A stretch of DNA of 64,000 nucleotides. Source: Escherichia phage vB_EcoS_HZ_ZJUN2. Both the position numbers and the translations under genes were made by a program. This document shows, in pieces, positions 1 through 64,000 of this stretch. How positions within the stretch are numbered: the first letter of the stretch is position 1; each line of letters begins with the position of its first letter. Location: the sequence record PP216084; one strand, given 5' to 3'. The notes under the pieces were generated by a model. That model worked only from the letters and a program-made list of their open reading frames with translations, had not been told where the DNA came from and did not search any database.

Positions 1-190
1 ATTATTCTCATTTAAGAAGTGGAATGATTCTCATTTAAGAAGTGGAATGCGAATGATAATTATTCTCATTTAAGAAGCGGAATGAGAACTATTCAAGAAG
101 TGGAATGAGAACTATTCAAGAAGCGAAATGATTCTCATCCTAGAAAGGGAATGCAAATGATAATGATTCTCATTTAAGAATGGAAGTGAG
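1..190. repeat. Degenerate tandem direct repeats, about 7 copies of a 23-30 bp unit (consensus ttctcatttaagaagtggaatga)
   Basis: Unit reiterated back to back across 1-190; contiguous, no unique spacers. Confidence 0.8.
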
Positions 191-315
191 AAACACTGTT
201 ATTTAAGTTATCCACAGACTTATTAACAGCACGATTTGACTTGACAGAATCCTAGCCATTTTGAGGCGTTATCCACCGACTTATCCACAGCTTATTCTAC
301 TGTATAAATATACAG
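184..315. repeat. Left arm of ~130 bp inverted repeat with three DnaA-box-like 9-mers and a 16 bp palindrome
   Basis: TTATCCACA at 208-216 and 281-289, TTATCCACC at 269-277; palindrome ctgtataaatatacag at 300-315; reverse complement aligns with 3648-3780. Confidence 0.75.
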
Positions 316-514
316 TATTCCTATGCAGTGAATAATTCTAATATAGGCTTAAAACGTCCTGAATCGCATTCTAGCGCGTTTTATTTTGGTGGGGATACTA
401 AAACAAGGGCAAAACTGGAGGAGGCTTAGAAATTAGTTAGCTCGCTAACGATCACACAAGGCGACACGTAACACCCTAATCATTAGCAGGCTAACCATCG
501 CGGGCGCGGTCAAA

Positions 515-538
515 TGAGAATCATTCTCATTTGAGAAT
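515..538. repeat. Interlocked short palindromes (tgagaat-c-attctca and attctca-ttt-gagaat)
   Basis: Direct reading; sequence related to the 1-190 repeat unit. Confidence 0.6.
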
Positions 539-682
539 TGGGGGCGCTCCCTGATAGTTGCGCCCGTGATTATTATAGTAGTGGGCAACCGTTACGCTTT
601 GCCCACTCCCGCCACTCATCTTGCTGTCTAGACTTGCGACGGCGTACTAAAAACCGCTTATACCAGTGATTAAACCATCGTT

Positions 683-886
683 TCATAGATCCCCCTCGGG
701 TAGTCGATGCGTGATCTTCTCCTCTTCCCCGTAGGAATCGACTAAATGCTGATAATAACCATCATGATCATAAATCACCTTATCATACTCACCACGCTCA
801 ACCGCTTGCCGGTTTTCCGGCGTATCGGGCACATAAAAAACGTCAACCATTGTACTGATTTTGGTTACAACAATTTTATTGCTCAT
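683..886 (-). CDS. Hypothetical protein, 67 aa
   Basis: ORF in track; acidic, no recognisable motif; last gene of minus-strand block. Confidence 0.5.
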   Translation of the reverse strand: MSNKIVVTKISTMVDVFYVPDTPENRQAVERGEYDKVIYDHDGYYQHLVDSYGEEEKITHRLPEGDL

Positions 887-996
887 AATAACGCCCTAGT
901 AAATATATTTTTGCCAATAGCGGCGAACGTTATCGCCACCAGCGGAATCATTAGCTGCCTTACTATTACCAACGAAAATATATAATCTCATTAGTA

Positions 997-1158
997 TTAT
1001 TTTCCCCGCATTAATTTATACATAACTAACATCCCACAAAACTGACCTAAAATAGTGCAGACAACAAGTGATAACACAATATTGCCTATGGTGTTATAAG
1101 TAACTACACCAACAATAAGGGATAATGCATACCCTAGCAGGGCAATATAAACAGCCAT
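997..1158 (-). CDS. Small hydrophobic membrane protein, 53 aa (below ORF-track cutoff)
   Basis: Hand translation MAVYIALLGYALSLIVGVVTYNTIGNIVLSLVVCTILGQFCGMLVMYKLMRGK; ATG 10 nt downstream of the stop of 1168-1509; AGGT upstream. Confidence 0.4.
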   Translation of the reverse strand: MAVYIALLGYALSLIVGVVTYNTIGNIVLSLVVCTILGQFCGMLVMYKLMRGK

Positions 1159-1167
1159 ATTATTTAC

Positions 1168-1509
1168 CTATTTTCGAAACGCTGTTTCAATACTATCAGC
1201 CGTGGATTGAATATACGCGCCTTTCATGATCAGGCGCTCGGTGCATATCTTGCGAAAAATATTAATAAAATCATCCTCATTTTCTGCAATTAATGCCTCA
1301 CCCATAACCTGAACGTCGCAAGATGCAAAGGTCAAAAATTGAAATGCTAGTTCACGGGCAACAACCGCATTAATCTTATAATGCGCCTTTCCCTCGTAAA
1401 TATTAACAACGCCCTTATAATCAGGCGAAAGCTGATTTAAGTAGTTTGCTAATAATCCCGGGCGGCAATTAGTAACAAAGCGATTGCCCTCGTAAATGAT
1501 CATTTGCAT
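1168..1509 (-). CDS. Hypothetical protein, 113 aa
   Basis: ORF in track; start ATG overlaps stop of upstream small ORF (ATGCAAATGA). Confidence 0.6.
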   Translation of the reverse strand: MQMIIYEGNRFVTNCRPGLLANYLNQLSPDYKGVVNIYEGKAHYKINAVVARELAFQFLTFASCDVQVMGEALIAENEDDFINIFRKICTERLIMKGAYIQSTADSIETAFRK

Positions 1510-1631
1510 AACCTCCCGATCAGATAGCCTGATAATAACATAAAGATCCCCAACGAAATGGGGTCATTCTTAAATAAGGTGGCGATAAAACCGCCAGCCA
1601 TTGCAAGGAGAACAACAAAAACGCTTTTCAT
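1500..1631 (-). CDS. Small two-helix membrane peptide, 43 aa (below ORF-track cutoff)
   Basis: Hand translation MKSVFVVLLAMAGGFIATLFKNDPISLGIFMLLSGYLIGRLCK; start ATG overlaps TGA stop of 1628-1840 (ATGA coupling). Confidence 0.4.
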   Translation of the reverse strand: MKSVFVVLLAMAGGFIATLFKNDPISLGIFMLLSGYLIGRLCK

Positions 1632-1840
1632 AGTACCCCACGAAACGCAGCGTAAAAGGTGGCAAAATGTTTAACTGTTTCAGCTATCACGTTGCCGCGC
1701 TTATCAAATTTTTTCTCAGTAACACGAAAGGCATTTTTATTACGTGCTACATATTCGATTTTACAGTCTGGACGCTCGAACGTGTTAACGTCCACCAGCT
1801 TAAAGCCTTTGGAACGAGCAAGGGAAACATTACGAATCAT
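1628..1840 (-). CDS. Hypothetical basic protein, 70 aa
   Basis: ORF in track; AAAGGAGAATAA RBS immediately upstream. Confidence 0.55.
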   Translation of the reverse strand: MIRNVSLARSKGFKLVDVNTFERPDCKIEYVARNKNAFRVTEKKFDKRGNVIAETVKHFATFYAAFRGVL

Positions 1841-1842
1841 TT

Positions 1843-1992
1843 TTATTCTCCTTTACTAGTCATGCAGCCCAGCAGATAAGAAAATGCAGCGATACCCGCG
1901 CCGATAATAACCGCGTGAACATCGAAAGCTATTGCAAACAAAGATAAAATAGCGCCCAAGATACCCGCCAGAATAGCTCGAAAAATAACCAT
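1843..1992 (-). CDS. Small membrane protein, 49 aa (below ORF-track cutoff)
   Basis: Hand translation MVIFRAILAGILGAILSLFAIAFDVHAVIIGAGIAAFSYLLGCMTSKGE; AGGAGA RBS upstream; its 3' end holds the RBS of the next gene. Confidence 0.4.
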   Translation of the reverse strand: MVIFRAILAGILGAILSLFAIAFDVHAVIIGAGIAAFSYLLGCMTSKGE

Positions 1993-2039
1993 TTTTATTC
2001 TCCTAGTTAGTGGGGGCGAAAGTAACGCCCCGTTATTAA

Positions 2040-2270
2040 TTACATTAAAACGATTTTGGCGGCTTGTTTTTTGGTGCAGTGTTCCGCTTTCAGGGTATCC
2101 AGCAAAAAGCCCGCCGTTTGCTGATCGATTTGATCATTATCATAAAGCGCCTGAATGGTGGTGTAAGTTTTAGCAATGCCGTATTCTTGCACCATTTCTT
2201 GAATGATCCAGCGATTTGATACCCAGCCTTTTCCAGTGAAAAGAGCGTCAGAAGAAGAAAAAGCAACCAT
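2040..2270 (-). CDS. Hypothetical protein, 76 aa
   Basis: ORF in track; followed on the minus strand by GC hairpin 2013-2031. Confidence 0.55.
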   Translation of the reverse strand: MVAFSSSDALFTGKGWVSNRWIIQEMVQEYGIAKTYTTIQALYDNDQIDQQTAGFLLDTLKAEHCTKKQAAKIVLM

Positions 2271-2331
2271 TATAAGCCTCCAAAATTTTTTGGGAAATTT
2301 TCAACCGTCCTCGAACGGTGTAAAGGCATTA

Positions 2332-2362
2332 TAACAAAAAGGCCGCCATAATCGGCGACCTT
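2332..2362 (-). terminator. Hairpin plus U-run, candidate intrinsic terminator after the 331 aa gene
   Basis: aaggccgcc-ataatc-ggcgacctt stem-loop at 2339-2362 with A-run 2334-2340 on the plus strand (U-run on minus). Confidence 0.45.
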
Positions 2363-2385
2363 TACAAAACTTTACATTAGACTAA

Positions 2386-3381
2386 TTATTGCTCGTTTTC
2401 GGTGTTAGTGGTAAAAGTAGAAATATCAATGCCCTTCACCATTTCATCGATCATTTCAGCAATGTTAAAACTTTGTACCATTTCTAGCATTGCCGCTTCC
2501 ATAGCTGCACCCGCTACCGCTTTCGCCTTCTGGTTACTCGGGGCGTACTGGTCAACCGCTACGCTCAGCAGGTTGGCAATGACTACTCGACCAATCGGCG
2601 TATCAATATAACCTTTAATCATGAACGGTGCTTTTTTAGCCGCTACTTTCGTGATTTGAGTCAATGCAATTTTACCCGCTTCCAGTTTTGCAGCATTTAC
2701 AACGGCGGACTTATTAGCGGCAACGATATTAGCGATCTTGGTCATAGTATTTTTTCCTTTGTTTTCAGTGATTTGAGTGTTAACGCTTTGAGTGTTAGAA
2801 TTTACAGTATGTTTTTCTATATTGTCAATAGGCTGATCCTCATCTTTCCAGAAAGAAAAGCCCGCTCTTTCGATATCCCCATCATATACGTATGGGTATA
2901 CTTCCGACGGTAACAAAAAATTGCCATCATCATCAAAGGCCATTACAGCCGCCAGACGATACCCGTCACCGATTGACCGATTCCAGCCAACGGATAAATA
3001 ACGCCAAAATGAATCAAGAAAATTTTCTACATCATAAAGATCCTTATCATAAGGCTCATAATTTTCTATTGAAAAAACTTCTAAGCCCGCCCCCGCATCA
3101 TAGGCTTTTACTGTGCTACCTTTTACAATTATAAAATCAGTATCCGGCCCCCTACTAGTAAGCAAGTGATTATCTCGATTATATAAGATAATCGTTGCCC
3201 CTTGCTTATATAAGGGTAGAAAGCTACGCATATCATAGGCGTCGAAATCATCAAAAAAATTCTGGTGAATATCTTCGACTTTGTTAACAAAGTGCTTAAT
3301 GCTGGTTGTTCTGCTACCGTCCAGCAGGTTGCGCAGCGCACCTTTTAAGACGGTTGCGTTATCTGGTTTATATAGCCTCAT
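2386..3381 (-). CDS. Hypothetical two-domain protein, 331 aa, pre-early-like region
   Basis: Long ORF with even codon usage; N-terminal acidic domain and C-terminal Ala/Lys-rich helical domain; no motif recognised. Confidence 0.7.
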   Translation of the reverse strand: MRLYKPDNATVLKGALRNLLDGSRTTSIKHFVNKVEDIHQNFFDDFDAYDMRSFLPLYKQGATIILYNRDNHLLTSRGPDTDFIIVKGSTVKAYDAGAGLEVFSIENYEPYDKDLYDVENFLDSFWRYLSVGWNRSIGDGYRLAAVMAFDDDGNFLLPSEVYPYVYDGDIERAGFSFWKDEDQPIDNIEKHTVNSNTQSVNTQITENKGKNTMTKIANIVAANKSAVVNAAKLEAGKIALTQITKVAAKKAPFMIKGYIDTPIGRVVIANLLSVAVDQYAPSNQKAKAVAGAAMEAAMLEMVQSFNIAEMIDEMVKGIDISTFTTNTENEQ

Positions 3382-3647
3382 TTGTTGGCCTCCCTCGTTA
3401 ATCGGTAGAAGAATGATAAAGGTAATTTTCTAGCATAGGCAAATATTATTTTACCTTTTTATTTTCCTTGCCTAACACCTAGTTTTATGCTAACCGCGCA
3501 GCGGTATAGTAAAGAGCAAAACACGGCGGAGCCACCAGGTCGACGCGTTGAGGCTTTACTTTAATATTACCTCACTGCGTTTAGCTCGTTAGAAAGCGTT
3601 TTAGGCGGCCTAAAATTGATTGCAGTCGTTAACACTGTCTTTCTACC

Positions 3648-3780
3648 CTGTATATTTATACAGTAGGATAACCTGTGGATAAGTCTGTGTAAAAGCCCTC
3701 ATATCGCCGCCTATCGTGTCAAATTATTTTGTGCTGTGGATAACGTTGTGGATAACTTAAATGATAGTGGTTCTCACTTA
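3648..3780. repeat. Right arm of the inverted repeat with three DnaA-box 9-mers (reverse orientation) and palindrome
   Basis: TGTGGATAA at 3674-3682, 3735-3743, 3747-3755; palindrome ctgtatatttatacag at 3648-3663; matches reverse complement of 184-315 with a central indel. Confidence 0.75.
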
Positions 3781-3950
3781 GGCCGATAGTTTCTTATAGT
3801 TATTATTTTTATAGTGATGATTTCTTATAGTTATTATTATAACGGTGATGATTTCTTATAGTTATTATTATATTGGTGATTATTTTTATAGTTATTATTT
3901 TTATAGTTATTATTTCTCATTAATTTATAATTATATTATATATCATGAAA
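3781..3950. repeat. AT-rich tandem repeat array (unit about 24 bp, gatgatttcttatagttattatt)
   Basis: At least 5 head-to-tail copies visible; the plus-strand ORF 3845-4048 is a translation artefact of this array. Confidence 0.75.
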
Positions 3951-4290
3951 TAGTTAGTTGGCTAATAAGATTTTCCGGGATTAATAGTCTGCTAATAATT
4001 CAGACCGTTACAATCCACCAGCATGATTATCATCCTAGCAATTATTAGTCTGCTATCTTTCTAATACACAACAACAAATAAAAGTCAAATATTTTATTTA
4101 ATAAATTAACGCAACGCCCCTCGATTTTTAAAAGTCAAGACCTTTTCCAACTATTTTTCAATTTTGCGTTTGTTAACGATTTGTTAAGTCGAAAATAGGC
4201 GGCCTAAAACGCGCCAGAACGCAATAAAGTTTTTAGCTATCCCATCATAAGGGATCACGCCGTTTATCGCTGCCACGAGCTTTTTAGATT

Positions 4291-4318
4291 TTGTCAAGTA
4301 GGGCAAGGCAAATATAAA
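4291..4318 (+). promoter_or_regulatory. Sigma70-like promoter candidate TTGTCA-16-TATAAA
   Basis: Hexamers at 4291-4296 and 4313-4318 in an AT-rich divergent control region. Confidence 0.35.
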
Positions 4319-4584
4319 TGAAAAATTTACTTGCCTATCTGCTATGTTTTGTGGTATTCGCGCGCCCGTTTCCTTTAAACTCGGGCAATCGCCGGACGTG
4401 TTGCCTTCTTTACATTTCTTTACAAAAATAAGGTTGCTCCTTTTTCGTTGTTTGTTATTATTTATCTCGTAGGGCGGCAATGACGAACTACACGGCGGGA
4501 AGTTTACCGCCGCGCTCTTTAAAAATTGGGTATATCTTAAAGCCTATCGGCGGTAAACTTATTACATTATAAGGAATCGACGAT

Positions 4585-4788
4585 ATGAAACAAACTTTAT
4601 TGATCACTGGTAAACCTATTAAGGCACTGGACAGCAGAACAAAAAATTTGTTGACAGTAGCGCAAAGATCGGTAAAATATCGATTTAAGCAGTACAAGAA
4701 AGGCCGCCAGCAAGGTTTGGAAATGATCTGGCGAAATATTATGATCGACCTGAAGGAAAATCATAAAAAACTGCAAAAAACAGCTTGA
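4585..4788 (+). CDS. Hypothetical small basic protein, 67 aa
   Basis: AAGGAA 8 nt upstream of ATG; Lys/Arg-rich; overlapped by antisense ORFs judged spurious. Confidence 0.35.
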   Translation: MKQTLLITGKPIKALDSRTKNLLTVAQRSVKYRFKQYKKGRQQGLEMIWRNIMIDLKENHKKLQKTA

Positions 4789-5017
4789 CACCATAGCCGA
4801 TAGGCTTTAAGATGTACCCAGTTCGATAAGAGCGATAACTTGATAAAATCTGACGGCCGGTACTTGCCATAATGTGCCCCGCCCCCTAACTGGGATATAG
4901 CGGCCCGCGTGGAGTTCCTTAAATTGATTTTATAATGGCGAGTGGATTTTTTCTTATTATCTGCTAGAAAGTAGCAGATAATGCGGAACAATCCACAAAT
5001 AACTTGGAGTTTATACC

Positions 5018-5269
5018 ATGAAAAACGTTATTAATGCGCCGAAAGTTGGTCAATCCGTTTTTATTCCTTTCGTTACTAAAACGGACGAATTAACCGGAAA
5101 AGCCGAACGTATTAAAGGCGCGGCGCTCATGCCGTTCGATACAATCGATGCGGTATACGCTGAAAATGAGCGCAGTAACAACGGAAAAACCGTTTTTAGC
5201 GTTCGCGTTAAATCTGGCGACGTTGTAAAGGTTGTTCAACGCAACGAAAAATGGGAAGCTGTATTATAA
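5018..5269 (+). CDS. Hypothetical pre-early protein, 83 aa
   Basis: Conserved initiation context cttGGAGtttatacc-ATG; followed by hairpin 5285-5310. Confidence 0.5.
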   Translation: MKNVINAPKVGQSVFIPFVTKTDELTGKAERIKGAALMPFDTIDAVYAENERSNNGKTVFSVRVKSGDVVKVVQRNEKWEAVL

Positions 5270-5284
5270 ATTAGTGTTAACTTT

Positions 5285-5310
5285 ATATGCCCCGAACTAC
5301 TGGGGCATAT
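5285..5310 (+). terminator. GC-rich palindromic hairpin after a pre-early cassette
   Basis: atatgcccc-gaactac-tggggcatat. Confidence 0.4.
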
Positions 5311-5370
5311 AACGATTAACATTATGTTAATCATTTAATCCCTTAAATTAAATTAATTGGAGTTTATATC

Positions 5371-5787
5371 ATGACTAACGTTAAAACCGAAAAAGCCGCA
5401 AAATTTTCTTGGAATGAAGAAAACACTCAGCAGGCTGTTACCATGTATCAGCAGTTAATCAACGAAAACGGGCTAGAATTCGCAAATAGCGACGGCTTGA
5501 AAGAGATCGCAAAGGCAGTAGGCGCGGCTTCTCCCGTATCCGTTCGGTCAAAATTGACCAGCGCGAAAGCCTATCAGAAAAGCGACAAGCCGCGCAAAGT
5601 TGGCGGCGGTAGTTCAATCCGCAAGGCTCATTATGTGCGAGTGATTGCAAAACATGCCATCGATTCCGGCATTATCAAGGACGCCGATGATCTGGCAAGC
5701 CTTGAAAGCGCGAAATTAGAAACGTTGGACGTCGTGGCGCAACTATTGGGCGTTGCCGATGAAGTAAAACAAGCCGCAGGCGAATAA
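5371..5787 (+). CDS. Putative DNA-binding protein, 138 aa (possible A2-like candidate)
   Basis: Conserved RBS context; carries the motif EIAKAVGAASPVSVRSKLTSAKAY also seen in 52881-53648 and 57438-57848; size fits a ~15 kDa pre-early protein. Confidence 0.5.
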   Translation: MTNVKTEKAAKFSWNEENTQQAVTMYQQLINENGLEFANSDGLKEIAKAVGAASPVSVRSKLTSAKAYQKSDKPRKVGGGSSIRKAHYVRVIAKHAIDSGIIKDADDLASLESAKLETLDVVAQLLGVADEVKQAAGE

Positions 5788-5794
5788 ATTTAAT

Positions 5795-5816
5795 TAGCGG
5801 GGAATACTCCCCGCTA
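5795..5816 (+). terminator. GC-rich palindromic hairpin after a pre-early cassette
   Basis: tagcgggg-aatact-ccccgcta. Confidence 0.4.
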
Positions 5817-5844
5817 TAATTTCCCTTTAATTGGAGTTATTAAA

Positions 5845-6042
5845 ATGATTTTCTTTCCTACTGAATCGCTCATTCTAGGCTTATTTATTATGGCGGCCTC
5901 GCTATTGTTCGCATATTTTCAAAATGACTTAGATTCATATTATTTTAAACGCAAATCTAAGTTAGCAAAGCGGTTAGGTCTGATTTGTTTTATTGCCGCC
6001 GTTGTTTGTGGTGTTAGTTCTAGCCTGATGCCTATTAGTTGA
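5845..6042 (+). CDS. Small membrane protein, 65 aa, two predicted TM helices
   Basis: Conserved RBS context ccctttaattGGAGtt; hydrophobic segments LILGLFIMAASLLFAY and LGLICFIAAVVCGV. Confidence 0.45.
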   Translation: MIFFPTESLILGLFIMAASLLFAYFQNDLDSYYFKRKSKLAKRLGLICFIAAVVCGVSSSLMPIS

Positions 6043-6054
6043 ATGTTGCAAATT

Positions 6055-6122
6055 ATAACGCCTATTATTCAAGGCGTTATATCTGGCAATATTTGCCAAT
6101 AACAAACGTTTTTTTTTTTTTT
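6055..6122 (+). terminator. Two hairpins followed by a T14 run
   Basis: ataacgcc...ggcgttat (6055-6080), tggcaatatttgccaa (6084-6099), T-run 6107-6122. Confidence 0.5.
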
Positions 6123-6147
6123 AATCCCTTTAATGGAGTTTATTATT

Positions 6148-7818
6148 ATGATTATTTCCGCAGAAAAACAAACCGTTATCCTGAAGCTGGCCGCTGACTT
6201 TAATTTTTATGGTAAACGTCTGCGCGCCACCCGGCTGGAAGTCTGCGACGATATATCAAAAGCGGTTTACGATACTGCAAAACACTCTACCGCGATTTGT
6301 GATTGGTTAGAAGCAAATAAACCAGCGAAACCGAAAACAGCGAAAGCGGTGAAAGCCATTAAAAACGACGAGCGCCCCGAAGCGGCTGGAATTATTTCTA
6401 GCACGGTGGAACAGTGGGAAGTAAAACAAGGTAAACGTTTTATTATTACATCGATTCAGAATAATACTTTCCCGCATAAAAACTTTTTAGCCTCGCTTGA
6501 GCAATATGCCCAATTTATTGGCGCTGATTTGCTTGTTTCTAAGTATATTTATAATAAAAACGGCTTTCAAAATGGTGAAGGCGCGGACGGTGTAAAATAT
6601 GATTCCGCGTTTGATAAATATATTTGCAGTAAAAACGTGTTTTTAAATAACCGCCGTTTTGCTTTCATGGCTGAAATTAATGTTTTGCCCACCGCAGATT
6701 ATCCGCTATCTGGATTCGCAGAAACTGCAACGGCGCTTAATCTGGAAGGTCTGGCAATTGGTCACGCTAAAATCACCGCCGAAAGCGTTCCAGCTTTAAA
6801 AGGTGAAGTGGTGCGCCGCATGTATTCCACCGGAACGGCAACGCTCAAAAACTACATTCAGCAGAAAGCAGGACAGAAAGCGGAGGCGCTGCATAATTTC
6901 GGGGCGCTGATTGTCGAGTTCGACGAAGACGGTGAGTTTTTTGTGCGCCAGCTTGAAACGATGGACGAAAGCGGCATGTTTTATGATCTGAATATCTGCG
7001 CCACTCCCGCCGGATGTTTTGAAACGTCGGGGCATGTTTTAGGTTTACAGTATGGCGACGTGCACGCTGAAAAATTAGATGAGGAGTGCGCCGCAGCGTC
7101 ATGGGGTCATGGTGATACTTATGGGCTAGTGGATATTCTTAAACCAAAATATCAATTCGTCCATGACGTTCACGATTTTACATCACGCAACCATCACAAC
7201 CGCGCTTCCGGTGTATTCCTAGCAAAACAATACGCCGCCGGACGTGATAAGGTTATGGATGATCTTATCGATACGGGGCGCGTACTGGAAGCAATGGAGC
7301 GCGATTTCTCGCAAACAATCATTGTTGAATCGAATCACGATCTGGCGTTATCTCGTTGGCTTGATGATCGAAATGCTAACATCAAAGACGACCCAGCAAA
7401 CGCCGAATTATATCACCGCCTGAATGCGGCTATCTATGCAGCTATCGCAAATCATGACGACACTTTCAACGTGCTAGATTATGCGCTGCGTAATGTTGCA
7501 GGCTGCGAGTTTAACGCCATTTTTTTAACGACTGATCAATCTTTTAAGATTGCAGGCATTGAGTGCGGTGTACACGGTCACAACGGCATTAACGGCAGCC
7601 GTGGAAACCCAAAACAATTTAAGAAATTGGGCAAATTAAACACCGGACACACCCACACCGCCAGCATTTACGGCGGCGTATACACGGCGGGCGTCGCTGG
7701 TTCCCTCGATATGGGCTACAACGTTGGCGCGTCAAGCTGGACGCAAACGCATTTAATTACATACGCAAACGGGCAACGCACTTTAATTGACTTTAAGAAC
7801 GGCAAATTTTTCGCATAA
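6148..7818 (+). CDS. A1: A1-like pre-early protein, 556 aa, calcineurin-like metallophosphatase (candidate DNase)
   Basis: Start moved to ATG at 6148 (the ATGGAG at 6133 is the RBS); motifs GDVHA, GHGD, ESNHD, GVHGHNG, TGHTHT; length equals recalled T5 A1. Confidence 0.6.
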   Translation: MIISAEKQTVILKLAADFNFYGKRLRATRLEVCDDISKAVYDTAKHSTAICDWLEANKPAKPKTAKAVKAIKNDERPEAAGIISSTVEQWEVKQGKRFIITSIQNNTFPHKNFLASLEQYAQFIGADLLVSKYIYNKNGFQNGEGADGVKYDSAFDKYICSKNVFLNNRRFAFMAEINVLPTADYPLSGFAETATALNLEGLAIGHAKITAESVPALKGEVVRRMYSTGTATLKNYIQQKAGQKAEALHNFGALIVEFDEDGEFFVRQLETMDESGMFYDLNICATPAGCFETSGHVLGLQYGDVHAEKLDEECAAASWGHGDTYGLVDILKPKYQFVHDVHDFTSRNHHNRASGVFLAKQYAAGRDKVMDDLIDTGRVLEAMERDFSQTIIVESNHDLALSRWLDDRNANIKDDPANAELYHRLNAAIYAAIANHDDTFNVLDYALRNVAGCEFNAIFLTTDQSFKIAGIECGVHGHNGINGSRGNPKQFKKLGKLNTGHTHTASIYGGVYTAGVAGSLDMGYNVGASSWTQTHLITYANGQRTLIDFKNGKFFA

Positions 7819-7828
7819 TTAAATTTAT

Positions 7829-7850
7829 AAGCGGGGTATATACCCCGCTT
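7829..7850 (+). terminator. Perfect 22 bp palindromic hairpin after A1-like gene
   Basis: aagcggggtata-taccccgctt. Confidence 0.45.
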
Positions 7851-7883
7851 ATGCCCCTTATTAAATTAATTGGAGTTATAAAC

Positions 7884-8276
7884 ATGAAAAAGCAAAATAT
7901 TCCATTCGATCGCGCTCAATCTTCCATTGTTCTGGTTTATTCAAATGGTGAGCGTTACCACGTCGAGGCCGGTCACGTTGTTGATGATTTAATCGAGTTT
8001 AATGAGGCGCTACAGATCACGACTTTCGCCTATACGCAAGGCCGCGCTAGTAGTCACATAAAGGCCGCAGGCGTTTATGTTGATACGGTGAAGCAGGAAA
8101 CGATTATCATCGACGCCGTAAAAGCTGGCCTAGCGTTTGCAGTTGTCGCACCTTGTCCCGCTTGCCTTGATGATCAGCTATCGAGTGCAAAGGTCTACAT
8201 TTGCGCGGGTATTCGTTCCCATGTATCCGGCGAAGATATTAGTTTTATCGCTGATGCGCTGGCTTATGGTCTTTGA
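7884..8276 (+). CDS. Hypothetical pre-early protein, 130 aa
   Basis: Start set to ATG at 7884 downstream of conserved ttaattGGAGtt; followed by hairpin 8290-8316. Confidence 0.5.
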   Translation: MKKQNIPFDRAQSSIVLVYSNGERYHVEAGHVVDDLIEFNEALQITTFAYTQGRASSHIKAAGVYVDTVKQETIIIDAVKAGLAFAVVAPCPACLDDQLSSAKVYICAGIRSHVSGEDISFIADALAYGL

Positions 8277-8289
8277 TAGTTGATTTATT

Positions 8290-8316
8290 ATTGCCCGCTG
8301 ATAAATAGCGGGCAAT
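8290..8316 (+). terminator. GC-rich hairpin after pre-early cassette
   Basis: attgcccgct-gataaat-agcgggcaat. Confidence 0.4.
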
Positions 8317-8356
8317 GCTGGATAAACTAAATCCCTTTAATGGAGAACGTAACAAA

Positions 8357-9091
8357 ATGAATCAAGTTAAAACGAATATTACCCGTAATTTTCCGCATGT
8401 TTCCCGCGTCATGATTTGGGATCTTGATGGCACTATCGTTAATTCATTCCATCGCGTAGCGCCTTGCTTTGATAGTGAGGGTAATCTAGATTTAAATAAG
8501 TATAAAAATGAGGCGTGCAAACATGATTTAATAATGCAAGATACACTCCTACCGCTTGTTACCTATATGCGCCAATGTATGAATGATGTTAATACGTTAA
8601 ACATTATTTGCACCGCTCGATTAATGAGCAAGTCGGACTATTATTATTTGCGCAAACAAGGATTGCGCGGGCGTGGGGATAGTAATATCCGTGTATTTTC
8701 CCGCGATACACTGCACAAATATTTTGAAGCTGATAAGGTTAGCGAAATATACCACAGCAAGGACGCAGTTTATAAAAGCTACTACTTTGAGTTATTTAAG
8801 CAGTTATATCCGAACGCTGATTTCACGATGATCGACGACCATAAAGGAGTATTGGCGGCGGCGGCATCATATGGATTTAAAACTCTGGACGCGCAAGCCG
8901 TTAATGATATTCTATCGATTGGGGTCACATTGATAGGTGAAACCTTTATCGACGAATCTCTTGAGGATGATAATGATTATCAGTTCCTAGCAGATCGCTT
9001 GCAATTATGTTGGGAAAGTATGACAGAAGAAGAACGCGCAGAATATAGTTGCAGCCCGCAACAATATATTGAGAAATTAAAAGTTGCGTAA
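8357..9091 (+). CDS. dmp: HAD-superfamily phosphatase, 244 aa, probable 5'-deoxyribonucleotidase (Dmp-like)
   Basis: Start set to ATG at 8357 after GGAGAACG RBS; HAD motif I DLDGT, motif II CTAR, C-terminal acidic DD; pre-early location. Confidence 0.5.
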   Translation: MNQVKTNITRNFPHVSRVMIWDLDGTIVNSFHRVAPCFDSEGNLDLNKYKNEACKHDLIMQDTLLPLVTYMRQCMNDVNTLNIICTARLMSKSDYYYLRKQGLRGRGDSNIRVFSRDTLHKYFEADKVSEIYHSKDAVYKSYYFELFKQLYPNADFTMIDDHKGVLAAAASYGFKTLDAQAVNDILSIGVTLIGETFIDESLEDDNDYQFLADRLQLCWESMTEEERAEYSCSPQQYIEKLKVA

Positions 9092-9108
9092 TAATTAAAG
9101 TTGAAATT

Positions 9109-9145
9109 GTTTCACCTTGCAATTAAAATGGTTGCAGGGTGAAAC
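9109..9145. terminator. 14 bp-arm inverted repeat hairpin between convergent transcription units
   Basis: gtttcaccttgcaa-ttaaaatgg-ttgcagggtgaaac (one mismatch). Confidence 0.45.
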
Positions 9146-9256
9146 AGTTAGCATGGTAATAGTAACGGGGGTGGCGGTTAGCAGACTAAGTATTCTCCCC
9201 CAACCCACTGCACCCACCCACGCGTACGTAATCCAAAGAATTTGGCAAAAGTCAAA

Positions 9257-9502
9257 TTAGTGCATAGAATGGTCATCAAACCTGTGTTCTGGTCTAAACT
9301 CACGGAATCTCTTCCGCGACGCCCGAGAACCATCATTCCACTCCAGCTCAAACTCCGCACGTTTCTCATCGAACTTCCGCTCCCTTTCCGCAATCTCCCG
9401 CGATACTTCCGCAATATATTTACGATGCCTGTCGATAGCCGCAGTCATTCCGAAAACTCCCGCGAGTATCCCGGTAATAAAAGCAATTACAATACTAAAC
9501 AT
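9257..9502 (-). CDS. Hypothetical membrane-anchored protein, 81 aa
   Basis: N-terminal TM helix then charged coiled segment; same strand as llp; overlapped by plus-strand ORF judged less likely. Confidence 0.4.
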   Translation of the reverse strand: MFSIVIAFITGILAGVFGMTAAIDRHRKYIAEVSREIAERERKFDEKRAEFELEWNDGSRASRKRFREFRPEHRFDDHSMH

Positions 9503-9605
9503 TATTTATATTCCCGCAACTTACGTTCAATACGAGCTAAGTGGTTATCCAAGACACATTGCCCTAGAATTACCACAACTAATAAAACAATAATTATTAC
9601 TCCCA

Positions 9606-9791
9606 TTAAATCCACCCCGCCATAGCTGCTAACCAAAAGCCTACGAAGACTAGGAATAATACAAAACCAAATCCATAAATATTAATCCACGCTTCATACA
9701 CTTCCCCGCGTCTGTTCTTTCTTTTGTTGCCGTTTGACATGTTTTTCATACTCCCGTAAATGTGGTATCTGGGATATTCTAGAAATTGCAC
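9606..9791 (-). CDS. Hypothetical small protein, 61 aa, C-terminal TM helix (uncertain)
   Basis: GTG start; overlaps alternative ORF 9694-9879 in another frame; cannot be resolved by eye. Confidence 0.25.
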   Translation of the reverse strand: MQFLEYPRYHIYGSMKNMSNGNKRKNRRGEVYEAWINIYGFGFVLFLVFVGFWLAAMAGWI

Positions 9792-9981
9792 GAACCATTA
9801 TAACTGTTCCTATGAGATCCATCATTTCATCAAACCCAGATTCTTCTAGAAGAAATGATGTTCCCATTACATCTTCCATAGTGTCTTGTATGACGTCCTG
9901 AATGATTTCATTAATCGCACTGTGAACTGCTTTGCCCTAGGAGTCATCTCAAGTGGCATTGGTTCCTGGAAGGGCTTCTCC

Positions 9982-10215
9982 TCAGAAAACTCCTTCACAT
10001 GTATTCCCCTCGGTAAAGTAGCTTACTGGAGCCCAGAAAGATCCATAGGCCATGATTGGTGCCACCAGGAACATATCCCCTTTTCTATCAAAAACATTAG
10101 CCTTATATTTCACATGATCTTGTACATAGTAGGCCTCACATTTAATATCTTTAGGCCCAAAAGTAGAGCAAGCCGAAAGAAGTACCACTGCCATAGCTAA
10201 AAATAATTTTTTCAT
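9982..10215 (-). CDS. llp: Lytic-conversion lipoprotein Llp-like, 77 aa precursor
   Basis: Signal peptide with lipobox LLSAC (Cys17), mature 61 aa; divergent from the receptor-binding gene as recalled for T5. Confidence 0.7.
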   Translation of the reverse strand: MKKLFLAMAVVLLSACSTFGPKDIKCEAYYVQDHVKYKANVFDRKGDMFLVAPIMAYGSFWAPVSYFTEGNTCEGVF

Positions 10216-10294
10216 TTACATTCTCCTCTGTTTAATTTATAATACTATTATACAGAATTATATCAATATAGGCAATTAAATTTTTGGAGAACTT

Positions 10295-12217
10295 ATGAGT
10301 TTTTTCGCTGGCAAGCTAAATAACAAATCTATACTCTCTCTACGTAGGGGTAGTGGCGGAGATACTAATCAACATATTAATCCTGACTCTCAGACCATAT
10401 TCCATTCAGATATGCCCCATGTAATTATAACGGAAACTCATTCCACGGGGTTAAGACTAGATCAAGGGGCTGGAGACTACTATTGGTCTGATATGCCTAG
10501 CAGAATCACCCAGTTACATAATAATGATCCTAATAGGGTTGTGCTGACGGAGATTGAGTTCTCAGATGGCTCTAGACATATGCTATCTGGCATGTCTATG
10601 GGGGTAGGGGCTAAAGCGTATGGAATTATAAATCCGCAGGTCATGTCTCAAGGTGGTTTAAAAACACAAATAACAGCTAGTGCTGATCTATCTCTTGATG
10701 TAGGCTATTTTAATAGTGGAACTAGTGGAACTATTCCCCAGAAGCTTAGAGACGGTACTGGATGTCAGCATATGTTTGGCGCCTTTAGTGGACGTAGAGG
10801 GTTTGCATCTAGTGCAATGTATTTAGGGGGTGCCGCTCTCTATAAATCTGCCTGGGACGGTTCAGGATATATTGTGCCTGCTGCAGGATCCATAACTATC
10901 CCTAGCGACTACGTTAGGCATCCCGGAGCTAGAAACTTTGGATTTAACGCCATATATGTTCGTGGTAGATCTTGTAATAGAGTTCTTTATGGTATGGAAG
11001 GGCCCAACTACACCACTGCTGGAGCTGTACATGGGGCGTCGAGTTCAGGGGCTCTTAACTTTATGTCTAATCCTAGCAATCCCTCGGCCCCTAAGTACTC
11101 TGTAGGTTTCGCACGTGCTGATCCCACTAACTATGCGTATTGGGAAAGTATGGGTGATCCGAATGATGCTGCTAATGGGCCCATAGGTATATATAGTGAG
11201 CACCTCGGTATTTATCCATCTAAAATTACCTGGTATGTTACTAACTTAGTGTATAATGGTTCAGGATATAGTATTGATAGTGGGCTATTTACTGGCAATG
11301 ATATTAAACTTAGTCCAAGAGAATTTATTATTAAAGGTATTAACGTTAATAATACATCGTGGAAGTTTATTAACTTTGTTGAGAAAAACTTTAATGTAGG
11401 GGGCAGAGCTGATTTTCGTGATGTTGGGTGTAACTTGAGTATGGGTTCCCCCTCTACTGGAGTTTCTGGAATAGCCACTTTTGGATTACCAACTGCGGAG
11501 AGTAATAACACTCCTAGTATTAAGGGGGGTAACGTTGGTGGTTTAAATACTAATGTAGTTAGTATTTATAACTTTTTACCTTCAGCATCTTGGTATGTTT
11601 CTAGTGATCCCCCAAAAATAGGCAGCAATTATGGGGATGTTTGGAGTGAGAATCTTTTACCTTTAAGGTTACTAGGAGGTAGCGGAAGTACTGTACTATC
11701 TGGTAACATAGTATTTCAGGGTAATGGTTACGTGCATGTTGGTACCGTGGGACTGGATCTTAATAGTAGTAGAAATGGTGCAATTGTATGTACTATGGAG
11801 TTCCTAGATGACACATGGTTGTCTGCCGGTGGTATTGGCTGCTTTAATCCTACGGAGATGCTATCTAAAGGTGCAGAATACGGAGATAGTAGGTTCAGAA
11901 TGGGTGGCAATACTATTGATAAAAAGCTACACCAAATATTATCTTTGCCTGCGGGGGAATACGTACCATTTTTTACTATTAAAGGTACTGTAGTAAACGC
12001 TTGTAAATTACAGGCTGCTGCGTACAACCCAACTCCGTACTGGGTATCTGGGTTGCCCGGATCCGTAGGTCAAACAGGTTACTATACTCTAACATATTAT
12101 ATGAGAAATGATGGAAATAATAATATCTCTATTTGGTTAGAATCCTCTATGAGCAATATAATTGGCATGAAAGCATGCTTACCAAATATTAAACTTATAA
12201 TTCAACGCCTTACCTAA
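10295..12217 (+). CDS. oad: Receptor-binding tail protein pb5-like, 640 aa
   Basis: Length equals recalled T5 pb5; Gly/Ser/Asn-rich beta-type composition; adjacent to llp. Confidence 0.65.
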
Positions 12218-12227
12218 AGGAGGAAAT

Positions 12228-12710
12228 ATGGCAAATGATGTATTAGTACCAGATCTTATGTCCCCTGAAGGGATGGATGTGATTGAAGCTTATTTACAGT
12301 GTGGCAGCGATGTGCCTTCTGCCGCACGTAGTCTTGGGATGTCCGAAATTGCTTTCCGAGATATTATGAATCGTAGTGAAGTTAAGAACTACTTAAATGA
12401 TATTTTTATGGAGAGTGGTTTCCGTAATAGGGATCGTTTATTTGGTGTTCTGGATGAAGTTATTAAGCGTAAGCTGGAGGAACTGGAAGAAACTGGCATG
12501 GGTTCTGACCAAGATATTATGGATATTCTCTGGAAAGCACATAAAATGAAAATGGAGGAAATGAAGATGATGGTAGAATTGGAGAAAGTGAAGGCAGCAG
12601 CCCGTACTCCAGCTAACCAGACCAACATTCAGAATAATATTATTGCTGGAGCCGGGGATCAAAACTACATGGACTTAATTACTTCTCTAGCTACTGGAGG
12701 TAAGAAGTAA
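12228..12710 (+). CDS. Putative terminase small subunit, 160 aa
   Basis: AAGGAGGAAAT RBS; HTH-like [17 protein letters not shown]; directly upstream of terminase large subunit. Confidence 0.5.
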
Positions 12711-14026
12711 TGGAAGTATCAAGACCCTACGTTAATACGGTAGATGTTATTGATTTCGGAATAGATAAACGTTTCTTTCGTCTACCCGTTTCAGGAATAC
12801 TAGCACAAGAAGGTATTACACCTAATGGTCCTCAAATAGCAATTATTAATGCTCTAGAAGACCCTAGACATCGTTTTGTAACGGCGTGTGTATCACGCCG
12901 TGTAGGTAAATCCTTCATCGCGTATACCCTTGGGTTCCTAAAATTGCTGGAACCTAACGTGAAGGTGTTGGTAGTTGCTCCTAACTACTCACTGGCCAAC
13001 ATCGGATGGTCTCAGATTCGTGGTCTTATTAAAAAGTACGGCCTACAAACCGAACGTGAGAACGCTAAAGATAAAGAAATTGAGTTAGCTAATGGTTCTC
13101 TGTTTAAACTAGCTTCCGCGGCGCAGGCTGACTCCGCCGTTGGACGTTCATATGATTTTATCATCTTTGACGAAGCGGCAATTTCCGATGTGGGTGGTGA
13201 TGCCTTCAGGGTTCAGTTGCGTCCTACCCTAGATAAACCTAATTCTAAGGCTCTATTTATCTCTACTCCTCGTGGTGGTAACTGGTTTAAAGAGTTTTAT
13301 GCCTATGGGTTTGATAATACGTTGCCTAACTGGGTATCTATTCATGGTACATATCGTGATAACCCACGTGCTGATCTAAATGACATCGAAGAAGCACGTC
13401 GTACAGTTAGTAAAAACTACTTCCGCCAAGAATACGAAGCTGACTTCTCTGTATTCGAAGGTCAGATATTTGATACCTTTAATGCTATTGATCATGTTAA
13501 AGACCTTAAAGGTATGCGTCACTTCTTTAAAGATGATGAAGCATTCGAAACATTGCTTGGCATTGACGTTGGTTATCGTGATCCTACAGCAGTTCTTACT
13601 ATTAAATATCATTATGATACGGATACTTACTATGTATTAGAAGAATACCAGCAGGCAGAGAAAACCACAGCTCAGCATGCTGCATATATTCAGCACTGTA
13701 TAGATCGTTATAACGTAGATCGTATCTTCGTTGACTCCGCGGCTGCCCAGTTCCGCCAGGACTTAGCTTATGAACATGAAATTGCATCAGCTCCAGCTAA
13801 AAAATCTGTCCTAGACGGTCTAGCATGCTTGCAAGCGTTATTCCAGCAGGGTAAGATTATTGTAGACGCTTCATGTTCCTCATTAATCCATGCATTGCAG
13901 AACTATAAATGGGATTTCCAAGAAGGTGAAGAAAAATTATCACGTGAAAAACCACGTCATGATGCTAACTCTCACCTTTGTGATGCTCTGCGCTATGGAA
14001 TTTACTCTATTTCCCGTGGTAAATAA
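12710..14026 (+). CDS. Terminase large subunit, 438 aa
   Basis: Walker A-like VSRRVGKS, Walker B DFIIFDEAA, C-terminal nuclease domain; precedes portal. Confidence 0.85.
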   Translation: MEVSRPYVNTVDVIDFGIDKRFFRLPVSGILAQEGITPNGPQIAIINALEDPRHRFVTACVSRRVGKSFIAYTLGFLKLLEPNVKVLVVAPNYSLANIGWSQIRGLIKKYGLQTERENAKDKEIELANGSLFKLASAAQADSAVGRSYDFIIFDEAAISDVGGDAFRVQLRPTLDKPNSKALFISTPRGGNWFKEFYAYGFDNTLPNWVSIHGTYRDNPRADLNDIEEARRTVSKNYFRQEYEADFSVFEGQIFDTFNAIDHVKDLKGMRHFFKDDEAFETLLGIDVGYRDPTAVLTIKYHYDTDTYYVLEEYQQAEKTTAQHAAYIQHCIDRYNVDRIFVDSAAAQFRQDLAYEHEIASAPAKKSVLDGLACLQALFQQGKIIVDASCSSLIHALQNYKWDFQEGEEKLSREKPRHDANSHLCDALRYGIYSISRGK

Positions 14027-14053
14027 ATAAGTATAGGATGGGATACTACTCAG

Positions 14054-14578
14054 TTGGTATCCCATTCCTACATTTTAAAATCCCCTTTACAAATTCGATA
14101 CGATTATGTATACTATATTCATACAGTTGAGGAGAACACTATGGCAAGCAATGTAAAATATAAACGCGATGCTATATCCCTTATGAGAGACGGAATAAAA
14201 AGTCAATATAAAAAAGACTCTCAATGTGCTATCTGCGGTTGTGCTGAAGAATTAGAGCTTCATCATTACCATACGGTGTCTCTACTAGTTAAAAAATTTG
14301 CTAAAGAACTCCAATTGGATTTCACTGACGAAGAAATAGTCCTTTCAAATAGGACGGCATTCTATGATCGATATAGGCATGAGCTAGTAGAAGACACTGT
14401 TACCCTTTGTGTACACCATCACCAATTATTACATAAGGTTTACACAAAAGAACCTCCTTTATTTTCTGCTAATAAGCAAAAAGTGTGGGTTCAAAAGCAG
14501 AAAGACAAATTACAGAATCCTCAAGAAAAGACACAAGTCAAGACTGAAACAAAATCAGGATTCGCAAGGTTCTTATAA
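14054..14578 (+). CDS. HNH homing endonuclease, 174 aa
   Basis: CAICGC...HHYH...CVHHH zinc/HNH motifs; free-standing between terminase and portal. Confidence 0.7.
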   Translation: MVSHSYILKSPLQIRYDYVYYIHTVEENTMASNVKYKRDAISLMRDGIKSQYKKDSQCAICGCAEELELHHYHTVSLLVKKFAKELQLDFTDEEIVLSNRTAFYDRYRHELVEDTVTLCVHHHQLLHKVYTKEPPLFSANKQKVWVQKQKDKLQNPQEKTQVKTETKSGFARFL

Positions 14579-15795
14579 TGGGTTTTAAAAGCTGGATTAC
14601 TGAAAAGCTAAATCCGGGTCAACGTATTATAAGAGACATGGAACCAGTTAGTCATCGCACTAACCGTAAGCCTTTTACCACTGGACAAGCCTACAGTAAA
14701 ATTGAGATTCTCAATAGAACTGCTAATATGGTTATAGATAGTGCGGCGGAGTGTTCTTATACTGTCGGAGATAAATATAATATTGTCACGTATGCCAATG
14801 GCATCAAGACAAAGACTCTAGACACTCTCTTAAATGTACGACCTAATCCATTCATGGATATAAGCACATTCCGTAGACTTGTAGTCACTGACCTACTTTT
14901 TGAAGGTTGTGCATACATCTATTGGGATGGCACAGCACTTTACCATGTCCCTGCTGCACTAATGCAAGTAGAGGCAGATGCCAATAAGTTTATCAAAAAA
15001 TTTATATTTAATAATCAGATAGACTATCGCGTAGATGAGATTATCTTTATAAAGGATAATAGTTACGTGTGTGGCACAAATTCTCAAATTTCTGGACAAT
15101 CTCGTGTTGCTACTGTTATTGATTCTCTTGAGAAACGTTCTAAGATGCTTAACTTTAAAGAGAAGTTTCTCGATAACGGAACCGTGATTGGTCTTATTCT
15201 TGAGACGGATGAAATCCTGAACAAGAAATTGCGTGAGCGTAAACAAGAAGAATTACAACTAGATTATAATCCTAGTACTGGTCAGTCCTCTGTCCTGATT
15301 CTAGATGGTGGTATGAAAGCTAAACCGTACTCCCAAATATCCTCTTTTAAAGATCTAGACTTTAAGGAAGACATTGAAGGATTTAATAAATCTATCTGTC
15401 TAGCCTTTGGTGTTCCGCAAGTGCTACTTGATGGTGGTAATAATGCGAACATTCGACCAAACATCGAACTGTTCTATTATATGACTATCATTCCTATGCT
15501 GAACAAGCTGACTAGTTCTCTTACTTTCTTTTTTGGTTATAAGATTACTCCTAATACTAAGGAAGTAGCTGCATTAACACCAGATAAAGAAGCTGAGGCT
15601 AAACATTTAACCTCATTGGTTAATAATGGTATTATGACTGGTAACGAAGCTCGTATAGAGCTGAACCTTGAACCTTTAGATGATGAGCAGATGAATAAGA
15701 TTCGCATTCCTGCTAACGTTGCTGGTTCTGCAACAGGTGTATCTGGTCAAGAAGGTGGCAGACCTCAAGGTTCCACCGAGGGAGATAAAGAATGA
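14578..15795 (+). CDS. Portal protein, 405 aa
   Basis: Position between terminase and head genes; size close to recalled T5 pb7. Confidence 0.8.
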   Translation: MGFKSWITEKLNPGQRIIRDMEPVSHRTNRKPFTTGQAYSKIEILNRTANMVIDSAAECSYTVGDKYNIVTYANGIKTKTLDTLLNVRPNPFMDISTFRRLVVTDLLFEGCAYIYWDGTALYHVPAALMQVEADANKFIKKFIFNNQIDYRVDEIIFIKDNSYVCGTNSQISGQSRVATVIDSLEKRSKMLNFKEKFLDNGTVIGLILETDEILNKKLRERKQEELQLDYNPSTGQSSVLILDGGMKAKPYSQISSFKDLDFKEDIEGFNKSICLAFGVPQVLLDGGNNANIRPNIELFYYMTIIPMLNKLTSSLTFFFGYKITPNTKEVAALTPDKEAEAKHLTSLVNNGIMTGNEARIELNLEPLDDEQMNKIRIPANVAGSATGVSGQEGGRPQGSTEGDKE

Positions 15796-16286
15796 TTGAT
15801 TATAATGGTCTAAAGACCATTTTTGGTGAAAAACTACCAGAATCTCATATCTTCTTTGCTACGGTTGCCGCGCATAAGTATGTTCCTAGCTATGCTTTTC
15901 TGCGTAGAGAACTAGGACTTTCATCTGCGCATACTAACCGTAAAGTATGGAAGAAATTTGTAGAGGCATATGGTAAAGCAGTTCCTCCTGCTCCGCCTGC
16001 TCCGCCCTTAACTCTTTCTAAAGATTTAGCTGCTAGCATGTCCGTTGAAGAGGGAGCAGCATTAACACTTTCTGTTACTGCAACCGGCGGCACTGGTCCT
16101 TATACTTACGCATGGACTAAAGATGGTTCTCCTATTCCTGGTGCTTCAGGAGCTACCTATACTAAGCCTGCAGCAGCTACAGAGGATTCTGGAGCCTATA
16201 AAGTAACTGTAACAGATAGTAAGCAAGTAAGCAAGGACTCTGCTACATGTGCTGTGACAGTTAATCCTACTGTTCCTGGAGGCTAA
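15792..16286 (+). CDS. Capsid decoration protein pb10-like, 164 aa, C-terminal Ig-like domain
   Basis: PAPPAPP linker then Ig-like region (TLSVTATGGTGPYTYAWTKDGSPI). Confidence 0.6.
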   Translation: MIDYNGLKTIFGEKLPESHIFFATVAAHKYVPSYAFLRRELGLSSAHTNRKVWKKFVEAYGKAVPPAPPAPPLTLSKDLAASMSVEEGAALTLSVTATGGTGPYTYAWTKDGSPIPGASGATYTKPAAATEDSGAYKVTVTDSKQVSKDSATCAVTVNPTVPGG

Positions 16287-16289
16287 TAA

Positions 16290-16922
16290 ATGACACAAGC
16301 TGCTATTGACTATAACAAGTTAAAATCAGCACCGGTTCATTTAGATGCTTATATTAAATCTATTGATAGCGAATCCAAAGAGGGTGTTGTAAAAATCCGT
16401 GGATTCGCTAATACAATTAGTAAAGATCGCGCTGGTGATGTAATCCCTGCTTCGGCATGGAAAACATCTAATGCACTTGCTAACTACATGAAAAACCCGA
16501 TTATTCTTTTCGGACATGACCATCGTCGTCCAATCGGCAAGTGTATTGATCTTAACCCTACTGAAATGGGTCTCGAAATCGAATGCGAGATCTATGAAAG
16601 TTCTGATCCGGCTATCTTTTCACTAATTAAAAACGGTGTACTGAAAACTTTTAGTATCGGATTCCGCTGCCTAGATGCAGAGTGGGATGAAGCTACTGAT
16701 ATATTTATTATTAAAGATTTAGAACTATACGAAGTTTCGGTAGTTTCTGTACCTTGTAATCAGGACTCAACATTCAACCTCGCTAAGAGTATGAATGGTC
16801 ATGATTATACTGAATGGCGTAAATCTTTTACTGCAATAAGTTCTAAAGCTGTCCCAGCTCAAGAACGTAATCTTTCTGAACTAGAAAAACTTGCGATAGC
16901 TTTAGGCTACGTTAAAGAATAA
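16290..16922 (+). CDS. Prohead protease, 210 aa
   Basis: Position between portal and major capsid; His-rich FGHDHRRPIGK segment; size fits recalled T5 pb11. Confidence 0.6.
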   Translation: MTQAAIDYNKLKSAPVHLDAYIKSIDSESKEGVVKIRGFANTISKDRAGDVIPASAWKTSNALANYMKNPIILFGHDHRRPIGKCIDLNPTEMGLEIECEIYESSDPAIFSLIKNGVLKTFSIGFRCLDAEWDEATDIFIIKDLELYEVSVVSVPCNQDSTFNLAKSMNGHDYTEWRKSFTAISSKAVPAQERNLSELEKLAIALGYVKE

Positions 16923-16939
16923 CGGAGAATTATTTAAAA

Positions 16940-18316
16940 ATGACTATTGATATTAATAAGCTGAAAGAAGAACTTGGTCTGGGTGATCTGGCTAAATCTC
17001 TGGAAGGTCTGACCGCTGCTCAGAAAGCTGCTGAAGCTGAACGTATGCGTAAAGAGCAGGAAGAAAAAGAACTGGCTCGTATGAATGATCTGGTTTCTAA
17101 AGCAGTTGGCGAAGATCGTCAGAAGCTAGAAGAAGCTCTGGAACTGGTTAAATCCCTGGATGAAAAATCTAAAAAGAGCGCAGAACTGTTTGCACAGACT
17201 GTAGAAAAACAGCAGGAAACTATTGTTGGTCTTCAGGATGAAATTAAATCTCTACTAGCAGCTCGTGAAGGTCGTTCCTTTGTCGGTGATAGCGTAGCTA
17301 AAGCACTGTATGGTACTCAAGAAAACTTTGAAGACGAAGTGGAGAAACTGGTTCTTCTGTCCTATGTGATGGAAAAAGGTGTATTTGATACCGAACATGG
17401 CCAGAGACACCTGAAAGCTGTAAACCAGTCCTCTTCAGTAGAAGTTTCTAGTGAAAGCTATGAAACTATTTTCTCCCAGCGTATTATTCGTGACCTGCAG
17501 AAAGAACTAGTAGTTGGTGCTCTGTTTGAAGAACTGCCAATGTCCAGCAAAATTCTTACTATGCTGGTTGAACCAGATGCTGGTAAAGCTACTTGGGTAG
17601 ATGCTAATACATATGGTACTGATGCTACTACTGGTAACGAAGTTAAAGGTGCTCTGACTGAAATTCAGTTCAAAACCTATAAACTGGCTGCTAAGTCCTT
17701 CATTACTGATGAAACTGAAGAAGATGCAATCTTCTCCCTGCTACCATTGCTGCGTAAGCGTCTGATTGAAGCACACGCTGTTTCTATCGAAGAAGCGTTT
17801 ATGACTGGTGACGGTACTGGTAAGCCTAAGGGTCTGCTGAAACTGGCTGAAGGCGATAGTGCTAAAGTTATTACTGAAGCTAAAGCTGATGGTTCTGTTC
17901 TAGTAACTGCTAAAACTATCTCTAAACTGCGTCGTAAACTGGGCCGTCATGGTCTGAAACTGAGCAAACTGGTACTTATCGTATCTATGGATGCTTACTA
18001 CGATCTGCTGGAAGATGAAGAATGGCAGGATGTTGCCCAGGTTGGTAATGATGCTGTTAAACTGCAAGGTCAGGTTGGTCGTATTTACGGTCTGCCGGTT
18101 GTAGTTTCTGAGTTCTTCCCGGCTAAAGCTACCTCCGCAGAGTTCGCAGTTATTGTTTATAAAGATAACTTCGTAATGCCGCGTCAGCGTGCTGTTACTG
18201 TTGAACGTGAGCGCCAAGCTGGTAAACAGCGTGATGCGTACTACGTTACTCAGCGTGTTAACCTGCAACGTTACTTTAATAATGGCGTTGTATCTGGTGC
18301 TTACGCTGCATCTTAA
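16940..18316 (+). CDS. Major capsid protein precursor, 458 aa, with N-terminal coiled-coil scaffold domain
   Basis: N-terminal ~160 aa charged coiled-coil then HK97-like body; high-expression codon usage; strong terminator downstream. Confidence 0.8.
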   Translation: MTIDINKLKEELGLGDLAKSLEGLTAAQKAAEAERMRKEQEEKELARMNDLVSKAVGEDRQKLEEALELVKSLDEKSKKSAELFAQTVEKQQETIVGLQDEIKSLLAAREGRSFVGDSVAKALYGTQENFEDEVEKLVLLSYVMEKGVFDTEHGQRHLKAVNQSSSVEVSSESYETIFSQRIIRDLQKELVVGALFEELPMSSKILTMLVEPDAGKATWVDANTYGTDATTGNEVKGALTEIQFKTYKLAAKSFITDETEEDAIFSLLPLLRKRLIEAHAVSIEEAFMTGDGTGKPKGLLKLAEGDSAKVITEAKADGSVLVTAKTISKLRRKLGRHGLKLSKLVLIVSMDAYYDLLEDEEWQDVAQVGNDAVKLQGQVGRIYGLPVVVSEFFPAKATSAEFAVIVYKDNFVMPRQRAVTVERERQAGKQRDAYYVTQRVNLQRYFNNGVVSGAYAAS

Positions 18317-18335
18317 TACAGGCTTTTCAGCCGAT

Positions 18336-18362
18336 AAGGAGAGCTTCGGCTCTCCTTTTTAT
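18336..18362 (+). terminator. Intrinsic terminator with UUCG tetraloop after major capsid gene
   Basis: aaggagagc-ttcg-gctctcctt followed by TTTTTATT. Confidence 0.7.
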
Positions 18363-18374
18363 TGGGAAAAATAA

Positions 18375-18887
18375 ATGCAAATCATCACAGCCGAAGATTA
18401 TAGATTATACGGTAGTTTAAAACGACCTGAATTAGAGTCTGGTGTAGAAATGATGATTACTGCTGCCAATGCGCTGATTACGAGCCTTCTAGGCATGGAT
18501 GATGCTGATGCGGTAGACCAGTTAATCAATACAAAACCTACACGTAGGAAATATTTTCTGAGCTCACCCTCTGCTACCTCCGTAACTAAAGTGACGATTA
18601 ACGATAATGAGATTGACCCAGAGCAGTATAAGCTATACTCTGACGGTATTATCCTTCTCAAATTTAACCCTCCAGAAGGTTATATGGATGTAGCATATAC
18701 ACAAGGTGGATTTAACCCAGTGCCTGAAGATCTCAAACTTGCAGCGTGTATGCTAGTAGATCATTGGCATAAACAAGATTATCGCCAAGCTAAAACAATT
18801 GGTGGTGAAACAGTAACCTTCAATAGCACTAAGTCTGGTATTCCAGAGCATATTCGTACTATTATTGAAGTATATAGGAGAGTATAA
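18375..18887 (+). CDS. Head completion / connector protein (p144-like), 170 aa
   Basis: First gene after capsid terminator; synteny with recalled T5 order. Confidence 0.45.
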   Translation: MQIITAEDYRLYGSLKRPELESGVEMMITAANALITSLLGMDDADAVDQLINTKPTRRKYFLSSPSATSVTKVTINDNEIDPEQYKLYSDGIILLKFNPPEGYMDVAYTQGGFNPVPEDLKLAACMLVDHWHKQDYRQAKTIGGETVTFNSTKSGIPEHIRTIIEVYRRV

Positions 18888-19654
18888 TGTCTCTTTCCGA
18901 TCTAGCTAAACAAATTATTAAAGAGCAGCTAGATACTGCAGGACGATCTGAAAATAATAAGAATACTGTTGTGTACTCTGTTGAGACAGGGTTAAAAGAT
19001 CCTACCAGAGATGGTACTATTGCTCAAGTATCCTTTAAGTTTTCAAAACCCGTATCACAAGATCTTCTTGATGTTAGAACAGCCTCTATACTAAAAGCTG
19101 TATCCTCTAGTTTAGATCTTTCGGGAGATTTAGGTGCTCTAGAAAATCTTATACAGGCAACCGCAGGTAAAAAATCTGCTGTAGGTAAAAAACGTTCTAC
19201 AGGCAGAGTAGAGGTAAACTTTGGGGATCCTAGAGACATAGAGGATGGATACTCAGGTGCAATAACAGGTGCTTCCGGACGTTTCGTGTCTAATAGCAAT
19301 ATGAAGGTTATACTAGAGATAGTTGCTAAAGAGTACTTAATAAAGGATATGAAAAAGACAGGAGCACCACTAAAATTTAGAACAGGTCGCTTTGCAAACT
19401 CTTTAAAAATTAAAGATGTTATGCTCCGTGATTCTGAGGCTAGTAAAGGCTCCCCTGAATTGAACGTAACATATAATTATATGACTCGTCCATATTCTGT
19501 GTTCAACCCTGCAGTATCTACCTACAGGAGACTATCTCTACGACCTTATCCTGGTGCTAGAAACCCCCAAAAACTTATTGGTGAGGCTATAGCAAAAGCT
19601 GCAAGAGACCTGATTCACTCTAGATATAAAATCAAGGTTAATCAAGGAACATAA
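18887..19654 (+). CDS. Neck / tail-terminator-like protein (p143-like), 255 aa
   Basis: Synteny only. Confidence 0.4.
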   Translation: MSLSDLAKQIIKEQLDTAGRSENNKNTVVYSVETGLKDPTRDGTIAQVSFKFSKPVSQDLLDVRTASILKAVSSSLDLSGDLGALENLIQATAGKKSAVGKKRSTGRVEVNFGDPRDIEDGYSGAITGASGRFVSNSNMKVILEIVAKEYLIKDMKKTGAPLKFRTGRFANSLKIKDVMLRDSEASKGSPELNVTYNYMTRPYSVFNPAVSTYRRLSLRPYPGARNPQKLIGEAIAKAARDLIHSRYKIKVNQGT

Positions 19655-19657
19655 TAA

Positions 19658-20143
19658 ATGGATCATAGAACAAGTATTGCACAAGCTCTGGTTGACCGTA
19701 TATCTAAACAGTTGGATGGCTCTCAACCTGACGAATATTTTAATAACCTATATGGAAACGTTTCTCGTCAAACTTATAAATTTGAGGAAATACGAGAGTT
19801 TCCCTATGTGGCAGTTCATATTGGAACTGAAACTGGGCAGTATCTTCCTTCGGGCCAACAGTGGATGTTTTTAGAACTTCCAATCCTGGTGTACGATAAA
19901 GAGAAAACAGACATTCAAGAGCAACTTGAAAAACTCGTAGCGGATATAAAAACCGTTATTGACACAGGTGGAAATTTAGAATATACTGTTAGTAAACCTA
20001 ATGGATCGACCTTCCCATGTGAGGCAACTGATATGATCATTACATCAGTTAGTACAGATGAGGGTCTACTGGCCCCGTATGGTTTAGCAGAAATAAATGT
20101 AACAGTGAGGTATCAGCCTCCACGTAGGTCACTTCGCAGATAA
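19658..20143 (+). CDS. Tail completion protein (p142-like), 161 aa
   Basis: Synteny; immediately upstream of tail tube gene. Confidence 0.45.
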   Translation: MDHRTSIAQALVDRISKQLDGSQPDEYFNNLYGNVSRQTYKFEEIREFPYVAVHIGTETGQYLPSGQQWMFLELPILVYDKEKTDIQEQLEKLVADIKTVIDTGGNLEYTVSKPNGSTFPCEATDMIITSVSTDEGLLAPYGLAEINVTVRYQPPRRSLRR

Positions 20144-20169
20144 GTTACAGATTAGGAGAAAATAATTAA

Positions 20170-21567
20170 ATGTCTTTACAACTATTACGTAATACTCGAA
20201 TCTTCGTGTCTACGGTTAAGACCGGTCACAATAAGACCAACACGCAAGAGATTCTAGTTCAGGATGATATTTCTTGGGGTCAGGACAGTAACTCAACAGA
20301 TATTACTGTTAATGAAGCTGGTCCGCGTCCAACTCGTGGTTCTAAACGTTTTAACGACTCTTTAAACGCAGCTGAGTGGAGTTTCTCTACTTATATCCTG
20401 CCATATAAAGATAAAACTACTAATAAACAGATTGTTCCTGACTATATGTTATGGCACGCTCTTTCTAGTGGTAAAGCTCTTAACCTAGAAGGTGATACAG
20501 GGGCACATAATAACGAAACCAATTTTATGGTTAACTTTAAAGATAATGCGTACCACGAGCTGGCAATGCTGCATATCTACATCCTGACTGACAAAGCATG
20601 GAGTTATATCGATTCCTGTCAGATTAATCAGGCAGAAGTTAACGTTGATATTGAGGATATTGGTCGTGTAACTTGGTCTGGTAATGGTAATCAGCTTATT
20701 CCTCTGGATGCGCAACCATTTGATCCAGATGAGGTAGGTATTGATGATGAAACTTATATGACTATTCAGAGTTCTTATATCAAGAACAAATTGACTATCC
20801 TGAAAATTAAGGATATGGATTCTGGCAAAGCATACGATATTCCTATTACTGGTGGTACTTTCACTATTAATAACAACATCACGTACCTAACCCCGAATAT
20901 TATGTCTCGTGTTAATATTCCAATTGGTTCCTTTACTGGTGCTTTTGAATTAACTGGTTCATTAACTGCTTATCTGAATGATAAATCTCTTGGTTCTATG
21001 GAGCTGTACAAAGACCTTATCAAAACTCTGAAGGTAGTTAACCGCTTCGAAATTGCTCTAGTACTTGGTGGTGAATACGATGAAGAACGTCCTGCGGCTA
21101 TTCTGGTAGCTAAACAAGCACACGTTAACATTCCTACTATTGAAACTGATGATGTACTTGGTACTTCAGTAGAGTTTAAAGCTATTCCATCTGATCTGGA
21201 TGCTGGTGATGAAGGTTACTTGGGCTTTTCTAGTAAATATACCAAAACAACTATTAATAACTTGATTGTTAATGGTGATGGTGCTACTGATGCTGTAACT
21301 GCAATTACTGTTAAATCTGCTGGTCAGGCTACTTCTGTTCGGACTGGACAAACTCTTCTGATGAGCGTTGAAGTTACTCCTTCTTCCGCAAAGAATAAGG
21401 AAGTTACTTGGGCTATCACTGCCGGTGATGCAGCTACAATTGATCCAGAATCTGGCCTATTAACTGCGGACACCACTAAAACTGGTGAAGTAACTGTAGA
21501 AGCTACTGCTAAAGATGGTTCTGGAGTTAAAGGTACTAAACAGATTACTGTAACAGCAGGTGGCTAA
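20170..21567 (+). CDS. Major tail tube protein pb6-like, 465 aa, C-terminal Ig-like (Big_2-type) domain
   Basis: C-terminal segment VTAITVKSAGQATSVRTGQTLLMSVEVTPSSAKNKEVTWAI typical of Big_2; size fits T5 pb6. Confidence 0.7.
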   Translation: MSLQLLRNTRIFVSTVKTGHNKTNTQEILVQDDISWGQDSNSTDITVNEAGPRPTRGSKRFNDSLNAAEWSFSTYILPYKDKTTNKQIVPDYMLWHALSSGKALNLEGDTGAHNNETNFMVNFKDNAYHELAMLHIYILTDKAWSYIDSCQINQAEVNVDIEDIGRVTWSGNGNQLIPLDAQPFDPDEVGIDDETYMTIQSSYIKNKLTILKIKDMDSGKAYDIPITGGTFTINNNITYLTPNIMSRVNIPIGSFTGAFELTGSLTAYLNDKSLGSMELYKDLIKTLKVVNRFEIALVLGGEYDEERPAAILVAKQAHVNIPTIETDDVLGTSVEFKAIPSDLDAGDEGYLGFSSKYTKTTINNLIVNGDGATDAVTAITVKSAGQATSVRTGQTLLMSVEVTPSSAKNKEVTWAITAGDAATIDPESGLLTADTTKTGEVTVEATAKDGSGVKGTKQITVTAGG

Positions 21568-21571
21568 TTAA

Positions 21572-22471
21572 ATGTACTACTCTCTAATGAGAGAGTCAAA
21601 AGTTATAGTTGAGTATGATGGTAGGGCATTTCATTTTGATGCCCTATCAAACTATGATATACAGACTTCCTACGAGGAATTCAAGACTCTTCGTAGGACT
21701 GTTCATCGTAGAACTAACTATGCAGACTCTATTATAAATGCTCAAACTCCCTCTTCTATCTCTCTAGCAGTAAATTTTAGTAATACTCTTACTGAAGCTA
21801 ACTTCTTTGAATGGTTAGGTTTTGATAGAAAAGGTAATACTTTCTTACTCCCACTATATAGTAGTAATATTGAACCTATTATGTTCAATATCTATATAGT
21901 AAATAAAGATAATAACTGTGTATATTTTGAAAACTGTTATGTATCTACGGTAGATTTTTCTTTAGATAAGAACATACCAATTCTTAATGTTGGTATTGAA
22001 TCAGGAAAATTTTCCGAAGTATCTACATATAGAGAAGCAGCTTCTATTATACAGGGTGAAGTAATGTCTTACAGCCCAGTAATAGCTTCTACTAATGGCA
22101 GCATCTTACCCGGTCTTATTTCTGCCTCTTTATCCTTCCAACAGCAGTGCTCCTGGAGAGAGGATAAGAGTGTTTTTGATATAAATAAAATTTATAATAA
22201 TAAAAGAGCCTATGTAACTGAAATGAATGCTTCGGCAACCATTTCTCTATACTACTTAAAACGTTTTGCAGGAGATATGGTTTATAATGTAGAACCGGAG
22301 ATAGATGTACCTTTAACGATAAGAAATAATAATATTTCTATAGATTTTCCTTCAGCACGTATTACAAAACGCCTAGAGTTCTCAGATGTGTATAGAGTTG
22401 AGTGGGATATTATACCTACTGCTTCTTCAGACCCAGTGAGAATAGATTTCTTTGGAGAAATTAAAAAATGA
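21572..22471 (+). CDS. Hypothetical tail-associated protein (p140-like), 299 aa
   Basis: Synteny between tail tube and chaperone genes. Confidence 0.4.
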   Translation: MYYSLMRESKVIVEYDGRAFHFDALSNYDIQTSYEEFKTLRRTVHRRTNYADSIINAQTPSSISLAVNFSNTLTEANFFEWLGFDRKGNTFLLPLYSSNIEPIMFNIYIVNKDNNCVYFENCYVSTVDFSLDKNIPILNVGIESGKFSEVSTYREAASIIQGEVMSYSPVIASTNGSILPGLISASLSFQQQCSWREDKSVFDINKIYNNKRAYVTEMNASATISLYYLKRFAGDMVYNVEPEIDVPLTIRNNNISIDFPSARITKRLEFSDVYRVEWDIIPTASSDPVRIDFFGEIKK

Positions 22472-22872
22472 TTAATTTAAAAGATATTACTCTTGATACT
22501 CGTACTATTACTCTTTCCTACCCAGGTATGCCGAACTTTAAACTAGAACTTAACTATATGTCTCGTGCTACCTCTAAACGTGTTATTTCCTCTGCTAAAC
22601 GCGATGAATGGGTTAACGGTACTTTGGTTCAGGTACAGGATGATGATAAGTTTATTGAAGCTTTCGTCGATGCTGCGATTAAAGGTTGGACTGGTTTGAC
22701 TGTAGGTGACGTTGAAAAACTGATGCTGATTGAAGCAGATGCTGATCCTGAGACTGAAGTTCCTTTTAGCCGCGATAATGCTGTAATGCTCATGCAGAAC
22801 TCTGCTGCGTTTGATTCTTGGATCAACCAGACAGTGTTCCACTTAGACACTTTTCGTAGCCCAAAAGCGTAA
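22468..22872 (+). CDS. Tail assembly chaperone (G-like), 134 aa
   Basis: Acidic small protein immediately upstream of tape measure region; ends in A-rich stretch CCCAAAAGCGTAA. Confidence 0.5.
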   Translation: MINLKDITLDTRTITLSYPGMPNFKLELNYMSRATSKRVISSAKRDEWVNGTLVQVQDDDKFIEAFVDAAIKGWTGLTVGDVEKLMLIEADADPETEVPFSRDNAVMLMQNSAAFDSWINQTVFHLDTFRSPKA

Positions 22873-22933
22873 AGAACTCCTAGATGCTGTTGCTGATTTT
22901 GCAGATAAATGTATTAAAAGCTCAGCATCTAAA

Positions 22934-23302
22934 ATGACCAAACAACAATATTTAATACTTTGTGAGTCAATGGGTATAGAACCTGATCCTAAGGCTATGC
23001 CTGTTGAACTCGAAGATTTTCCACCTATTGTATCTATTAGTATGAATATTTATAACAGTCTAATTGATTGTTTCATACCAGGTGACTTTCCTATTTTTAT
23101 AGGTAAAGATAAAGCTGCTCTAGGTGTTTTATTTGATATTTATGGGATTACTGATCCTATAGAAAAAGAATTTGTTCTACACATTATCAATATATTTGAT
23201 GCTAAAGCTGTAGATGCTGCACGTAAACGTGCTGAGAAGCATAAACCGCAAAACGGGAGAATTCCTAACGTTAAGCCACATGCTAAATCTCGAGCACGGT
23301 AA
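22934..23302 (+). CDS. Tail assembly chaperone extension (T-like), 122 aa; may be expressed as a +1 frameshift fusion
   Basis: ORF is in the +1 frame relative to 22468-22872 and is open from 22847, overlapping the upstream gene by 23 nt. Confidence 0.4.
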   Translation: MTKQQYLILCESMGIEPDPKAMPVELEDFPPIVSISMNIYNSLIDCFIPGDFPIFIGKDKAALGVLFDIYGITDPIEKEFVLHIINIFDAKAVDAARKRAEKHKPQNGRIPNVKPHAKSRAR

Positions 23303-23337
23303 AAGTTTCCTCCAATGGGCGTTCCACGATGAGGCTT

Positions 23338-23369
23338 GGCTCTGGGTGATTTGCCCAGAGCCTTTTTTA
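23338..23369 (+). terminator. Intrinsic terminator before tape measure gene
   Basis: ggctctggg-tgatttg-cccagagcc then TTTTTT; followed by the conserved TTTATTGGGAAAATAAA element. Confidence 0.65.
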
Positions 23370-23384
23370 TTGGGAAAATAAAAC

Positions 23385-26300
23385 ATGACTGATAAGCTAA
23401 TACGAGAATTACTAATAGACGTTAAACAGAAGGGGGCAACTCGTACTGCAAAGTCTATTGAAAACGTATCTGATGCGTTGGAAAACGCTGCTGCTGCTTC
23501 CGAACTGACAAATGAGCAGTTAGGTAAAATGCCCAAAACCCTTTACTCCATTGAGAGGGCAGCGGATAGAGCAGCGAAAAGTCTTACTAAAATGCAGGCA
23601 AGCAGAGGTATGCTTAGTGTTACTAAATCTATAAATGATATAGGAGCTAAGTTAGATGATCTCGCTATTACAATGATTGAAGTAGCAGATAAGTTAGAAG
23701 TCGGATTTGATGGGGTTTCTAGATCTGTTAAAACAATGGGTAATGATGTTGCAGCTGCAACAGAAAAAGTCCAGGATAGATTATATGATACTAATAGAGC
23801 GTTAGGTGGCACAGCTAGAGGTTTTAACGACACTGCTGGTGCCGCAACTAGGGCTTCTAGAGCTATAGGTAATACTTCTGGTTCAGCTCGTGGCGCTACT
23901 CGTGATTTTGCAGCAATGGCTAAAGTAGGTGGTAGTTTACCTATACTATACGCAGCTTTTGCTTCCAACATCTTCGTTTTGCAATCTGCATTCGAACAAC
24001 TTAAACTAGGTGATCAGCTAAATCGTCTAGAAAAATTTGGTGTTATAGTAGGTACTCAGACAGGTACTCCTGTTCAGTCCCTTGCTAGATCACTACAAGA
24101 GGCAGCTGGCTATGCAATCTCTTTTGAAGAAGCTATGAGGCAAGCATCCTCAGCGTCCGCTTATGGATTTGATGCTGAACAACTTAATAAATTTGGTTTA
24201 GTAGCTCGTCGTGCTGCTGCTGTTCTTGGCGTTGATATGACTGATGCACTTAATCGTGTAATTAAGGGTGTATCTAAACAAGAAATCGAACTTCTGGATG
24301 AGCTTGGTGTTACTATTCGTCTTAACGATGCTTATGCTGATTACGTTAAACAGCTAAATGCTGCAAACACAGGTATAACGTATAATATTAATAGCCTTAC
24401 TACCTTCCAGAAACAGCAAGCGTATGCTAATGCTGTTATAGCAGAATCTACTAAACGTTTTGGTTACTTAGATGAAGTTTTACGTGCTACTCCGTGGGAA
24501 CAGTTTGCTGCTAACGCAGATGCTGCACTAAGAACAATACAACAAGCTGCTGCTAAGTACTTAGGTCCAGTAATTGATGCTATCAACACAGTATTTTATA
24601 CTTCTCAAGCTTCTGTATCTGCTGAAGCAGCTAGAGCTCAAGAAAAAACTAATAGACAGATAGATCCTACCAATGTTGGTGCTGTTGCTCTAAGTTTGGC
24701 CGCTTCTGAAGAAGGTTATAATAAAGCTCTAGATATGTATAAGGAATCTCTTGATAAGCGTAATAAGCTAAAATCTGAGTTTGATAAACGAATGGAACAA
24801 GCAGATTTCTATACAAAATTAGCTATACGTCAAGTTGGTGAAGGTATTCCTGTTGGTCTTGCAGCAGCAGGTGCTTCGGAAGCTAATAAACAATTTGTAG
24901 CAGAAACTGCAGCTATGGGTCTACAAGTAGCTAGACTTGGTAAGGAAGTAGAGGATTCTACAGAGAACCTCAATGCTTGGAAATCAGCGTATCAAGCTGC
25001 TGGGGCTGCTGCTGCAAAGGCTAGTCCAGAGTTTCAGAAGCAAATTAATCTACAGAGAGATACTACTGATCCTGGTGCTGTATACGATTTTAATTCTACT
25101 GTATTAAAAGGTCTAACTGAGCAACAGAAAGCGTACAATCAGACCAAGAAAACTGCTAGTGACTTAGCTAATGATATACAGAACGTTGCTCAGAATACAG
25201 ATACCGCTGCTAAAACTAGTGCTGCTTTAGCAGATGCTATAAAAAACATAGAATCTCTATCTCTAGGTACTGGTAAGAGTGCTGATGAGTACGTTAAAAA
25301 TCTCAATCTAGGCTACAATACTCTGTCTGAAATGAAAACTGCGTCTCAGGCCTTATCTGAATATGTTAAACTAACTGGTAATGAAACTAAAAATCAGCTA
25401 GCAGTTCAACAGAAGATAGCTGATGTATACAACCAAACTAAGGATAAAGAAAAGGCACAGGAAGCAGGTAGACGTTTAGAGCTCCAACAGTTAGAAGAGC
25501 AAGAAGCTGCTTTACGCCGTGTTCTTCAAACAAACCAGGGGAATAAGGCTGTTGAGAAAGAAATTGAAAAAATCCAGCTGGAGAAACTTAAACTTACCAA
25601 TCAGGGTATGGAAGCCCAGAAGAAGGTCAAGGATTACACAGATAAAATTCTTGGTGTAGACCGTGAGATAGCTCTTCTGAATGACCGTACTATGACTAGC
25701 ACTCAGTATAGATTAGCACAGTTAAGGTTAGAACTAACCATAGAGGAAGAAAAATACGAGTGGTACTTAAAACAAGCGGATAAACAAAAAGAGGCAGAAC
25801 AGTCTAGACGTGCTCAAGCACAGATAAGTAGAGAGTTATGGGAAGCAGAGAAACAAGCTACTGCTACTCATGTATCCGCCCTTATGGATGCCTTAGAGGT
25901 TAGCCAAACGCAGAGAAATGTCACTGGTCAGTCACAGATTCTCACTGAAAGGTTATCTATTCTGCAGCAGCAGCTGGAACTGTCTAAAGGTAATACTGAA
26001 GAAGAAATTAAATATCGTAATGAGATTTATAAAACTTCAGCAGCCTTAGAGCAGCTTAGAAAACAGAGAGATAGCCAGATGCAGCAACAGGTAGGGTCTT
26101 CTGTAGGTGCTGTATATACTCCTACAACTGGACTATCTGGAGAAGATAAAGATTTTGCTGATATGGGAAATAGAATGGCTTCTTATGATCAGGCAATTTC
26201 TAAACTATCTGAGCTAAACTCTGAAGCAACCGCTGTAGCTCAAAGCATGGGTAACCTAACCAATGCTATGATTCAATTCTCTCAGGGATCTTTAGATACT

Positions 26301-27065
26301 ACATCTATGATTGCTTCCGGTATGCAGACTGTGGCCTCTATGATTCAATATAGTACTAGTCAACAGGTTAGTGCAATTGATCAGGCTATTGCAGCAGAGC
26401 AGAAACGAGATGGTAAATCTGAAGCATCTAAAGCTAAACTGAAAAAGTTAGAAGCTGAAAAGCTGAAGATTCAACAAGACGCAGCTAAGAAGCAGATTAT
26501 CATCCAAACTGCAGTAGCTGTAATGCAGGCGGCAACAGCTGTTCCATACCCGTTCTCTATTCCTCTGATGGTAGCGGCAGGTTTAGCAGGTGCTCTGGCC
26601 CTCGCCCAAGCATCCTCTGCATCGAGTATGTCGAGTATTGCTGATTCGGGAGCTGATACAACTAGTTACTTAACCTTAGGAGAGCGTCAAAAGAATATAG
26701 ATGTGTCCATGTCTGCTAATGCAGGTGAACTATCTTATATTCGTGGCGATCAAGGTATAGGTAGTGCCAACTCTTTCGTTCCTCGTGCTGAGGGTGGTAA
26801 TATGTACCCAGGGGTTAGTTACCAAATGGGTGAACATGGTACAGAAGTAGTTACCCCTATGGTTCCTATGAAAGCTACACCTAATGATGAGCTAAAAACC
26901 TCATCTAACTCAACTTCAGGAAGACCTATCATCCTGAATATTAGTGCTATGGATGCTGCAAGTTTTAGAGAGTTTGCTTCTAGTAATAGTGGTGCTCTAA
27001 GAGACGCAGTAGAATTAGCTCTGAATGAGAACGGTGCTAGTCTGAAAACATTAGGAAATTATTAA
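23385..27065 (+). CDS. Tape measure protein pb2-like, 1226 aa
   Basis: Very long Ala/Gln/Lys-rich coiled-coil ORF with hydrophobic C-terminal segment; position between chaperones and distal tail protein. Confidence 0.85.
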   Translation: MTDKLIRELLIDVKQKGATRTAKSIENVSDALENAAAASELTNEQLGKMPKTLYSIERAADRAAKSLTKMQASRGMLSVTKSINDIGAKLDDLAITMIEVADKLEVGFDGVSRSVKTMGNDVAAATEKVQDRLYDTNRALGGTARGFNDTAGAATRASRAIGNTSGSARGATRDFAAMAKVGGSLPILYAAFASNIFVLQSAFEQLKLGDQLNRLEKFGVIVGTQTGTPVQSLARSLQEAAGYAISFEEAMRQASSASAYGFDAEQLNKFGLVARRAAAVLGVDMTDALNRVIKGVSKQEIELLDELGVTIRLNDAYADYVKQLNAANTGITYNINSLTTFQKQQAYANAVIAESTKRFGYLDEVLRATPWEQFAANADAALRTIQQAAAKYLGPVIDAINTVFYTSQASVSAEAARAQEKTNRQIDPTNVGAVALSLAASEEGYNKALDMYKESLDKRNKLKSEFDKRMEQADFYTKLAIRQVGEGIPVGLAAAGASEANKQFVAETAAMGLQVARLGKEVEDSTENLNAWKSAYQAAGAAAAKASPEFQKQINLQRDTTDPGAVYDFNSTVLKGLTEQQKAYNQTKKTASDLANDIQNVAQNTDTAAKTSAALADAIKNIESLSLGTGKSADEYVKNLNLGYNTLSEMKTASQALSEYVKLTGNETKNQLAVQQKIADVYNQTKDKEKAQEAGRRLELQQLEEQEAALRRVLQTNQGNKAVEKEIEKIQLEKLKLTNQGMEAQKKVKDYTDKILGVDREIALLNDRTMTSTQYRLAQLRLELTIEEEKYEWYLKQADKQKEAEQSRRAQAQISRELWEAEKQATATHVSALMDALEVSQTQRNVTGQSQILTERLSILQQQLELSKGNTEEEIKYRNEIYKTSAALEQLRKQRDSQMQQQVGSSVGAVYTPTTGLSGEDKDFADMGNRMASYDQAISKLSELNSEATAVAQSMGNLTNAMIQFSQGSLDTTSMIASGMQTVASMIQYSTSQQVSAIDQAIAAEQKRDGKSEASKAKLKKLEAEKLKIQQDAAKKQIIIQTAVAVMQAATAVPYPFSIPLMVAAGLAGALALAQASSASSMSSIADSGADTTSYLTLGERQKNIDVSMSANAGELSYIRGDQGIGSANSFVPRAEGGNMYPGVSYQMGEHGTEVVTPMVPMKATPNDELKTSSNSTSGRPIILNISAMDAASFREFASSNSGALRDAVELALNENGASLKTLGNY

Positions 27066-27070
27066 AACTG

Positions 27071-27099
27071 GAGGAGGACTTTGAGTCCTCCTTTTCTTT
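27071..27099 (+). terminator. Intrinsic terminator after tape measure gene
   Basis: ggaggac-tttga-gtcctcc then TTTTCTTT. Confidence 0.6.
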
Positions 27100-27118
27100 A
27101 TGGAAAAATAAAAATTTC

Positions 27119-27147
27119 TTGATAAAATTTTCTAATACTATTATAAT
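27119..27147 (+). promoter_or_regulatory. Sigma70-like promoter candidate TTGATA-17-TATAAT
   Basis: Hexamers at 27119-27124 and 27142-27147; upstream of pb9-like gene with AGAGGAGAAAT RBS. Confidence 0.4.
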
Positions 27148-27174
27148 ATTGTTATTAAAGAGGAGAAATTAACT

Positions 27175-27789
27175 ATGAGATTACCAGACCCATACACGAA
27201 TCCAGAACTTTCAGGATTAGGATTCGAAAGTGTTAACCTGATTGATAATGACCCAGTAATTCGTGATGAGTTACCAAATGGTAAAGTTAACGAAGTTAAG
27301 GTATCCGCTCAATACTGGGGTATAAATATTTCTTATCCAGAATTATTTCCAGATGAATATAGTGTTCTAGATGCTTTTATTCTAGAATACAAAAGGACTG
27401 GTGGTTATATAGATGTTATATTACCTCAATACGAAGCTTTTAGAGTTAGAGGTAATACTAGCCTAGTAAATATACCTGCTGGACAGAAGGGTTCTAATAT
27501 AACTATGGATACAAAAGGACTTCTCACAGGTATTCCAAAACCGGGGGATCTATTTAAGCTATCTAACCATCCAAAAGTATATAAAATAACATCATTCAAT
27601 AAATCAGGCAATACGTGGTCTATAAACTTATACCCTGATTTATTTATAACTACTACTGGGGCTGAGAAACCAGTGTTTAACGGAATACTATTTAGAACAA
27701 AACTCATGAATGGTGATGCTTTCGGATCTACATTAAATAATAACGGAACATATTCCGGCATCTCATTAAATTTACGGGAAAGTTTATGA
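27175..27789 (+). CDS. Distal tail protein pb9-like, 204 aa
   Basis: Position directly after tape measure; length equals recalled T5 pb9. Confidence 0.6.
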   Translation: MRLPDPYTNPELSGLGFESVNLIDNDPVIRDELPNGKVNEVKVSAQYWGINISYPELFPDEYSVLDAFILEYKRTGGYIDVILPQYEAFRVRGNTSLVNIPAGQKGSNITMDTKGLLTGIPKPGDLFKLSNHPKVYKITSFNKSGNTWSINLYPDLFITTTGAEKPVFNGILFRTKLMNGDAFGSTLNNNGTYSGISLNLRESL

Positions 27790-30635
27790 AGAAAATACTA
27801 GATAGTGCTAGAAACTACTTAAAAAATAATAGCAGAATAAAAACTGCTAGTCTAATTTCCCTAGAATTACCTGGCTCTACTGGTACTAGTACTGCTTTTA
27901 TTTATTTAACTGATTATTTTAGAGATGTACTATATAATGGTATTTTGTACCAGGCTGGTAAGGTTAAGTCCATTAGCACACATAAACAAAATAGAGATTT
28001 ATCTATTGGCAGTCTATCTTTTACTATTACAGGTACAGCGCAGGATGAAGTACTGAAACTAGTGCAGAATGGTGTGTCCTTTTTAGATAGACTAGTATCA
28101 ATCCACCAAGCAATTATTACAGAGGATGGTTCTATTTTACCTGTAGACCCAGACACAAATGGCCCATTATTATATTTTAGAGGGAGAATTACCGGCGGGG
28201 GTATTAAGGACAACATTAGTACTTCTGGGGTTGGAACCTCTACAATTACTTGGAATTGTTCTAACCAATTCTATGATTTTGATAGGGTTAATGGTAGATT
28301 TACTGATGATGCTTCTCATAGGGGGCTTGAGGTTGTAGCAGGACAATTAGTTCCATCTAACGGGGCTAAAAGACTTGAGTACCAAGAAGATTATGGGTTC
28401 TTTCATGCCAATAAAAGCATCTCTATTCTAGCAAAGTATCAGGTACAGGAAGAAAGATACAAGCTAAAGTCTAAGAAAAAACTATTTGGTTTATCTAGAA
28501 GCTATAGTCTTAAAAAGTATTATGAGACTGTTACTAAAGAAATAGATATAGATTTTAACCTTGCTGCTAAGTATATACCAGTAGTTTATGGTGTACAGAA
28601 AATACCGGGAATACCTATTTTTGCGGATACGGAACTACACAATCCTAATATAGTTTACGTAGTATATGCTTTTGCTGAAGGAGAGATAGACGGTTTTCTT
28701 GACTTTTCCTTCGGGGATAACCCTATGATTTGTATGGACTCTAATGATAGCTCTGCTAGAACCTGTTTCGGTGTTAAAAAAGTAGCAGGAGACACCATGC
28801 AAAGAATAGCATCAGGAGTATCTTCTAGTAGTCCTTCTGTGCATGGTCAGGAATATAAGTATAATGATGGTAATGGTGATATAAGGATTTGGACTTACCA
28901 TGGAAAAGCTGATCAAACTGCTTCTGAAGTATTAGTAGACATAGCGAAAGAACGTGGGTTCTACCTTCAAAATATGAACGGTAATGGGCCCGAGTACTGG
29001 GATACTAGGTATAAGCTACTAGATACTGCATACGCGGTAGTACGCTTTACTATTAATGAAAATAGAACTGAGATCCCAGAAGTTAGTGCTGAGATTCAGG
29101 GTAAGAAGATAAAAATCTATCATTCTGATGGTAGAGTAACTGCTAATAGCACTAGTTTAAATGGTATTTGGCAAACACTTGATTACTTAACTTCAGATAG
29201 ATACGGTGCTAACATTACTATTGATCAGTTTCCTCTTCAACAATTGATACAGGAAGCTGCTATCCTAGATATTATAGATGAATCTTACCAAGTATCCTGG
29301 CAGCCATACTGGAGATACGTTGGGTGGACTGATCCATTAGCAGAAAATAGACAAATAGTACAAATGAATACTATTCTAGATACATCTGAATCAGTATTTA
29401 AAAACGTGCAAGGTTTACTAGAATCCTACGGTGGGGCTATTAACAACTTATCTGGCCAGTATAGGATTACTGTAGAAAAATACTCTAATACTCCATTAGA
29501 GATTAATTTTCTGGATACTTATGGTGATTTAGAGCTATCAGATACTACTGGTAGAAATAAATTCAACTCAGTTCAAGCATCTATCGTAGATCCTGCTCTT
29601 AGCTGGAAAACTAACTCTATTACCTTTTACAACTCTAAATATAAAGAGCAAGATAAAAATTTAGACAAAAAATTACAATTATCTTTTGCAAATATAACTA
29701 ACTACTATACTGCTAGAAGTTTTGCAGACAGAGAGCTTAAAAAATCTAGATATTCTAGAACCCTCTCATTTTCTTTACCATACCAATTCATTGGTATTGA
29801 GCCTAATGATGCTATTGCATTTACATACGACCGTTATGGATGGGATAAGAAATACTTTTTAGTAGATGAAGTAGAAAACTCTAGAGAAGGAAAGATAAAC
29901 GTCACCCTACAGGAATATGGAGAAGATGTATTTATCAACTCTGATCAAGTAGATAATAGCGGTAATGATATACCAGATATTAGTAACAACGTTCTTCCTC
30001 CTAGAGATTTTAAATATACTCCTACACCCGGTGGTTTAGTTGGTTCTATAGGAAAAAATGGTGAGTTATCTTGGCTTCCAAGCTTAACTAATAACGTAGT
30101 TTATTACTCTATCGTGCATTCCGGTCATGCTGAGCCTTATATTGTGCAGCAACTAGAAACAAATCCCAATGAACGCATGATCCAAGAGATAATTGGAGAA
30201 CCTGCAGGTTTAGCAATATTTGAAATAAGGGCTGTGGATATAAACGGTAGAAGAAGTTCTCCAGTAACATTATCTATAGAACTTAACTCTGCTAAAAACC
30301 TAAGCGTAGTGTCTAATTTTAGAGTAACTAATACGGCCTCTGGGGATGTAACTGAGTTTGTCGGCCCAGATGTAAAACTAGCTTGGGATAGGATACCGGA
30401 AGAAGATATAATAGAAAGTATATTCTATACTCTGGAGATCTATGATTCTCAGAATAGAATGCTAAGAAGTGTACGCATTGAAAATCAGTATACTTATGAC
30501 TATTTATTAATGTATAATAAGGCAGATTTTGCTCTTCATAACAGTGGTGCTCTAGGGATCAATAGAAAACTATATTTTCGTATTAGAGCAGAAGGAGATG
30601 ATGGAGAACAGTCTGTGGAGTGGGCATCCATTTAA
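27786..30635 (+). CDS. Baseplate hub / tail tip protein pb3-like, 949 aa
   Basis: Position after distal tail protein; length equals recalled T5 pb3. Confidence 0.65.
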   Translation: MKKILDSARNYLKNNSRIKTASLISLELPGSTGTSTAFIYLTDYFRDVLYNGILYQAGKVKSISTHKQNRDLSIGSLSFTITGTAQDEVLKLVQNGVSFLDRLVSIHQAIITEDGSILPVDPDTNGPLLYFRGRITGGGIKDNISTSGVGTSTITWNCSNQFYDFDRVNGRFTDDASHRGLEVVAGQLVPSNGAKRLEYQEDYGFFHANKSISILAKYQVQEERYKLKSKKKLFGLSRSYSLKKYYETVTKEIDIDFNLAAKYIPVVYGVQKIPGIPIFADTELHNPNIVYVVYAFAEGEIDGFLDFSFGDNPMICMDSNDSSARTCFGVKKVAGDTMQRIASGVSSSSPSVHGQEYKYNDGNGDIRIWTYHGKADQTASEVLVDIAKERGFYLQNMNGNGPEYWDTRYKLLDTAYAVVRFTINENRTEIPEVSAEIQGKKIKIYHSDGRVTANSTSLNGIWQTLDYLTSDRYGANITIDQFPLQQLIQEAAILDIIDESYQVSWQPYWRYVGWTDPLAENRQIVQMNTILDTSESVFKNVQGLLESYGGAINNLSGQYRITVEKYSNTPLEINFLDTYGDLELSDTTGRNKFNSVQASIVDPALSWKTNSITFYNSKYKEQDKNLDKKLQLSFANITNYYTARSFADRELKKSRYSRTLSFSLPYQFIGIEPNDAIAFTYDRYGWDKKYFLVDEVENSREGKINVTLQEYGEDVFINSDQVDNSGNDIPDISNNVLPPRDFKYTPTPGGLVGSIGKNGELSWLPSLTNNVVYYSIVHSGHAEPYIVQQLETNPNERMIQEIIGEPAGLAIFEIRAVDINGRRSSPVTLSIELNSAKNLSVVSNFRVTNTASGDVTEFVGPDVKLAWDRIPEEDIIESIFYTLEIYDSQNRMLRSVRIENQYTYDYLLMYNKADFALHNSGALGINRKLYFRIRAEGDDGEQSVEWASI

Positions 30636-32692
30636 TGATTTCGAATAATGCACCAGCCAAAATGGTCTTAAATAGTATAATGACTGGATATACAATGGCG
30701 TATGTCCAGCACTCTATATATACTGACTATGACGTTATTGGTAGATCTTTTTGGTTAAAGACTGGAGAAAGTATAGATAGACGTGATTATACTGGTATAG
30801 ATACTTTCTTCGTAATGATTAATAATCTAACCCCTTCAACCTATTATGAGATTCAAGGGGCTTTTTATGATTCTATTATAGATTCTGAGCTACTAGAGGC
30901 TAAAATTGGTATCATTCTATCTAATGATACCAATTTTAAGACAAAAGAGAAGCCAACAATTGTTGCAGCAAGATCTGAGTCAGAACCTGTGGATGTTGGG
31001 GTAGGCGCACCGATAGTTGTTGTTGAAACAACTGGTGAAGCAAGCTACTGTACTATTGAGTTAAAAAGTACAGCTTCTGAAGACAGTCCTTGGACTAAGT
31101 ATTACATTGGGGCTTTAGGTTCTACTATTAAATTTGGCGGAGTTCCTATCGGAGATTATAAGATCAGAATATCTGGTCAAGTAACTATGCCTGATGGTGT
31201 TACAGTTGATTCTTCTGGGTATTATGAATTCCCTAATATTTTAACAGTAGCTTATAATTTTGTTCCTCCTACCGCACCGATTAATATTATTTTTAAAGCT
31301 GCACGAATTGCTGATGGTAAAGAACGCTATGATGTTAGAATTGAGTGGGATTGGGAACGCGGTGGTGGTGCTAATGTTCGTGAGTTCTTGGTTACATATA
31401 TAAATTCTGAAGAATACGCTAAGACTGGCTGGGCTAAAGCTCAAAAGATAAACGTTGGTGCTGCCAGAGCTGCAACAATTATATCATTCCCATGGAAAGT
31501 TGAGCATACTTTTAAGGTATCATCAATTGCCTGGGGACCAAATAAGCAGGATATAACAGAATCAGCTCCGGTAACATTTATATTGAATGAAGATACTCCT
31601 CTAGACAACAGCTTTGTCAATGAGACTGGTATTGATGTTAACTACGCCTTTATTAAGGGTAGCATGAAAGATGGAGAAATCTGGAGACAGACATTCTTAA
31701 TCGATGCAGCTACTGGTGCTATTAACATTGGTCTGCTAGATGAAGAGGGAAAAGCACCTATTTCTTTTGATCCTATAAACCGTGTTGTTAACGTTGATGG
31801 TAAAGTAATTACTAGAGATATTAATGCTGCGAACTTTATCATGACTAACTTATCTGGTAAGGATAATCCAGCAATTTACACTCAAGGTAAATCTTGGGGA
31901 GATAATAACTCCGGTATTTGGATGGGTATGGATAATACCTCTGCCAAAGCTAAGTTAGACATTGGTAATGCCACACAGTGGATTCGTTATGATGGTGATG
32001 TGCTACGTATTTCTAGTGGAGTAGTTATTGGAACTCCTAATGGCGACGTAGATATTGGTACTGGGATGCAGGGTAAACAAACAGTATTTGTTTATAAGTT
32101 AGCAACATCTCTACCCGCTAAACCACTAGAACAAGATTACCCACCTCCTGGTTGGTCTAAAACCCCACCTAACCGCACAGATATGACTCAAAATATTTAT
32201 GCGACTACAGGTACACTTGACCCAGTAACTAATAAGCTACTTACGGGTACTAGCTGGTCTGACGTAGTTCAATGGAGTGGTACTGAAGGTACTATAGGTG
32301 CAGATGGGCAAAGAGGTCCTGGCATGTATTCTTTAGGTATTCCAGGTCTTGGAGGCTGGGATGATGGACAAGCTAACGCCTTCTTCCAGAATAACTTTGG
32401 TAGTCCACCAGTTAGATATGATGTATTGACTGAGTTTAATAGTAATGCTCCGCAATCTGCATTTACTCGTCAATGGAATGGTTCCAGTTGGATTAACCCT
32501 GCAATGGTTCTTCATGGCAACATGATTGTTAATGGAACTGTGACTGCTGATAAGATTGTGGCAGGAAATGCCTTCTTATCACAAATCGGTGTTAATATAA
32601 TCTATGATAGAAATGCCGCGTTATCAGGGAACCCTGAAGCATACTACAAGATGAAGATAGACCTAAATAGTGGGTATATCCATATAAGGTAA
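30620..32692 (+). CDS. Central straight fibre protein pb4-like, 690 aa
   Basis: Synteny; repeated beta-rich segments consistent with fibronectin-like tandem domains. Confidence 0.55.
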
Positions 32693-32697
32693 TTATA

Positions 32698-33120
32698 ATG
32701 AGTACAGAAAACCGAGTTATTGATATTATTATTGATGAAAAAGTACCTTATGGTCTTATCATGCAATTTATGGATGTTGATGATAGTGTATATCCCCCAA
32801 CAGAAGTTCCTGTTAACTTAACCGGATATTCACTCCGAGGAACTATTAAGTCTAGCTTAGACGAGAACGCCGAAGTTCTAGCTAACTTTAAAACTCGTGT
32901 TATTGATGCTGCTCAAGGTGCTGCTGCAATTAGTCTTTCCGTTGCAGACGTTACTAATATTGGTGAAAAAGCATCTAAAGAACGTGATAAGTATAACCCA
33001 AGACAACGTTTTGCTGGTTATTATGATATCCTAATGACTCGTGATGTAATTGGCTCTGAAGTCAGTTCTTTCCGTATTATGGAAGGTAAAGTATACATCA
33101 GCGATGGAGTAACTCAATAA
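32698..33120 (+). CDS. Collar protein p132-like, 140 aa
   Basis: Synteny (immediately upstream of fibre genes); stop overlaps fibre start. Confidence 0.5.
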
Positions 33121-36100
33121 TGGCACTTAAAACTAAAATTATTGTACAGCAGATCCTGAACATAGATGACACTACAACTACTGCTAGTAAGTATCCTAAA
33201 TATACAGTAGTTTTAGGTAATTCTACTAGTTCTATTACTGCTGGTGAATTAACTGCTGCTGTAGAGGCCGCTGCAGGATCCGCTGCTGCTGCTAAAAATT
33301 CTGAAATAGCAGCTAAAGACTCTGAAAATAAAGCTAAAGATTCAGAAATTCAGGCAGGTATTCATGCTGATGCTTCTGAGGCTTCAGCAACCCAGTCTGC
33401 TGCTTCTGCTGCTGAATCTGAAAAACAAGCTAACTTATCTCAAAGTAGTGCTGAAAACTCTGCTGCTTCTGCCTTAGAATCTAAAAATTTTAGAGACGCT
33501 GCCGCACTTGCTGCTCAAAATGCAGAGCAGAGTAAGATTTTAGCAGATCAAGCTCAAAGAGCGGCAGAAGCTGCCCAGACAGCGGCTGAAACAGCTAGGA
33601 CTGGCGCTGAAACAGCAAAAGCTGGAGCAGATGCTGCTGCTACAACTGCTGGAGAACACGCTGCTGCTGCGAAACAATCAGAATTAAATGCTAAAACTTC
33701 TGAGACTAATGCTGCTAGCTCTGCTACAGAAGCGGGTGACAAAGCTATTGATGCTACTACTGAAGCAGATCGTGCTAAAGCTGAAGCAGATCGTGCAACT
33801 CAGATTGTTGATAGTAAACTTGATAAGGTAGATATTTCTGGCTTCATCAAAGTTTATAAGACTAAAGCAGAAGCCGATGCTGATGTTGGAAGTCGTGTAC
33901 TAGGGGAGAAGATCCTAGTATGGAACCAAACTGATTCAAAGTACGGATGGTATAAAGTAGCTGGAACTGCTGAAGCTCCTGTTTTAGAGCTAGTAGAGAC
34001 AGAGCAAAAGCTAGTTTCTATTAACAACGTTCGTGCAGATGACGCAGGTAACGTACAGATTACTCTTCCTGGTGGTAACCCCTCTCTATGGCTGGGTGAA
34101 GTTACTTGGTTCCCTTATGATAAGGATTCAGGTGTTGGCTACCCTGGTGTTCTTCCTGCTGATGGTCGTGAAGTTCTTCGAGTAGACTATCCAGATACTT
34201 GGGAAGCTATTGAGGCTGGCTTAATCCCTTCTGTTACCGAAGAACAATGGCAAGCAGGTGCAACTCTCTACTTCTCCACTGGTAATGGTACTACTACTTT
34301 CCGTCTACCTGATATGATGCAGGGGCAGGCTTTCCGTGCACCTACTAAGGGGGAAGAAGATGGTGGTGCTATCAAGGAACAAATCCCTTATATCACTACT
34401 GTGAATGGAATTAGTCCTGCTGACGATACTGGAGCTATTAAGCTCCCTTACGTGGCGATGGTTAATGGAACTATTATACCAGATGAGAATGGAAACCTAG
34501 CACTAGGTAACGTTGTTACTAAGAATGTTTGGAATGGCACTAATGGAGAAGTTCTGCTTCGCGGTGCTTTTGGTTTAGGTGGTGTTGGTATTACATTAAA
34601 TGAACCAGATCTAGTATCCTTCTTTAAAGCTATGAGGGCCTTTGGTTCTGGGTATTATCGCAACGATACTGGAGTTGAAGGCTTGCCCGCGTATTCTGCA
34701 GGTTTCTACTCTAGAACAGCAGATACTAACTCATTTATCTGTTCTGGGTATGGTAGTGCCGTAGTATTTGCAGCTGCAATCAATGATGCTATTTTAGATA
34801 GTGAAAACCCTATTGTTCATACTAATATTCTTTATGGTACTGTTAATAAGCCGGATCTAAATGGTGATACTAATGGAGTTCTTAGTGTTGGTAAAGGTGG
34901 TACTGGAGCTACCACAGTTAGTGCTGCTAAGAAAGCTTTAGAAGTTGGTGGAGTTTTCTGTAATGATAGCCCAGCTGATGCTGCTTTCAACTCTCTCCAG
35001 AGCCCTGCTGGTATTCATGAGTTTAGACTAACTAATGAGGGGTTATGGGGTGTATGGAAGAAGGAGGAAGAAACGGTAGCTGCGTTGCCTATAGGCTCTG
35101 GAGGTACGGGAGCTACTGATAAAGTTGCTGCACGTGATAACTTTGGATTGGGGTATCATAATACTCCTAGATTTACTGGGGTAGATCTATCTAACCCCGA
35201 AAGTATACCCTATAGTGGTATCCTTAACCTAAACAGGCTAAAGGAATCTGATCAAAATGTTATTACTCAGGGTAGAATCTATCATGAGATGCAATCAGGC
35301 TTGGCTAAAATTACCCTTCATATTAACAATACTTTAAATAGTGCAAACCGTTATATACAGTTTGTAGAAAATGGTGATTTAACTGGGCTACAGAATGTAC
35401 ATGCAGTTAACTACCTTGCAAGTGGTTATGTTACAGCCCAGGGATGGATCAAAGGCGGGGAAAAAATCTATATACAGCAAACAGGTGGTGGCAACAGGGA
35501 AATTAGTATGGCTGTACCTACTCCTAATAATGACCCTGGTGCTGGTTCTTGGGTTAACTTACTACAGGGTAACTGGTATAACGGTTACTGGCAAGTAGGT
35601 GGTATCCGTGGTAGTGGACAAGATTTAACCTGTCTTCGCATTGGTGTTAATAACGCTGGTACTGATTGGAAGGAATTCAATTTCTACAACACCTATGGTG
35701 GCCATATAACTGCTCCAAAAGGTTTTCGTGGTCAGTGTACTCAAGGATATTGGGGCTTAGAGTGGGATTACATGGGCGCTCCATTTCATGCAGAGTCTGT
35801 AACAAATAATGATGGTGGTTGGTCTCCTATAGTATCGGGAGGTTCTTTATCCGCTGGTGGATATCATTTAAGAATAGGCCTTGGCTGTATCTCTAATGGT
35901 AACACTGCATGGCCTGACGCTGCTCTTAAGTTAAATGGGGATGGCCAGTTCCACCGTTCATTCAACTTTAGAACAAACGGTAGCGTGTATACTTGGGGTA
36001 ATGATCCTTGGGGAGGTAACTATGACTTTGCTATGAACCCTTCTTCAGATAGAGATATCAAAAGAGATATTAATTATGATGATGGGTTAGCCTCCTATGA

Positions 36101-36470
36101 GAATATAAAGCAATTTAAACCTACCACATTTATCTATAAACTAGATAAGTATAATCGTGTACGCCGTGGTGTTATTGCTCAAGATCTTTATAAAATTGAC
36201 CCTGAGTACGTAAAACTGGTTCCTGGTTCCCCTATCATAGAAACTCCAGAACATCATTGCTGTGACGAAAAAACTGAGAACGTAGAAAGTAAGATCATTG
36301 ACTATGAGGATGATACTTTAGCTCTGGATATTAACCCAATTGCTATTGATACAGCTTTAGCAGTTCGTTACTTATCTCTAAAGTTCGAAGAGTCCCAGGA
36401 AGAACTGAAGTCCGTTAAGGCAGAACTGGCAGAGTTAAAAGCTCTAGTAGCCACTCTGGTAAATAAGTAA
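33120..36470 (+). CDS. L-shaped tail fibre protein (LtfA-like), 1116 aa, with C-terminal intramolecular chaperone domain
   Basis: N-terminal Ala/Ser/Glu coiled-coil; repeated GGTGAT motifs; C-terminal SDRDIKRDI...RRGVIAQDL segment typical of self-cleaving chaperone. Confidence 0.75.
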   Translation: MALKTKIIVQQILNIDDTTTTASKYPKYTVVLGNSTSSITAGELTAAVEAAAGSAAAAKNSEIAAKDSENKAKDSEIQAGIHADASEASATQSAASAAESEKQANLSQSSAENSAASALESKNFRDAAALAAQNAEQSKILADQAQRAAEAAQTAAETARTGAETAKAGADAAATTAGEHAAAAKQSELNAKTSETNAASSATEAGDKAIDATTEADRAKAEADRATQIVDSKLDKVDISGFIKVYKTKAEADADVGSRVLGEKILVWNQTDSKYGWYKVAGTAEAPVLELVETEQKLVSINNVRADDAGNVQITLPGGNPSLWLGEVTWFPYDKDSGVGYPGVLPADGREVLRVDYPDTWEAIEAGLIPSVTEEQWQAGATLYFSTGNGTTTFRLPDMMQGQAFRAPTKGEEDGGAIKEQIPYITTVNGISPADDTGAIKLPYVAMVNGTIIPDENGNLALGNVVTKNVWNGTNGEVLLRGAFGLGGVGITLNEPDLVSFFKAMRAFGSGYYRNDTGVEGLPAYSAGFYSRTADTNSFICSGYGSAVVFAAAINDAILDSENPIVHTNILYGTVNKPDLNGDTNGVLSVGKGGTGATTVSAAKKALEVGGVFCNDSPADAAFNSLQSPAGIHEFRLTNEGLWGVWKKEEETVAALPIGSGGTGATDKVAARDNFGLGYHNTPRFTGVDLSNPESIPYSGILNLNRLKESDQNVITQGRIYHEMQSGLAKITLHINNTLNSANRYIQFVENGDLTGLQNVHAVNYLASGYVTAQGWIKGGEKIYIQQTGGGNREISMAVPTPNNDPGAGSWVNLLQGNWYNGYWQVGGIRGSGQDLTCLRIGVNNAGTDWKEFNFYNTYGGHITAPKGFRGQCTQGYWGLEWDYMGAPFHAESVTNNDGGWSPIVSGGSLSAGGYHLRIGLGCISNGNTAWPDAALKLNGDGQFHRSFNFRTNGSVYTWGNDPWGGNYDFAMNPSSDRDIKRDINYDDGLASYENIKQFKPTTFIYKLDKYNRVRRGVIAQDLYKIDPEYVKLVPGSPIIETPEHHCCDEKTENVESKIIDYEDDTLALDINPIAIDTALAVRYLSLKFEESQEELKSVKAELAELKALVATLVNK

Positions 36471-36513
36471 GAGTATAGGGGAGTAATTCTCCCCTATTTA
36501 CTAAGGAAATACT

Positions 36514-38757
36514 ATGTCACGTAATTTAATGCCTAAATCTGGCGCAATGGCGCCTTACGTAGTAGTTAACAGAGACGCTGCAGTTGCAGGAGTATTCTCT
36601 GTTGATGGAGAGGCTGGTGCTGTTGTACTAACCTCCAAGTATCTTCAAATATCTAACTATACTATAGATAAAGAAGAATTAAATACTCGTTTAACTGGTA
36701 TTGATAGTTCCATTCAGAACAATGTAGAGGCTATTGGCAATATTAATACTGCAATTGGTAGTATTAATAGTACTCTCAATACTAAAGCTGCTAAAGGTGC
36801 TAATAATGATATTACAGAATTAAATGCGCTTACTAAGGCTATTACTATAGCTCAGGGTGGGACAGGTGCTAGCACTGCGGAAAATGCTAGAGTTAACTTA
36901 GAGCTTAATAGGTTTAAGCAGTTCCCCGGTGAAACTCTAGTATATAGTCCTTCTGCGACAAACTATCTTACTGTTGGTGAAGGTACTACATGGGGAGTTT
37001 ATAGCACAGCTTCTGGTACATTTATACCTTTACCTATTCAATCTGGTGGGACAGGTGCTAGTACTCCTGCGGAGGCCTTAACTAAGCTGCTAGATGGTAA
37101 ACCTCTAGCATTAGCCGCCGATGGTCAAGCACCTTATGATGCTGTTACTGTTCGTCAGCTAGCTAATATCTCAGGAGGAGGTGGTGCTAGCATGAGTGGA
37201 GTTATGAATAATCGTATCGGTGCTGTTGAATGGTTCAATGGTAACCGTACTAAACTGCCAGCCGGCTATATACCAGCAGATGGTCAGTTAGTTAGCCGTA
37301 CTGATGCTAAAACAGCAGATCTATGGTCTGCGGTATCTAGTGGTCTATTTTACTCTGTTTCCGACGCTTTATGGATTAATAGTGGGGATCCTGTTAGACC
37401 CTGCGCTTGGAGAGCTTCCTACTCTACTGGTGATGGTTCTACTACTTTCCGAGTTCCAGATCTTAACGGTACTCAGTTAAATAGTATTAAGCATTTATTT
37501 TTATCTGGTAGTTCAGGTGCTACTAATGAACCTTCGGCTAATCAGGTGTGGAATCAGGTTGCCCCTAATATTACTGGTAATTTCTACACTCATGGTAGTA
37601 ACGCAGATGCTGCAGATGCCATGGGGGCTTTTTATTTAAATGCTCAAGATACAGGTAGTTCATTTAATATAGGAGGTACAGATAAGGGAGACCACTTAGG
37701 ATTTTCGGCCTCTAGAAGTAGCAAGACATACGGTCGTGGTGTGGCTTACCAACCAGACCCTGGTGGTACCAGCCCTATTGGTGATCTATACCCTAACCAT
37801 GCAGCCGGTATTTGGATTATCCGTGCTAACGGTTCTTTTAACGCTGCTAGTACAGACTTTTCTTCTATTAATGCTGATGCCTCGGCTCCTGCAGTTAGTA
37901 CAACTGTATTAGGTGGTAAACTAACCTCTCAATACAGAGTGGGTGCAACAGATGCGTATAGGATGCGTATGTATGCTCAAGGTGCCTATGCGCGAAACTT
38001 AGTGGGTGTTATAGCTGTAGAAAACCAATTAGCAAGTGAGATAGATGTGGCCCACTTTAATTTCGGGTTAGATGGTGCAATTAGGTTGGGAAAAGCTATA
38101 GGAGGTTCTTCAACTTCTTTAGCTTATGGGTACACTCCTTTTAGAGCACAAGATTGGTGGAATACTTCCCCCTATGGAGCTTTTGTCCCTATTGTTGGTG
38201 GAGGTACAGGAGGGCCTGGAGGCGCTTGGAGAAGCTATACGGCTCTAGGTACACTTACTATGGGTAGTGATATTAACACTCACCCAAATGCAATGCTTAC
38301 ACAATGCTGGGATTACAATCTTAGTACTGGGGAATCCCCTAGTGGTAACACTGTTAGAAATACTATCTTTAATGGTACTAGTTATGATATTACTTTTGGT
38401 GATAATGCAGGTACTGTTAACTATATATTTAGTAAGTCTCCAATTTCAGATCGTAATAAGAAAAAGGATATTGAATCCTTAAGCACTTCCATTGCTCTGG
38501 AGAATATTAAGCAGATGGAGTATATCTCATTTAAGTACATATATGATAAAGGGAATCAGGTACGTAGAGGTTTTATCGCGCAACAACTAGAGGAGATTGA
38601 TAGTCAATATGTAAGAAAATACGAATCTTCCGACGGTTCTACTTCTCTGGCCCTAGATGAGAATGTGCTTCTATTAGATGCTTTGGCGGCAATTCAAAAT
38701 CTAAGTAATCAGATAGAGGAGCTAAAACTTCAGATAGCTGAGTTAAAGGCTAAGTAA
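36514..38757 (+). CDS. Second tail fibre protein (LtfB-like), 747 aa, with C-terminal intramolecular chaperone domain
   Basis: GGTGAST motifs at two sites; C-terminal SDRNKKKDI...RRGFIAQQL segment paralogous to the preceding fibre. Confidence 0.7.
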   Translation: MSRNLMPKSGAMAPYVVVNRDAAVAGVFSVDGEAGAVVLTSKYLQISNYTIDKEELNTRLTGIDSSIQNNVEAIGNINTAIGSINSTLNTKAAKGANNDITELNALTKAITIAQGGTGASTAENARVNLELNRFKQFPGETLVYSPSATNYLTVGEGTTWGVYSTASGTFIPLPIQSGGTGASTPAEALTKLLDGKPLALAADGQAPYDAVTVRQLANISGGGGASMSGVMNNRIGAVEWFNGNRTKLPAGYIPADGQLVSRTDAKTADLWSAVSSGLFYSVSDALWINSGDPVRPCAWRASYSTGDGSTTFRVPDLNGTQLNSIKHLFLSGSSGATNEPSANQVWNQVAPNITGNFYTHGSNADAADAMGAFYLNAQDTGSSFNIGGTDKGDHLGFSASRSSKTYGRGVAYQPDPGGTSPIGDLYPNHAAGIWIIRANGSFNAASTDFSSINADASAPAVSTTVLGGKLTSQYRVGATDAYRMRMYAQGAYARNLVGVIAVENQLASEIDVAHFNFGLDGAIRLGKAIGGSSTSLAYGYTPFRAQDWWNTSPYGAFVPIVGGGTGGPGGAWRSYTALGTLTMGSDINTHPNAMLTQCWDYNLSTGESPSGNTVRNTIFNGTSYDITFGDNAGTVNYIFSKSPISDRNKKKDIESLSTSIALENIKQMEYISFKYIYDKGNQVRRGFIAQQLEEIDSQYVRKYESSDGSTSLALDENVLLLDALAAIQNLSNQIEELKLQIAELKAK

Positions 38758-38764
38758 AAGAAAA

Positions 38765-38793
38765 CCCCAGTGGATTGTCCACTGGGGTTTTTT
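38765..38793. terminator. Bidirectional intrinsic terminator between convergent late and early units
   Basis: ccccagtgg-attgt-ccactgggg flanked by AAAA upstream and TTTTTT downstream. Confidence 0.7.
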
Positions 38794-38794
38794 A

Positions 38795-39067
38795 TTAATC
38801 TTTACTTCCTTTGATAATACCTAAGTTATACACGGCTAACATGGCTTTGAGAGTTGGATCTTGAGACTCATTACATAGGTTCAAGAATCCTTCTTCATCC
38901 CAATGTTCCACATTACCAAACATATCGACTTTAAGTACAATTTTGTTAAGATCAGGCTGAGCAACAGCCACATGATAGAAATTAGTAGGTTCAACTAAGT
39001 CTAAGCCTACCCCATTAGGGTCAACAAAATTATTTACTTCCTGAACTTCCAAATCCACCTTCTCCAC
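38795..39067 (-). CDS. Hypothetical acidic protein, 90 aa
   Basis: ORF in track; overlaps dUTPase start by 38 nt. Confidence 0.45.
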   Translation of the reverse strand: MEKVDLEVQEVNNFVDPNGVGLDLVEPTNFYHVAVAQPDLNKIVLKVDMFGNVEHWDEEGFLNLCNESQDPTLKAMLAVYNLGIIKGSKD

Positions 39068-39476
39068 GATCAGTCTCCTCTAGTTCGTCAACGATTTCAA
39101 AATTATGAGTTGAGTAGTGTGGCACTACTACTAGCTGACAAAGTCTTTCAAAATTCTCCAGAGTTTGAATTTCAGAACCATAGTTATAAAGGTTCATCTT
39201 AATAGTTCCACGATAGTCTGAGTCGATCACTCCTGCGGTATTTGCAATCATCAAATGACGTTTACCTAAAGAACTACGAGGAACTACCAAACCGAACCAA
39301 CCTCGCGGAATTTCCACCGCGACACCGGTGTCAATCATCAAGGATTTGCCTGGTGCAATAGCACGTAAATCTGCAGCAGGATTAGTACCAAAGAATGCTC
39401 GCAGGTCCATACCTGCGGCATCTTTGGAACCAATCTTAGGCATACAATCTGGATGAGTTAATTTAATTTTAATCAT
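39030..39476 (-). CDS. dut: dUTPase, 148 aa
   Basis: Motifs AAGMDLRA, PRSSLG, GVIDSDYRG typical of trimeric dUTPases. Confidence 0.8.
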   Translation of the reverse strand: MIKIKLTHPDCMPKIGSKDAAGMDLRAFFGTNPAADLRAIAPGKSLMIDTGVAVEIPRGWFGLVVPRSSLGKRHLMIANTAGVIDSDYRGTIKMNLYNYGSEIQTLENFERLCQLVVVPHYSTHNFEIVDELEETDRGEGGFGSSGSK

Positions 39477-40348
39477 TGTTCTGCAATCTCCAAAATATCT
39501 TTTGTAAACTTATCTAATACATCTTGACCTACAGCAGCAATAGCATCCACACAGTAGGTAGGTAAATCAACCAGAATTAGGTTTCGATAAAGCAATTCTT
39601 CCGAAGCATTTAAATTCTGTATATATTTCTGTTTTCCAGGCAATGGAAGCTGATCAATAATATCCAGAACGTTACCAAATTCACGAATAATATTATACCC
39701 GCGTTTTGCCCCAATACCTTCAACACCTCGGATATTATCCCCTAAATCACCCATAATTGCTTTCAAAGAGATAAACTGCTCTACATCGTCAACACTATGA
39801 TGCTCATACATATCACGAAGATGATATTCACGGCGTGTTGTGAAAGAGAAGCGAGAAACTTTATCTGTTAATAAAGTATCCCAGTCACCGTCTGTAGAAA
39901 TCAACCAAATGTGGTCATATAGATGCCCGATTAGCTTAACAATATAGGCTGCCATGTCATCTGCCTCTACACCACGAATAGTGAATGTTGGGAATGTAGT
40001 TTCACATAGTTCGAAAGCATCTTTCAAATACTCGAAGAACTGCTCATCTAACGCTTTCTCCTCTTCCGTACGCTGAGAGTATTTCTCATCTCGATTCCCT
40101 TTATACTCGGGGAGATGCTCCAGGCGGAATGCAGACTTCCCTTTATCTCCTAAAACTATTGTAGTTCTAGCAGAATAAGATTTTGCAAGAGACTGAATAG
40201 TGGAAACATAACTTGAGGCAAATGGTTTTTTACTATTGTTATGCTTGAAGCGAAAGCCTAAGTTAGTTCCATCGACAATCATTAGATTACGACGGGAAGC
40301 CATTTCAGCTTCCTCTTCTTCAATAAATTTTCCCCAGGATTTACTCAT
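39473..40348 (-). CDS. D15: Flap endonuclease / 5'-3' exonuclease (D15-like), 291 aa
   Basis: N-terminal MIVDGTNLGFRF PIN-like nuclease motif, helix-hairpin-helix region; length equals recalled T5 D15. Confidence 0.8.
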   Translation of the reverse strand: MSKSWGKFIEEEEAEMASRRNLMIVDGTNLGFRFKHNNSKKPFASSYVSTIQSLAKSYSARTTIVLGDKGKSAFRLEHLPEYKGNRDEKYSQRTEEEKALDEQFFEYLKDAFELCETTFPTFTIRGVEADDMAAYIVKLIGHLYDHIWLISTDGDWDTLLTDKVSRFSFTTRREYHLRDMYEHHSVDDVEQFISLKAIMGDLGDNIRGVEGIGAKRGYNIIREFGNVLDIIDQLPLPGKQKYIQNLNASEELLYRNLILVDLPTYCVDAIAAVGQDVLDKFTKDILEIAEQ

Positions 40349-40830
40349 TATTTAATTAAGTCCTCAACAGATGCATGATGTAGCCACGGCTCAAATAAAC
40401 CAATTACGATTTCCATGTCTTTCTTATTTAACACCATATGGGTACGACTCATTAAGTTGTCAACCATCGGGTCTGAGCTATCCAAAGCTATTAACCACTG
40501 TCCTCTGTCTTTTTTGAATATTAATGCAGGTTTGGAGTTCATCTGCTCACCTTCACGTGAGCACTGCTGCCACCATTTCTCTAGGGTGGATTCGCCAACA
40601 TTAAATAAATTACTTGATATATTATCATCTTTATACCACTTAACTTCGAAGCAGTATTTACTAATGTGTCCGCTTTGTGGTGGAAGGTAGATGTCACCTT
40701 TCAGTCCGTGGCTCTGGCCAAAAGCACCAGAGCCAGGAACACGTTCCCACTCAAGACCTGTACGTTCACGTAAAATATCTCTTACCTGATATTCACCACG
40801 TTTACCCTTCTCTCTACTATCTACAGCCAT
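40348..40830 (-). CDS. D14-like protein, 160 aa, possible resolvase-like nuclease
   Basis: KGKRGEYQVRDILRE...VPGSGAFG resembles Hjc-type resolvase N-terminus; weak. Confidence 0.4.
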   Translation of the reverse strand: MAVDSREKGKRGEYQVRDILRERTGLEWERVPGSGAFGQSHGLKGDIYLPPQSGHISKYCFEVKWYKDDNISSNLFNVGESTLEKWWQQCSREGEQMNSKPALIFKKDRGQWLIALDSSDPMVDNLMSRTHMVLNKKDMEIVIGLFEPWLHHASVEDLIK

Positions 40831-41339
40831 TATTCCTCTGGGAAATTTAATACTGCGAAATCACCGAAGTATTCTTTTGCTTTAATATCATATGCTTTGG
40901 CGGCCTCCTCTAGAGTATTAAAAGATCCTAAGTTCTCTCTAATACCAGTATTAGGGTTCTTAATTCTAGCCCTGGGTTTACCATCTCTACCGTTGGGGAA
41001 ATCTAAACCTTTATACTTAGTAGTCTTAGATCTAGAAGCTCTATTTTGGGCTTGCTGGGACTTAGAAGCATTACGTAAGTTATCTGGAGTATCATTTTGT
41101 CTATTTCTATCTTTATGATCCACTGAGTCTGCCCAGGTACCGTTTGTCATAAAGTAAATTAAATCGTATACTCTATATTCCGTCCCCTTAATACTTGTTC
41201 TATAATATCCATCTTTCGATAGGGATCCAACTCGAGACCCTCTTTTAGCTGATCCTACCGATTTTCTATAGAATAGAGTACCATCCCTAATTTCATACCT
41301 ATCCTGTAGGAACTCTATAGTTATATCTTGCTTTTTCAT
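40830..41339 (-). CDS. HNH homing endonuclease with AP2 DNA-binding domain, 169 aa
   Basis: HNH_3-like DHKDRNRQNDTPDNL and AP2-like YKGLDF...NTLEEAAKAYDIKAKEYFG. Confidence 0.65.
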   Translation of the reverse strand: MKKQDITIEFLQDRYEIRDGTLFYRKSVGSAKRGSRVGSLSKDGYYRTSIKGTEYRVYDLIYFMTNGTWADSVDHKDRNRQNDTPDNLRNASKSQQAQNRASRSKTTKYKGLDFPNGRDGKPRARIKNPNTGIRENLGSFNTLEEAAKAYDIKAKEYFGDFAVLNFPEE

Positions 41340-43174
41340 TCTAAGTAGGAGAATCCTTCTGCATCTTTTTTGACAGTAATCTTATGAGCCAGTGGGTGAG
41401 AATGCCCATGAGAAACAATGATAGAATTTAGACTTTCTTCCTCATTTAATAGTTCAACAAGGGTGTCAAGTCCTTTAGTATCAATAAAGCTAATTACTTC
41501 ATCGAGGAATAGAAGATTAATATTAACTTTACTAATAGATGTTAGTAGCATTCGAATAGCTAACAGTGTTGCTAGGTTGATTCTACTTTGCTGACCAGTA
41601 GAGCAGTTCTCCATACTGGTACGATTTCCATCATTGAAGATTACTACTTGTAATTTTGTTTCATCAAGTTCAAATCCAAGTGCGAACTTACCCCCAGTCA
41701 TAATGGAAAGGTATTTATTAATTAGTTCTTCAAATACTTTCACACTATGCTCTAGCTTATATCCTACCAGATTTTTCAATGCGGCGATTAGAATATCGAG
41801 ATCAGCAACAGCCTCTGATACCTCATCCAGTTTGGAAGTAATCTCAGACATTTCTGCCTCAGCTTTCTCAATCTGTTCTAGTTTCGCCCTATATTTTGCA
41901 TTGGCTAACTCGACATTTGCATTATGCTCTTTGGCAATTGCAACCTTAGAACGGCCATCAGCGATTTCCTGTTCTAATTGTCGGATTTGCACCTGTAGGT
42001 TTTGCACATTGAGTTCTTCAAAAGAAGCATCACTCATTGAATTTTTGAACTCGTCTCTAGCTACCACTGCTTTATCCAAAGCATCCTTTGCTCTAGTATA
42101 CGCAACGTACTCAAGTTGTTCTTTCTTCAACTGTTCTAACTTAGCTTCAAGAGATTGCTTCTCTTTGAACAGAGGATCATATTCTGTTCTAGCCATATTC
42201 ATTGCTTTTTGAGCAGCAGTTGTATCCAGATGAGTACCACAAGTAGGACATTCAGTATTTGCAGCCTCTTGCTTGAACTTCTGATAACGTTTCTTAACTT
42301 CGCTCGCACGTGAGGTCACAATCGTTAGGTCACGCGTAACACTCGAGATCTCTTCATTTTGGTCGGTGGGCGCAGGCAAATTTTTGAAAGGCTCGAAAGA
42401 TTGTTCGGCAACTTGTACAGCTTTGTCCAAATTACGCAATTTAGTAATATTAGCCTCTTGAGACTTGGCTAATGCCGCCTTAATTTTCGATTCAGTAAGT
42501 TCTTGTGCTAATGGCTCTTCATCAAACTCCGGTACTTCTACAGGTTCCTGCAAAGTTCCCAGATTATTCTTTCCATTAAGGATTTTCGTAATTACAGCCA
42601 TTTGGCCCTGCAAATTATTTAAGGTATTTGCTATTTCTTTACGGTCAGCCTTAATAGTTTCTGACATTTCTTTATACTGTTCTTGATTGAACAAGTTAAC
42701 AAGAAAAGCCTTACGTGTTGCATCTGTTGCTTTTAGAAAGTCTAGATTGGAACCCACTGATTGATAAATCAGTTTGGTGAATGTTTGGAAGTCACCACCC
42801 ATAATCTCTTCAATCATCTTGTATGTTTGAGTTGCCGTGTGGCCACTAATATCTTCTCCATTCTTAATAAGAGTTACTTTAGCAGTTGATTTAACTACTT
42901 TATGCAATTCATACTCATCTTCATCTTTTGAGAAGTAAGCGTGCATATCATACTCTTTTTTCGGAGAAGACCAGGAGAACAGAGCGTCCTTCTTAATACC
43001 GCGTGAGTTCTTATTATAAAATAGTTCTTCAATAACAGTGGCGATGGTGGATTTTCCTAATCCATTGCCACCAATTAGCTGAGTAACTGGATTCTTATCG
43101 AAATGAATTACGATGTCCTTACCGTAAGACATAACGTTACTAAATTTTAGTGTCTTAATTGTAATCTTTGACAT
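41336..43174 (-). CDS. D13: SbcC/Rad50-like recombination ATPase (D13-like); ORF track extends to 43255 but ATG at 43174 is the likely start
   Basis: N-terminus MSKITIKTLKFSNVMSY, Walker A GGNGLGKST, long coiled-coil with CPTC zinc hook, D-loop LLFLDEV. Confidence 0.75.
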   Translation of the reverse strand: MSKITIKTLKFSNVMSYGKDIVIHFDKNPVTQLIGGNGLGKSTIATVIEELFYNKNSRGIKKDALFSWSSPKKEYDMHAYFSKDEDEYELHKVVKSTAKVTLIKNGEDISGHTATQTYKMIEEIMGGDFQTFTKLIYQSVGSNLDFLKATDATRKAFLVNLFNQEQYKEMSETIKADRKEIANTLNNLQGQMAVITKILNGKNNLGTLQEPVEVPEFDEEPLAQELTESKIKAALAKSQEANITKLRNLDKAVQVAEQSFEPFKNLPAPTDQNEEISSVTRDLTIVTSRASEVKKRYQKFKQEAANTECPTCGTHLDTTAAQKAMNMARTEYDPLFKEKQSLEAKLEQLKKEQLEYVAYTRAKDALDKAVVARDEFKNSMSDASFEELNVQNLQVQIRQLEQEIADGRSKVAIAKEHNANVELANAKYRAKLEQIEKAEAEMSEITSKLDEVSEAVADLDILIAALKNLVGYKLEHSVKVFEELINKYLSIMTGGKFALGFELDETKLQVVIFNDGNRTSMENCSTGQQSRINLATLLAIRMLLTSISKVNINLLFLDEVISFIDTKGLDTLVELLNEEESLNSIIVSHGHSHPLAHKITVKKDAEGFSYLE

Positions 43175-44132
43175 ATTTCGCAGCTCTAGCCAAGATTCTA
43201 TCAATGTCGCCTTGAGATAGCTTCTCGACTTCACGGAAGTAAAGTTCAAGTTCACCTAACATATCAAGATCAACAAGATTTAACTTAGCGTCTTTAGTAA
43301 CTCGATGGTTAATCTTCTTATCTAATAAATCAGAGTCTTTGATAGACTTTAGTTGAACAACGTCGCCAGTAACTTCATAGACTACACGATCATAATCACT
43401 AGGTTCCATCTCTTCACCAGCTCCGATTGTTTTACGAATCAGTTGTGGTAAATCCCCTAGTTCAATCCATTCTACTTTTAATGTGTCGGTATCAACGATA
43501 AAGCAACCATTTGTACCTTTTGTGCGTTCTCTATGGAACGTTGTAGTTAATGGAGAACCTGGGTAGAGAAGTCTAGTAGATCCGATAGTCTGGCTATTAG
43601 TATAAGAATGTAAATCGCCAGCAATTACAGTATCATAACAGTTGTACTTAGTTAGATCAATTTCTGGTTTTACATGTGGAGGGATTTCACCACGAACATG
43701 CGTGAAACATAGTTTTGATTCAGCAGGTTTCCATTTGGATTTATGGATCTCATCATACGGAACAATATCAAATTCAGGGGAACGATATGGTTTGGTAATT
43801 ACTTCCCACTTACCACTCGTTACCTTATTAATAACCCCCGCGTAATGATACAGACACGAAATGGTTTTAGTTATTAATTCATGATTACCTGTAAATACCA
43901 TTCCTATATGATCTAGTCTAGACATAAATTTTTCTAGAAGTTCTACTTCTTCCGACGACGGGTCGGAATGATCAAATAAATCACCGCCAATAATATGCAA
44001 ATCACAGTTATGATTATGGAATATATCATTTAACCGTTCTCCTAGCATCAGGAAGCGACGCTTCTGCCATTCTTTGGGTATCTTATCTTGGCCCAGCTTA
44101 ATATGATGATCAGCACTAAATAATATTCTCAT
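43155..44132 (-). CDS. D12: SbcD/Mre11-like nuclease (D12-like), 325 aa
   Basis: Phosphoesterase motifs SADHH, GGDLFDH, GNHE. Confidence 0.8.
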   Translation of the reverse strand: MRILFSADHHIKLGQDKIPKEWQKRRFLMLGERLNDIFHNHNCDLHIIGGDLFDHSDPSSEEVELLEKFMSRLDHIGMVFTGNHELITKTISCLYHYAGVINKVTSGKWEVITKPYRSPEFDIVPYDEIHKSKWKPAESKLCFTHVRGEIPPHVKPEIDLTKYNCYDTVIAGDLHSYTNSQTIGSTRLLYPGSPLTTTFHRERTKGTNGCFIVDTDTLKVEWIELGDLPQLIRKTIGAGEEMEPSDYDRVVYEVTGDVVQLKSIKDSDLLDKKINHRVTKDAKLNLVDLDMLGELELYFREVEKLSQGDIDRILARAAKYVKDYN

Positions 44133-44135
44133 AAG

Positions 44136-44162
44136 TTAAAAAGAAAGGGGCCGAAGCCCCTC
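44136..44162 (-). terminator. Hairpin with UUCG loop plus U-run (attenuator/terminator candidate)
   Basis: aggggc-cgaa-gcccct at 44145-44160 with A-run 44138-44144 on plus strand. Confidence 0.45.
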
Positions 44163-44168
44163 TATTCA

Positions 44169-44942
44169 TTAGTCATCCAGATCGCTTGCAGCTTCTTGGT
44201 CAATACCTTTCTGGGAACCAGCATTGCTGTTACCAGATTTGGCATCATCATCTTTATTCTCACGACCTTCCATGAAGGCTTGAATTGCTTCTTTCTGCTC
44301 TTCATAGGTAGGAACCGGATAGGTTTGTTCCAGAGAAGGAACTTTCTCGAACTTAATGATGTCGCCATCTTCGTCACACATAGCTTCACCAATCAGATCT
44401 ACATCCGCAGCATATTGCTTAGATTCTGCACTGTTAGGATCTTGCAGCTTAATCTGGAACTGCATAGCAGCAATCTGCTGTACATCATACTCAGTATCGA
44501 AACCTTTGCCTTTTTTCTCGATAGAAATATCAATATCAAACGGAGTTGCCAGGTTCAACTGCTTCATGATAGACTGGATGCCTTTCAGAATAGTAGCCTT
44601 GACTTCCATTACTTTCAGTTTGTTATCAGAACGGTCAATAACAAAGGCGATATAGTTTTTCTTCGGTTTCAGCGGAACACGATTACCATCTTTATCCAGC
44701 TCTTTCTCGAAGAAGCCCATCTCATGAACCGGATCAGCTTTACCACGAACAAAGCTCTCTTTGTCACGGTTAAAACGGAGACATTCGAAAGGAGCTACGT
44801 TACCCTCTTTATTAGTCAGCCAATAGACATAACGTGGAAGAACACCAGAAACGATACGAACACGAGTGATGCCGTTGTTGAACTTCAGGAATTCGATTTT
44901 ATCGTTAGAACCGCCAGTAGTTTCGCCCCAAGACTTAGCCAT
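44169..44942 (-). CDS. D11-like protein, 257 aa, with acidic C-terminal tail
   Basis: C-terminus DDDAKSGNSNAGSQKGIDQEAASDLDD; function not recognised. Confidence 0.5.
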   Translation of the reverse strand: MAKSWGETTGGSNDKIEFLKFNNGITRVRIVSGVLPRYVYWLTNKEGNVAPFECLRFNRDKESFVRGKADPVHEMGFFEKELDKDGNRVPLKPKKNYIAFVIDRSDNKLKVMEVKATILKGIQSIMKQLNLATPFDIDISIEKKGKGFDTEYDVQQIAAMQFQIKLQDPNSAESKQYAADVDLIGEAMCDEDGDIIKFEKVPSLEQTYPVPTYEEQKEAIQAFMEGRENKDDDAKSGNSNAGSQKGIDQEAASDLDD

Positions 44943-45219
44943 ATTTTATTTCCTCTTTAAAGATTAATTTCGATTTGTTAATTGCGATTAGTGGGTTAGT
45001 GTCGATTACTAAACGTGGTATCCATACTGGAACATATTGCATGTCCAAGCTAGGATCGTTTGTAAACTTGTATTCGGCATAATTTCGTAGACTTAAAATT
45101 CCTAGATATTCTGCCAGTTGTCTATTAGACAATTTATTTGGATTATCAACTATTGTTGATTCATTCAAAATGAATGAGGAACCGACCAATAATTGGTGAG
45201 CATCAGGCTCTGTAAGCAT
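44935..45219 (-). CDS. Hypothetical protein, 94 aa
   Basis: ORF in track; downstream of tandem early promoters. Confidence 0.4.
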   Translation of the reverse strand: MLTEPDAHQLLVGSSFILNESTIVDNPNKLSNRQLAEYLGILSLRNYAEYKFTNDPSLDMQYVPVWIPRLVIDTNPLIAINKSKLIFKEEIKYG

Positions 45220-45326
45220 TCTTTTGAATAGCTTAATAATTAGGTCGGAATTTCCTCTAGCTAGTAAGTATAGCTTTTCATAATCGAAGAATTTAATTTT
45301 TGTTTTCTCCTCGAATTTATGTATAT

Positions 45327-45356
45327 ATTATACTAGATTTCGAGAGAATTTAGCAA
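45327..45356 (-). promoter_or_regulatory. T5-type early promoter (TTGCTA-18-TATAAT on minus strand)
   Basis: Reverse complement gives TTGCTA...TATAAT then conserved leader ATAAATTCGAGGAG. Confidence 0.5.
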
Positions 45357-45427
45357 CTAAAATTTTTATTTTTCTGCTTCGGACTTTCTTATCAATCCGA
45401 AACTTTCTCTCTCAAATTTATGTATAT

Positions 45428-45457
45428 ATTATACATCATTTATGAGCTGTTGCCAAA
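45428..45457 (-). promoter_or_regulatory. T5-type early promoter (TTGGCA-17-TATAAT), overlaps 3' end of helicase gene
   Basis: Reverse complement; followed by leader ATAAATTTGAGAGAG. Confidence 0.45.
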
Positions 45458-46792
45458 TGCAATTTTAGCTAATTGAACTGCTTTCTCCGGAGTCATAGTA
45501 ATAGTTTTCCACCCGTTGTTACGATATACTGCCATACGTCCAGAAGCCTGTCTTAGTCCAGTGCCACCTTTCATAATTAGATCTACAACAATAGGGTCTA
45601 GTTTACCCTCGACAATACGTTGAACACGTCCTGCAAGCTGTTCAATGAGAGATTCATTATTAATGAGACTTCCCATTATTAAACAAGATAACTCATTAAG
45701 AGAAATACCTTCAGAGAAGATACTTTGAGCTGCTGCAAGTACACAAGGTCCACCTTTTGCTATATCTTCCTGAATTTTTAATCGGTCATCTAAGTGGGTT
45801 GCCCCTATAATTTCATATGTTGTAACACCACGCTGTGCAAGAGCTTCTAGTACTGTTTGGATTAACTCTGTTCTGTCACTTACAATGAGTACTTTATGCC
45901 CCATATTCACATATAAATGTGCTAGATTTATAATAGTCTCTCGATATTCAGGATGGTTGTACACATCATTAGCACGTAATGCCCAGGGTACGTTTTGGTT
46001 TCCTGATAACTCAACAGGTACGGAGTACCTATGGATTGTAGGTGCAACAGTATTATTAACCGGTGGGCTAAAGATCTTATATCCAAAGAAATCTTTGAAC
46101 ATAACTTGTAGACCATCTTTACGTTTTAATGTTCCAGATAGTCCAATCTTATAGCGAGCACATGATATTTCTAGGAAGTTAGTGAAAGTTGTGGCCACAC
46201 AATGGTGAACTTCATCAACTATAACAGTACCGAATACTTTAGACAGATTATTCGCATGTTTATTCACTGTTTGAATATTACTGACCACAATTGGTGGATC
46301 AATATTGTATTTCCCAGAACCTATGATACCCGGTTCAAACCCAAACCATTTACGAACTTCTGCCGCCCACATTTCACGAATAGATGTGTTGGTACAAATT
46401 ACCAAAGTTTTCTGGCCAAATTTATACGCAAGTGCAAGGGCTAGGATAGTTTTACCAAATCCAGGCTTACCATTAATAATACAGGTATCATCGCATTCTT
46501 CGTATATTGGAAGCTGATCTTCTTCACGCAGCTTGAACTTAGGTTTTGGTATATCTACCGGAGCTAATGTGCGTTTATCAACTAATTCATATTTTACTCC
46601 TTTAACATCTAGTAAATCCAGACGCGTGATAGGAATCCACTTAATCTCTTTAGCAACAACACCACTATTCTTATACATAATAGGGTATTTACTAGTCATT
46701 GTCTCTATGTGATAAGTGGTTTGCTTACTACAATAATCCCAAAGTTCATCATCGGGCTTGAAATATGCTTTATTAGATATAACAACCTTCAT
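45440..46792 (-). CDS. D10: SF2 DNA helicase (D10-like), 450 aa
   Basis: Walker A GKPGFGKT, DExH box VIVDEVHH, helicase C-terminal motifs. Confidence 0.8.
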   Translation of the reverse strand: MKVVISNKAYFKPDDELWDYCSKQTTYHIETMTSKYPIMYKNSGVVAKEIKWIPITRLDLLDVKGVKYELVDKRTLAPVDIPKPKFKLREEDQLPIYEECDDTCIINGKPGFGKTILALALAYKFGQKTLVICTNTSIREMWAAEVRKWFGFEPGIIGSGKYNIDPPIVVSNIQTVNKHANNLSKVFGTVIVDEVHHCVATTFTNFLEISCARYKIGLSGTLKRKDGLQVMFKDFFGYKIFSPPVNNTVAPTIHRYSVPVELSGNQNVPWALRANDVYNHPEYRETIINLAHLYVNMGHKVLIVSDRTELIQTVLEALAQRGVTTYEIIGATHLDDRLKIQEDIAKGGPCVLAAAQSIFSEGISLNELSCLIMGSLINNESLIEQLAGRVQRIVEGKLDPIVVDLIMKGGTGLRQASGRMAVYRNNGWKTITMTPEKAVQLAKIAFGNSS

Positions 46793-47286
46793 AATTTTAT
46801 TCTAAGTCTAGGAATTTCAGGCTCCTCTTGATGGACTTGATAAATAACAGGGCTATTATTTACCAGAATATAGCTTATATAAGCTGGAACATAGGATAAT
46901 ACAAATGGATATGGAACTTTAGCTACATAGCATTGGTATTTTCCGTTATAAATTCTAGCTGAATGCAAAACTTTAGAGGTGACAACATCATAGAACGTAG
47001 TTTTCTTCCAGTTAATAAGATTTCCATCAGAATCTATAAATTGGCTACGCTTTGACCCAACTAATTGAGACAACATTGATATTCTACCCCTAATAGGATA
47101 GAGCTTGTATGGTAATTCTTTCCGTTTCTCAAATAGAATAAGTCTACGTTGAGAAAAAGTGCCAGGCAACTTCCTGTTATCTAGCACATATTTATTATAC
47201 CTTGTTGTAATTACGGAATAATCACCTTCTTGCTCAATTGATACAAACGCCCGTAAAGCATATACGGGCAATTTGAAATCAAGCAC
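46789..47286 (-). CDS. Hypothetical protein, 165 aa
   Basis: ORF overlapping both neighbours by 4-8 nt; function not recognised. Confidence 0.45.
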   Translation of the reverse strand: MLDFKLPVYALRAFVSIEQEGDYSVITTRYNKYVLDNRKLPGTFSQRRLILFEKRKELPYKLYPIRGRISMLSQLVGSKRSQFIDSDGNLINWKKTTFYDVVTSKVLHSARIYNGKYQCYVAKVPYPFVLSYVPAYISYILVNNSPVIYQVHQEEPEIPRLRIKL

Positions 47287-49846
47287 CGAGAATCCTTCTC
47301 ACGTTATCCAAATCTTTACATACAGCAATAAACTTATCATCCTTGTATTTGCTATGATCTGGATGCTCTTTATCCATTGCAGCTAGTTTCTTATACTCGA
47401 ACTCTGCATCAAGTAATACACCCTTGACATAACGAGTATATTCATCATCATCAATACAAGCGATTGATGGATGCTGCTTCTTCATCTTACCACAAGAGTA
47501 GTCACGAGAACCTCCAGCTTCAGAATCAGAATCAATACCAATCGGACAACCAGGAATACTGATACCACGATCTTTCTGAATATTACGAATCAGGATTTCA
47601 TTGTATTGATCGATCAAATCCTCACGAACAATAGCAACTACGGAGTCATGAACCAGCATAACAATCTTCATCTCTTGTTCTAGACCAAGAGAAATGATCT
47701 CATTATCTGCATCTACAGCACCTAAAAGGAGACTATCAGAAGAAGCAGACTGAATGATTGCGTTAAATCCAGAACGGATTTCTTCACCCTGAACACCACG
47801 GTCTTCGGAGTGGATATTATGCAGACGACGTTTACGACCAAAGTGACTATAGATAAATCCATGATTCTTGATCTGATCGTGGCACTTATCAATCCAACGC
47901 TTAAGCTGTGGGAACTGACCGAAGTAAGTTTCAATGTACTCTTTAGCATCTGCAACAGTACATTCTACAAACGGTTCGCCTGTCTTAGCAGCTTGTTCCA
48001 AAAGAGCCTCATTAACAGAATGAGCTACTTTAGCCGGGCCAGAACCATACAAAATACCAAAGGTGATTGCTTTAGCTGCTTGACGCAGGGCTGGGAATAA
48101 CTTTTTAACATCACGAGGTTCGCATTGGAGCTTAAATACCATGTGTGCGATGTTAGAGTGGAAGTCAGGGTATTTATCTGGTTCATTTCTCATGTTGATA
48201 AATACTTGTTGCATATTTCTATCACCAGATAGAACAGCAGCATAATAAACTTCCGCAGTTGTTAAGTCCCATGCAATTACACGATACCCAGGAGGAGCTA
48301 CTACACAACCCTTGATAATAGATTCATCACGAGGTAACTGTTGCAGGTTCAGTTTACCAGAAGAACTCAGGCGACCAGAAGTAGTCATATGCTCATGGAA
48401 GCCAGTACGAATGCAACCATCAGCATCAATGCTCAGAAGAATCTTCTCAACGTAAGTAGAGATCAGCTTAGTCAGCTTACGAATCTCTAGTAGGGTCTTA
48501 GCAATTGGATGTTGCGTAGACAATTCGTTCAGAGCTTCTGCATCTGTAGAGTCTGCTCCAGTATCAGTCAATTTACCTGTTGGAGTTAAGCCAACATAAT
48601 CAAACAGAAGAACACGGAGTTGTTTAACAGAGTTTGGGTTAAACGCTTCGTTCTGATCTTTCTCTAGCTGAACGACTTCTGGATAAGTATACAGCTTTTC
48701 ACGAGCTTTATTCAGATTATGAGTTAACTGGTACTGTGCTTCTTTCAAGCGATCAATAGAAATTGGTACACCACGATCCTCAACACGCTGGAGAAATACA
48801 CAACCAGGCATTAGAACATCGTAATATAGACTGCAAAGTTTTTCATTCTTCTCAATTTTTGGTAAGAAGAAATTGTGCAAACGTAGGGTGGCATCAGTAT
48901 CTTTCGCAGCGTAAGGCCACATAATATCAAACGGAATTAAATCATAGGTGAAATCTTCTTTCTTGATTTTATGTGCTTTGCAGTAATCCTCCTTGAACTT
49001 ATCTAGTTCAAAGTCATAGTCACCCATATCGGTATACTTCATTGCTAGAGATTTCAAGCCATGAGTACCACGACGCTCATCTAGAGCATAATGCTGCAAC
49101 ATTGTATCATGGAGCCTGCGTTCTTTATGTGCTTTATCAAAAGCAAGTCCCAGATGGTACTTATAAAAGTGCATATCAAACTTCAAGTTGTGAAAAACAA
49201 TAGTGTGGTTTTCACTATCCAGAATTTTCTGGAGATAATATACTGCAACCTCTGTGAGACAATCAGAATCGATATACACACCCTGATACTCTTGGTGAGA
49301 CATAGAAACACCAAGCAGATAACCATCTCGACAGTATAGTGCTGAGGTTTCGGAGTCGAATGCGACAGGTCCGATAACCATATTATACACCATCTTGATA
49401 TATTCTTCCGCCTCGTCAGGGTCAGTAATAGGACGGTAATCACCAGCTTTTGCAATCTTCTCACGACCATTGATAATATCGTGGATATTTTCTACTGTTG
49501 CATCGAAAACTGGTTTCATTTCAGGCTTAAAGTGTAACTGGGCTGGGCTGATACTCGCAATCCAGTTAGCATATCCATTATACTCTACACGTTTACCAGT
49601 ATAGTCACCAATGCCTTTCTTACCTGCGAAATACAGGAAAGGTTCAGCACCTACTAGTATAACAAAATCGTAATCATTCGGATCAAATGGGTTTTCTGGT
49701 GTTCCAATAGTAATGTGCTTTTTAAGCAAACGACCGGATAACCTCTCGTTACACATATGGAATACATCAACTTCCTCGCCGTATAGCTGGAAATGTTTAT
49801 CGTAACGAGTGTTATTTAGAGCTTTATCAACTACTGCGATTTTCAA
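47279..49846 (-). CDS. DNA polymerase, family A, 855 aa, with 3'-5' exonuclease domain
   Basis: Pol A motif B RQAAKAITFGILYG, motif C LVHDSV; exo motif FHNLKFDMHF; apparent TTG start after AAGAGGAGA RBS. Confidence 0.9.
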   Translation of the reverse strand: MKIAVVDKALNNTRYDKHFQLYGEEVDVFHMCNERLSGRLLKKHITIGTPENPFDPNDYDFVILVGAEPFLYFAGKKGIGDYTGKRVEYNGYANWIASISPAQLHFKPEMKPVFDATVENIHDIINGREKIAKAGDYRPITDPDEAEEYIKMVYNMVIGPVAFDSETSALYCRDGYLLGVSMSHQEYQGVYIDSDCLTEVAVYYLQKILDSENHTIVFHNLKFDMHFYKYHLGLAFDKAHKERRLHDTMLQHYALDERRGTHGLKSLAMKYTDMGDYDFELDKFKEDYCKAHKIKKEDFTYDLIPFDIMWPYAAKDTDATLRLHNFFLPKIEKNEKLCSLYYDVLMPGCVFLQRVEDRGVPISIDRLKEAQYQLTHNLNKAREKLYTYPEVVQLEKDQNEAFNPNSVKQLRVLLFDYVGLTPTGKLTDTGADSTDAEALNELSTQHPIAKTLLEIRKLTKLISTYVEKILLSIDADGCIRTGFHEHMTTSGRLSSSGKLNLQQLPRDESIIKGCVVAPPGYRVIAWDLTTAEVYYAAVLSGDRNMQQVFINMRNEPDKYPDFHSNIAHMVFKLQCEPRDVKKLFPALRQAAKAITFGILYGSGPAKVAHSVNEALLEQAAKTGEPFVECTVADAKEYIETYFGQFPQLKRWIDKCHDQIKNHGFIYSHFGRKRRLHNIHSEDRGVQGEEIRSGFNAIIQSASSDSLLLGAVDADNEIISLGLEQEMKIVMLVHDSVVAIVREDLIDQYNEILIRNIQKDRGISIPGCPIGIDSDSEAGGSRDYSCGKMKKQHPSIACIDDDEYTRYVKGVLLDAEFEYKKLAAMDKEHPDHSKYKDDKFIAVCKDLDNVRRILGA

Positions 49847-49907
49847 ATTTAATCTCCTCTTGGTAAGTAAGTATAACTTCAGTGTTTCTTCTCTAACTTA
49901 CCAATAT

Positions 49908-49937
49908 ATTATACCAAATCTTTAAGCGATTCAGCAA
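49908..49937 (-). promoter_or_regulatory. T5-type early promoter (TTGCTG-18-TATAAT) overlapping primase stop codon
   Basis: Reverse complement; drives DNA polymerase gene. Confidence 0.5.
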
Positions 49938-50799
49938 CTAAAATTTCAATACGTTTTGCTAACATATCAATTTCATCTTTGTTTAAATCACCAGGATCTT
50001 TGCCTTCGGGCAGAAGAAAGTTAGCAACTACAGGTGTTAAACGCGTTTTTGTACGAATTAGCTTGGCCAACGCTTGTGCAGCTTTATTACCCGAAGCATC
50101 ATTATCTAGTAAGATAACAACAACTTTTACACCAGCAATAATATAAGGACTGAACTTATCTGCAATGTTATCTGAAGTGAACTGATGTGTACCAAAGCAG
50201 CAAGAAGCATAGTCTATACCGTTATCCTCTAGGTTCAGCATATCAAAGATACCTTCAACTAGAATAAGAACTGGAGTATTATATCGTACAGGGAAAATCG
50301 GTGGTGAAACTTGTTTTGGTTTTACTAAGTATTTAGGAGGGGCAGAACTGTTTATAGAACGACCCAAAAATAGGATATTGCGTCCAACAGCATCTGTGAT
50401 TGGGAATACAATTCTGCCTTCCCAGTCTGCTTGATGTTGGAAAGCAAAATATTTCTTCAAGGTCTTAGAACTTATACCTCGGAAATCACCTTCGAAAAGG
50501 TAAGCAGATTCAGGAATTGCAAGATTCGTTGATCCATTCCTAATCTCTGAAATCTTTTTACGTACCTGTGATAGTCTTGGAGACTGTCGGTACTGAGTCT
50601 CATTAAAATAATGGTAAATGCTCGGTATACCTTTACCGAAGCCACAACTCAAGCAGTGCATAATACCTGTTTCAGGATCAATACGCAAACTTGGGTGTTT
50701 ATCGTCATGATCTGGATTGAGACAACATATAAGAATATCACCACCTGTATCTTTATACTCAATGCCTTTCAGATCAAGTAGTTCTGTTATTCTACTCAT
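49909..50799 (-). CDS. DNA primase, 296 aa (zinc-binding N-terminus plus TOPRIM)
   Basis: CCLNPDHDDKH...HCLSCG zinc motif; TOPRIM EGIFD and LLDNDASG. Confidence 0.75.
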   Translation of the reverse strand: MSRITELLDLKGIEYKDTGGDILICCLNPDHDDKHPSLRIDPETGIMHCLSCGFGKGIPSIYHYFNETQYRQSPRLSQVRKKISEIRNGSTNLAIPESAYLFEGDFRGISSKTLKKYFAFQHQADWEGRIVFPITDAVGRNILFLGRSINSSAPPKYLVKPKQVSPPIFPVRYNTPVLILVEGIFDMLNLEDNGIDYASCCFGTHQFTSDNIADKFSPYIIAGVKVVVILLDNDASGNKAAQALAKLIRTKTRLTPVVANFLLPEGKDPGDLNKDEIDMLAKRIEILVAESLKDLV

Positions 50800-51329
50800 G
50801 AGTTTAGCTCCTCTAGTGCAGGATAATTAGATATATCAAAAATCTCTATAACAGCACGTTCTCCATGTAGATTAGTTCTCAGTATATTTGCTGAGTTTAC
50901 AGCTAATTCTAACTCTTCATACTTAAATCTGCCACCATTTTTAAGGTTGCCATTAGAGTCTCTTACCTGTACCCTCCATTTTTGTTTTTCAATATCCCAA
51001 GCAACTCCTAAGTACCCAGATTTACTACATGCTGTTTTATTTCTACTATTTTCCTGGGCTGTAGCATCTCTTAGATTACACCACCTATTATCAAAGGGTA
51101 TTCTGTTTACATGGTCTACTTTTTCAGGCAGTGTATTCTCCATAAATAGAAAAGCCATACGATGAGCTTTGTAATCCTTTCCATCTATGCCAATAATTAT
51201 ATAGTCATTAGAGTCTTTTCTAGTTACTATACTCCCAGCTTTCTGATTGCCTCTAGATACTTTTCTAGTAAACTCCCCAGTTTCTGGGGAGTAATCAAAT
51301 AACTCTTTTAGCCTTTCCTGTGTTATCAT
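50796..51329 (-). CDS. HNH homing endonuclease with AP2 domain, 177 aa
   Basis: HNH_3-like DHVNRIPFDNRWCNL and AP2-like YLGVAWDIEKQKWRVQV; inserted between helicase and primase. Confidence 0.65.
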   Translation of the reverse strand: MITQERLKELFDYSPETGEFTRKVSRGNQKAGSIVTRKDSNDYIIIGIDGKDYKAHRMAFLFMENTLPEKVDHVNRIPFDNRWCNLRDATAQENSRNKTACSKSGYLGVAWDIEKQKWRVQVRDSNGNLKNGGRFKYEELELAVNSANILRTNLHGERAVIEIFDISNYPALEELNS

Positions 51330-52849
51330 ATATCGCTGGCCTGTTCACCTGTTGAATTTTCAGCTTTGTCTTTCTTAGCACGTTTAGGTTGAGCCGGCTT
51401 ATCCTTCTCAATAGGGATAACGAACTCAGCTTCCATTTGAGATATATCTTCCATTGCTAGGTTGGTAGTGTTATCCATTCGCAGAGTTTCCCAGTTCATT
51501 TTAGGCATAAACTTCACGCTATCAGAAGAACGAGTCTTAACGAAGTCAAACATAATAGCACCTTGACCATTATCAGCTTTTGCAGCATTAAGATTAGCAG
51601 CCATGTCTGCGGAATCAAGAATCCCCTTTGACATACGTGTTCTACCATCTTGATCGATCTGGTAAGGAGCTACACCAGCCACGTTATGTTTCTGGCAGAT
51701 AGATTTGAAAGACGAGCTAACAACCATCTGTTCTTTCCAGTCATACATATCAATGGTTTTAGAGTCTGGAAGTCGGGTTTGGTTAATATAGTCCAGTAAG
51801 GCTACTGTAACTTTATCTCCATATCTAGCAACTAATTTATTTAGTTCTACGTCAACTGTTGTAATAGACAGCTCAGGGTCATAAACAATAATCATAGGAG
51901 TATGTAGTTCATACCCTTCTATTAGCTTACTCTCCATATCGTAGAAATCACTCATCTTAGCCATTGTGTATTGTTTAACGAAGTTATCAAAAAGCTCTTC
52001 ACCACCATTAAACATTCTAGCTCTAGTTCTGGCTAATCTCAACAGAGCTGCACCTTCTAGAGTATTATTACGCATTGCTAGTGCTGATACACCTGCTAAC
52101 ATGGCTAGATTACGTCTAAATACTTCATGTTCTTTCATCTCAATTGAGAAGTATGGAGCAATATCTCCATTCAAATATTGCTGAACCTGTATGTTTGAAC
52201 AGATAATGGATTTACCAGTACCACGCCAACCACCAAGCAGTAACGTTTCTGTGCGAGCTAAACCAATTTGAGCGTCGAACTCATTACAAATACCAAGAGC
52301 GATTAAGTTCAGTTTGGTATCTTCTTCTCTCTGGAAAATACGCATGTTATCTGCGTTGAATACTTTTCCAGTATTCGTTACTTTCTCTTCTAATTTTAAG
52401 TGAAGGGAGGCAACTCGGTTGAGAATTTCTCCCTGATCCAGCATTGTTAAATCTTGAAGCACGTCTGTTTCTAGAAGCTTCAGGAATAGATCCTGCGTAT
52501 ATTCGGCTTCTAGGACTTCAAGTGCCTGTTCCATGCTCACTTCTGGAATTTGAGTGTTAGCTAAGACGACTAGAGCTTGAGAAAGGCGGGCGTTCCTATT
52601 AGCTTCAAGCATAAGTGCGTCAATGGACGGCATTGTGTTATATTTTTTATAATAATTCTGGACGGCTTGGTAAATTGAGGAGAAAGCGTCATTAAAATGA
52701 TCTTTATGCAGTTTTGAGAATGTTTCCAATGCTATTTGCTTCTGTTCTGAAGCAAGAAGCATCTTCAACACTACAGCTTGCACGTTAAACAAGGTCATTC
52801 TCCTTTGCACGCTTTCGTGCCTTCTAAATGCAAAAAGGGGAAGGAGCAT
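51326..52849 (-). CDS. Replicative DNA helicase, DnaB-like, 507 aa
   Basis: RecA-like core with Walker A GGWRGTGKS; true start possibly at internal Met18. Confidence 0.75.
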   Translation of the reverse strand: MLLPLFAFRRHESVQRRMTLFNVQAVVLKMLLASEQKQIALETFSKLHKDHFNDAFSSIYQAVQNYYKKYNTMPSIDALMLEANRNARLSQALVVLANTQIPEVSMEQALEVLEAEYTQDLFLKLLETDVLQDLTMLDQGEILNRVASLHLKLEEKVTNTGKVFNADNMRIFQREEDTKLNLIALGICNEFDAQIGLARTETLLLGGWRGTGKSIICSNIQVQQYLNGDIAPYFSIEMKEHEVFRRNLAMLAGVSALAMRNNTLEGAALLRLARTRARMFNGGEELFDNFVKQYTMAKMSDFYDMESKLIEGYELHTPMIIVYDPELSITTVDVELNKLVARYGDKVTVALLDYINQTRLPDSKTIDMYDWKEQMVVSSSFKSICQKHNVAGVAPYQIDQDGRTRMSKGILDSADMAANLNAAKADNGQGAIMFDFVKTRSSDSVKFMPKMNWETLRMDNTTNLAMEDISQMEAEFVIPIEKDKPAQPKRAKKDKAENSTGEQASDI

Positions 52850-52861
52850 AGCCCCCTCCCC
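52832..52861 (-). terminator. Imperfect GC hairpin plus U5 run, terminator candidate
   Basis: gggga-agg...cc-tcccc stem at 52837-52861 with A5 at 52832-52836 on plus strand. Confidence 0.4.
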
Positions 52862-52880
52862 TTAGGTTTAATTTACCAGA

Positions 52881-53648
52881 TTATTCAGCAGCCGCAGCTT
52901 TTGCATCCAGTTTAGCACGCTTAGCGGCACCATCATAGTCCTTAGCAACCAGACCACGACGAGACAGCATAGATTTAACACCACGCTCAGACTTACCAGT
53001 TTTCTCAGCGATCTCAGCAACAGTCATGTTAACCAGATCCAGACCTTCTAACAGATCTTCACGAGTTTTAGCACTTGAAGTTTCCTGTACCGGCATAGCA
53101 GCGATACGACCTTCACGAAGCAGGCTCAGAGCTTTACCACGGATCTGCTTAATATTGCGACCGAAGTGAGCAGCGATAGCTTCAATAGTAGCACCAGCAA
53201 CAACCTGATTAACAAAATCAGTTTCTTCATCCGGAGTGAAGGAACGAACAGCGGCAGCTTTTTCGGTTGGTTTAACAGAAGCGGTCATTTCCAGACTCAG
53301 GATCTTACCCTGTACCTGTTTAGCACCGAACTGACCACCAGCTACAGCAGCAGCGATTTCAGCATAGGTATACTGACCAGCATGAGCGTTCAGGAAATCA
53401 ACCAGCTCAGCTTCCTGCTCAGGAGTCCACGGGGATTTCTGTACTTCGTTAGCTTTCTGTACTTCAAAACCTTCTTTACGCAGTTTAGAGCCAACAGAGC
53501 GAGCAGTAACATCTTTGCCAGTTTCAGCAGCTAGTTCAGCAGCAATAGCAGCTACTTGTTCTTGAGAGATTACAGCAACACCCAGAGCAGTGGCTTTTGC
53601 TTTCAGAGACTCGGTTACACCTTCTACGTTCCAGTTCAGTTTAGACAT
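52881..53648 (-). CDS. Repeated-motif DNA-binding protein, 255 aa (possible D5-like)
   Basis: Four tandem copies of a ~30 aa unit of form EIAxxxGxxxxxxRxKL; size fits a ~29 kDa dsDNA-binding protein. Confidence 0.45.
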   Translation of the reverse strand: MSKLNWNVEGVTESLKAKATALGVAVISQEQVAAIAAELAAETGKDVTARSVGSKLRKEGFEVQKANEVQKSPWTPEQEAELVDFLNAHAGQYTYAEIAAAVAGGQFGAKQVQGKILSLEMTASVKPTEKAAAVRSFTPDEETDFVNQVVAGATIEAIAAHFGRNIKQIRGKALSLLREGRIAAMPVQETSSAKTREDLLEGLDLVNMTVAEIAEKTGKSERGVKSMLSRRGLVAKDYDGAAKRAKLDAKAAAAE

Positions 53649-54423
53649 TATTATTTTTCTCCAATAGTTCTTTAATCGACAGGATTTCTATCCCATTCGT
53701 TTCGGCTTTCTTATAAGATGAGGAAGAACGTTTTGATTCATCCTCACAGATTAGGTATTTGACGTCTTTGGTAACGGATTTCTTAACCGTATACCCTAGA
53801 CCTTCTAAATAGTTTGTTGCATCCGTTCTATTTGCAAAATCTTGCAAAGATCCGGTAATACATACCGCGATTCCATTTGGCTTGGCAACTAATTCATCCG
53901 TAGTGATAATATTAGCTTTAGTGCCCTTAATACCAGTTGAGAATTTCCACGGTAGTTCGATAACATCCTTGCCTTGTGGGGAATTTAGCCAGGCTTTGTA
54001 ATTTTCTCCAGCCTTGCCGTCAGCCTTCACATCATGGAAGCTAGTGCAATTTTGGGATAATTTCTTTGCTGCAACCTCTCCAATTAGAGGGATTCCTAAA
54101 GAACCGAGAACTGAACCAAAGTCAATGTCTCCGCGAACTTTAGTATTTAATTCGCTAATTAACTTAGCGGCAACCTTGCTACCCACGGCTCTAACCAAAT
54201 CTTCTTCGGTTAGGTAAAATAGTTCTGAAATCTTCGTCAGCTCCAGCTTCTCAATAGTTTTTGGGCCAAAGCCCTTTAACTTCATTTTTGAACAGAAGTT
54301 CTCAATTAACTTGCTTGATTGCGCTGGACAGTTGGACTTATTACGACAGAATAATTGTCCGTTGACAAGATCTAGCTTAGAACCACAAGAGGGACATTGT
54401 GTTGGAATTTCGATTTTCATCAA
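53641..54423 (-). CDS. ligB: NAD-dependent DNA ligase, C-terminal half (Zn finger, HhH, BRCT), 260 aa
   Basis: CPSCGS...CRNKSNC zinc finger, HhH GFGPKTIEKL, BRCT-like CITGSL...YLICED. Confidence 0.75.
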   Translation of the reverse strand: MMKIEIPTQCPSCGSKLDLVNGQLFCRNKSNCPAQSSKLIENFCSKMKLKGFGPKTIEKLELTKISELFYLTEEDLVRAVGSKVAAKLISELNTKVRGDIDFGSVLGSLGIPLIGEVAAKKLSQNCTSFHDVKADGKAGENYKAWLNSPQGKDVIELPWKFSTGIKGTKANIITTDELVAKPNGIAVCITGSLQDFANRTDATNYLEGLGYTVKKSVTKDVKYLICEDESKRSSSSYKKAETNGIEILSIKELLEKNNNV

Positions 54424-54450
54424 ATTTCTTCCTTATCAATTTATATAAAT

Positions 54451-54479
54451 ATTATAGCAAGTATTTAAGCATTTAGCAA
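54451..54479 (-). promoter_or_regulatory. T5-type early promoter (TTGCTA-17-TATAAT) in the ligase spacer
   Basis: Reverse complement; followed by leader ATTTATATAAATTGATAAGGAAG. Confidence 0.5.
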
Positions 54480-54622
54480 CTACAATTTTAATTAACTTTG
54501 CTTACCCTCGCCATAACTTTCTATCCCTCAACTGAATGATAATAGTATATACCTAAGCGGCGAAAATGTCAATAACCACTTTATAATTCCGATATGGTAG
54601 ATGGGTAGCAAAGGGTTATGTA

Positions 54623-55597
54623 TTAATCGTATACTCGCTCTACTATGCACGGGATTACACCACCAGCACGAATCACTCGAATCTGGCAACCGATCTCTAG
54701 ATCGAGAGAGTTAATATAATCAACGTTATTAAGAGTTGCTTTAACAATTGTAGCATCATCAATAATTACCGGTTCGAAATAACCAACTGGAGTTACTTTA
54801 CCAGAAGCCCCTACCTGCCATTCAACTTTAGTAAGAGTTGTAATCTCGCCTTCTTCATCCTCTTTAATGGCGAAGGCTCCACGAGGGAATTTATTAGTCC
54901 AGCCTTCACGGAAGAATTTGTTGTTGTCATTAATACGAACAACTTTACCGTCCGTCGGAATCCATTTAAAGAAGGAACGCACATTAACAACTGTTAAGAA
55001 GTTCTCATTCTCTAGCCAAAGCATATCTTTTAAGTATGCTTCTGTAATACCTACAGATTCAGCAGAACATTGGATACCATAAGCAACAAAGATTAAACCG
55101 CCTTCTCCAATGCGTTGTACGAAAGCATCACTATCTTTGAGGTTAATAGCACCAGAGGCAAAGTTACGTTTATTTTCTACTTCTTTTGTAATTAGAACTT
55201 CACCAGTGATTTGAGTAGGTACTTTTTGGGAAATCTTTTTAGGAATATTCAGCAATCTTACGTTGCTTGTGACATCATTCCCCAGAATACCATTACCACG
55301 AGTTAATGCTTGAACAAATTCACCGTTAATATATAATAGAGAAATTGCACAACCATCTAACTTATCAGTTTCTACCTGACCTAAAGGATTAAATGGTGGT
55401 TTATCCCCACGATTATAATAAACTTTCTGTAAAGAATACATACGGTACAGATGTGGAATATCTCCCTTAGGCCCGATCTCTTCTTCTAGTGGGAAGCGTT
55501 TTACCAGGCAATCATACTCCTCATCAGAGATTAAAGACATGCCTTGATAATATGCTTCTTGACAACGCTTAATAAAGCCTCTTACATTATTCATCAT
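54623..55597 (-). CDS. ligA: NAD-dependent DNA ligase, N-terminal adenylation and OB half, 324 aa
   Basis: Adenylation motif KLDG (TDKLDGCAIS), NAD-ligase domain order; separate ORF from the C-terminal half. Confidence 0.8.
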   Translation of the reverse strand: MMNNVRGFIKRCQEAYYQGMSLISDEEYDCLVKRFPLEEEIGPKGDIPHLYRMYSLQKVYYNRGDKPPFNPLGQVETDKLDGCAISLLYINGEFVQALTRGNGILGNDVTSNVRLLNIPKKISQKVPTQITGEVLITKEVENKRNFASGAINLKDSDAFVQRIGEGGLIFVAYGIQCSAESVGITEAYLKDMLWLENENFLTVVNVRSFFKWIPTDGKVVRINDNNKFFREGWTNKFPRGAFAIKEDEEGEITTLTKVEWQVGASGKVTPVGYFEPVIIDDATIVKATLNNVDYINSLDLEIGCQIRVIRAGGVIPCIVERVYD

Positions 55598-55787
55598 CGG
55601 CGATTTCCATCTTGAGTTCTTTATTATATTGTGTAACCATGTCCATCAAATCAGCAGATTCTTTCAGAAACGCATCTTTGTACACCTTTTGATTTACTGT
55701 GCCTATGCTATCTTGATAATTAATACGTGCTGTGGAAAGTAGATTAAGTTTTGCTTGAATCTTGGGAAGTGTTACTGTCATTGCCAT
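55587..55787 (-). CDS. Hypothetical protein, 66 aa
   Basis: ORF in track, start overlapping ligase gene. Confidence 0.4.
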   Translation of the reverse strand: MAMTVTLPKIQAKLNLLSTARINYQDSIGTVNQKVYKDAFLKESADLMDMVTQYNKELKMEIADDE

Positions 55788-56060
55788 TCACCGTACCTCA
55801 TATGCTTTAGGCTGTCTAGTGGATCCGTGCCATGTATAATTTTTGCAAAGATGCAAATATGTAGTTTTTACTAGCCTATCCGATAATGGAGAGTATATTT
55901 CAGCTATTAATACTTCTTTTTCGTAATAAAGTGAAATCAGTTTATACCCAGTTCTAGTTTTAGTATACTTTTCCCCATTAATCTTTTCCTCCCACATGAG
56001 TATGAGAGGCTGTCCGATATATGGAAAAGGTTTAAGTGTACTTATATTTATCTTTTTCAC
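55788..56060 (-). CDS. Hypothetical protein, 90 aa
   Basis: GTG start; downstream of promoter 56091-56119. Confidence 0.45.
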   Translation of the reverse strand: MKKINISTLKPFPYIGQPLILMWEEKINGEKYTKTRTGYKLISLYYEKEVLIAEIYSPLSDRLVKTTYLHLCKNYTWHGSTRQPKAYEVR

Positions 56061-56090
56061 TTTGCAACCCTCTCATTAATTTATATAAAT

Positions 56091-56119
56091 ATTATATAAC
56101 AAAACTGAGTTGAAAGCAA
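56091..56119 (-). promoter_or_regulatory. T5-type early promoter (TTGCTT-17-TATAAT)
   Basis: Reverse complement; conserved leader ATTTATATAAATTAATGAGAGGG. Confidence 0.5.
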
Positions 56120-56125
56120 ATACAT

Positions 56126-56437
56126 TTATTCTTTTTCCGCCAGGCGTTTAGCTTCTTTTTCTACTTCTAATAAAACCTCACTATTAGATAATATTTTAGT
56201 AAATGCCTTAAATAAATGAGATGTTGTTTCTAGAGTGTATGGCATACTGAATCCACTTTTTGTTGGAAACCATTCACCTTCTATATCTTGGAGCCAGTAC
56301 CTAATTCCTAAGTATAGATTCCCCCTAAACTCAGATACAGTTAGCCTAACCTGTTGGCCATCTTCTCTCTCCCAGATAACTATGGACTGATCATCTACAT
56401 GTCCAACATAATCCTGATTTACATTATCTCCTGACAT
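56126..56437 (-). CDS. PC4/Sub1-like ssDNA-binding protein, 103 aa
   Basis: VSEFRGNLYLGIRYW...GEWFPTKSGFSM resembles the PC4 core VxxFRGKxYxDIREYW...PGKKGISL. Confidence 0.55.
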   Translation of the reverse strand: MSGDNVNQDYVGHVDDQSIVIWEREDGQQVRLTVSEFRGNLYLGIRYWLQDIEGEWFPTKSGFSMPYTLETTSHLFKAFTKILSNSEVLLEVEKEAKRLAEKE

Positions 56438-57084
56438 TTTATTGCTCCCTGACTTAGGAGATATTCCTCTGCCTCCTCTGGTTGAATACTGAAAAACTCA
56501 GTAGAACCGTCAAATATTGACTCTGTAAATATCTGCATACTAGAAAAGAATTGATGGGCTTTATTTTCTAGGGTATATGCAGAGCCTTCATAAGAGTATA
56601 CCCCATATATACTCAGATCCACCAAATTAGAATCTTTTTTAATCTCTTGAAGTCTTCTATCTGGGTTTTTAGATGTTCCTATTTTTGTTCCTAGCTGCGG
56701 GCTATAAAATAGATACAAATAGCTTGTAGCCGCACAGATAGGGCAAGATCTTCTAGCATTTTTAATCTTATCCACGCTGCTAACCCATCTATGTCCTTCT
56801 ACACACTCGAACTCTGCTTGACTACGGGAATTAATATAGGGAGATATAAGTTTTATACCCCTACTGGCTAGCTGTTGGTTTATTTGCTCTACAGTAAGCT
56901 TAGCTTTATTACTACAATGTGGGCAACCACTACCCTTTCTTATATTATTTAGGTAAGCTTTCCATTGGTGGCCCTTTAAGCATTTAAACATGGCTGGTGT
57001 TCTTATGTTAACCCATTCACTTACTATACTAAAGCCTCGTGACTCTAATTCTTTATTTATTTGTTTTGCTGTTAACTTTTTCAC
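56419..57084 (-). CDS. Zinc-ribbon repeat protein with C-terminal GIY-YIG-like (T5orf172-type) domain, 221 aa
   Basis: Two repeats of CxxGHxW...CPxC; C-terminal SYLYLFYSPQLGTKIGTSKNPDRRLQE resembles GIY-YIG core. Confidence 0.45.
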   Translation of the reverse strand: MKKLTAKQINKELESRGFSIVSEWVNIRTPAMFKCLKGHQWKAYLNNIRKGSGCPHCSNKAKLTVEQINQQLASRGIKLISPYINSRSQAEFECVEGHRWVSSVDKIKNARRSCPICAATSYLYLFYSPQLGTKIGTSKNPDRRLQEIKKDSNLVDLSIYGVYSYEGSAYTLENKAHQFFSSMQIFTESIFDGSTEFFSIQPEEAEEYLLSQGAIKCQEIM

Positions 57085-57131
57085 TATACTTTATATACAA
57101 CAAAGGAGAGCCGAAGCTCTCCTTTTCTTTA

Positions 57132-57422
57132 CTATTTTTTACCTACTGGCGTAGCTCTATCAAGTTCACTAGACAATGAAGTGATACGTTTTACCTTATT
57201 TACCGGGATGAATCGGAAGCTATCATTAGTACGGCTAAATACTAGAATCTCGTCGTCTTTTGGTTGGCGAATACGCTCCTGGGCGAATCGTTTACTGAGA
57301 TACTTATCAGAAAAGTCCATAGTACCTTGAAGATACGTAGTACCTTTTTGACGTAATTTCTCATAATGAAGGTAGAACTCGTTATGAGCTTCACATGCGG
57401 AGATGATTTCTTGTTTATTCAT
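57132..57422 (-). CDS. Hypothetical protein, 96 aa
   Basis: ORF in track; hairpin 57103-57126 downstream. Confidence 0.45.
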   Translation of the reverse strand: MNKQEIISACEAHNEFYLHYEKLRQKGTTYLQGTMDFSDKYLSKRFAQERIRQPKDDEILVFSRTNDSFRFIPVNKVKRITSLSSELDRATPVGKK

Positions 57423-57437
57423 GCAAAAATCCCCTTA

Positions 57438-57848
57438 TTACTTAGTGATAGCTCGGATTGCTTCTGCCAGATGAGCAGCCGCTTTACCGGTCAGTTTGTC
57501 GATAATTGCATCATCCAGAAAATCTGGTGCTAGGCCAGCATCAGAGAATGCTGAACGCAGGTCGGCATGAGCTTGGGCTTTGGAAGTACGAGAACCGCCA
57601 GAAGCTTTTTCTCCAGTAGATGCGCTAGATTTAGAAGCAGAGCCAGCAGCTTTCTTGATATACAAACCTGCTTTAGTCAGCTTCATACGAAAACCGTTCG
57701 GAGTTACACCATTTTCCTGGGCAATTTCGCTAACAATTTCCATGCTAACACCCGGACGTTCATCCTCTGGGAATTGCTCCATACGAGCAACGTATTCGGA
57801 AGACATTTTTTCGAACAGTTCATCAGTCCACTGAGTTGGAGTAGTCAT
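57438..57848 (-). CDS. Repeated-motif DNA-binding-like protein, 136 aa
   Basis: Contains EIVSEIAQENGVTPNGFRMKLTKAGL unit shared with 52881-53648 and 5371-5787; AAGGAAAT RBS. Confidence 0.5.
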   Translation of the reverse strand: MTTPTQWTDELFEKMSSEYVARMEQFPEDERPGVSMEIVSEIAQENGVTPNGFRMKLTKAGLYIKKAAGSASKSSASTGEKASGGSRTSKAQAHADLRSAFSDAGLAPDFLDDAIIDKLTGKAAAHLAEAIRAITK

Positions 57849-57904
57849 ATTTTATATTTCCTTAATTAAGAATTAAACAGAATAGTTCTTTCAAACTATG
57901 AGAA

Positions 57905-57933
57905 TATTATATCAAGAATTATAGGATTAAGCA
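57905..57933 (-). promoter_or_regulatory. T5-type early promoter (TTGCTT-17-TATAAT)
   Basis: Reverse complement; drives 57438-57848. Confidence 0.5.
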
Positions 57934-57951
57934 ACTGAAATTTTTCTGTAG

Positions 57952-58227
57952 TTACTCCACCAGGCCAACAGCGAGCATATCATCAATGCTGGCAATCTCC
58001 CAATCGTCGGCAATAGCTTCGCATACTGTTAACGTAACAACCTCACTATAGGGATAATTACCAGCTACCCAGGTATGCTGGGTAACTACATCCAAATCAG
58101 TATCCAAAGTTAATAATACTAAACCGTTATTATCGTTATTCCAACTTTTACGATATAAGGTTTTTGTTTCACCATCTTTCAGTAAATCTGTTAGTTTACT
58201 CACGGCGTTTTCCTTTTTCTTTATCAA
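57952..58227 (-). CDS. Hypothetical protein, 91 aa
   Basis: ORF in track; overlaps upstream gene end. Confidence 0.45.
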   Translation of the reverse strand: MIKKKENAVSKLTDLLKDGETKTLYRKSWNNDNNGLVLLTLDTDLDVVTQHTWVAGNYPYSEVVTLTVCEAIADDWEIASIDDMLAVGLVE

Positions 58228-58900
58228 GTTTCAGGGCAGCCTTAACAGCTTCGTTAATCAACGTAATAATTTCTTCACGAGTCCATTTATATCCCAGAGA
58301 CTTTACGTCAACCCCTAACTTTTCCAGATGTTTAACAGAAGCCAGCTCGTAATTCATATAATGGACGTTCTGTTGTTTGCCCTCTGATAGAAGCCATACA
58401 CGGTAGCAACCAACAGGATTATCCATTGCTTTTTTGATTTCACCGATACACTGGTATCCAGGAACCCAAACAAGCTCACCAACTGCAAATTCTTCTGCTA
58501 CAGCATCATCAGGAATAATTGGAGGATTCAATGGATCTACAATATCGTTCAAACGAAGTAGAGCACCGTATCGTTCCAGAACAGATTTAACCATTGCTAC
58601 AGAGCGATAATTACGATCGGCAATTTCTTCAAAAGAATCACCAGACAAATACTGCTCAATAACGTTAGCTAACTCAATGCCTTCAATGAGAGTGCCGCGT
58701 TTCTTTTTCTTCATTTCGGCAACTTGAATCTGGCGGTCTTGCCATTCTTCAATCATCCTTTCCATAGTTGGGTTGGACGATACGCCGAGCATTTCACATG
58801 CTGCTTTCTTAGTACCACCGTTCTCCAGATGCTCTATAACCTTTTTAAAGACTTCATCTGGGATTTCATGGATATGTTTCTTTCTACGAGAAACAGCCAT
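58196..58900 (-). CDS. Putative HTH DNA-binding regulator, 234 aa
   Basis: N-terminal HTH-like GTKKAACEMLGVSSNPTMERMIEE; first gene behind the PN25-like promoter. Confidence 0.5.
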   Translation of the reverse strand: MAVSRRKKHIHEIPDEVFKKVIEHLENGGTKKAACEMLGVSSNPTMERMIEEWQDRQIQVAEMKKKKRGTLIEGIELANVIEQYLSGDSFEEIADRNYRSVAMVKSVLERYGALLRLNDIVDPLNPPIIPDDAVAEEFAVGELVWVPGYQCIGEIKKAMDNPVGCYRVWLLSEGKQQNVHYMNYELASVKHLEKLGVDVKSLGYKWTREEIITLINEAVKAALKLDKEKGKRRE

Positions 58901-58931
58901 ATTTAAACTCCTCTCTCAAATTTATGAATCT

Positions 58932-58960
58932 ATTATACAGAAATTTTTTGCACTATGCAA
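58932..58960 (-). promoter_or_regulatory. Strong T5 early promoter, near-identical to PN25 core and leader
   Basis: Reverse complement reads AAATTTATTTGCAT...TTTCTGTATAATAGATTCATAAATTTGAGAGAGGAGTTT, matching my recollection of PN25. Confidence 0.7.
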
Positions 58961-58968
58961 ATAAATTT

Positions 58969-59211
58969 TTACGATTCCTTGAGCAAAGAAGCAAGTTCAG
59001 CATAGACTTTATCTAACTCAAAGCCGATGCGAAGAGACACGTTTGTTTTCCGTTGTTTAAGTAACCACTCGGATATGTTAGGGATGCCAGCTAGTCTAGC
59101 AGGAACCACCCTACATAGCTTTTCCGAAGTATCATAAACAGGAACTTTACGTTCTTTTACTGGAAACTTCCTTGTTTCCCATTTTTTATTATTCACTGTC
59201 ATTTCTAGCAC
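58969..59211 (-). CDS. Hypothetical basic protein, 80 aa
   Basis: ORF in track; overlaps the end of the 928 aa gene. Confidence 0.4.
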   Translation of the reverse strand: MLEMTVNNKKWETRKFPVKERKVPVYDTSEKLCRVVPARLAGIPNISEWLLKQRKTNVSLRIGFELDKVYAELASLLKES

Positions 59212-61975
59212 CTAGCTCTGACATTGCTTCTTCTGCCATAGCCTTCTCTTCCTCTGTCATGAATTTGAAAGGAATTGGCATACACTCGATTTTACAATAG
59301 GTTCTGTACCAGTCTACGATATTCTCCGTGTTCATATCTTTACCAATACCCATCATACCAAGATACATTCTAGCATATTTTGGGTTAGCACTCTGGCCTG
59401 TTTTAAGGAAGAAATCCTTTTTCTTACCTTTTAGAGCTTCTATGAATGGTTTAATGGTTACATTTGAACACTTCTTAATGTCTTCCCAGAACATCTCGTG
59501 CATCTTATGAAAGAATGCAGCTCGATCATTTGGTTTATCTTTGATATATTGTTCAACATGCTCAACTGTTACATCTTTAATAGACTCAAGATGATAATAG
59601 CGAACAATAAGTAGTTTAGCTTCATACGCATCAGCATGACGTGGAGCACAATAATCCGGAGTTGAATGTAGAATAGCTTTGATTCGCTCTTCCGTATACT
59701 CTTTTCCTGCACCTTCGATAGTTCCCCAGCTTTCACTGAAAATATCAATAGTTGCACCCTGATCAAGCAAGTAATAGCGTAGAGTACTAGTATAGTTTCT
59801 AGATTCCAGCTCCCTGCGACGTGCATATAGTTGCTGTGCTAACTCCAGCCAACCCTCATCAATGTTATATTGCTCAGAACCTGCGGAGAATCCACTCGTA
59901 GATTTATCAATAAAATAATAAATGTTCTGAGCGCCACGGTCGCGCCTGATTGCTTGGAAACGCATGTTTGGCGCTTGGTTTGAGGTTCTAGTGATAACGA
60001 ATACGTTATCAAAATAGTTGAAGTCAACACCACTAGTTACGGATGGACTACATAATAAGCAATCAATTTGTTGGTCAATTAGCTCATTAGTTGTGTAATC
60101 CAGGATACGTCGAATATCTACATCAGACGTAGAGTTTGAATGGATTTCCTTAACTAACGCACCCGTATTACGACGCAATGCCATGCCCTTCTCATTCAGT
60201 TCATCAGGGCCACAATCAGATACCAGAATAGATTTCTCCCCCATCTCTAGAGAAGTCTGAAGTGCAACCCAAATACTGGATTCGTCAGGGAATTCATAAG
60301 CATGAGCTTTTGATAGCATCTTACGGTGATGATTATAAAATGCTACTGGTTTATCAAAATCAATTAGAGAACCATATGCTTCAATAGTTTCGGCACTAAT
60401 ATCACCATCTGATAGAATCACAGTTTTAGCTGTCATGAGGATGTCACGTAGAACTTGAATACATTCGCGACGTTGTTTAACAACTGGGGCGAATAATAGA
60501 TCATTCATTACAGCGTCACATTCATCAATAAAGATGGTGTCTATTTGACCAATAAAACTTTTGAACTTATGCAAAGAGTGAATAGTTGTGGACATACGAT
60601 CAATAGCCCCACGTTTAAAGTTGAGCATATCTACAGACTTATCATATTGTCCTGCGCTAAATTTCTTAGCGTTTGAAGATACCAGCGCTCTAGTATTTGT
60701 AACTGCTAAAAAGTTGCCAGGAAGAACACCTGCGTCCAGCCATTTAGTTACTGCCGTAGTTTTACCAGTACCAAGACTTGCCTTAACAAAGGTTATGTGG
60801 CCTTTTGGAGGCACAATGTTAATCTTCAGGTATGGAACTTCTGGTGGAGAATCCACTTCTAATTTCTTGAGTGGAACACCCTTCAGATTTAATGGAATCT
60901 CACGTTTAGAATTATTAACAAACGCTTTGAGAGCCTGCTTACGACCGTTATTAAAGTAATCTTGAATATTACGACTGTTATCTTTAGTTGCAATATATTC
61001 AGATAAAGCGGGTTTAATCTCACGTTCTAGCCATGCGAAATCAACACCATCCTCTAATGCTCTATGGTATAGTTTAGGGATAATACGCAAGTACACCCCA
61101 TCCTCAGCTTCTTCCAATTCGCTGATAGTTTCTTCTACTTTATCAGACGCGATCTTTTTGCCTTTAATTTGGTCAAGTAAGGAATAGAATTCCTCTTTGA
61201 ACTCCCCTCTAGTTGTTTCATAGTCAACCAGATTATTAGGCAAATTTACCTTCGAACCTTTAACATACACCAGACGTGGCTTACTCTCCGCTTTAAACGG
61301 ATCAACAATACCATCACTAAATAAAGGATCGGCAAAATAATGGAGCTGGACAGATGAATAATAAGCTAAGTCGGCAATGTCAAAACCGAATTTTTGCTTA
61401 CTACTATCATTGATAGACGTAAATAAGAACTTTAACTGACCTTGAGTTACCTTGACGTTAGATTCTAGCATTAAGTGCATTCGGATACCTGGTTTTAGGC
61501 CAGCCGAAGACGATGCATGAGCAATAAATCCTGCATCAAGAGGAAACATGTCCTCACTAATACTATTCAACATCTTAATAATGTGGCGGGCCATACCTAC
61601 AAGATTAAACTTGTCGTATCCACCGGTATCTAGGATACCATCCACGTCCATAGCAATAATATTGCTATGGTTGGATACATTAAAGTTACCTTTCTTACGC
61701 CGCACGTTATTTTTAGGTGCAAGACATCGACCTCGTACCGCAACGATATGAGGGTCTGACGTTAAACGTCTCATAAGAGGTAACATTTCGGCAAGGCTTT
61801 GCGGGTCATGCTCTTCTATTACATCAAATTTGAATGGCATAGAGGCTGGTTTACCTTCTGGATGCTCTTTCGAGAATCGCTTGGCAAAGGTATAATCTTC
61901 CGCTTTGATTTCTCGCCAAATACCTGTTGCTAAATCGCGAGAAAATCCGGCGTGACCTTGAAGAATAGAAAACAC
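59189..61975 (-). CDS. Large replication protein, 928 aa; origin-binding-protein-like helicase with distinct N-terminal domain
   Basis: Walker A SLGTGKTT, Walker B IFIDECDA, helicase-C-like segment; N-terminal ~350 aa unassigned. Confidence 0.6.
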   Translation of the reverse strand: MFSILQGHAGFSRDLATGIWREIKAEDYTFAKRFSKEHPEGKPASMPFKFDVIEEHDPQSLAEMLPLMRRLTSDPHIVAVRGRCLAPKNNVRRKKGNFNVSNHSNIIAMDVDGILDTGGYDKFNLVGMARHIIKMLNSISEDMFPLDAGFIAHASSSAGLKPGIRMHLMLESNVKVTQGQLKFLFTSINDSSKQKFGFDIADLAYYSSVQLHYFADPLFSDGIVDPFKAESKPRLVYVKGSKVNLPNNLVDYETTRGEFKEEFYSLLDQIKGKKIASDKVEETISELEEAEDGVYLRIIPKLYHRALEDGVDFAWLEREIKPALSEYIATKDNSRNIQDYFNNGRKQALKAFVNNSKREIPLNLKGVPLKKLEVDSPPEVPYLKINIVPPKGHITFVKASLGTGKTTAVTKWLDAGVLPGNFLAVTNTRALVSSNAKKFSAGQYDKSVDMLNFKRGAIDRMSTTIHSLHKFKSFIGQIDTIFIDECDAVMNDLLFAPVVKQRRECIQVLRDILMTAKTVILSDGDISAETIEAYGSLIDFDKPVAFYNHHRKMLSKAHAYEFPDESSIWVALQTSLEMGEKSILVSDCGPDELNEKGMALRRNTGALVKEIHSNSTSDVDIRRILDYTTNELIDQQIDCLLCSPSVTSGVDFNYFDNVFVITRTSNQAPNMRFQAIRRDRGAQNIYYFIDKSTSGFSAGSEQYNIDEGWLELAQQLYARRRELESRNYTSTLRYYLLDQGATIDIFSESWGTIEGAGKEYTEERIKAILHSTPDYCAPRHADAYEAKLLIVRYYHLESIKDVTVEHVEQYIKDKPNDRAAFFHKMHEMFWEDIKKCSNVTIKPFIEALKGKKKDFFLKTGQSANPKYARMYLGMMGIGKDMNTENIVDWYRTYCKIECMPIPFKFMTEEEKAMAEEAMSELGARNDSE

Positions 61976-62483
61976 AACAATACTCCTGTGTTGGTTAATC
62001 GAAAATCTTTTCTTTAGGACTATTCAGAAAGAATAGAACAACTATTACTACTATTTACGTAAACATCAATTATCATCAAGCAATATGAATAAGTTATCAT
62101 ATCTCAGTGCTGTGCTCTCTTCGCTCATATACAGAATAGAACCTAGGTCATTGGCCGCTAAGCCGATTCTATTTGTCCTCACTATCCTATTGGTAGGTGA
62201 CTACTGTACGTGCCGCCATTCGCTGCTCTTTTCGTTCGCACCCCCATATAAAGCTCTGCCTATATAACGAGCTAAATATGCACGGTTTGGATTTACCTTT
62301 CCGAATTCAGGGTACACAGATCACTTAATTGAAGATTAACTAATGCAATATAAACACTAGTAATAGTTAAAACAACCCTTAATGGGGCAGCCTAACTGTT
62401 CCGTATCGCGGATTGTAAACAAGAAAAATTAGCAAAATCAATTTTTACTAATGTCTCTCAATTCAATATAAATATTATATCAA

Positions 62484-62512
62484 GATTTTGGGCATCATGC
62501 AAGTAAATTTTT
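62484..62512 (-). promoter_or_regulatory. T5-type early promoter (TTGCAT-17-TATAAT) with AT-rich UP region
   Basis: Reverse complement; fires into a ~500 nt region without a long ORF before the 928 aa gene. Confidence 0.55.
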
Positions 62513-62593
62513 CCCAAAGGTGCTATCAGTGTCTTTGAGCATAGAGAAAACCGAGCCAAAATGACTCGGTAATCAGAGTTCAGCTAATAAAAA

Positions 62594-62986
62594 TCATTTG
62601 TCATTTAGGCCTGGAACATAGATCCCAACACGGTTTAATTGTTCTTTAGCTTCTTTGAGAATATCTGGAGTGTATTCCCAAATATCATCTTCCACCTGTA
62701 AAAGATGGGGCGAACAACCGTCATCCGGCACACGACATATGGCCAAACCACGTGGATGGAATATAGAGAAGTTTAGGGCAACAATCAAGCCCATAGCAGA
62801 CAATTCATTCCAATCCAATTCCCATTCCCCGGCGTATCCAGACAGGAAAACACCAACACAGGGATCATCTGTTTGCTGCTCAGGAAAAGTGAAGGAGGCT
62901 TGTCTTACCCCCAACCAACGTTGTAGCAGCTTTTCCGCACGCTTCACCAAACTAGGGTCAATCTGACGCCAAAATACTTGTTCCAT
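62594..62986 (-). CDS. Hypothetical protein, 130 aa, paralog of 62996-63424
   Basis: Shared motifs PC[VI]G, W[EK]ELD, MGL[IV], ALN, PGL[NT]. Confidence 0.55.
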   Translation of the reverse strand: MEQVFWRQIDPSLVKRAEKLLQRWLGVRQASFTFPEQQTDDPCVGVFLSGYAGEWELDWNELSAMGLIVALNFSIFHPRGLAICRVPDDGCSPHLLQVEDDIWEYTPDILKEAKEQLNRVGIYVPGLNDK

Positions 62987-62995
62987 TCTGCCTCC

Positions 62996-63424
62996 TTAAG
63001 CAGTTAAACCTGGGATCATATACCCGAAACGTCGAAGTTTCTGAATCCCCTCATTTACTTCTTCCGGTGAGTAAGACCAACCATAACGTTCATTAACTTG
63101 AAAACCAGGAGATTCACTAGTTTTATAGTTAACAACGAGGCGATGCTTAGCAGGCATAAACAGCTTATAGTTTAACGCAAAAACTAAGCCCATTTCATCT
63201 AACTCTTTCCAGCCGACAATCTCTTCAAGACCATCCTCTACCTGAACAATTAAACCAATACAGGGAGCCTCATCAATATCATCTTTAAAGGCAAAGGAGA
63301 TTTCGTTATTCTCACACCATATTTTCAAAGAGTTAATAGCCTCATTATACAGGCTAGCCGGGAGAGTACGCCAAAAGTTAACCAAAATTGGGTTAGCTTC
63401 TTTAGAGAATACATTATTGAACAT
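62996..63424 (-). CDS. Hypothetical protein, 142 aa, paralog of 62594-62986
   Basis: Same motif set and spacing as the neighbour; tandem arrangement with 9 nt gap. Confidence 0.55.
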   Translation of the reverse strand: MFNNVFSKEANPILVNFWRTLPASLYNEAINSLKIWCENNEISFAFKDDIDEAPCIGLIVQVEDGLEEIVGWKELDEMGLVFALNYKLFMPAKHRLVVNYKTSESPGFQVNERYGWSYSPEEVNEGIQKLRRFGYMIPGLTA

Positions 63425-63426
63425 AT

Positions 63427-63933
63427 TTACACCTTAAATTGCTGTAAGGATTTACACATTTCAAGATCTGGGCTAAATTCTAGCATATAGCTAACAGCTT
63501 TTAAATCTTGAAGATTTATCCCAGTCCTACCGTTGACTATAACCGTTGGATACTGATACATCATAGCACCCGCATCATCAAGCACACACCAATGTTTGAG
63601 CTTATGCTTTTCAACGAAGCGAAGAACAGAATTACCCCTAGATAATCCACCCCCAGTAAAATCCGTTGTACCAAGAAAACGATCGATAAGACCTAATCCG
63701 GTCATAATCCGAACGTTCTCCATCTCATTTCTAACAGAGAACCAAGATGATACTCCAACAATCATTATCGGAGAAAGACGAATAAAGTCCTGAAAAGCCT
63801 TGAGAAGCGGTTTGAAAACCCAGTCACTTCCAAAGAAAATCTTTTCATCATCAGGTGCATGATGGTGGGAGATGCTCGAATTGAGCACTCCATCAATGTC
63901 CAGAAAAATAATTGGAGTATTACTTATTTCCAT
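63427..63933 (-). CDS. HAD-like hydrolase (putative phosphatase), 168 aa
   Basis: N-terminal IIFLDIDGVLNS (HAD motif I) and later VLDDAG. Confidence 0.5.
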   Translation of the reverse strand: MEISNTPIIFLDIDGVLNSSISHHHAPDDEKIFFGSDWVFKPLLKAFQDFIRLSPIMIVGVSSWFSVRNEMENVRIMTGLGLIDRFLGTTDFTGGGLSRGNSVLRFVEKHKLKHWCVLDDAGAMMYQYPTVIVNGRTGINLQDLKAVSYMLEFSPDLEMCKSLQQFKV

Positions 63934-64000
63934 TTTTGTTCCTTTCTAAGAACGTATCATACTCAACCGTATCAACATATATAACACCATAGTCATCGGA

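What the first reader, a model, noticed from the sequence alone, without database searches (positions are those of the whole stretch)
61976..62520. Strong early promoter feeding a ~500 nt region without a long ORF (long leader or ncRNA candidate)
A TTGCAT-17-TATAAT promoter with AT-rich UP element (62484-62512) is oriented toward 61976-62440, where no minus-strand ORF longer than about 20 codons exists before the 928 aa replication gene. The region contains GC-rich segments that could fold, so it may encode a regulatory RNA, a long structured 5' UTR or a decayed gene.
Basis: seen in the sequence. Interest (0 to 1): 0.45.

Follow-up and report, generated by a model that had tools for sequence, protein, structure and literature searches.

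The report
Conserved structured RNA before T5 helicase
The seemingly empty 490 bases between a strong early promoter and the replication helicase gene of this T5-like phage encode a large folded RNA that is better conserved than the neighbouring genes, matches no described RNA family, and has an unknown job probably tied to the helicase.

Summary
The window comes from a T5-like phage (Tequintavirus). The promoter is real: -35 TTGCAT 62502-62497, a 17-nt spacer containing TG, and -10 TATAAT 62479-62474. It is annotated in T5 itself and has counterparts in every related lineage examined. It drives about 490 nt without a conserved ORF, ending at the GTG of the D2/"origin-binding" helicase gene (61975).

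This stretch is the best conserved DNA of the neighbourhood. It is 93.8% identical to Epseptimavirus, against 86% for D2 and 73-83% for the upstream genes. It folds into a defined architecture:
- a 5' hairpin;
- a conserved motif hairpin;
- a long-range AU-rich helix of about 36 bp;
- a multi-helix core with an invariant CUUAGCGG hairpin tip;
- a 3' hairpin.

Covariation supports the fold. Across 12 sequences from eight lineages, 92% of cells are paired, against 32-49% in slid controls. Thirty of 46 pairs show compensatory changes, and 0 of 500 shuffles reach the observed values.

Nothing in Rfam 15 matches at E up to 10, no tRNA or tmRNA is found, and no E. coli genome or plasmid carries it. 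One core module exists as swappable variants.

It is a new structured RNA family. I read it as the processed leader of the D2 mRNA. Function is inferred, not shown.

The parts
62550..62570 (-). Intrinsic terminator closing the upstream operon (DUF7415 genes)
   Evidence: 9-bp stem with 5 G-C pairs followed by a T run. Annotated as a terminator in T5 NC_005859. Equivalent terminators occur in Klebsiella and Erwinia phages.
62474..62515 (-). Early sigma-70 promoter: A/T-rich UP-like stretch 62515-62503, -35 TTGCAT 62502-62497, 17-nt spacer, extended -10 TG 62482-62481, -10 TATAAT 62479-62474. Predicted start about 62467.
   Evidence: Read directly. Annotated as a promoter in T5, T5 st0 and AKFV33. 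The promoter and 5' domain (62515-62353) are 95-99% identical across Tequintavirus and Epseptimavirus type A loci. The promoter core is conserved in the type A and type B alignments. Promoters of the same layout occur in distant lineages.
62020..62467 (-). The structured RNA element as a whole (about 448 nt; no conserved ORF)
   Evidence: RNA fold -122.5 kcal/mol, z = -3.0, against z = -1.2 for the opposite strand. 93.8% identical to Epseptimavirus, against 86% for D2 and 73-83% for the upstream genes. Covariation. No Rfam match at E up to 10.
62421..62459 (-). P1: 5'-terminal hairpin, 16 bp, starting about 8 nt after the predicted transcription start
   Evidence: A hairpin at the same position but with unrelated sequence is seen in Klebsiella, both Pectobacterium, Providencia and Proteus phages. 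In L026 a U.G pair becomes U-A.
62372..62416 (-). Motif hairpin holding the conserved GAUACGGAACAGUUAGGCUGCCCCAUU (62407-62381); tip CAG-UUAGG-CUG
   Evidence: Helix 1: 9 pairs, 4 with compensatory changes (for example CAG/CUG to CGG/CCG in the Erwinia lineage), 97% of cells paired.
62329..62369 (-). Long-range helix, 5' arm (AU-rich; pairs with 62039-62079)
   Evidence: Inverted repeats I1 and I3. 35 pairs in helices 3 and 4, 99-100% paired. The helix is present with different sequence in eight of the nine sequences tested and is weak in Klebsiella. The outer part covaries, AACUAUUAC/GUAAUAGUU against AACUGUUAC/GUAACAGUU.
62039..62079 (-). Long-range helix, 3' arm
   Evidence: As for the 5' arm.
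62106..62325 (-). Core domain closed by helix Hc (62325-62316 with 62113-62106; conserved GAUCUG bulge)
   Evidence: Hc is helices 3 and 4: 8 pairs, 7 with compensatory changes. Within type A, the pair 62316/62113 changes from U-A to C-G.
62238..62315 (-). Core-left module (Hd 62315-62309 with 62244-62238, enclosing two hairpins); the lineage-variable part
   Evidence: Window 62050-62352 is replaced by a different sequence in 'type B' phages. The B-like module has 24 pairs, 14 of them compensatory. Its covariance model does not detect the type A, Klebsiella, Proteus, Providencia, Vibrio or Aeromonas versions.
62135..62173 (-). Hi stem (62173-62165 with 62143-62135) carrying the hairpin GGCUUAGCGGCC (62164-62153), whose central CUUAGCGG is invariant
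   Evidence: CUUAGCGG occurs in every lineage down to Proteus, Providencia and Aeromonas, always 220-224 nt after the 5' motif in types A and B, Klebsiella and Pectobacterium. All 8 Hi pairs show compensatory changes. Two more occur within type A (62172/62136 and 62171/62137). The closing pairs covary. It is present once in the element; two further CTTAGCGG 8-mers on the opposite strand of the window lie inside coding sequences and are within chance.
62080..62105 (-). Hj hairpin between the core and the 3' arm
   Evidence: Compensatory change A-U to G-C at 62102/62083. In types other than A the loop carries GUUGCCACC.
62020..62036 (-). 3' hairpin CUAUUC-UUUCU-GAAUAG, the last conserved structure before the D2 ribosome-binding site
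   Evidence: Invariant in types A and B. Helix 9. It is not followed by a U run, so it is not terminator-like.
61973..61987 (-). Shine-Dalgarno AGGAG (61987-61983) and GTG start (61975-61973) of D2
   Evidence: The N-terminus MFSIL is conserved in all relatives. The 44 nt between the 3' hairpin and the GTG are only 82% conserved.
59189..61975 (-). D2 helicase gene (T5.108, 'replication origin binding protein'), the gene served by this promoter and leader
   Evidence: Pfam Herpes_ori_bp over residues 389-533. PHROG 3712. T5 annotation. Biochemistry in PMC3632103.

Best explanation
SHOWN. The stretch is the template of a structured RNA of about 450 nt (window 62467 to 62020, minus strand). A conserved extended -10 early promoter transcribes it. 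In this phage and in most of its relatives that promoter is the only detectable one for the D2 replication helicase gene, so the RNA is the 5' leader of the D2 mRNA.

Its architecture is:
- a 5'-terminal hairpin;
- a sequence-invariant hairpin tipped UUAGG;
- an AU-rich long-range helix of about 36 bp;
- a core closed by that helix, with an invariant CUUAGCGG hairpin tip and one exchangeable module (types A, B and Klebsiella);
- a small 3' hairpin 33 nt before the D2 Shine-Dalgarno sequence.

The fold, not a reading frame, is what selection preserves.

INFERRED (mechanism, about 45% likely). The element acts at the RNA level, in cis, on the D2 message.
- The 5' hairpin protects the transcript.
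- The long double-stranded stalk is a substrate for a dsRNA endonuclease (host RNase III). It would work like the processing stalks of rRNA precursors and the RNase III sites of T7 and lambda early RNAs.
- Cleavage would detach the folded core and leave a D2 mRNA that begins near the conserved 3' hairpin.
- The two invariant loops would be docking sites for a conserved partner. That partner is most plausibly a phage early or replication protein, possibly D2 itself, which would set how much D2 is made and when.

I put the probability that this is a functional structured RNA at about 0.9. The specific cis-leader and processing role is the weaker part.
For: Promoter and transcription unit:
- The promoter is read directly and is annotated in T5.
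- The order terminator, promoter, element, D2, with no intervening promoter or terminator, holds in the window and in Klebsiella phage. Providencia and Erwinia phages show the same promoter, element, D2 order with no intervening terminator or promoter.

Conservation above the coding neighbours:
- Identity to Epseptimavirus is 93.8% for the element and 96.9% for the 5' domain. It is 86% for D2 and 73-83% for the upstream genes.
- Within Tequintavirus the element is 98.7-100% identical, against about 95% for D2.

Structure:
- The sense strand folds with z = -3.0, the antisense strand with z = -1.2.
- In alignment A5 (12 sequences, 46 pairs), 92% of cells are paired against 32-49% when partners are slid. 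Thirty pairs have compensatory changes against 10-12 in the slid controls. No shuffle out of 500 reaches any measure.
- Type A alone has 148 pairs with 99.5% of cells paired, 6 compensatory pairs (0-1 in slid controls) and 12 pairs with one-sided changes kept via G.U. Only 2 pairs have broken cells.
- The B-like module has 24 pairs, 14 of them compensatory.
- The long-range helix is kept with different sequences in eight of the nine sequences tested; it is weak in Klebsiella.
- G.U pairs fit only the minus-strand transcript.

Other points:
- There is no conserved ORF.
- The spacing between the 5' motif and CUUAGCGG is fixed at 220-224 nt although the intervening sequence differs.
- The element is found in 528 phage records at blastn level, all from T5-like phages. 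It is absent from 5,426 E. coli genomes and 72,556 plasmids.
Against: - No expression platform was found. The 44 nt between the last hairpin and the GTG are the least conserved part of the leader (82%). No conserved SD-sequestering helix or attenuator-type terminator exists.
- Proteus phages have a perfect 12/12 promoter between the element and D2.
- Aeromonas TS3 and Vibrio D233 have terminators between their long ORF-free region and D2. D2 can therefore be expressed without the leader, and the RNA can be a separate transcript. Homology of the Vibrio regions is unproven.
- A leader of about 450 nt with junction-rich architecture and an exchangeable module is far larger than any known translational operator.
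- No transcript ends, RNase III cleavage or binding partner could be tested here.
Confidence: 0.45

Rival explanations
1. A trans-acting stable non-coding RNA. The folded core, alone or with the 5' domain, would be the product that matters: the RNA part of a ribonucleoprotein, a decoy or sponge for a host or defence factor, a ribozyme, or a self-assembling 'ornate' RNA like ROOL or GOLLD. Its position in front of D2 would be inherited gene order only.
For: - Size and complexity are typical of ornate RNAs rather than of operators.
- Invariant unpaired loops imply a specific partner.
- One exchangeable core module (A, B, Klebsiella types) sits between nearly identical flanks. That mosaic pattern is common at host-interaction loci.
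- The element is uncoupled from D2 in Proteus by an extra promoter, and apparently in Aeromonas and Vibrio D233 by terminators.
- The long stalk would release the core, as for rRNA precursors.
- Gene order in T5-like phages is conserved in general, so linkage to D2 is weak evidence for a cis role.
Against: - In the window and in the Klebsiella, Providencia and Erwinia relatives scanned there is no terminator after the element. It is therefore made as part of the D2 mRNA.
- No partner, target or catalytic motif was identified.
- No match to any Rfam ncRNA.
- The two perfect complements of the loop elsewhere in the window lie inside coding sequences and are within chance expectation.
Confidence: 0.3
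2. An origin-of-replication transcript. The promoter-driven RNA would activate or prime initiation next to the gene of the presumed initiator helicase D2. Analogues are ColE1 RNA II, the promoter-plus-unwinding-element origins of T4, and the T7 primary origin.
For: - It is adjacent to the UL9-like 'origin-binding' helicase, which has been proposed as the T5 initiator (PMC3632103; Pfam).
- The promoter is strong.
- AT-rich stretches are present, with 26% G+C at 62000-62099.
- In T5 the locus lies at 48.5-48.9% of the genome. Multiple internal origins were reported by electron microscopy (Bourguignon 1976, as cited). That the main one is central is my recollection; I could not check it.
- ColE1 RNA II is also a structured transcript of about 550 nt.
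Against: [quoted passage not shown] This speaks against a dominant central bidirectional origin.
- There are no conserved iterons. The only repeat, GTTCTATTCT in three copies, is not kept in type B.
- No conserved G-rich segment suited to a persistent RNA-DNA hybrid exists. GGGGG occurs in type A only.
- The AT-rich stretches are the two arms of a covarying RNA helix.
- T5 has its own primase.
Confidence: 0.1
3. A DNA-level or single-stranded-DNA element, such as a primosome or helicase loading signal, a recombination hotspot, or terminal inverted repeats of a miniature mobile element. In this reading the inverted repeats matter in DNA, not RNA.
For: - Long inverted repeats flank a cassette of about 260 bp that exists in alternative versions.
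- The same strand folded with DNA parameters also beats shuffles (z = -2.3).
- The intergenic space just upstream is a hotspot for homing-endonuclease insertion.
Against: - Covariation extends to many internal hairpins, not only to the terminal repeats.
- Many conserved G.U pairs and one-sided G.U/A-U exchanges are strand-specific and are weak in DNA.
- The fold begins about 8 nt after a conserved promoter's predicted start in several lineages.
- There is a single copy per genome, with no other copies in the window, in E. coli genomes or in plasmids. That does not fit a mobile element.
Confidence: 0.05
4. A small protein gene, or the remnant of a decayed gene.
For: Sense-strand ORFs of 38, 38, 26 and 21 aa exist. 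Some genome annotations call small 'hypothetical proteins' here, on either strand.
Against: - Both 38-aa ORFs lose the start codon or gain stops in Epseptimavirus although the DNA there is about 93% identical.
- The type B, Klebsiella and Pectobacterium versions share no peptide in a consistent frame.
- The region is more conserved than real genes, which is the opposite of decay.
- Substitutions follow base-pairing rather than codon position.
Confidence: 0.02

Closest known systems
RNase III-processed early leaders and spacers (T7 early-region R sites, lambda N leader) and the processing stalks of rRNA precursors
   Same: A host-polymerase early transcript of a lytic phage. A long, imperfect double-stranded stalk of about 36 bp is formed by sequences flanking a folded domain. 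A hairpin would be left at the new end of the downstream mRNA.
   Different: The known phage sites are simple hairpins of about 50-70 nt. Here the stalk encloses a conserved multi-helix core of about 220 nt, and a separate invariant 5' domain precedes it. Cleavage has not been shown.
Autogenous translational operators of phage replication proteins (T4 gp32, gp43, RegA targets)
   Same: An RNA element in the leader of an essential replication gene. Invariant loops suggest a protein-binding site.
   Different: Those operators are short (tens of nt) and overlap the ribosome-binding site. This element is about 450 nt, ends 33 nt before the SD, and the SD-proximal tail is poorly conserved.
ColE1 RNA II, T4 oriF/oriG transcripts and the T7 primary origin (transcripts that prime or activate replication)
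   Same: A strong promoter, a non-coding transcript of about 500 nt and AT-rich DNA next to replication genes. RNA II also depends on its fold.
   Different: There is no antisense partner, no conserved hybrid-forming G/C tract and no iterons. Published strand-bias data argue against a dominant origin in the middle of T5.
Large 'ornate' bacterial and phage ncRNAs (ROOL, GOLLD, OLE, raiA, HEARO)
   Same: Several hundred nt, many helices and junctions with covariation, phage-borne, function unknown.
   Different: No sequence or structure match to any of them (cmscan). Those RNAs are usually separate genes, often near tRNAs. This one is the leader of a protein-coding mRNA in most lineages and is restricted to T5-like phages.
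Riboswitch or T-box type cis-regulatory leaders
   Same: A 5'-UTR location and a conserved folded 'sensor' with covariation.
   Different: No expression platform (terminator/antiterminator or SD-sequestering helix) was found. It is about twice the size of the largest classes. No Rfam family matches.

Membership tests
Any described RNA family (Rfam 15, 4227 models) | Match to a family covariance model | tested here: not met
   Window 61000-64000 at E up to 10 gave only four chance-level hits (E above 6). Two of them graze the finding's coordinates: snoZ278 over the terminator and promoter, and nuoG in the leader tail. None lies in the folded element. Eleven related loci (55 kb) gave nothing inside the element.
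tRNA / tmRNA | Cloverleaf or tmRNA architecture detectable by ARAGORN | tested here: not met
   0 genes in the whole 64-kb window.
Group I intron | Conserved P3-P9 core (Rfam RF00028) and flanking exons within a gene | tested here: not met
   No RF00028 hit. Upstream of the element lie a terminator and a promoter, not an exon. D2 has its own SD and start.
Riboswitch / cis-regulatory leader | Located in the 5' UTR of the regulated gene | tested here: met
   No promoter or terminator lies between the element and D2 in the window or in the Klebsiella, Providencia and Erwinia relatives.
Riboswitch / cis-regulatory leader | Conserved folded domain supported by covariation | tested here: met
Riboswitch / cis-regulatory leader | Expression platform: alternative terminator or SD-sequestering helix | tested here: not met
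   No terminator-like site lies between 62467 and 61976 on the minus strand. The tail 62019-61976 is only 82% conserved, and no conserved anti-SD pairing exists across lineages.
RNase III-processed leader | Double-stranded stalk of at least about 20 bp | tested here: met
   Arms 62369-62329 and 62079-62039 give 35 predicted pairs. The stalk is present, with different sequences, in eight of the nine sequences tested and is weak in Klebsiella.
RNase III-processed leader | Cleavage by RNase III in vivo | not testable with these tools
   This needs end mapping in rnc+ and rnc- hosts.
Transcript-primed or transcript-activated origin (ColE1 RNA II, T4 ori, T7 ori) | Promoter directed into an origin region next to replication genes | tested here: inconclusive
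   The promoter and the adjacency to D2 are met. Whether an origin lies here is unknown. Recombitron strand bias argues for replication from one end.
Transcript-primed or transcript-activated origin (ColE1 RNA II, T4 ori, T7 ori) | Conserved hybrid-forming tract, iterons, or an antisense regulator | tested here: not met
   GGGGG occurs only in type A. The only direct repeat is not conserved. No opposing promoter was found inside the element.
Ornate large ncRNA (ROOL/GOLLD/OLE class) | More than 300 nt with many covarying helices and junctions | tested here: met
   About 448 nt, 17 predicted helices and 148 pairs.
Ornate large ncRNA (ROOL/GOLLD/OLE class) | Homology to one of those families, or a stand-alone gene with its own terminator | tested here: not met
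   No cmscan match. No terminator follows the element in the T5-like lineages.
Small protein gene | Reading frame conserved among relatives | tested here: not met

The most novel reading that the evidence does not exclude
This would be a previously unrecognised class of large 'ornate' RNA, universal in T5-like phages and acting as an RNA machine in its own right. It could be a ribonucleoprotein or ribozyme needed for D2-dependent initiation of replication, for example an RNA platform on which the UL9-like helicase is loaded. Alternatively it could be a self-assembling or decoy RNA with an exchangeable specificity module (types A, B, Klebsiella). It would be released from the D2 leader by cleavage of its long stalk.
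Probability: 0.2. Interest if true: 0.9.

Novelty: new variant of a known kind. Interest (0 to 1): 0.68.

Why it matters
T5 is a classical model phage, and its relatives are widely isolated for therapy and biocontrol. Yet the best conserved 450 bases near its replication genes are left blank in the reference annotations, or filled with spurious small ORFs in others.

A new covariation-supported large RNA family, with more than 500 sequenced members, gives RNA biologists a tractable object. It comes with E. coli genetics, a strong natural promoter and natural module swaps.

Its fixed link to the D2 helicase offers a concrete handle on how T5 replication is started and dosed, which is still poorly understood. 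It also has a practical use for annotation pipelines and for people engineering T5-like genomes, who should not treat this gap as a neutral insertion site.

Tried and rejected
- Rfam at permissive thresholds, on the window and on 11 relatives, gave nothing. ARAGORN gave nothing.
- Small-ORF and decayed-gene readings are rejected.
- A degenerate motif scan of bacterial genomes (ACRGAACRGTYNGGCYGNNNCA) was too unspecific. By my own estimate (about 32 bits of information searched in 596 Gb) roughly 280 chance hits are expected, and the 120+ hits are scattered across unrelated phyla. Only 2 have CTTAGC[GC]G downstream, so they are judged to be chance. In IMG/VR the same pattern recovered the T5-like contigs plus a few unrelated ones.
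- The covariance model of the B-type core-left module did not find the type A, Klebsiella, Proteus, Providencia, Vibrio or Aeromonas versions. That module is therefore not universal.
- The Vibrio phage ORF-free regions upstream of D2 do not fold better than shuffles and lack the motifs, so homology is not claimed.
- Sequence-based alignment of the UUAGCG stem failed because the 3' bulge varies in length. The outer stem was checked by eye and in alignment A5 instead.
- Possible targets complementary to the invariant loop (52920 and 54163) lie inside coding sequences and are within chance expectation.
- The N-terminal 380 aa of D2 were searched for relatives in order to model the structure. Only 2 fragments were found, so this was abandoned.
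- Nine literature searches found no description of this RNA. The 1976 electron-microscopy paper on T5 origins is not held.
- The T5 'Rad' anti-retron factor is a protein encoded elsewhere.
- No homologue exists in complete E. coli genomes or in plasmids.
Full report
CONTEXT. The window is a T5-like phage. The 721 bases around the finding are 98.6% identical to Escherichia phage SelmaRatti and match 528 phage records, all of them T5 relatives. The '928 aa replication gene' is T5 D2 (T5.108). It is annotated as 'replication origin binding protein' because its helicase domain resembles herpesvirus UL9 (Pfam Herpes_ori_bp over residues 389-533; PHROG 3712). D2 was characterised biochemically as a bipolar helicase and proposed as the initiator (PMC3632103). 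Upstream lie two DUF7415 genes and a gene with a HAD domain.

THE OBSERVATION. On the minus strand an intrinsic terminator (62570-62550) closes the upstream operon. After it come an A/T-rich stretch, -35 TTGCAT (62502-62497), a 17-nt spacer, TG (62482-62481) and a perfect -10 TATAAT (62479-62474). The consensus scan did not list the site only because TTGCAT scores 3 of 6 against TTGACA. It does fit the T5 promoter consensus quoted in the AKFV33 record. The same site is annotated as a promoter in both T5 records.

From the predicted start (about 62467) to the GTG of D2 (61975) there are about 490 nt. None is real. In Epseptimavirus, where this DNA is still about 93% identical, one 38-codon ORF has lost its start and gained a stop, and the other has an internal stop. 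Peptide similarities between lineages appear in all six frames, and only at one conserved nucleotide motif.

CONSERVATION. A sliding comparison over 5 kb shows that this 'empty' stretch is the most conserved DNA of the neighbourhood. Measured against Epseptimavirus type A loci, identity is:
- 93.8% for the element, and 96.9% for the promoter plus 5' domain;
- 86% for D2;
- 73-83% for the three upstream genes.

Within Tequintavirus the element is 98.7-100% identical, against about 95% for D2. That excludes a decaying gene and demands a function for the sequence itself.

STRUCTURE. The sense strand folds to -122.5 kcal/mol (z = -3.0, with none of 100 shuffles as good). The opposite strand gives z = -1.2. 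The model has 17 helices (coordinates):
- P1, a 16-bp hairpin about 8 nt after the start (62459-62421);
- a hairpin holding the invariant GAUACGGAACAGUUAGGCUGCCCCAUU (62407-62381);
- an AU-rich long-range helix of about 36 bp (62369-62329 with 62079-62039);
- helix Hc (62325-62316 with 62113-62106), which closes the core;
- a core-left module (62315-62238);
- helices Hg and Hi, which carry the hairpin GGCUUAGCGGCC (62164-62153);
- hairpin Hj (62105-62080);
- a 3' hairpin (62036-62020), 33 nt before the AGGAG of D2.

COMPARATIVE EVIDENCE. I fetched the D2-upstream region from 33 IMG/VR loci, from metagenomes and from GenBank phages. All enterobacterial T5-like lineages have the same layout of terminator, promoter, long ORF-free stretch and D2. 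These are Tequintavirus, Epseptimavirus, Klebsiella Sugarlandvirus-like phages, Pectobacterium My1 and DU_PP_V, Erwinia KEY, Proteus Stubb and Providencia PSTCR5.

An alignment of 12 sequences from eight of these lineages gave an RNAalifold consensus of 46 pairs in 9 helices:
- 92% of cells form pairs, against 32-49% when the 3' partner is slid by 1-3 columns;
- 30 pairs carry compensatory double changes, against 10-12 in the slid controls;
- the covariation score is 0.52, against 0.06-0.15;
- 0 of 500 column shuffles reach any of the five measures.

Within type A alone the window's own fold (148 pairs) is kept in 99.5% of cells. Six pairs differ on both sides between T5 and Epseptimavirus, for example 62316/62113 U-A to C-G and 62207/62131 A-U to C-G. 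The slid controls give 0-1 such pairs. Twelve pairs with one-sided changes all keep pairing through G.U, and only two pairs have broken cells. These G.U exchanges work only in the minus-strand transcript.

P1 exists at the same place with unrelated sequences in Klebsiella, Pectobacterium, Providencia and Proteus phages. The long-range helix is likewise rebuilt from different sequences in eight of the nine sequences tested; it is weak in Klebsiella. The octamer CUUAGCGG at the hairpin tip is invariant down to Proteus, Providencia and Aeromonas phages. Its supporting stem Hi has compensatory changes at all 8 pairs. The octamer always lies 220-224 nt after the 5' motif although the sequence in between differs.

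A MODULAR CORE. In roughly half of the Escherichia and Salmonella T5-like phages, window 62050-62352 is replaced by a different sequence of the same length ('type B'), between flanks that stay above 90% identical. Type B resembles the Erwinia KEY and metagenome version (69% identity). Its core-left module has its own well-supported fold, with 24 pairs of which 14 are compensatory. A covariance model of that module finds the B, KEY, DU_PP_V and My1 versions at E of 1e-14 or lower. It does not find the type A, Klebsiella, Proteus, Providencia, Vibrio or Aeromonas versions. So there is a shared scaffold and one exchangeable module. The scaffold is P1, the motif hairpin, the stalk, Hc, Hi with the UUAGCG hairpin, and the 3' hairpin.

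LIMITS OF THE FAMILY. Proteus (about 760 nt) and Providencia (about 610 nt) versions are longer but share the CUUAGCGG hairpin. Aeromonas TS3 has about 1.6 kb without genes before D2, with two such hairpins and a strong terminator before D2. Two Vibrio lineages also have long ORF-poor gaps, but these neither fold better than shuffles nor carry the motifs, so I do not claim homology. The element has no match in 5,426 complete E. coli genomes or 72,556 plasmids. It occurs once in the window; the two other CTTAGCGG 8-mers there lie on the opposite strand inside coding sequences and are within chance.

WHAT IT IS NOT. No Rfam 15 family matches the window or eleven relatives at E up to 10. There is no tRNA or tmRNA. 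It is not an intron, because a terminator and a promoter lie upstream and D2 has its own SD and start. Nine literature searches found no description of an RNA here. The T5 reference records annotate nothing between the promoter and D2.

HOW IT MOST LIKELY WORKS. The following is shown: an early promoter, a structured RNA under selection, and no promoter or terminator between it and D2 in the window or in the Klebsiella, Providencia and Erwinia relatives. It is therefore the leader of the D2 mRNA.

The following is inferred. The 5' hairpin stabilises the transcript. The 36-bp stalk is a natural substrate for RNase III, like rRNA processing stalks and the T7 and lambda early RNase III sites. Cutting it would free the core and leave a D2 mRNA headed by the conserved 3' hairpin. 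The invariant loops UUAGG and UUAGCG would bind a conserved partner that sets D2 output. I give this cis-leader and processing model about 45%.

Several points count against it:
- The SD-proximal tail is the least conserved part (82%).
- No expression platform exists.
- Proteus phages have a perfect second promoter right before D2.
- Aeromonas and Vibrio D233 have terminators there.

Those facts favour the main rival, about 30%: a trans-acting stable RNA or ribonucleoprotein that is merely co-transcribed with D2.

An origin or primer transcript (about 10%) is attractive because of D2 and because the locus sits at 48.5-48.9% of the T5 genome. However, there are no conserved iterons or hybrid-forming tracts. 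The AT-rich DNA consists of the covarying arms of an RNA helix. Recombitron editing also indicates replication predominantly from one end of T5 (PMC10055335).

A DNA or ssDNA element (about 5%) and a small protein or decayed gene (about 2%) fit the data poorly.

VERDICT. This is a new family of large structured RNA, universal in enterobacterial T5-like phages and physically coupled to the replication helicase gene. Its existence and fold are well supported. Its function is inferred only.

Noticed in passing
window 63427-63933 (minus strand): The 168-aa protein three genes upstream matches Pfam HAD_SAK_2, the 'HAD domain in Swiss Army Knife RNA repair proteins' (E = 8e-20). Its homologue is annotated as 'Sir2 (NAD-dependent deacetylase)' in T5 (NC_005859), Sw2 and vB_SenS-3, and only as a hypothetical protein in T5 st0. 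That label looks wrong, and an RNA-repair link near a structured RNA may be worth a look.
   Followed up: partly
window 62594-62986 and 62996-63424 (minus strand): Two adjacent paralogous genes (130 and 142 aa) both carry DUF7415 (E = 1e-31 and 3e-35). They are among the fastest-evolving genes of the neighbourhood, at 73-76% identity to Epseptimavirus.
   Followed up: no
between window 62550 and 62480; loci L001, L007, L013, L018, L024, L081: In several related phages (AKFV33, SHSML-45, BB1 and others) a free-standing homing-endonuclease gene of about 0.5-0.7 kb is inserted between the terminator and the promoter of the element. It replaces the first bases of the transcript (CAUAAAUGAGAGA instead of UAUUGAAUUGAGAGA) but leaves P1 intact.
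   Followed up: partly
L014 1960-2055 (also L019, L034); corresponds to window about 62421: Some phages carry an extra G+C-richer insert of about 90 nt, with its own hairpin, exactly after P1. It is flanked by an 8-bp direct repeat TTTTTCTT. It looks like a target-site duplication or an expansion segment of the RNA.
   Followed up: partly
L217 5450, L226 1751, L231 4347, L237 (minus) 4006: Four unrelated IMG/VR phage contigs (25-47 kb) share a non-coding stretch of about 170 nt. It starts with ACGGAACGGTCGGGCTGAAACA, contains CGCUAA (the complement of the UUAGCG loop) and ends in a strong terminator. It is probably an unrelated small RNA. The motif resemblance may be chance.
   Followed up: partly
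window 61962-61971, 62030-62039, 62133-62142: The decamer GTTCTATTCT (minus strand) occurs three times: in the Hi stem, in the 3' hairpin and in codons 2-5 of D2. It is not conserved in type B phages, so it is probably not an iteron.
   Followed up: yes
window 60836-61975 (D2 residues 1-380): The N-terminal 380 aa of D2 match no Pfam family and no solved structure. They have almost no relatives in the large protein database (2 fragments), although they are well conserved among T5-like phages.
   Followed up: partly
L002 2021 (Salmonella phage Sw2) and other records: Annotations of this region disagree. Sw2 starts D2 125 nt upstream, inside the RNA. vB_SenS-3 calls an antisense 43-aa ORF. Other records call 'hypothetical proteins', 'tail tube protein' or 'DNA primase C' over the element. 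All of these are likely artefacts of ORF calling in a non-coding RNA gene.
   Followed up: partly
window 62441-62412 (minus strand): A second, weaker promoter-like site (TTGATT-18-TACAAT, 9 of 12) lies inside the invariant P1 hairpin. It cannot be told apart from a chance match.
   Followed up: no

What the first reader, a model, noticed from the sequence alone, without database searches (positions are those of the whole stretch)
62594..63424. Tandem paralog pair of unknown 130-142 aa proteins
The two adjacent ORFs share a conserved motif series (PC[VI]G, W[EK]ELD[EA]MGL, ALN, PGL) with the same spacing but are otherwise diverged, indicating an old tandem duplication kept under selection. Paired diverged paralogs in phage early regions are often inhibitors of host factors with split specificities.
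Basis: seen in the sequence. Interest (0 to 1): 0.45.

Follow-up and report, generated by a model that had tools for sequence, protein, structure and literature searches.

The report
Tandem DUF7415 gene pair of T5
Two neighbouring early genes of a T5-like phage are real, old duplicates of each other and belong to a widespread, catalogued but uncharacterised family of small acidic phage proteins (DUF7415), so the pair is real but its function is still unknown.

Summary
On the minus strand, 62594..62986 (130 aa, "A") and 62996..63424 (142 aa, "B") are paralogues: 32% identity over 124 aa, BLASTP E 3e-21. The window is a T5-like phage, and the genes are the orthologues of T5.107 and T5.106.

The duplication predates the Markadamsvirinae/Sugarlandvirus split, and Serratia T5-like phages carry a single copy. 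Both genes are under purifying selection (dN/dS 0.05-0.27).

The copies are unequal. A keeps the canonical DUF7415 module found in small proteins of P2-like and T4-like phages (78 bits). B's module is degenerate (34 bits), and natural alleles of B with an internal deletion exist.

The pair ends an early operon (nrdD, Sir2-like, HAD phosphatase, B, A, terminator) and is tightly coupled for translation. All family members are strongly acidic.

The most likely role is a non-enzymatic A/B binder of a host factor or ligand. This is inferred, not shown. The family is already catalogued and the finding is of moderate interest.

The parts
62996..63424 (-). Gene B, 142 aa, orthologue of T5.106. N-terminal alpha/beta half, then a degenerate DUF7415 module (about residues 70-118), a C-terminal helix and a PGL tail.
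   Evidence: ORF. Pfam DUF7415 at 120.8 bits and PHROG 2502 at E 1e-62. 93% identical to T5.106. AF2 pLDDT 88.3, pTM 0.82. An HMM built only from single-domain family members scores it 34 bits.
62594..62986 (-). Gene A, 130 aa, orthologue of T5.107. N-terminal alpha/beta half with a hypervariable loop (residues 34-57), then a canonical DUF7415 module (residues 57-105), a C-terminal helix and a PGL tail.
   Evidence: ORF. Pfam DUF7415 at 109 bits and PHROG 2502 at E 1e-61. 93% identical to T5.107. AF2 pLDDT 94.9, pTM 0.88. The single-domain HMM scores it 78 bits. Column entropy is 1.37 in residues 34-57 against about 0.5 elsewhere.
62991..62995 (-). Shine-Dalgarno GGAGG for gene A, inside the 9-nt spacer (TAA GGAGGCAGA ATG). 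B and A are in the same reading frame.
   Evidence: Read from the sequence.
63430..63435 (-). Shine-Dalgarno-like AAGGTG for gene B, formed by the last two codons of the upstream HAD gene. Only 2 nt separate that gene's stop from the ATG of B.
   Evidence: Read from the sequence.
62550..62570 (-). Intrinsic terminator ending the operon, 24 nt after the stop codon of A (9-bp stem, then TTTCTCT).
   Evidence: Terminator scan. A terminator is annotated at the same place in T5, HdH2, Spivey and Slocum.
63427..63933 (-). Upstream operon neighbour, 168 aa, orthologue of T5.105: a HAD-superfamily phosphatase of the 'Swiss Army Knife' RNA-repair type. Included as context, not as part of the pair.
   Evidence: Pfam HAD_SAK_2 at E 7.7e-20. 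Absent from the equivalent operon of Klebsiella phage Spivey and Serratia phage Slocum.

Best explanation
Shown: the two genes are the T5.106 and T5.107 orthologues of a T5-like phage. They descend from an ancient tandem duplication of a roughly 130-160 aa acidic alpha/beta protein whose C-terminal module is the widespread phage domain DUF7415. They are the last two cistrons of an early operon (nrdD, small ORFs, Sir2-like, small ORFs, HAD phosphatase, B, A, terminator). They are packed for coupled translation, and both are under purifying selection. The copies have diverged asymmetrically: A keeps the canonical module and carries a hypervariable loop, while B's module is degenerate.

Inferred: the ancestral single-copy protein probably worked as a homo-oligomer, and after duplication A and B work together as a hetero-oligomer. 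The complex is most likely a non-enzymatic, strongly acidic binding protein made early in infection. It would sequester or block a conserved host nucleic-acid-handling protein, or less likely a nucleotide-type ligand. It is unlikely to be a structural protein, a nuclease or an RNA-binding protein. The target is unknown.
For: Paralogy: E 3e-21. Identity with T5.106 and T5.107, and the operon with its promoter and terminator. Family membership: Pfam DUF7415 at 109 and 121 bits, PHROG 2502.

Age of the duplication: A and B clades each include Markadamsvirinae and Sugarlandvirus proteins. Serratia phages Slocum and Kamaji have one copy, placed between the two clades. Selection: dN/dS 0.05-0.27.

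Asymmetry: the canonical-domain HMM scores A at 75-87 bits, B at 33-36 bits, and Sugarlandvirus-type B at only 7-18 bits. An in-frame deletion allele of B (74 aa) occurs on 7 contigs with A intact beside it.

Coupling: a 9-nt spacer with GGAGG in this window and a 4-nt overlap in Spivey. Both genes are present in about 522 of 523 records.

Acidity: pI 4.0-4.8 and net charge -7 to -24 for all orthologues. 94% of 136 domain cores have pI below 6.

The single-domain relatives occur on their own in unrelated phage types: after gpA in P2-like phages, between NrdD and NrdG in Jiaodavirus, and in Pseudotevenvirus. This indicates the module acts without a dedicated phage partner.

Against: The near-invariant residues of the domain (N, S, G, H-P-x-G-L-A, G-x-S, D-G, Y) could mark a ligand pocket or catalytic site rather than fold-determining turns. 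Fusions to dNTP pyrophosphohydrolase and a thymidylate-kinase-like domain point toward nucleotides rather than proteins. High conservation across very different phages is unusual for proteins in an arms race with defence systems.
Confidence: 0.35

Rival explanations
1. A and B are accessory subunits (regulators, adaptors or substrate-recognition parts) of the phage Sir2-like enzyme and HAD phosphatase encoded in the same operon. Iyer et al. 2022 predicted that module to be an NAD-dependent RNA-end repair system.
For: A Sir2-like gene and the DUF7415 gene or genes are kept together in every Demerecviridae lineage examined, even where the intervening genes are lost. T5, HdH2, phiR2-01 and falkor have Sir2, two small ORFs, HAD, B and A. 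Spivey has Sir2, one small ORF, B and A without HAD. Slocum has Sir2 directly abutting the single DUF7415 gene. PMC9503650 section 3.7.3 predicts RNA repair for the Sir2 plus SAK-HAD neighbourhood of the T5-like phage SP15.
Against: The linkage is confined to one phage family, so it may be inherited synteny. The same Sir2 clade (57-62% identical) in Vequintavirinae (BIS47, FFH2) and in KVP40-like phi-pp2 has no DUF7415 within 6 kb. DUF7415 proteins are common in P2-like phages of about 33-37 kb, where no Sir2 appeared among the top 25 neighbour families. Iyer et al. do not mention these genes.
Confidence: 0.2
2. DUF7415 is a small ligand-binding module for a nucleotide, deoxynucleotide or NAD-derived molecule, acting as a sensor, regulator or sponge. 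A would be the ligand-binding subunit and B a degenerate scaffold.
For: A roughly 50-residue core has near-invariant polar and glycine residues across hundreds of divergent phage proteins. Fusions exist to dATP/dGTP pyrophosphohydrolase (2), a thymidylate-kinase-like domain (1) and ASCH/DUF3850 (2). Neighbours include NrdD/NrdG, ribonucleotide reductase, NUDIX and Thy1. In T5 the operon follows nrdD within a nucleotide-metabolism region.
Confidence: 0.2
3. The proteins are what some database records call them: an exonuclease, a tail or tail-tube protein, an RNA-binding protein or a MazG-like enzyme.
For: These labels are attached to orthologues in some GenBank and UniProt records.
Against: The labels contradict each other. 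Pfam, NCBIfam and PADLOC show no such domain, and there is no structural match to nucleases, tail proteins or MazG. The genes sit in an early operon far from the structural genes. A net charge of -7 to -24 argues against nucleic-acid binding. The MazG label probably comes from fusion proteins.
Confidence: 0.03

Closest known systems
T5.106 / T5.107 of phage T5 (Pfam DUF7415, PF24187; PHROG 2502)
   Same: Orthologues: 93% amino-acid identity each, and the same position, order, spacing and terminator. Database proteins 99-100% identical to B exist.
   Different: Nothing of substance; this is the same gene pair in a sister phage. The family has no assigned function in Pfam or PHROGs.
Single-domain DUF7415 proteins of P2-like, T4-like (Jiaodavirus, Pseudotevenvirus) and other phages
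   Same: They share the canonical core of about 50 residues (consensus idWN..S..GLi.rIN.eilHPlGLA..r.p.tG.S.g.lv..Dg.weY). The C-terminal module of A matches it at 78 bits. These proteins are equally acidic.
   Different: They are 60-200 aa with one module. It is often at the N terminus and sometimes fused to other small phage domains. The T5-type proteins add an N-terminal alpha/beta half and occur as a pair. The two-module form was seen only in T5-like phages.
Sirtuin + 'Swiss Army Knife' HAD neighbourhood of SP15-type phages, predicted NAD-dependent RNA repair (Iyer et al. 2022, PMC9503650)
   Same: The pair lies in this very operon, directly after the HAD gene.
   Different: That paper does not include these genes in the system. 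The link to Sir2 does not hold outside Demerecviridae.
AcrIC4 (PDB 8dfo chain M), a 57-residue anti-CRISPR

Membership tests
Pfam DUF7415 (PF24187) | Whole-protein score above the curated gathering threshold (27 bits) | tested here: met
   A scores 109 bits and B 120.8 bits. Each half scored separately is also above threshold: 58 and 53 bits for A, 69 and 52 bits for B.
Pfam DUF7415 (PF24187) | Canonical core as found in single-domain members (W-N..S..GL...N...HP.GLA..R...G.S....D..W.Y) | tested here: met
   Met by the C-terminal module of A: 78 bits with an HMM built only from single-domain members, all key residues present. B's module is only partly canonical (34 bits; N, S, H, GLA and D replaced).
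Pfam DUF7415 (PF24187) | The N-terminal half is a second, diverged copy of the same domain (internal duplication) | tested here: inconclusive
   For: the Pfam model matches the N halves end to end, and the AF2 models show strand-helix-strand-strand twice. Against: my single-domain HMM gives 0 bits or less on the N halves. hhalign of N halves against the single-domain alignment gives probability 2.3%, E 0.02. hhalign of N against C halves matches only one helix.
PHROG 2502 | Full-length profile match | tested here: met
   E 1.4e-61 for A and 1.3e-62 for B, covering the whole profile. The category is 'unknown function'.
Sir2 / SAK-HAD predicted RNA-repair module (Iyer et al. 2022) | Conserved gene neighbourhood with the sirtuin across independent phage lineages | tested here: not met
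   The neighbourhood is conserved within Demerecviridae. It is absent next to the same Sir2 clade in Vequintavirinae and KVP40-like phages. Most DUF7415 loci lack Sir2.
Known anti-defence proteins and known defence systems | Sequence or fold match to a characterised inhibitor or system component | tested here: not met
Exonuclease / tail tube protein / RNA-binding protein / MazG (labels in some records) | Presence of the corresponding catalytic or structural domain | tested here: not met
   No such family in Pfam or NCBIfam, no structural match, and acidic pI 4.6-4.7.
Hetero-oligomer of paralogues | Physical A-B interaction | not testable with these tools
   Only indirect support: co-occurrence in about 522 of 523 records, coupled translation signals, and a single-copy state in Serratia phages.

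The most novel reading that the evidence does not exclude
DUF7415 is a fold with no solved relative and defines a new, very widespread class of phage-encoded binding proteins, for example an inhibitor of a conserved host nucleic-acid enzyme or a sponge for a nucleotide-derived signal. The T5 pair would be an obligate asymmetric heterodimer in which only one of the modules (the C-terminal module of A) keeps the working site.
Probability: 0.15. Interest if true: 0.7.

Novelty: already known. Interest (0 to 1): 0.33.

Why it matters
T5 is a classical model phage, yet this pair is conserved in more than 500 sequenced relatives and is still only labelled 'hypothetical'. Its core module recurs in small early proteins of P2-like, T4-like and many uncultivated phages (153 clusters at 50% identity). 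It has no solved structure, no paper and no function. A function found for T5.106 and T5.107 would therefore annotate a large set of phage genes at once. The work here also gives experimenters concrete starting points: A is the canonical copy and B the degenerate one, natural partial-deletion alleles of B exist, and a single-copy version exists in Serratia phages. The gain is limited, because nothing here shows the function is unusual.

Tried and rejected
1. Sequence searches of the PDB with A, B and a 45-sequence family profile gave no meaningful hit.

3. NCBIfam and PADLOC gave nothing.

4. Literature searches for DUF7415, T5.105-107, T5 early and anti-defence genes, viral sirtuins and Tequintavirus accessory genes found no functional study. 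The T5.015 paper holds no supplements.

5. I tried to confirm the internal duplication independently of Pfam. hhalign and an HMM built only from single-domain members did not support it, so it stays unresolved.

6. I considered Sir2 as an obligate partner and rejected it as a general rule after finding no DUF7415 near the same Sir2 clade in three other phage groups.

7. I looked for more distant two-module relatives in IMG/VR using P0053, P0056 and P0062. This gave nothing new. The first alignment given to the locus finder was too diverse to be searched.

8. The spacer and genes were searched against Rfam with no match. Repeat and composition scans of the downstream spacer showed nothing decisive.

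9. From reading the sequences, I thought some fusion partners looked Lar-like or MazG-like (P0101, P0112). Pfam at E 0.001 did not confirm this, so I make no such claim.

Full report
**What is there**

The stated interval holds two minus-strand ORFs: 62594..62986 (130 aa, here "A") and 62996..63424 (142 aa, here "B"). BLASTP of A against B gives 32% identity over 124 residues with one gap, E 3e-21. One motif needs rewriting as W[NK]EL[SD][AE]MGL.

**Source of the window**

The region is 96-97% identical at the DNA level to T5-like phages such as Salmonella phage SE11 and Escherichia phage HdH2, and 525 phage records match it. In phage T5 itself the same two genes are T5.106 (B) and T5.107 (A). 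They are the last cistrons of an early transcription unit that has an annotated promoter before T5.100 and a terminator after T5.107.

In this window:
- The terminator lies at 62550-62570 on the minus strand.
- A is preceded by TAA-GGAGGCAGA-ATG.
- B starts 2 nt after the stop codon of the upstream gene, behind an AAGGTG.
- The upstream gene (63427..63933) is the T5.105 orthologue, a HAD phosphatase of the HAD_SAK_2 type.
- Further upstream, outside the window, lie a Sir2-like gene (T5.102; PF02146, E 1e-24) and nrdD.

**Family**

Both proteins match Pfam DUF7415 (109 and 121 bits against a cut-off of 27) and PHROG 2502, category unknown function. NCBIfam and PADLOC gave nothing.

Database names for the orthologues contradict one another: exonuclease, tail tube protein, RNA-binding protein, MazG-like. 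None is supported by any domain or fold match.

An exhaustive profile search of 1.84 billion representative proteins found 153 clusters with E of 0.001 or better. Most are small proteins of 60-200 aa carrying a single module of about 50 residues. Its consensus is idWN..S..GLi.rIN.eilHPlGLA..r.p.tG.S.g.lv..Dg.weY.

Some members are fused to other small phage domains:
- dATP/dGTP pyrophosphohydrolase (2)
- DUF3850/ASCH (2)
- a thymidylate-kinase-like domain, Cox, DUF551, PGDYG and a ClpX-type zinc finger (1 each)

In 31 IMG/VR loci the commonest neighbours are P2-type replication protein gpA (8), Dam methylase (5) and DUF3850 (3). Ribonucleotide reductase, NUDIX, an exoribonuclease, UvsW and Thy1 each appear once or twice. 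In Jiaodavirus the gene sits between NrdD and NrdG. P2's own Orf91, in the same slot after gene A, is DUF3850 and not DUF7415.

**Structure**

AlphaFold2 gives confident models: B with pLDDT 88.3 and pTM 0.82, A with pLDDT 94.9 and pTM 0.88. Both show strand-helix-strand-strand, then helix-helix-strand-strand, then a C-terminal helix.

**Is each protein an internal repeat?**

Pfam's model matches both halves of each protein above threshold, and the secondary-structure pattern repeats. However, an HMM I built only from single-domain members does not see the N-terminal halves (0 bits or less). hhalign gives 2% probability. N against C halves match only in one helix. This question is unresolved.

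**Evolution**

In a tree of two-module proteins, A-type and B-type sequences form separate clades. Each clade contains Markadamsvirinae (T5, falkor, phiR2-01) and Sugarlandvirus (Spivey) members. The duplication is therefore older than that split.

Serratia phages Slocum and Kamaji carry one copy of about 164 aa. It is equally similar to A and B and lies directly after the Sir2-like gene. Two-module proteins were found only in T5-like phages.

Nei-Gojobori dN/dS at unsaturated distances is 0.05-0.11 for B and 0.08-0.27 for A, so both are maintained by selection.

The copies are not equivalent:
- The single-domain HMM scores A's C-terminal module at 75-87 bits.
- It scores B's module at 33-36 bits, and only 7-18 bits in Sugarlandvirus-type B.
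- A carries a hypervariable, indel-rich segment at residues 34-57.
- An in-frame deletion allele of B (74 aa, lacking residues 56-123) occurs on seven contigs with A intact beside it.

**Function**

No study of these genes was found. Iyer et al. 2022 predicted that the sirtuin plus SAK-HAD neighbourhood of T5-like phage SP15 is an NAD-dependent RNA-end repair system, without mentioning these genes (PMC9503650).

I tested whether the pair belongs to that system. The Sir2-DUF7415 linkage holds in every Demerecviridae lineage examined, even where HAD is lost. It fails for the same Sir2 clade in Vequintavirinae and KVP40-like phages. Most DUF7415 genes also have no Sir2 nearby. The module therefore seems to act autonomously.

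All orthologues are strongly acidic (pI 4.0-4.8, net charge -7 to -24), as are 94% of domain cores. This argues against nucleic-acid binding.

The conserved residues are largely Gly, Pro, Asn, Ser and Asp at predicted turns and helix caps. They may define the fold rather than a pocket.

My best reading, at about 0.35, is an early-expressed, non-enzymatic acidic binder working as an A/B hetero-oligomer against a conserved host factor. The rivals are a partner of Sir2/HAD (0.2) and a nucleotide-type ligand binder (0.2). None of these is demonstrated.

**Verdict**

The pair is real, old and selected, but it is the already catalogued T5.106/T5.107 pair of the DUF7415 family. This analysis adds four things:
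- the asymmetry between the copies
- the single-copy and partial-deletion variants
- the extent of the family
- the negative results on fold, Sir2 dependence and database labels

Interest is moderate (0.33). It would rise sharply only if a new binding or anti-defence activity were shown.

Noticed in passing
window 63427..63933 (-): The T5.105 orthologue is a HAD_SAK_2 phosphatase according to Pfam (E 7.7e-20). RefSeq records and PHROG 18062 label it 'Sir2 (NAD-dependent deacetylase)', which looks like a propagated mislabel. The real Sir2-like gene (T5.102) lies just beyond the window end.
   Followed up: partly
window 61976..62593: A 618-nt stretch without a convincing ORF lies between the terminator after gene A and the 928-aa T5.108-like 'replication origin binding' gene (59189..61975, minus strand). 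It contains an 18-nt inverted repeat with arms 293 nt apart (62040-62057 and 62351-62368) and has no Rfam match. T5 annotates a promoter here, followed by a leader of about 470 nt.
   Followed up: partly
window 62987..62998: B and A are in the same reading frame, separated only by TAA plus 9 nt (GGAGGCAGA). Read-through of the stop would give a B-GGR-A fusion. This may well be chance.
   Followed up: no
L047:3001-3225 (Logan SRR22878009 contig), also L048 and L049: Natural T5-like phages carry a 74-aa in-frame deletion allele of B (residues 56-123 missing) between an intact HAD gene and an intact A gene. It was seen on seven contigs from several samples.
   Followed up: partly
L042:3998-4492 (Serratia phage Slocum): This T5-like phage has a minimal operon: a hypothetical gene, a Sir2-like gene, one two-module DUF7415 gene, then a terminator. 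The DUF7415 start coincides with the last base of the Sir2 gene. There is no nrdD and no HAD gene. It may represent the state before the duplication.
   Followed up: partly
L044 and L045 (Klebsiella phage BIS47, Escherichia phage FFH2): The same Sir2 clade (57-62% identical to T5.102) in Vequintavirinae sits beside RNA ligase and DNA ligase genes. In BIS47 it is also near nicotinamide phosphoribosyltransferase and PRPP synthetase. This fits the published RNA-repair and NAD theme, and no DUF7415 is present.
   Followed up: partly
B residues 23-36 versus 121-134 (window 62996..63424, minus strand): The N-terminal helix and the C-terminal helix of the proteins resemble each other (W...P..[LV].E[AG]I..L[KR].[WF]; hhalign P 0.0014). 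This hints at a repeat or pseudo-symmetry different from the one Pfam's domain boundaries imply.
   Followed up: no
L038:4317-4646 (phage P2 Orf91): In P2-like phages the slot right after replication gene A holds DUF3850/ASCH in P2 itself, DUF7415 in others, or a DUF3850-DUF7415 fusion (P0081, P0185). This suggests interchangeable small early modules at that position.
   Followed up: partly
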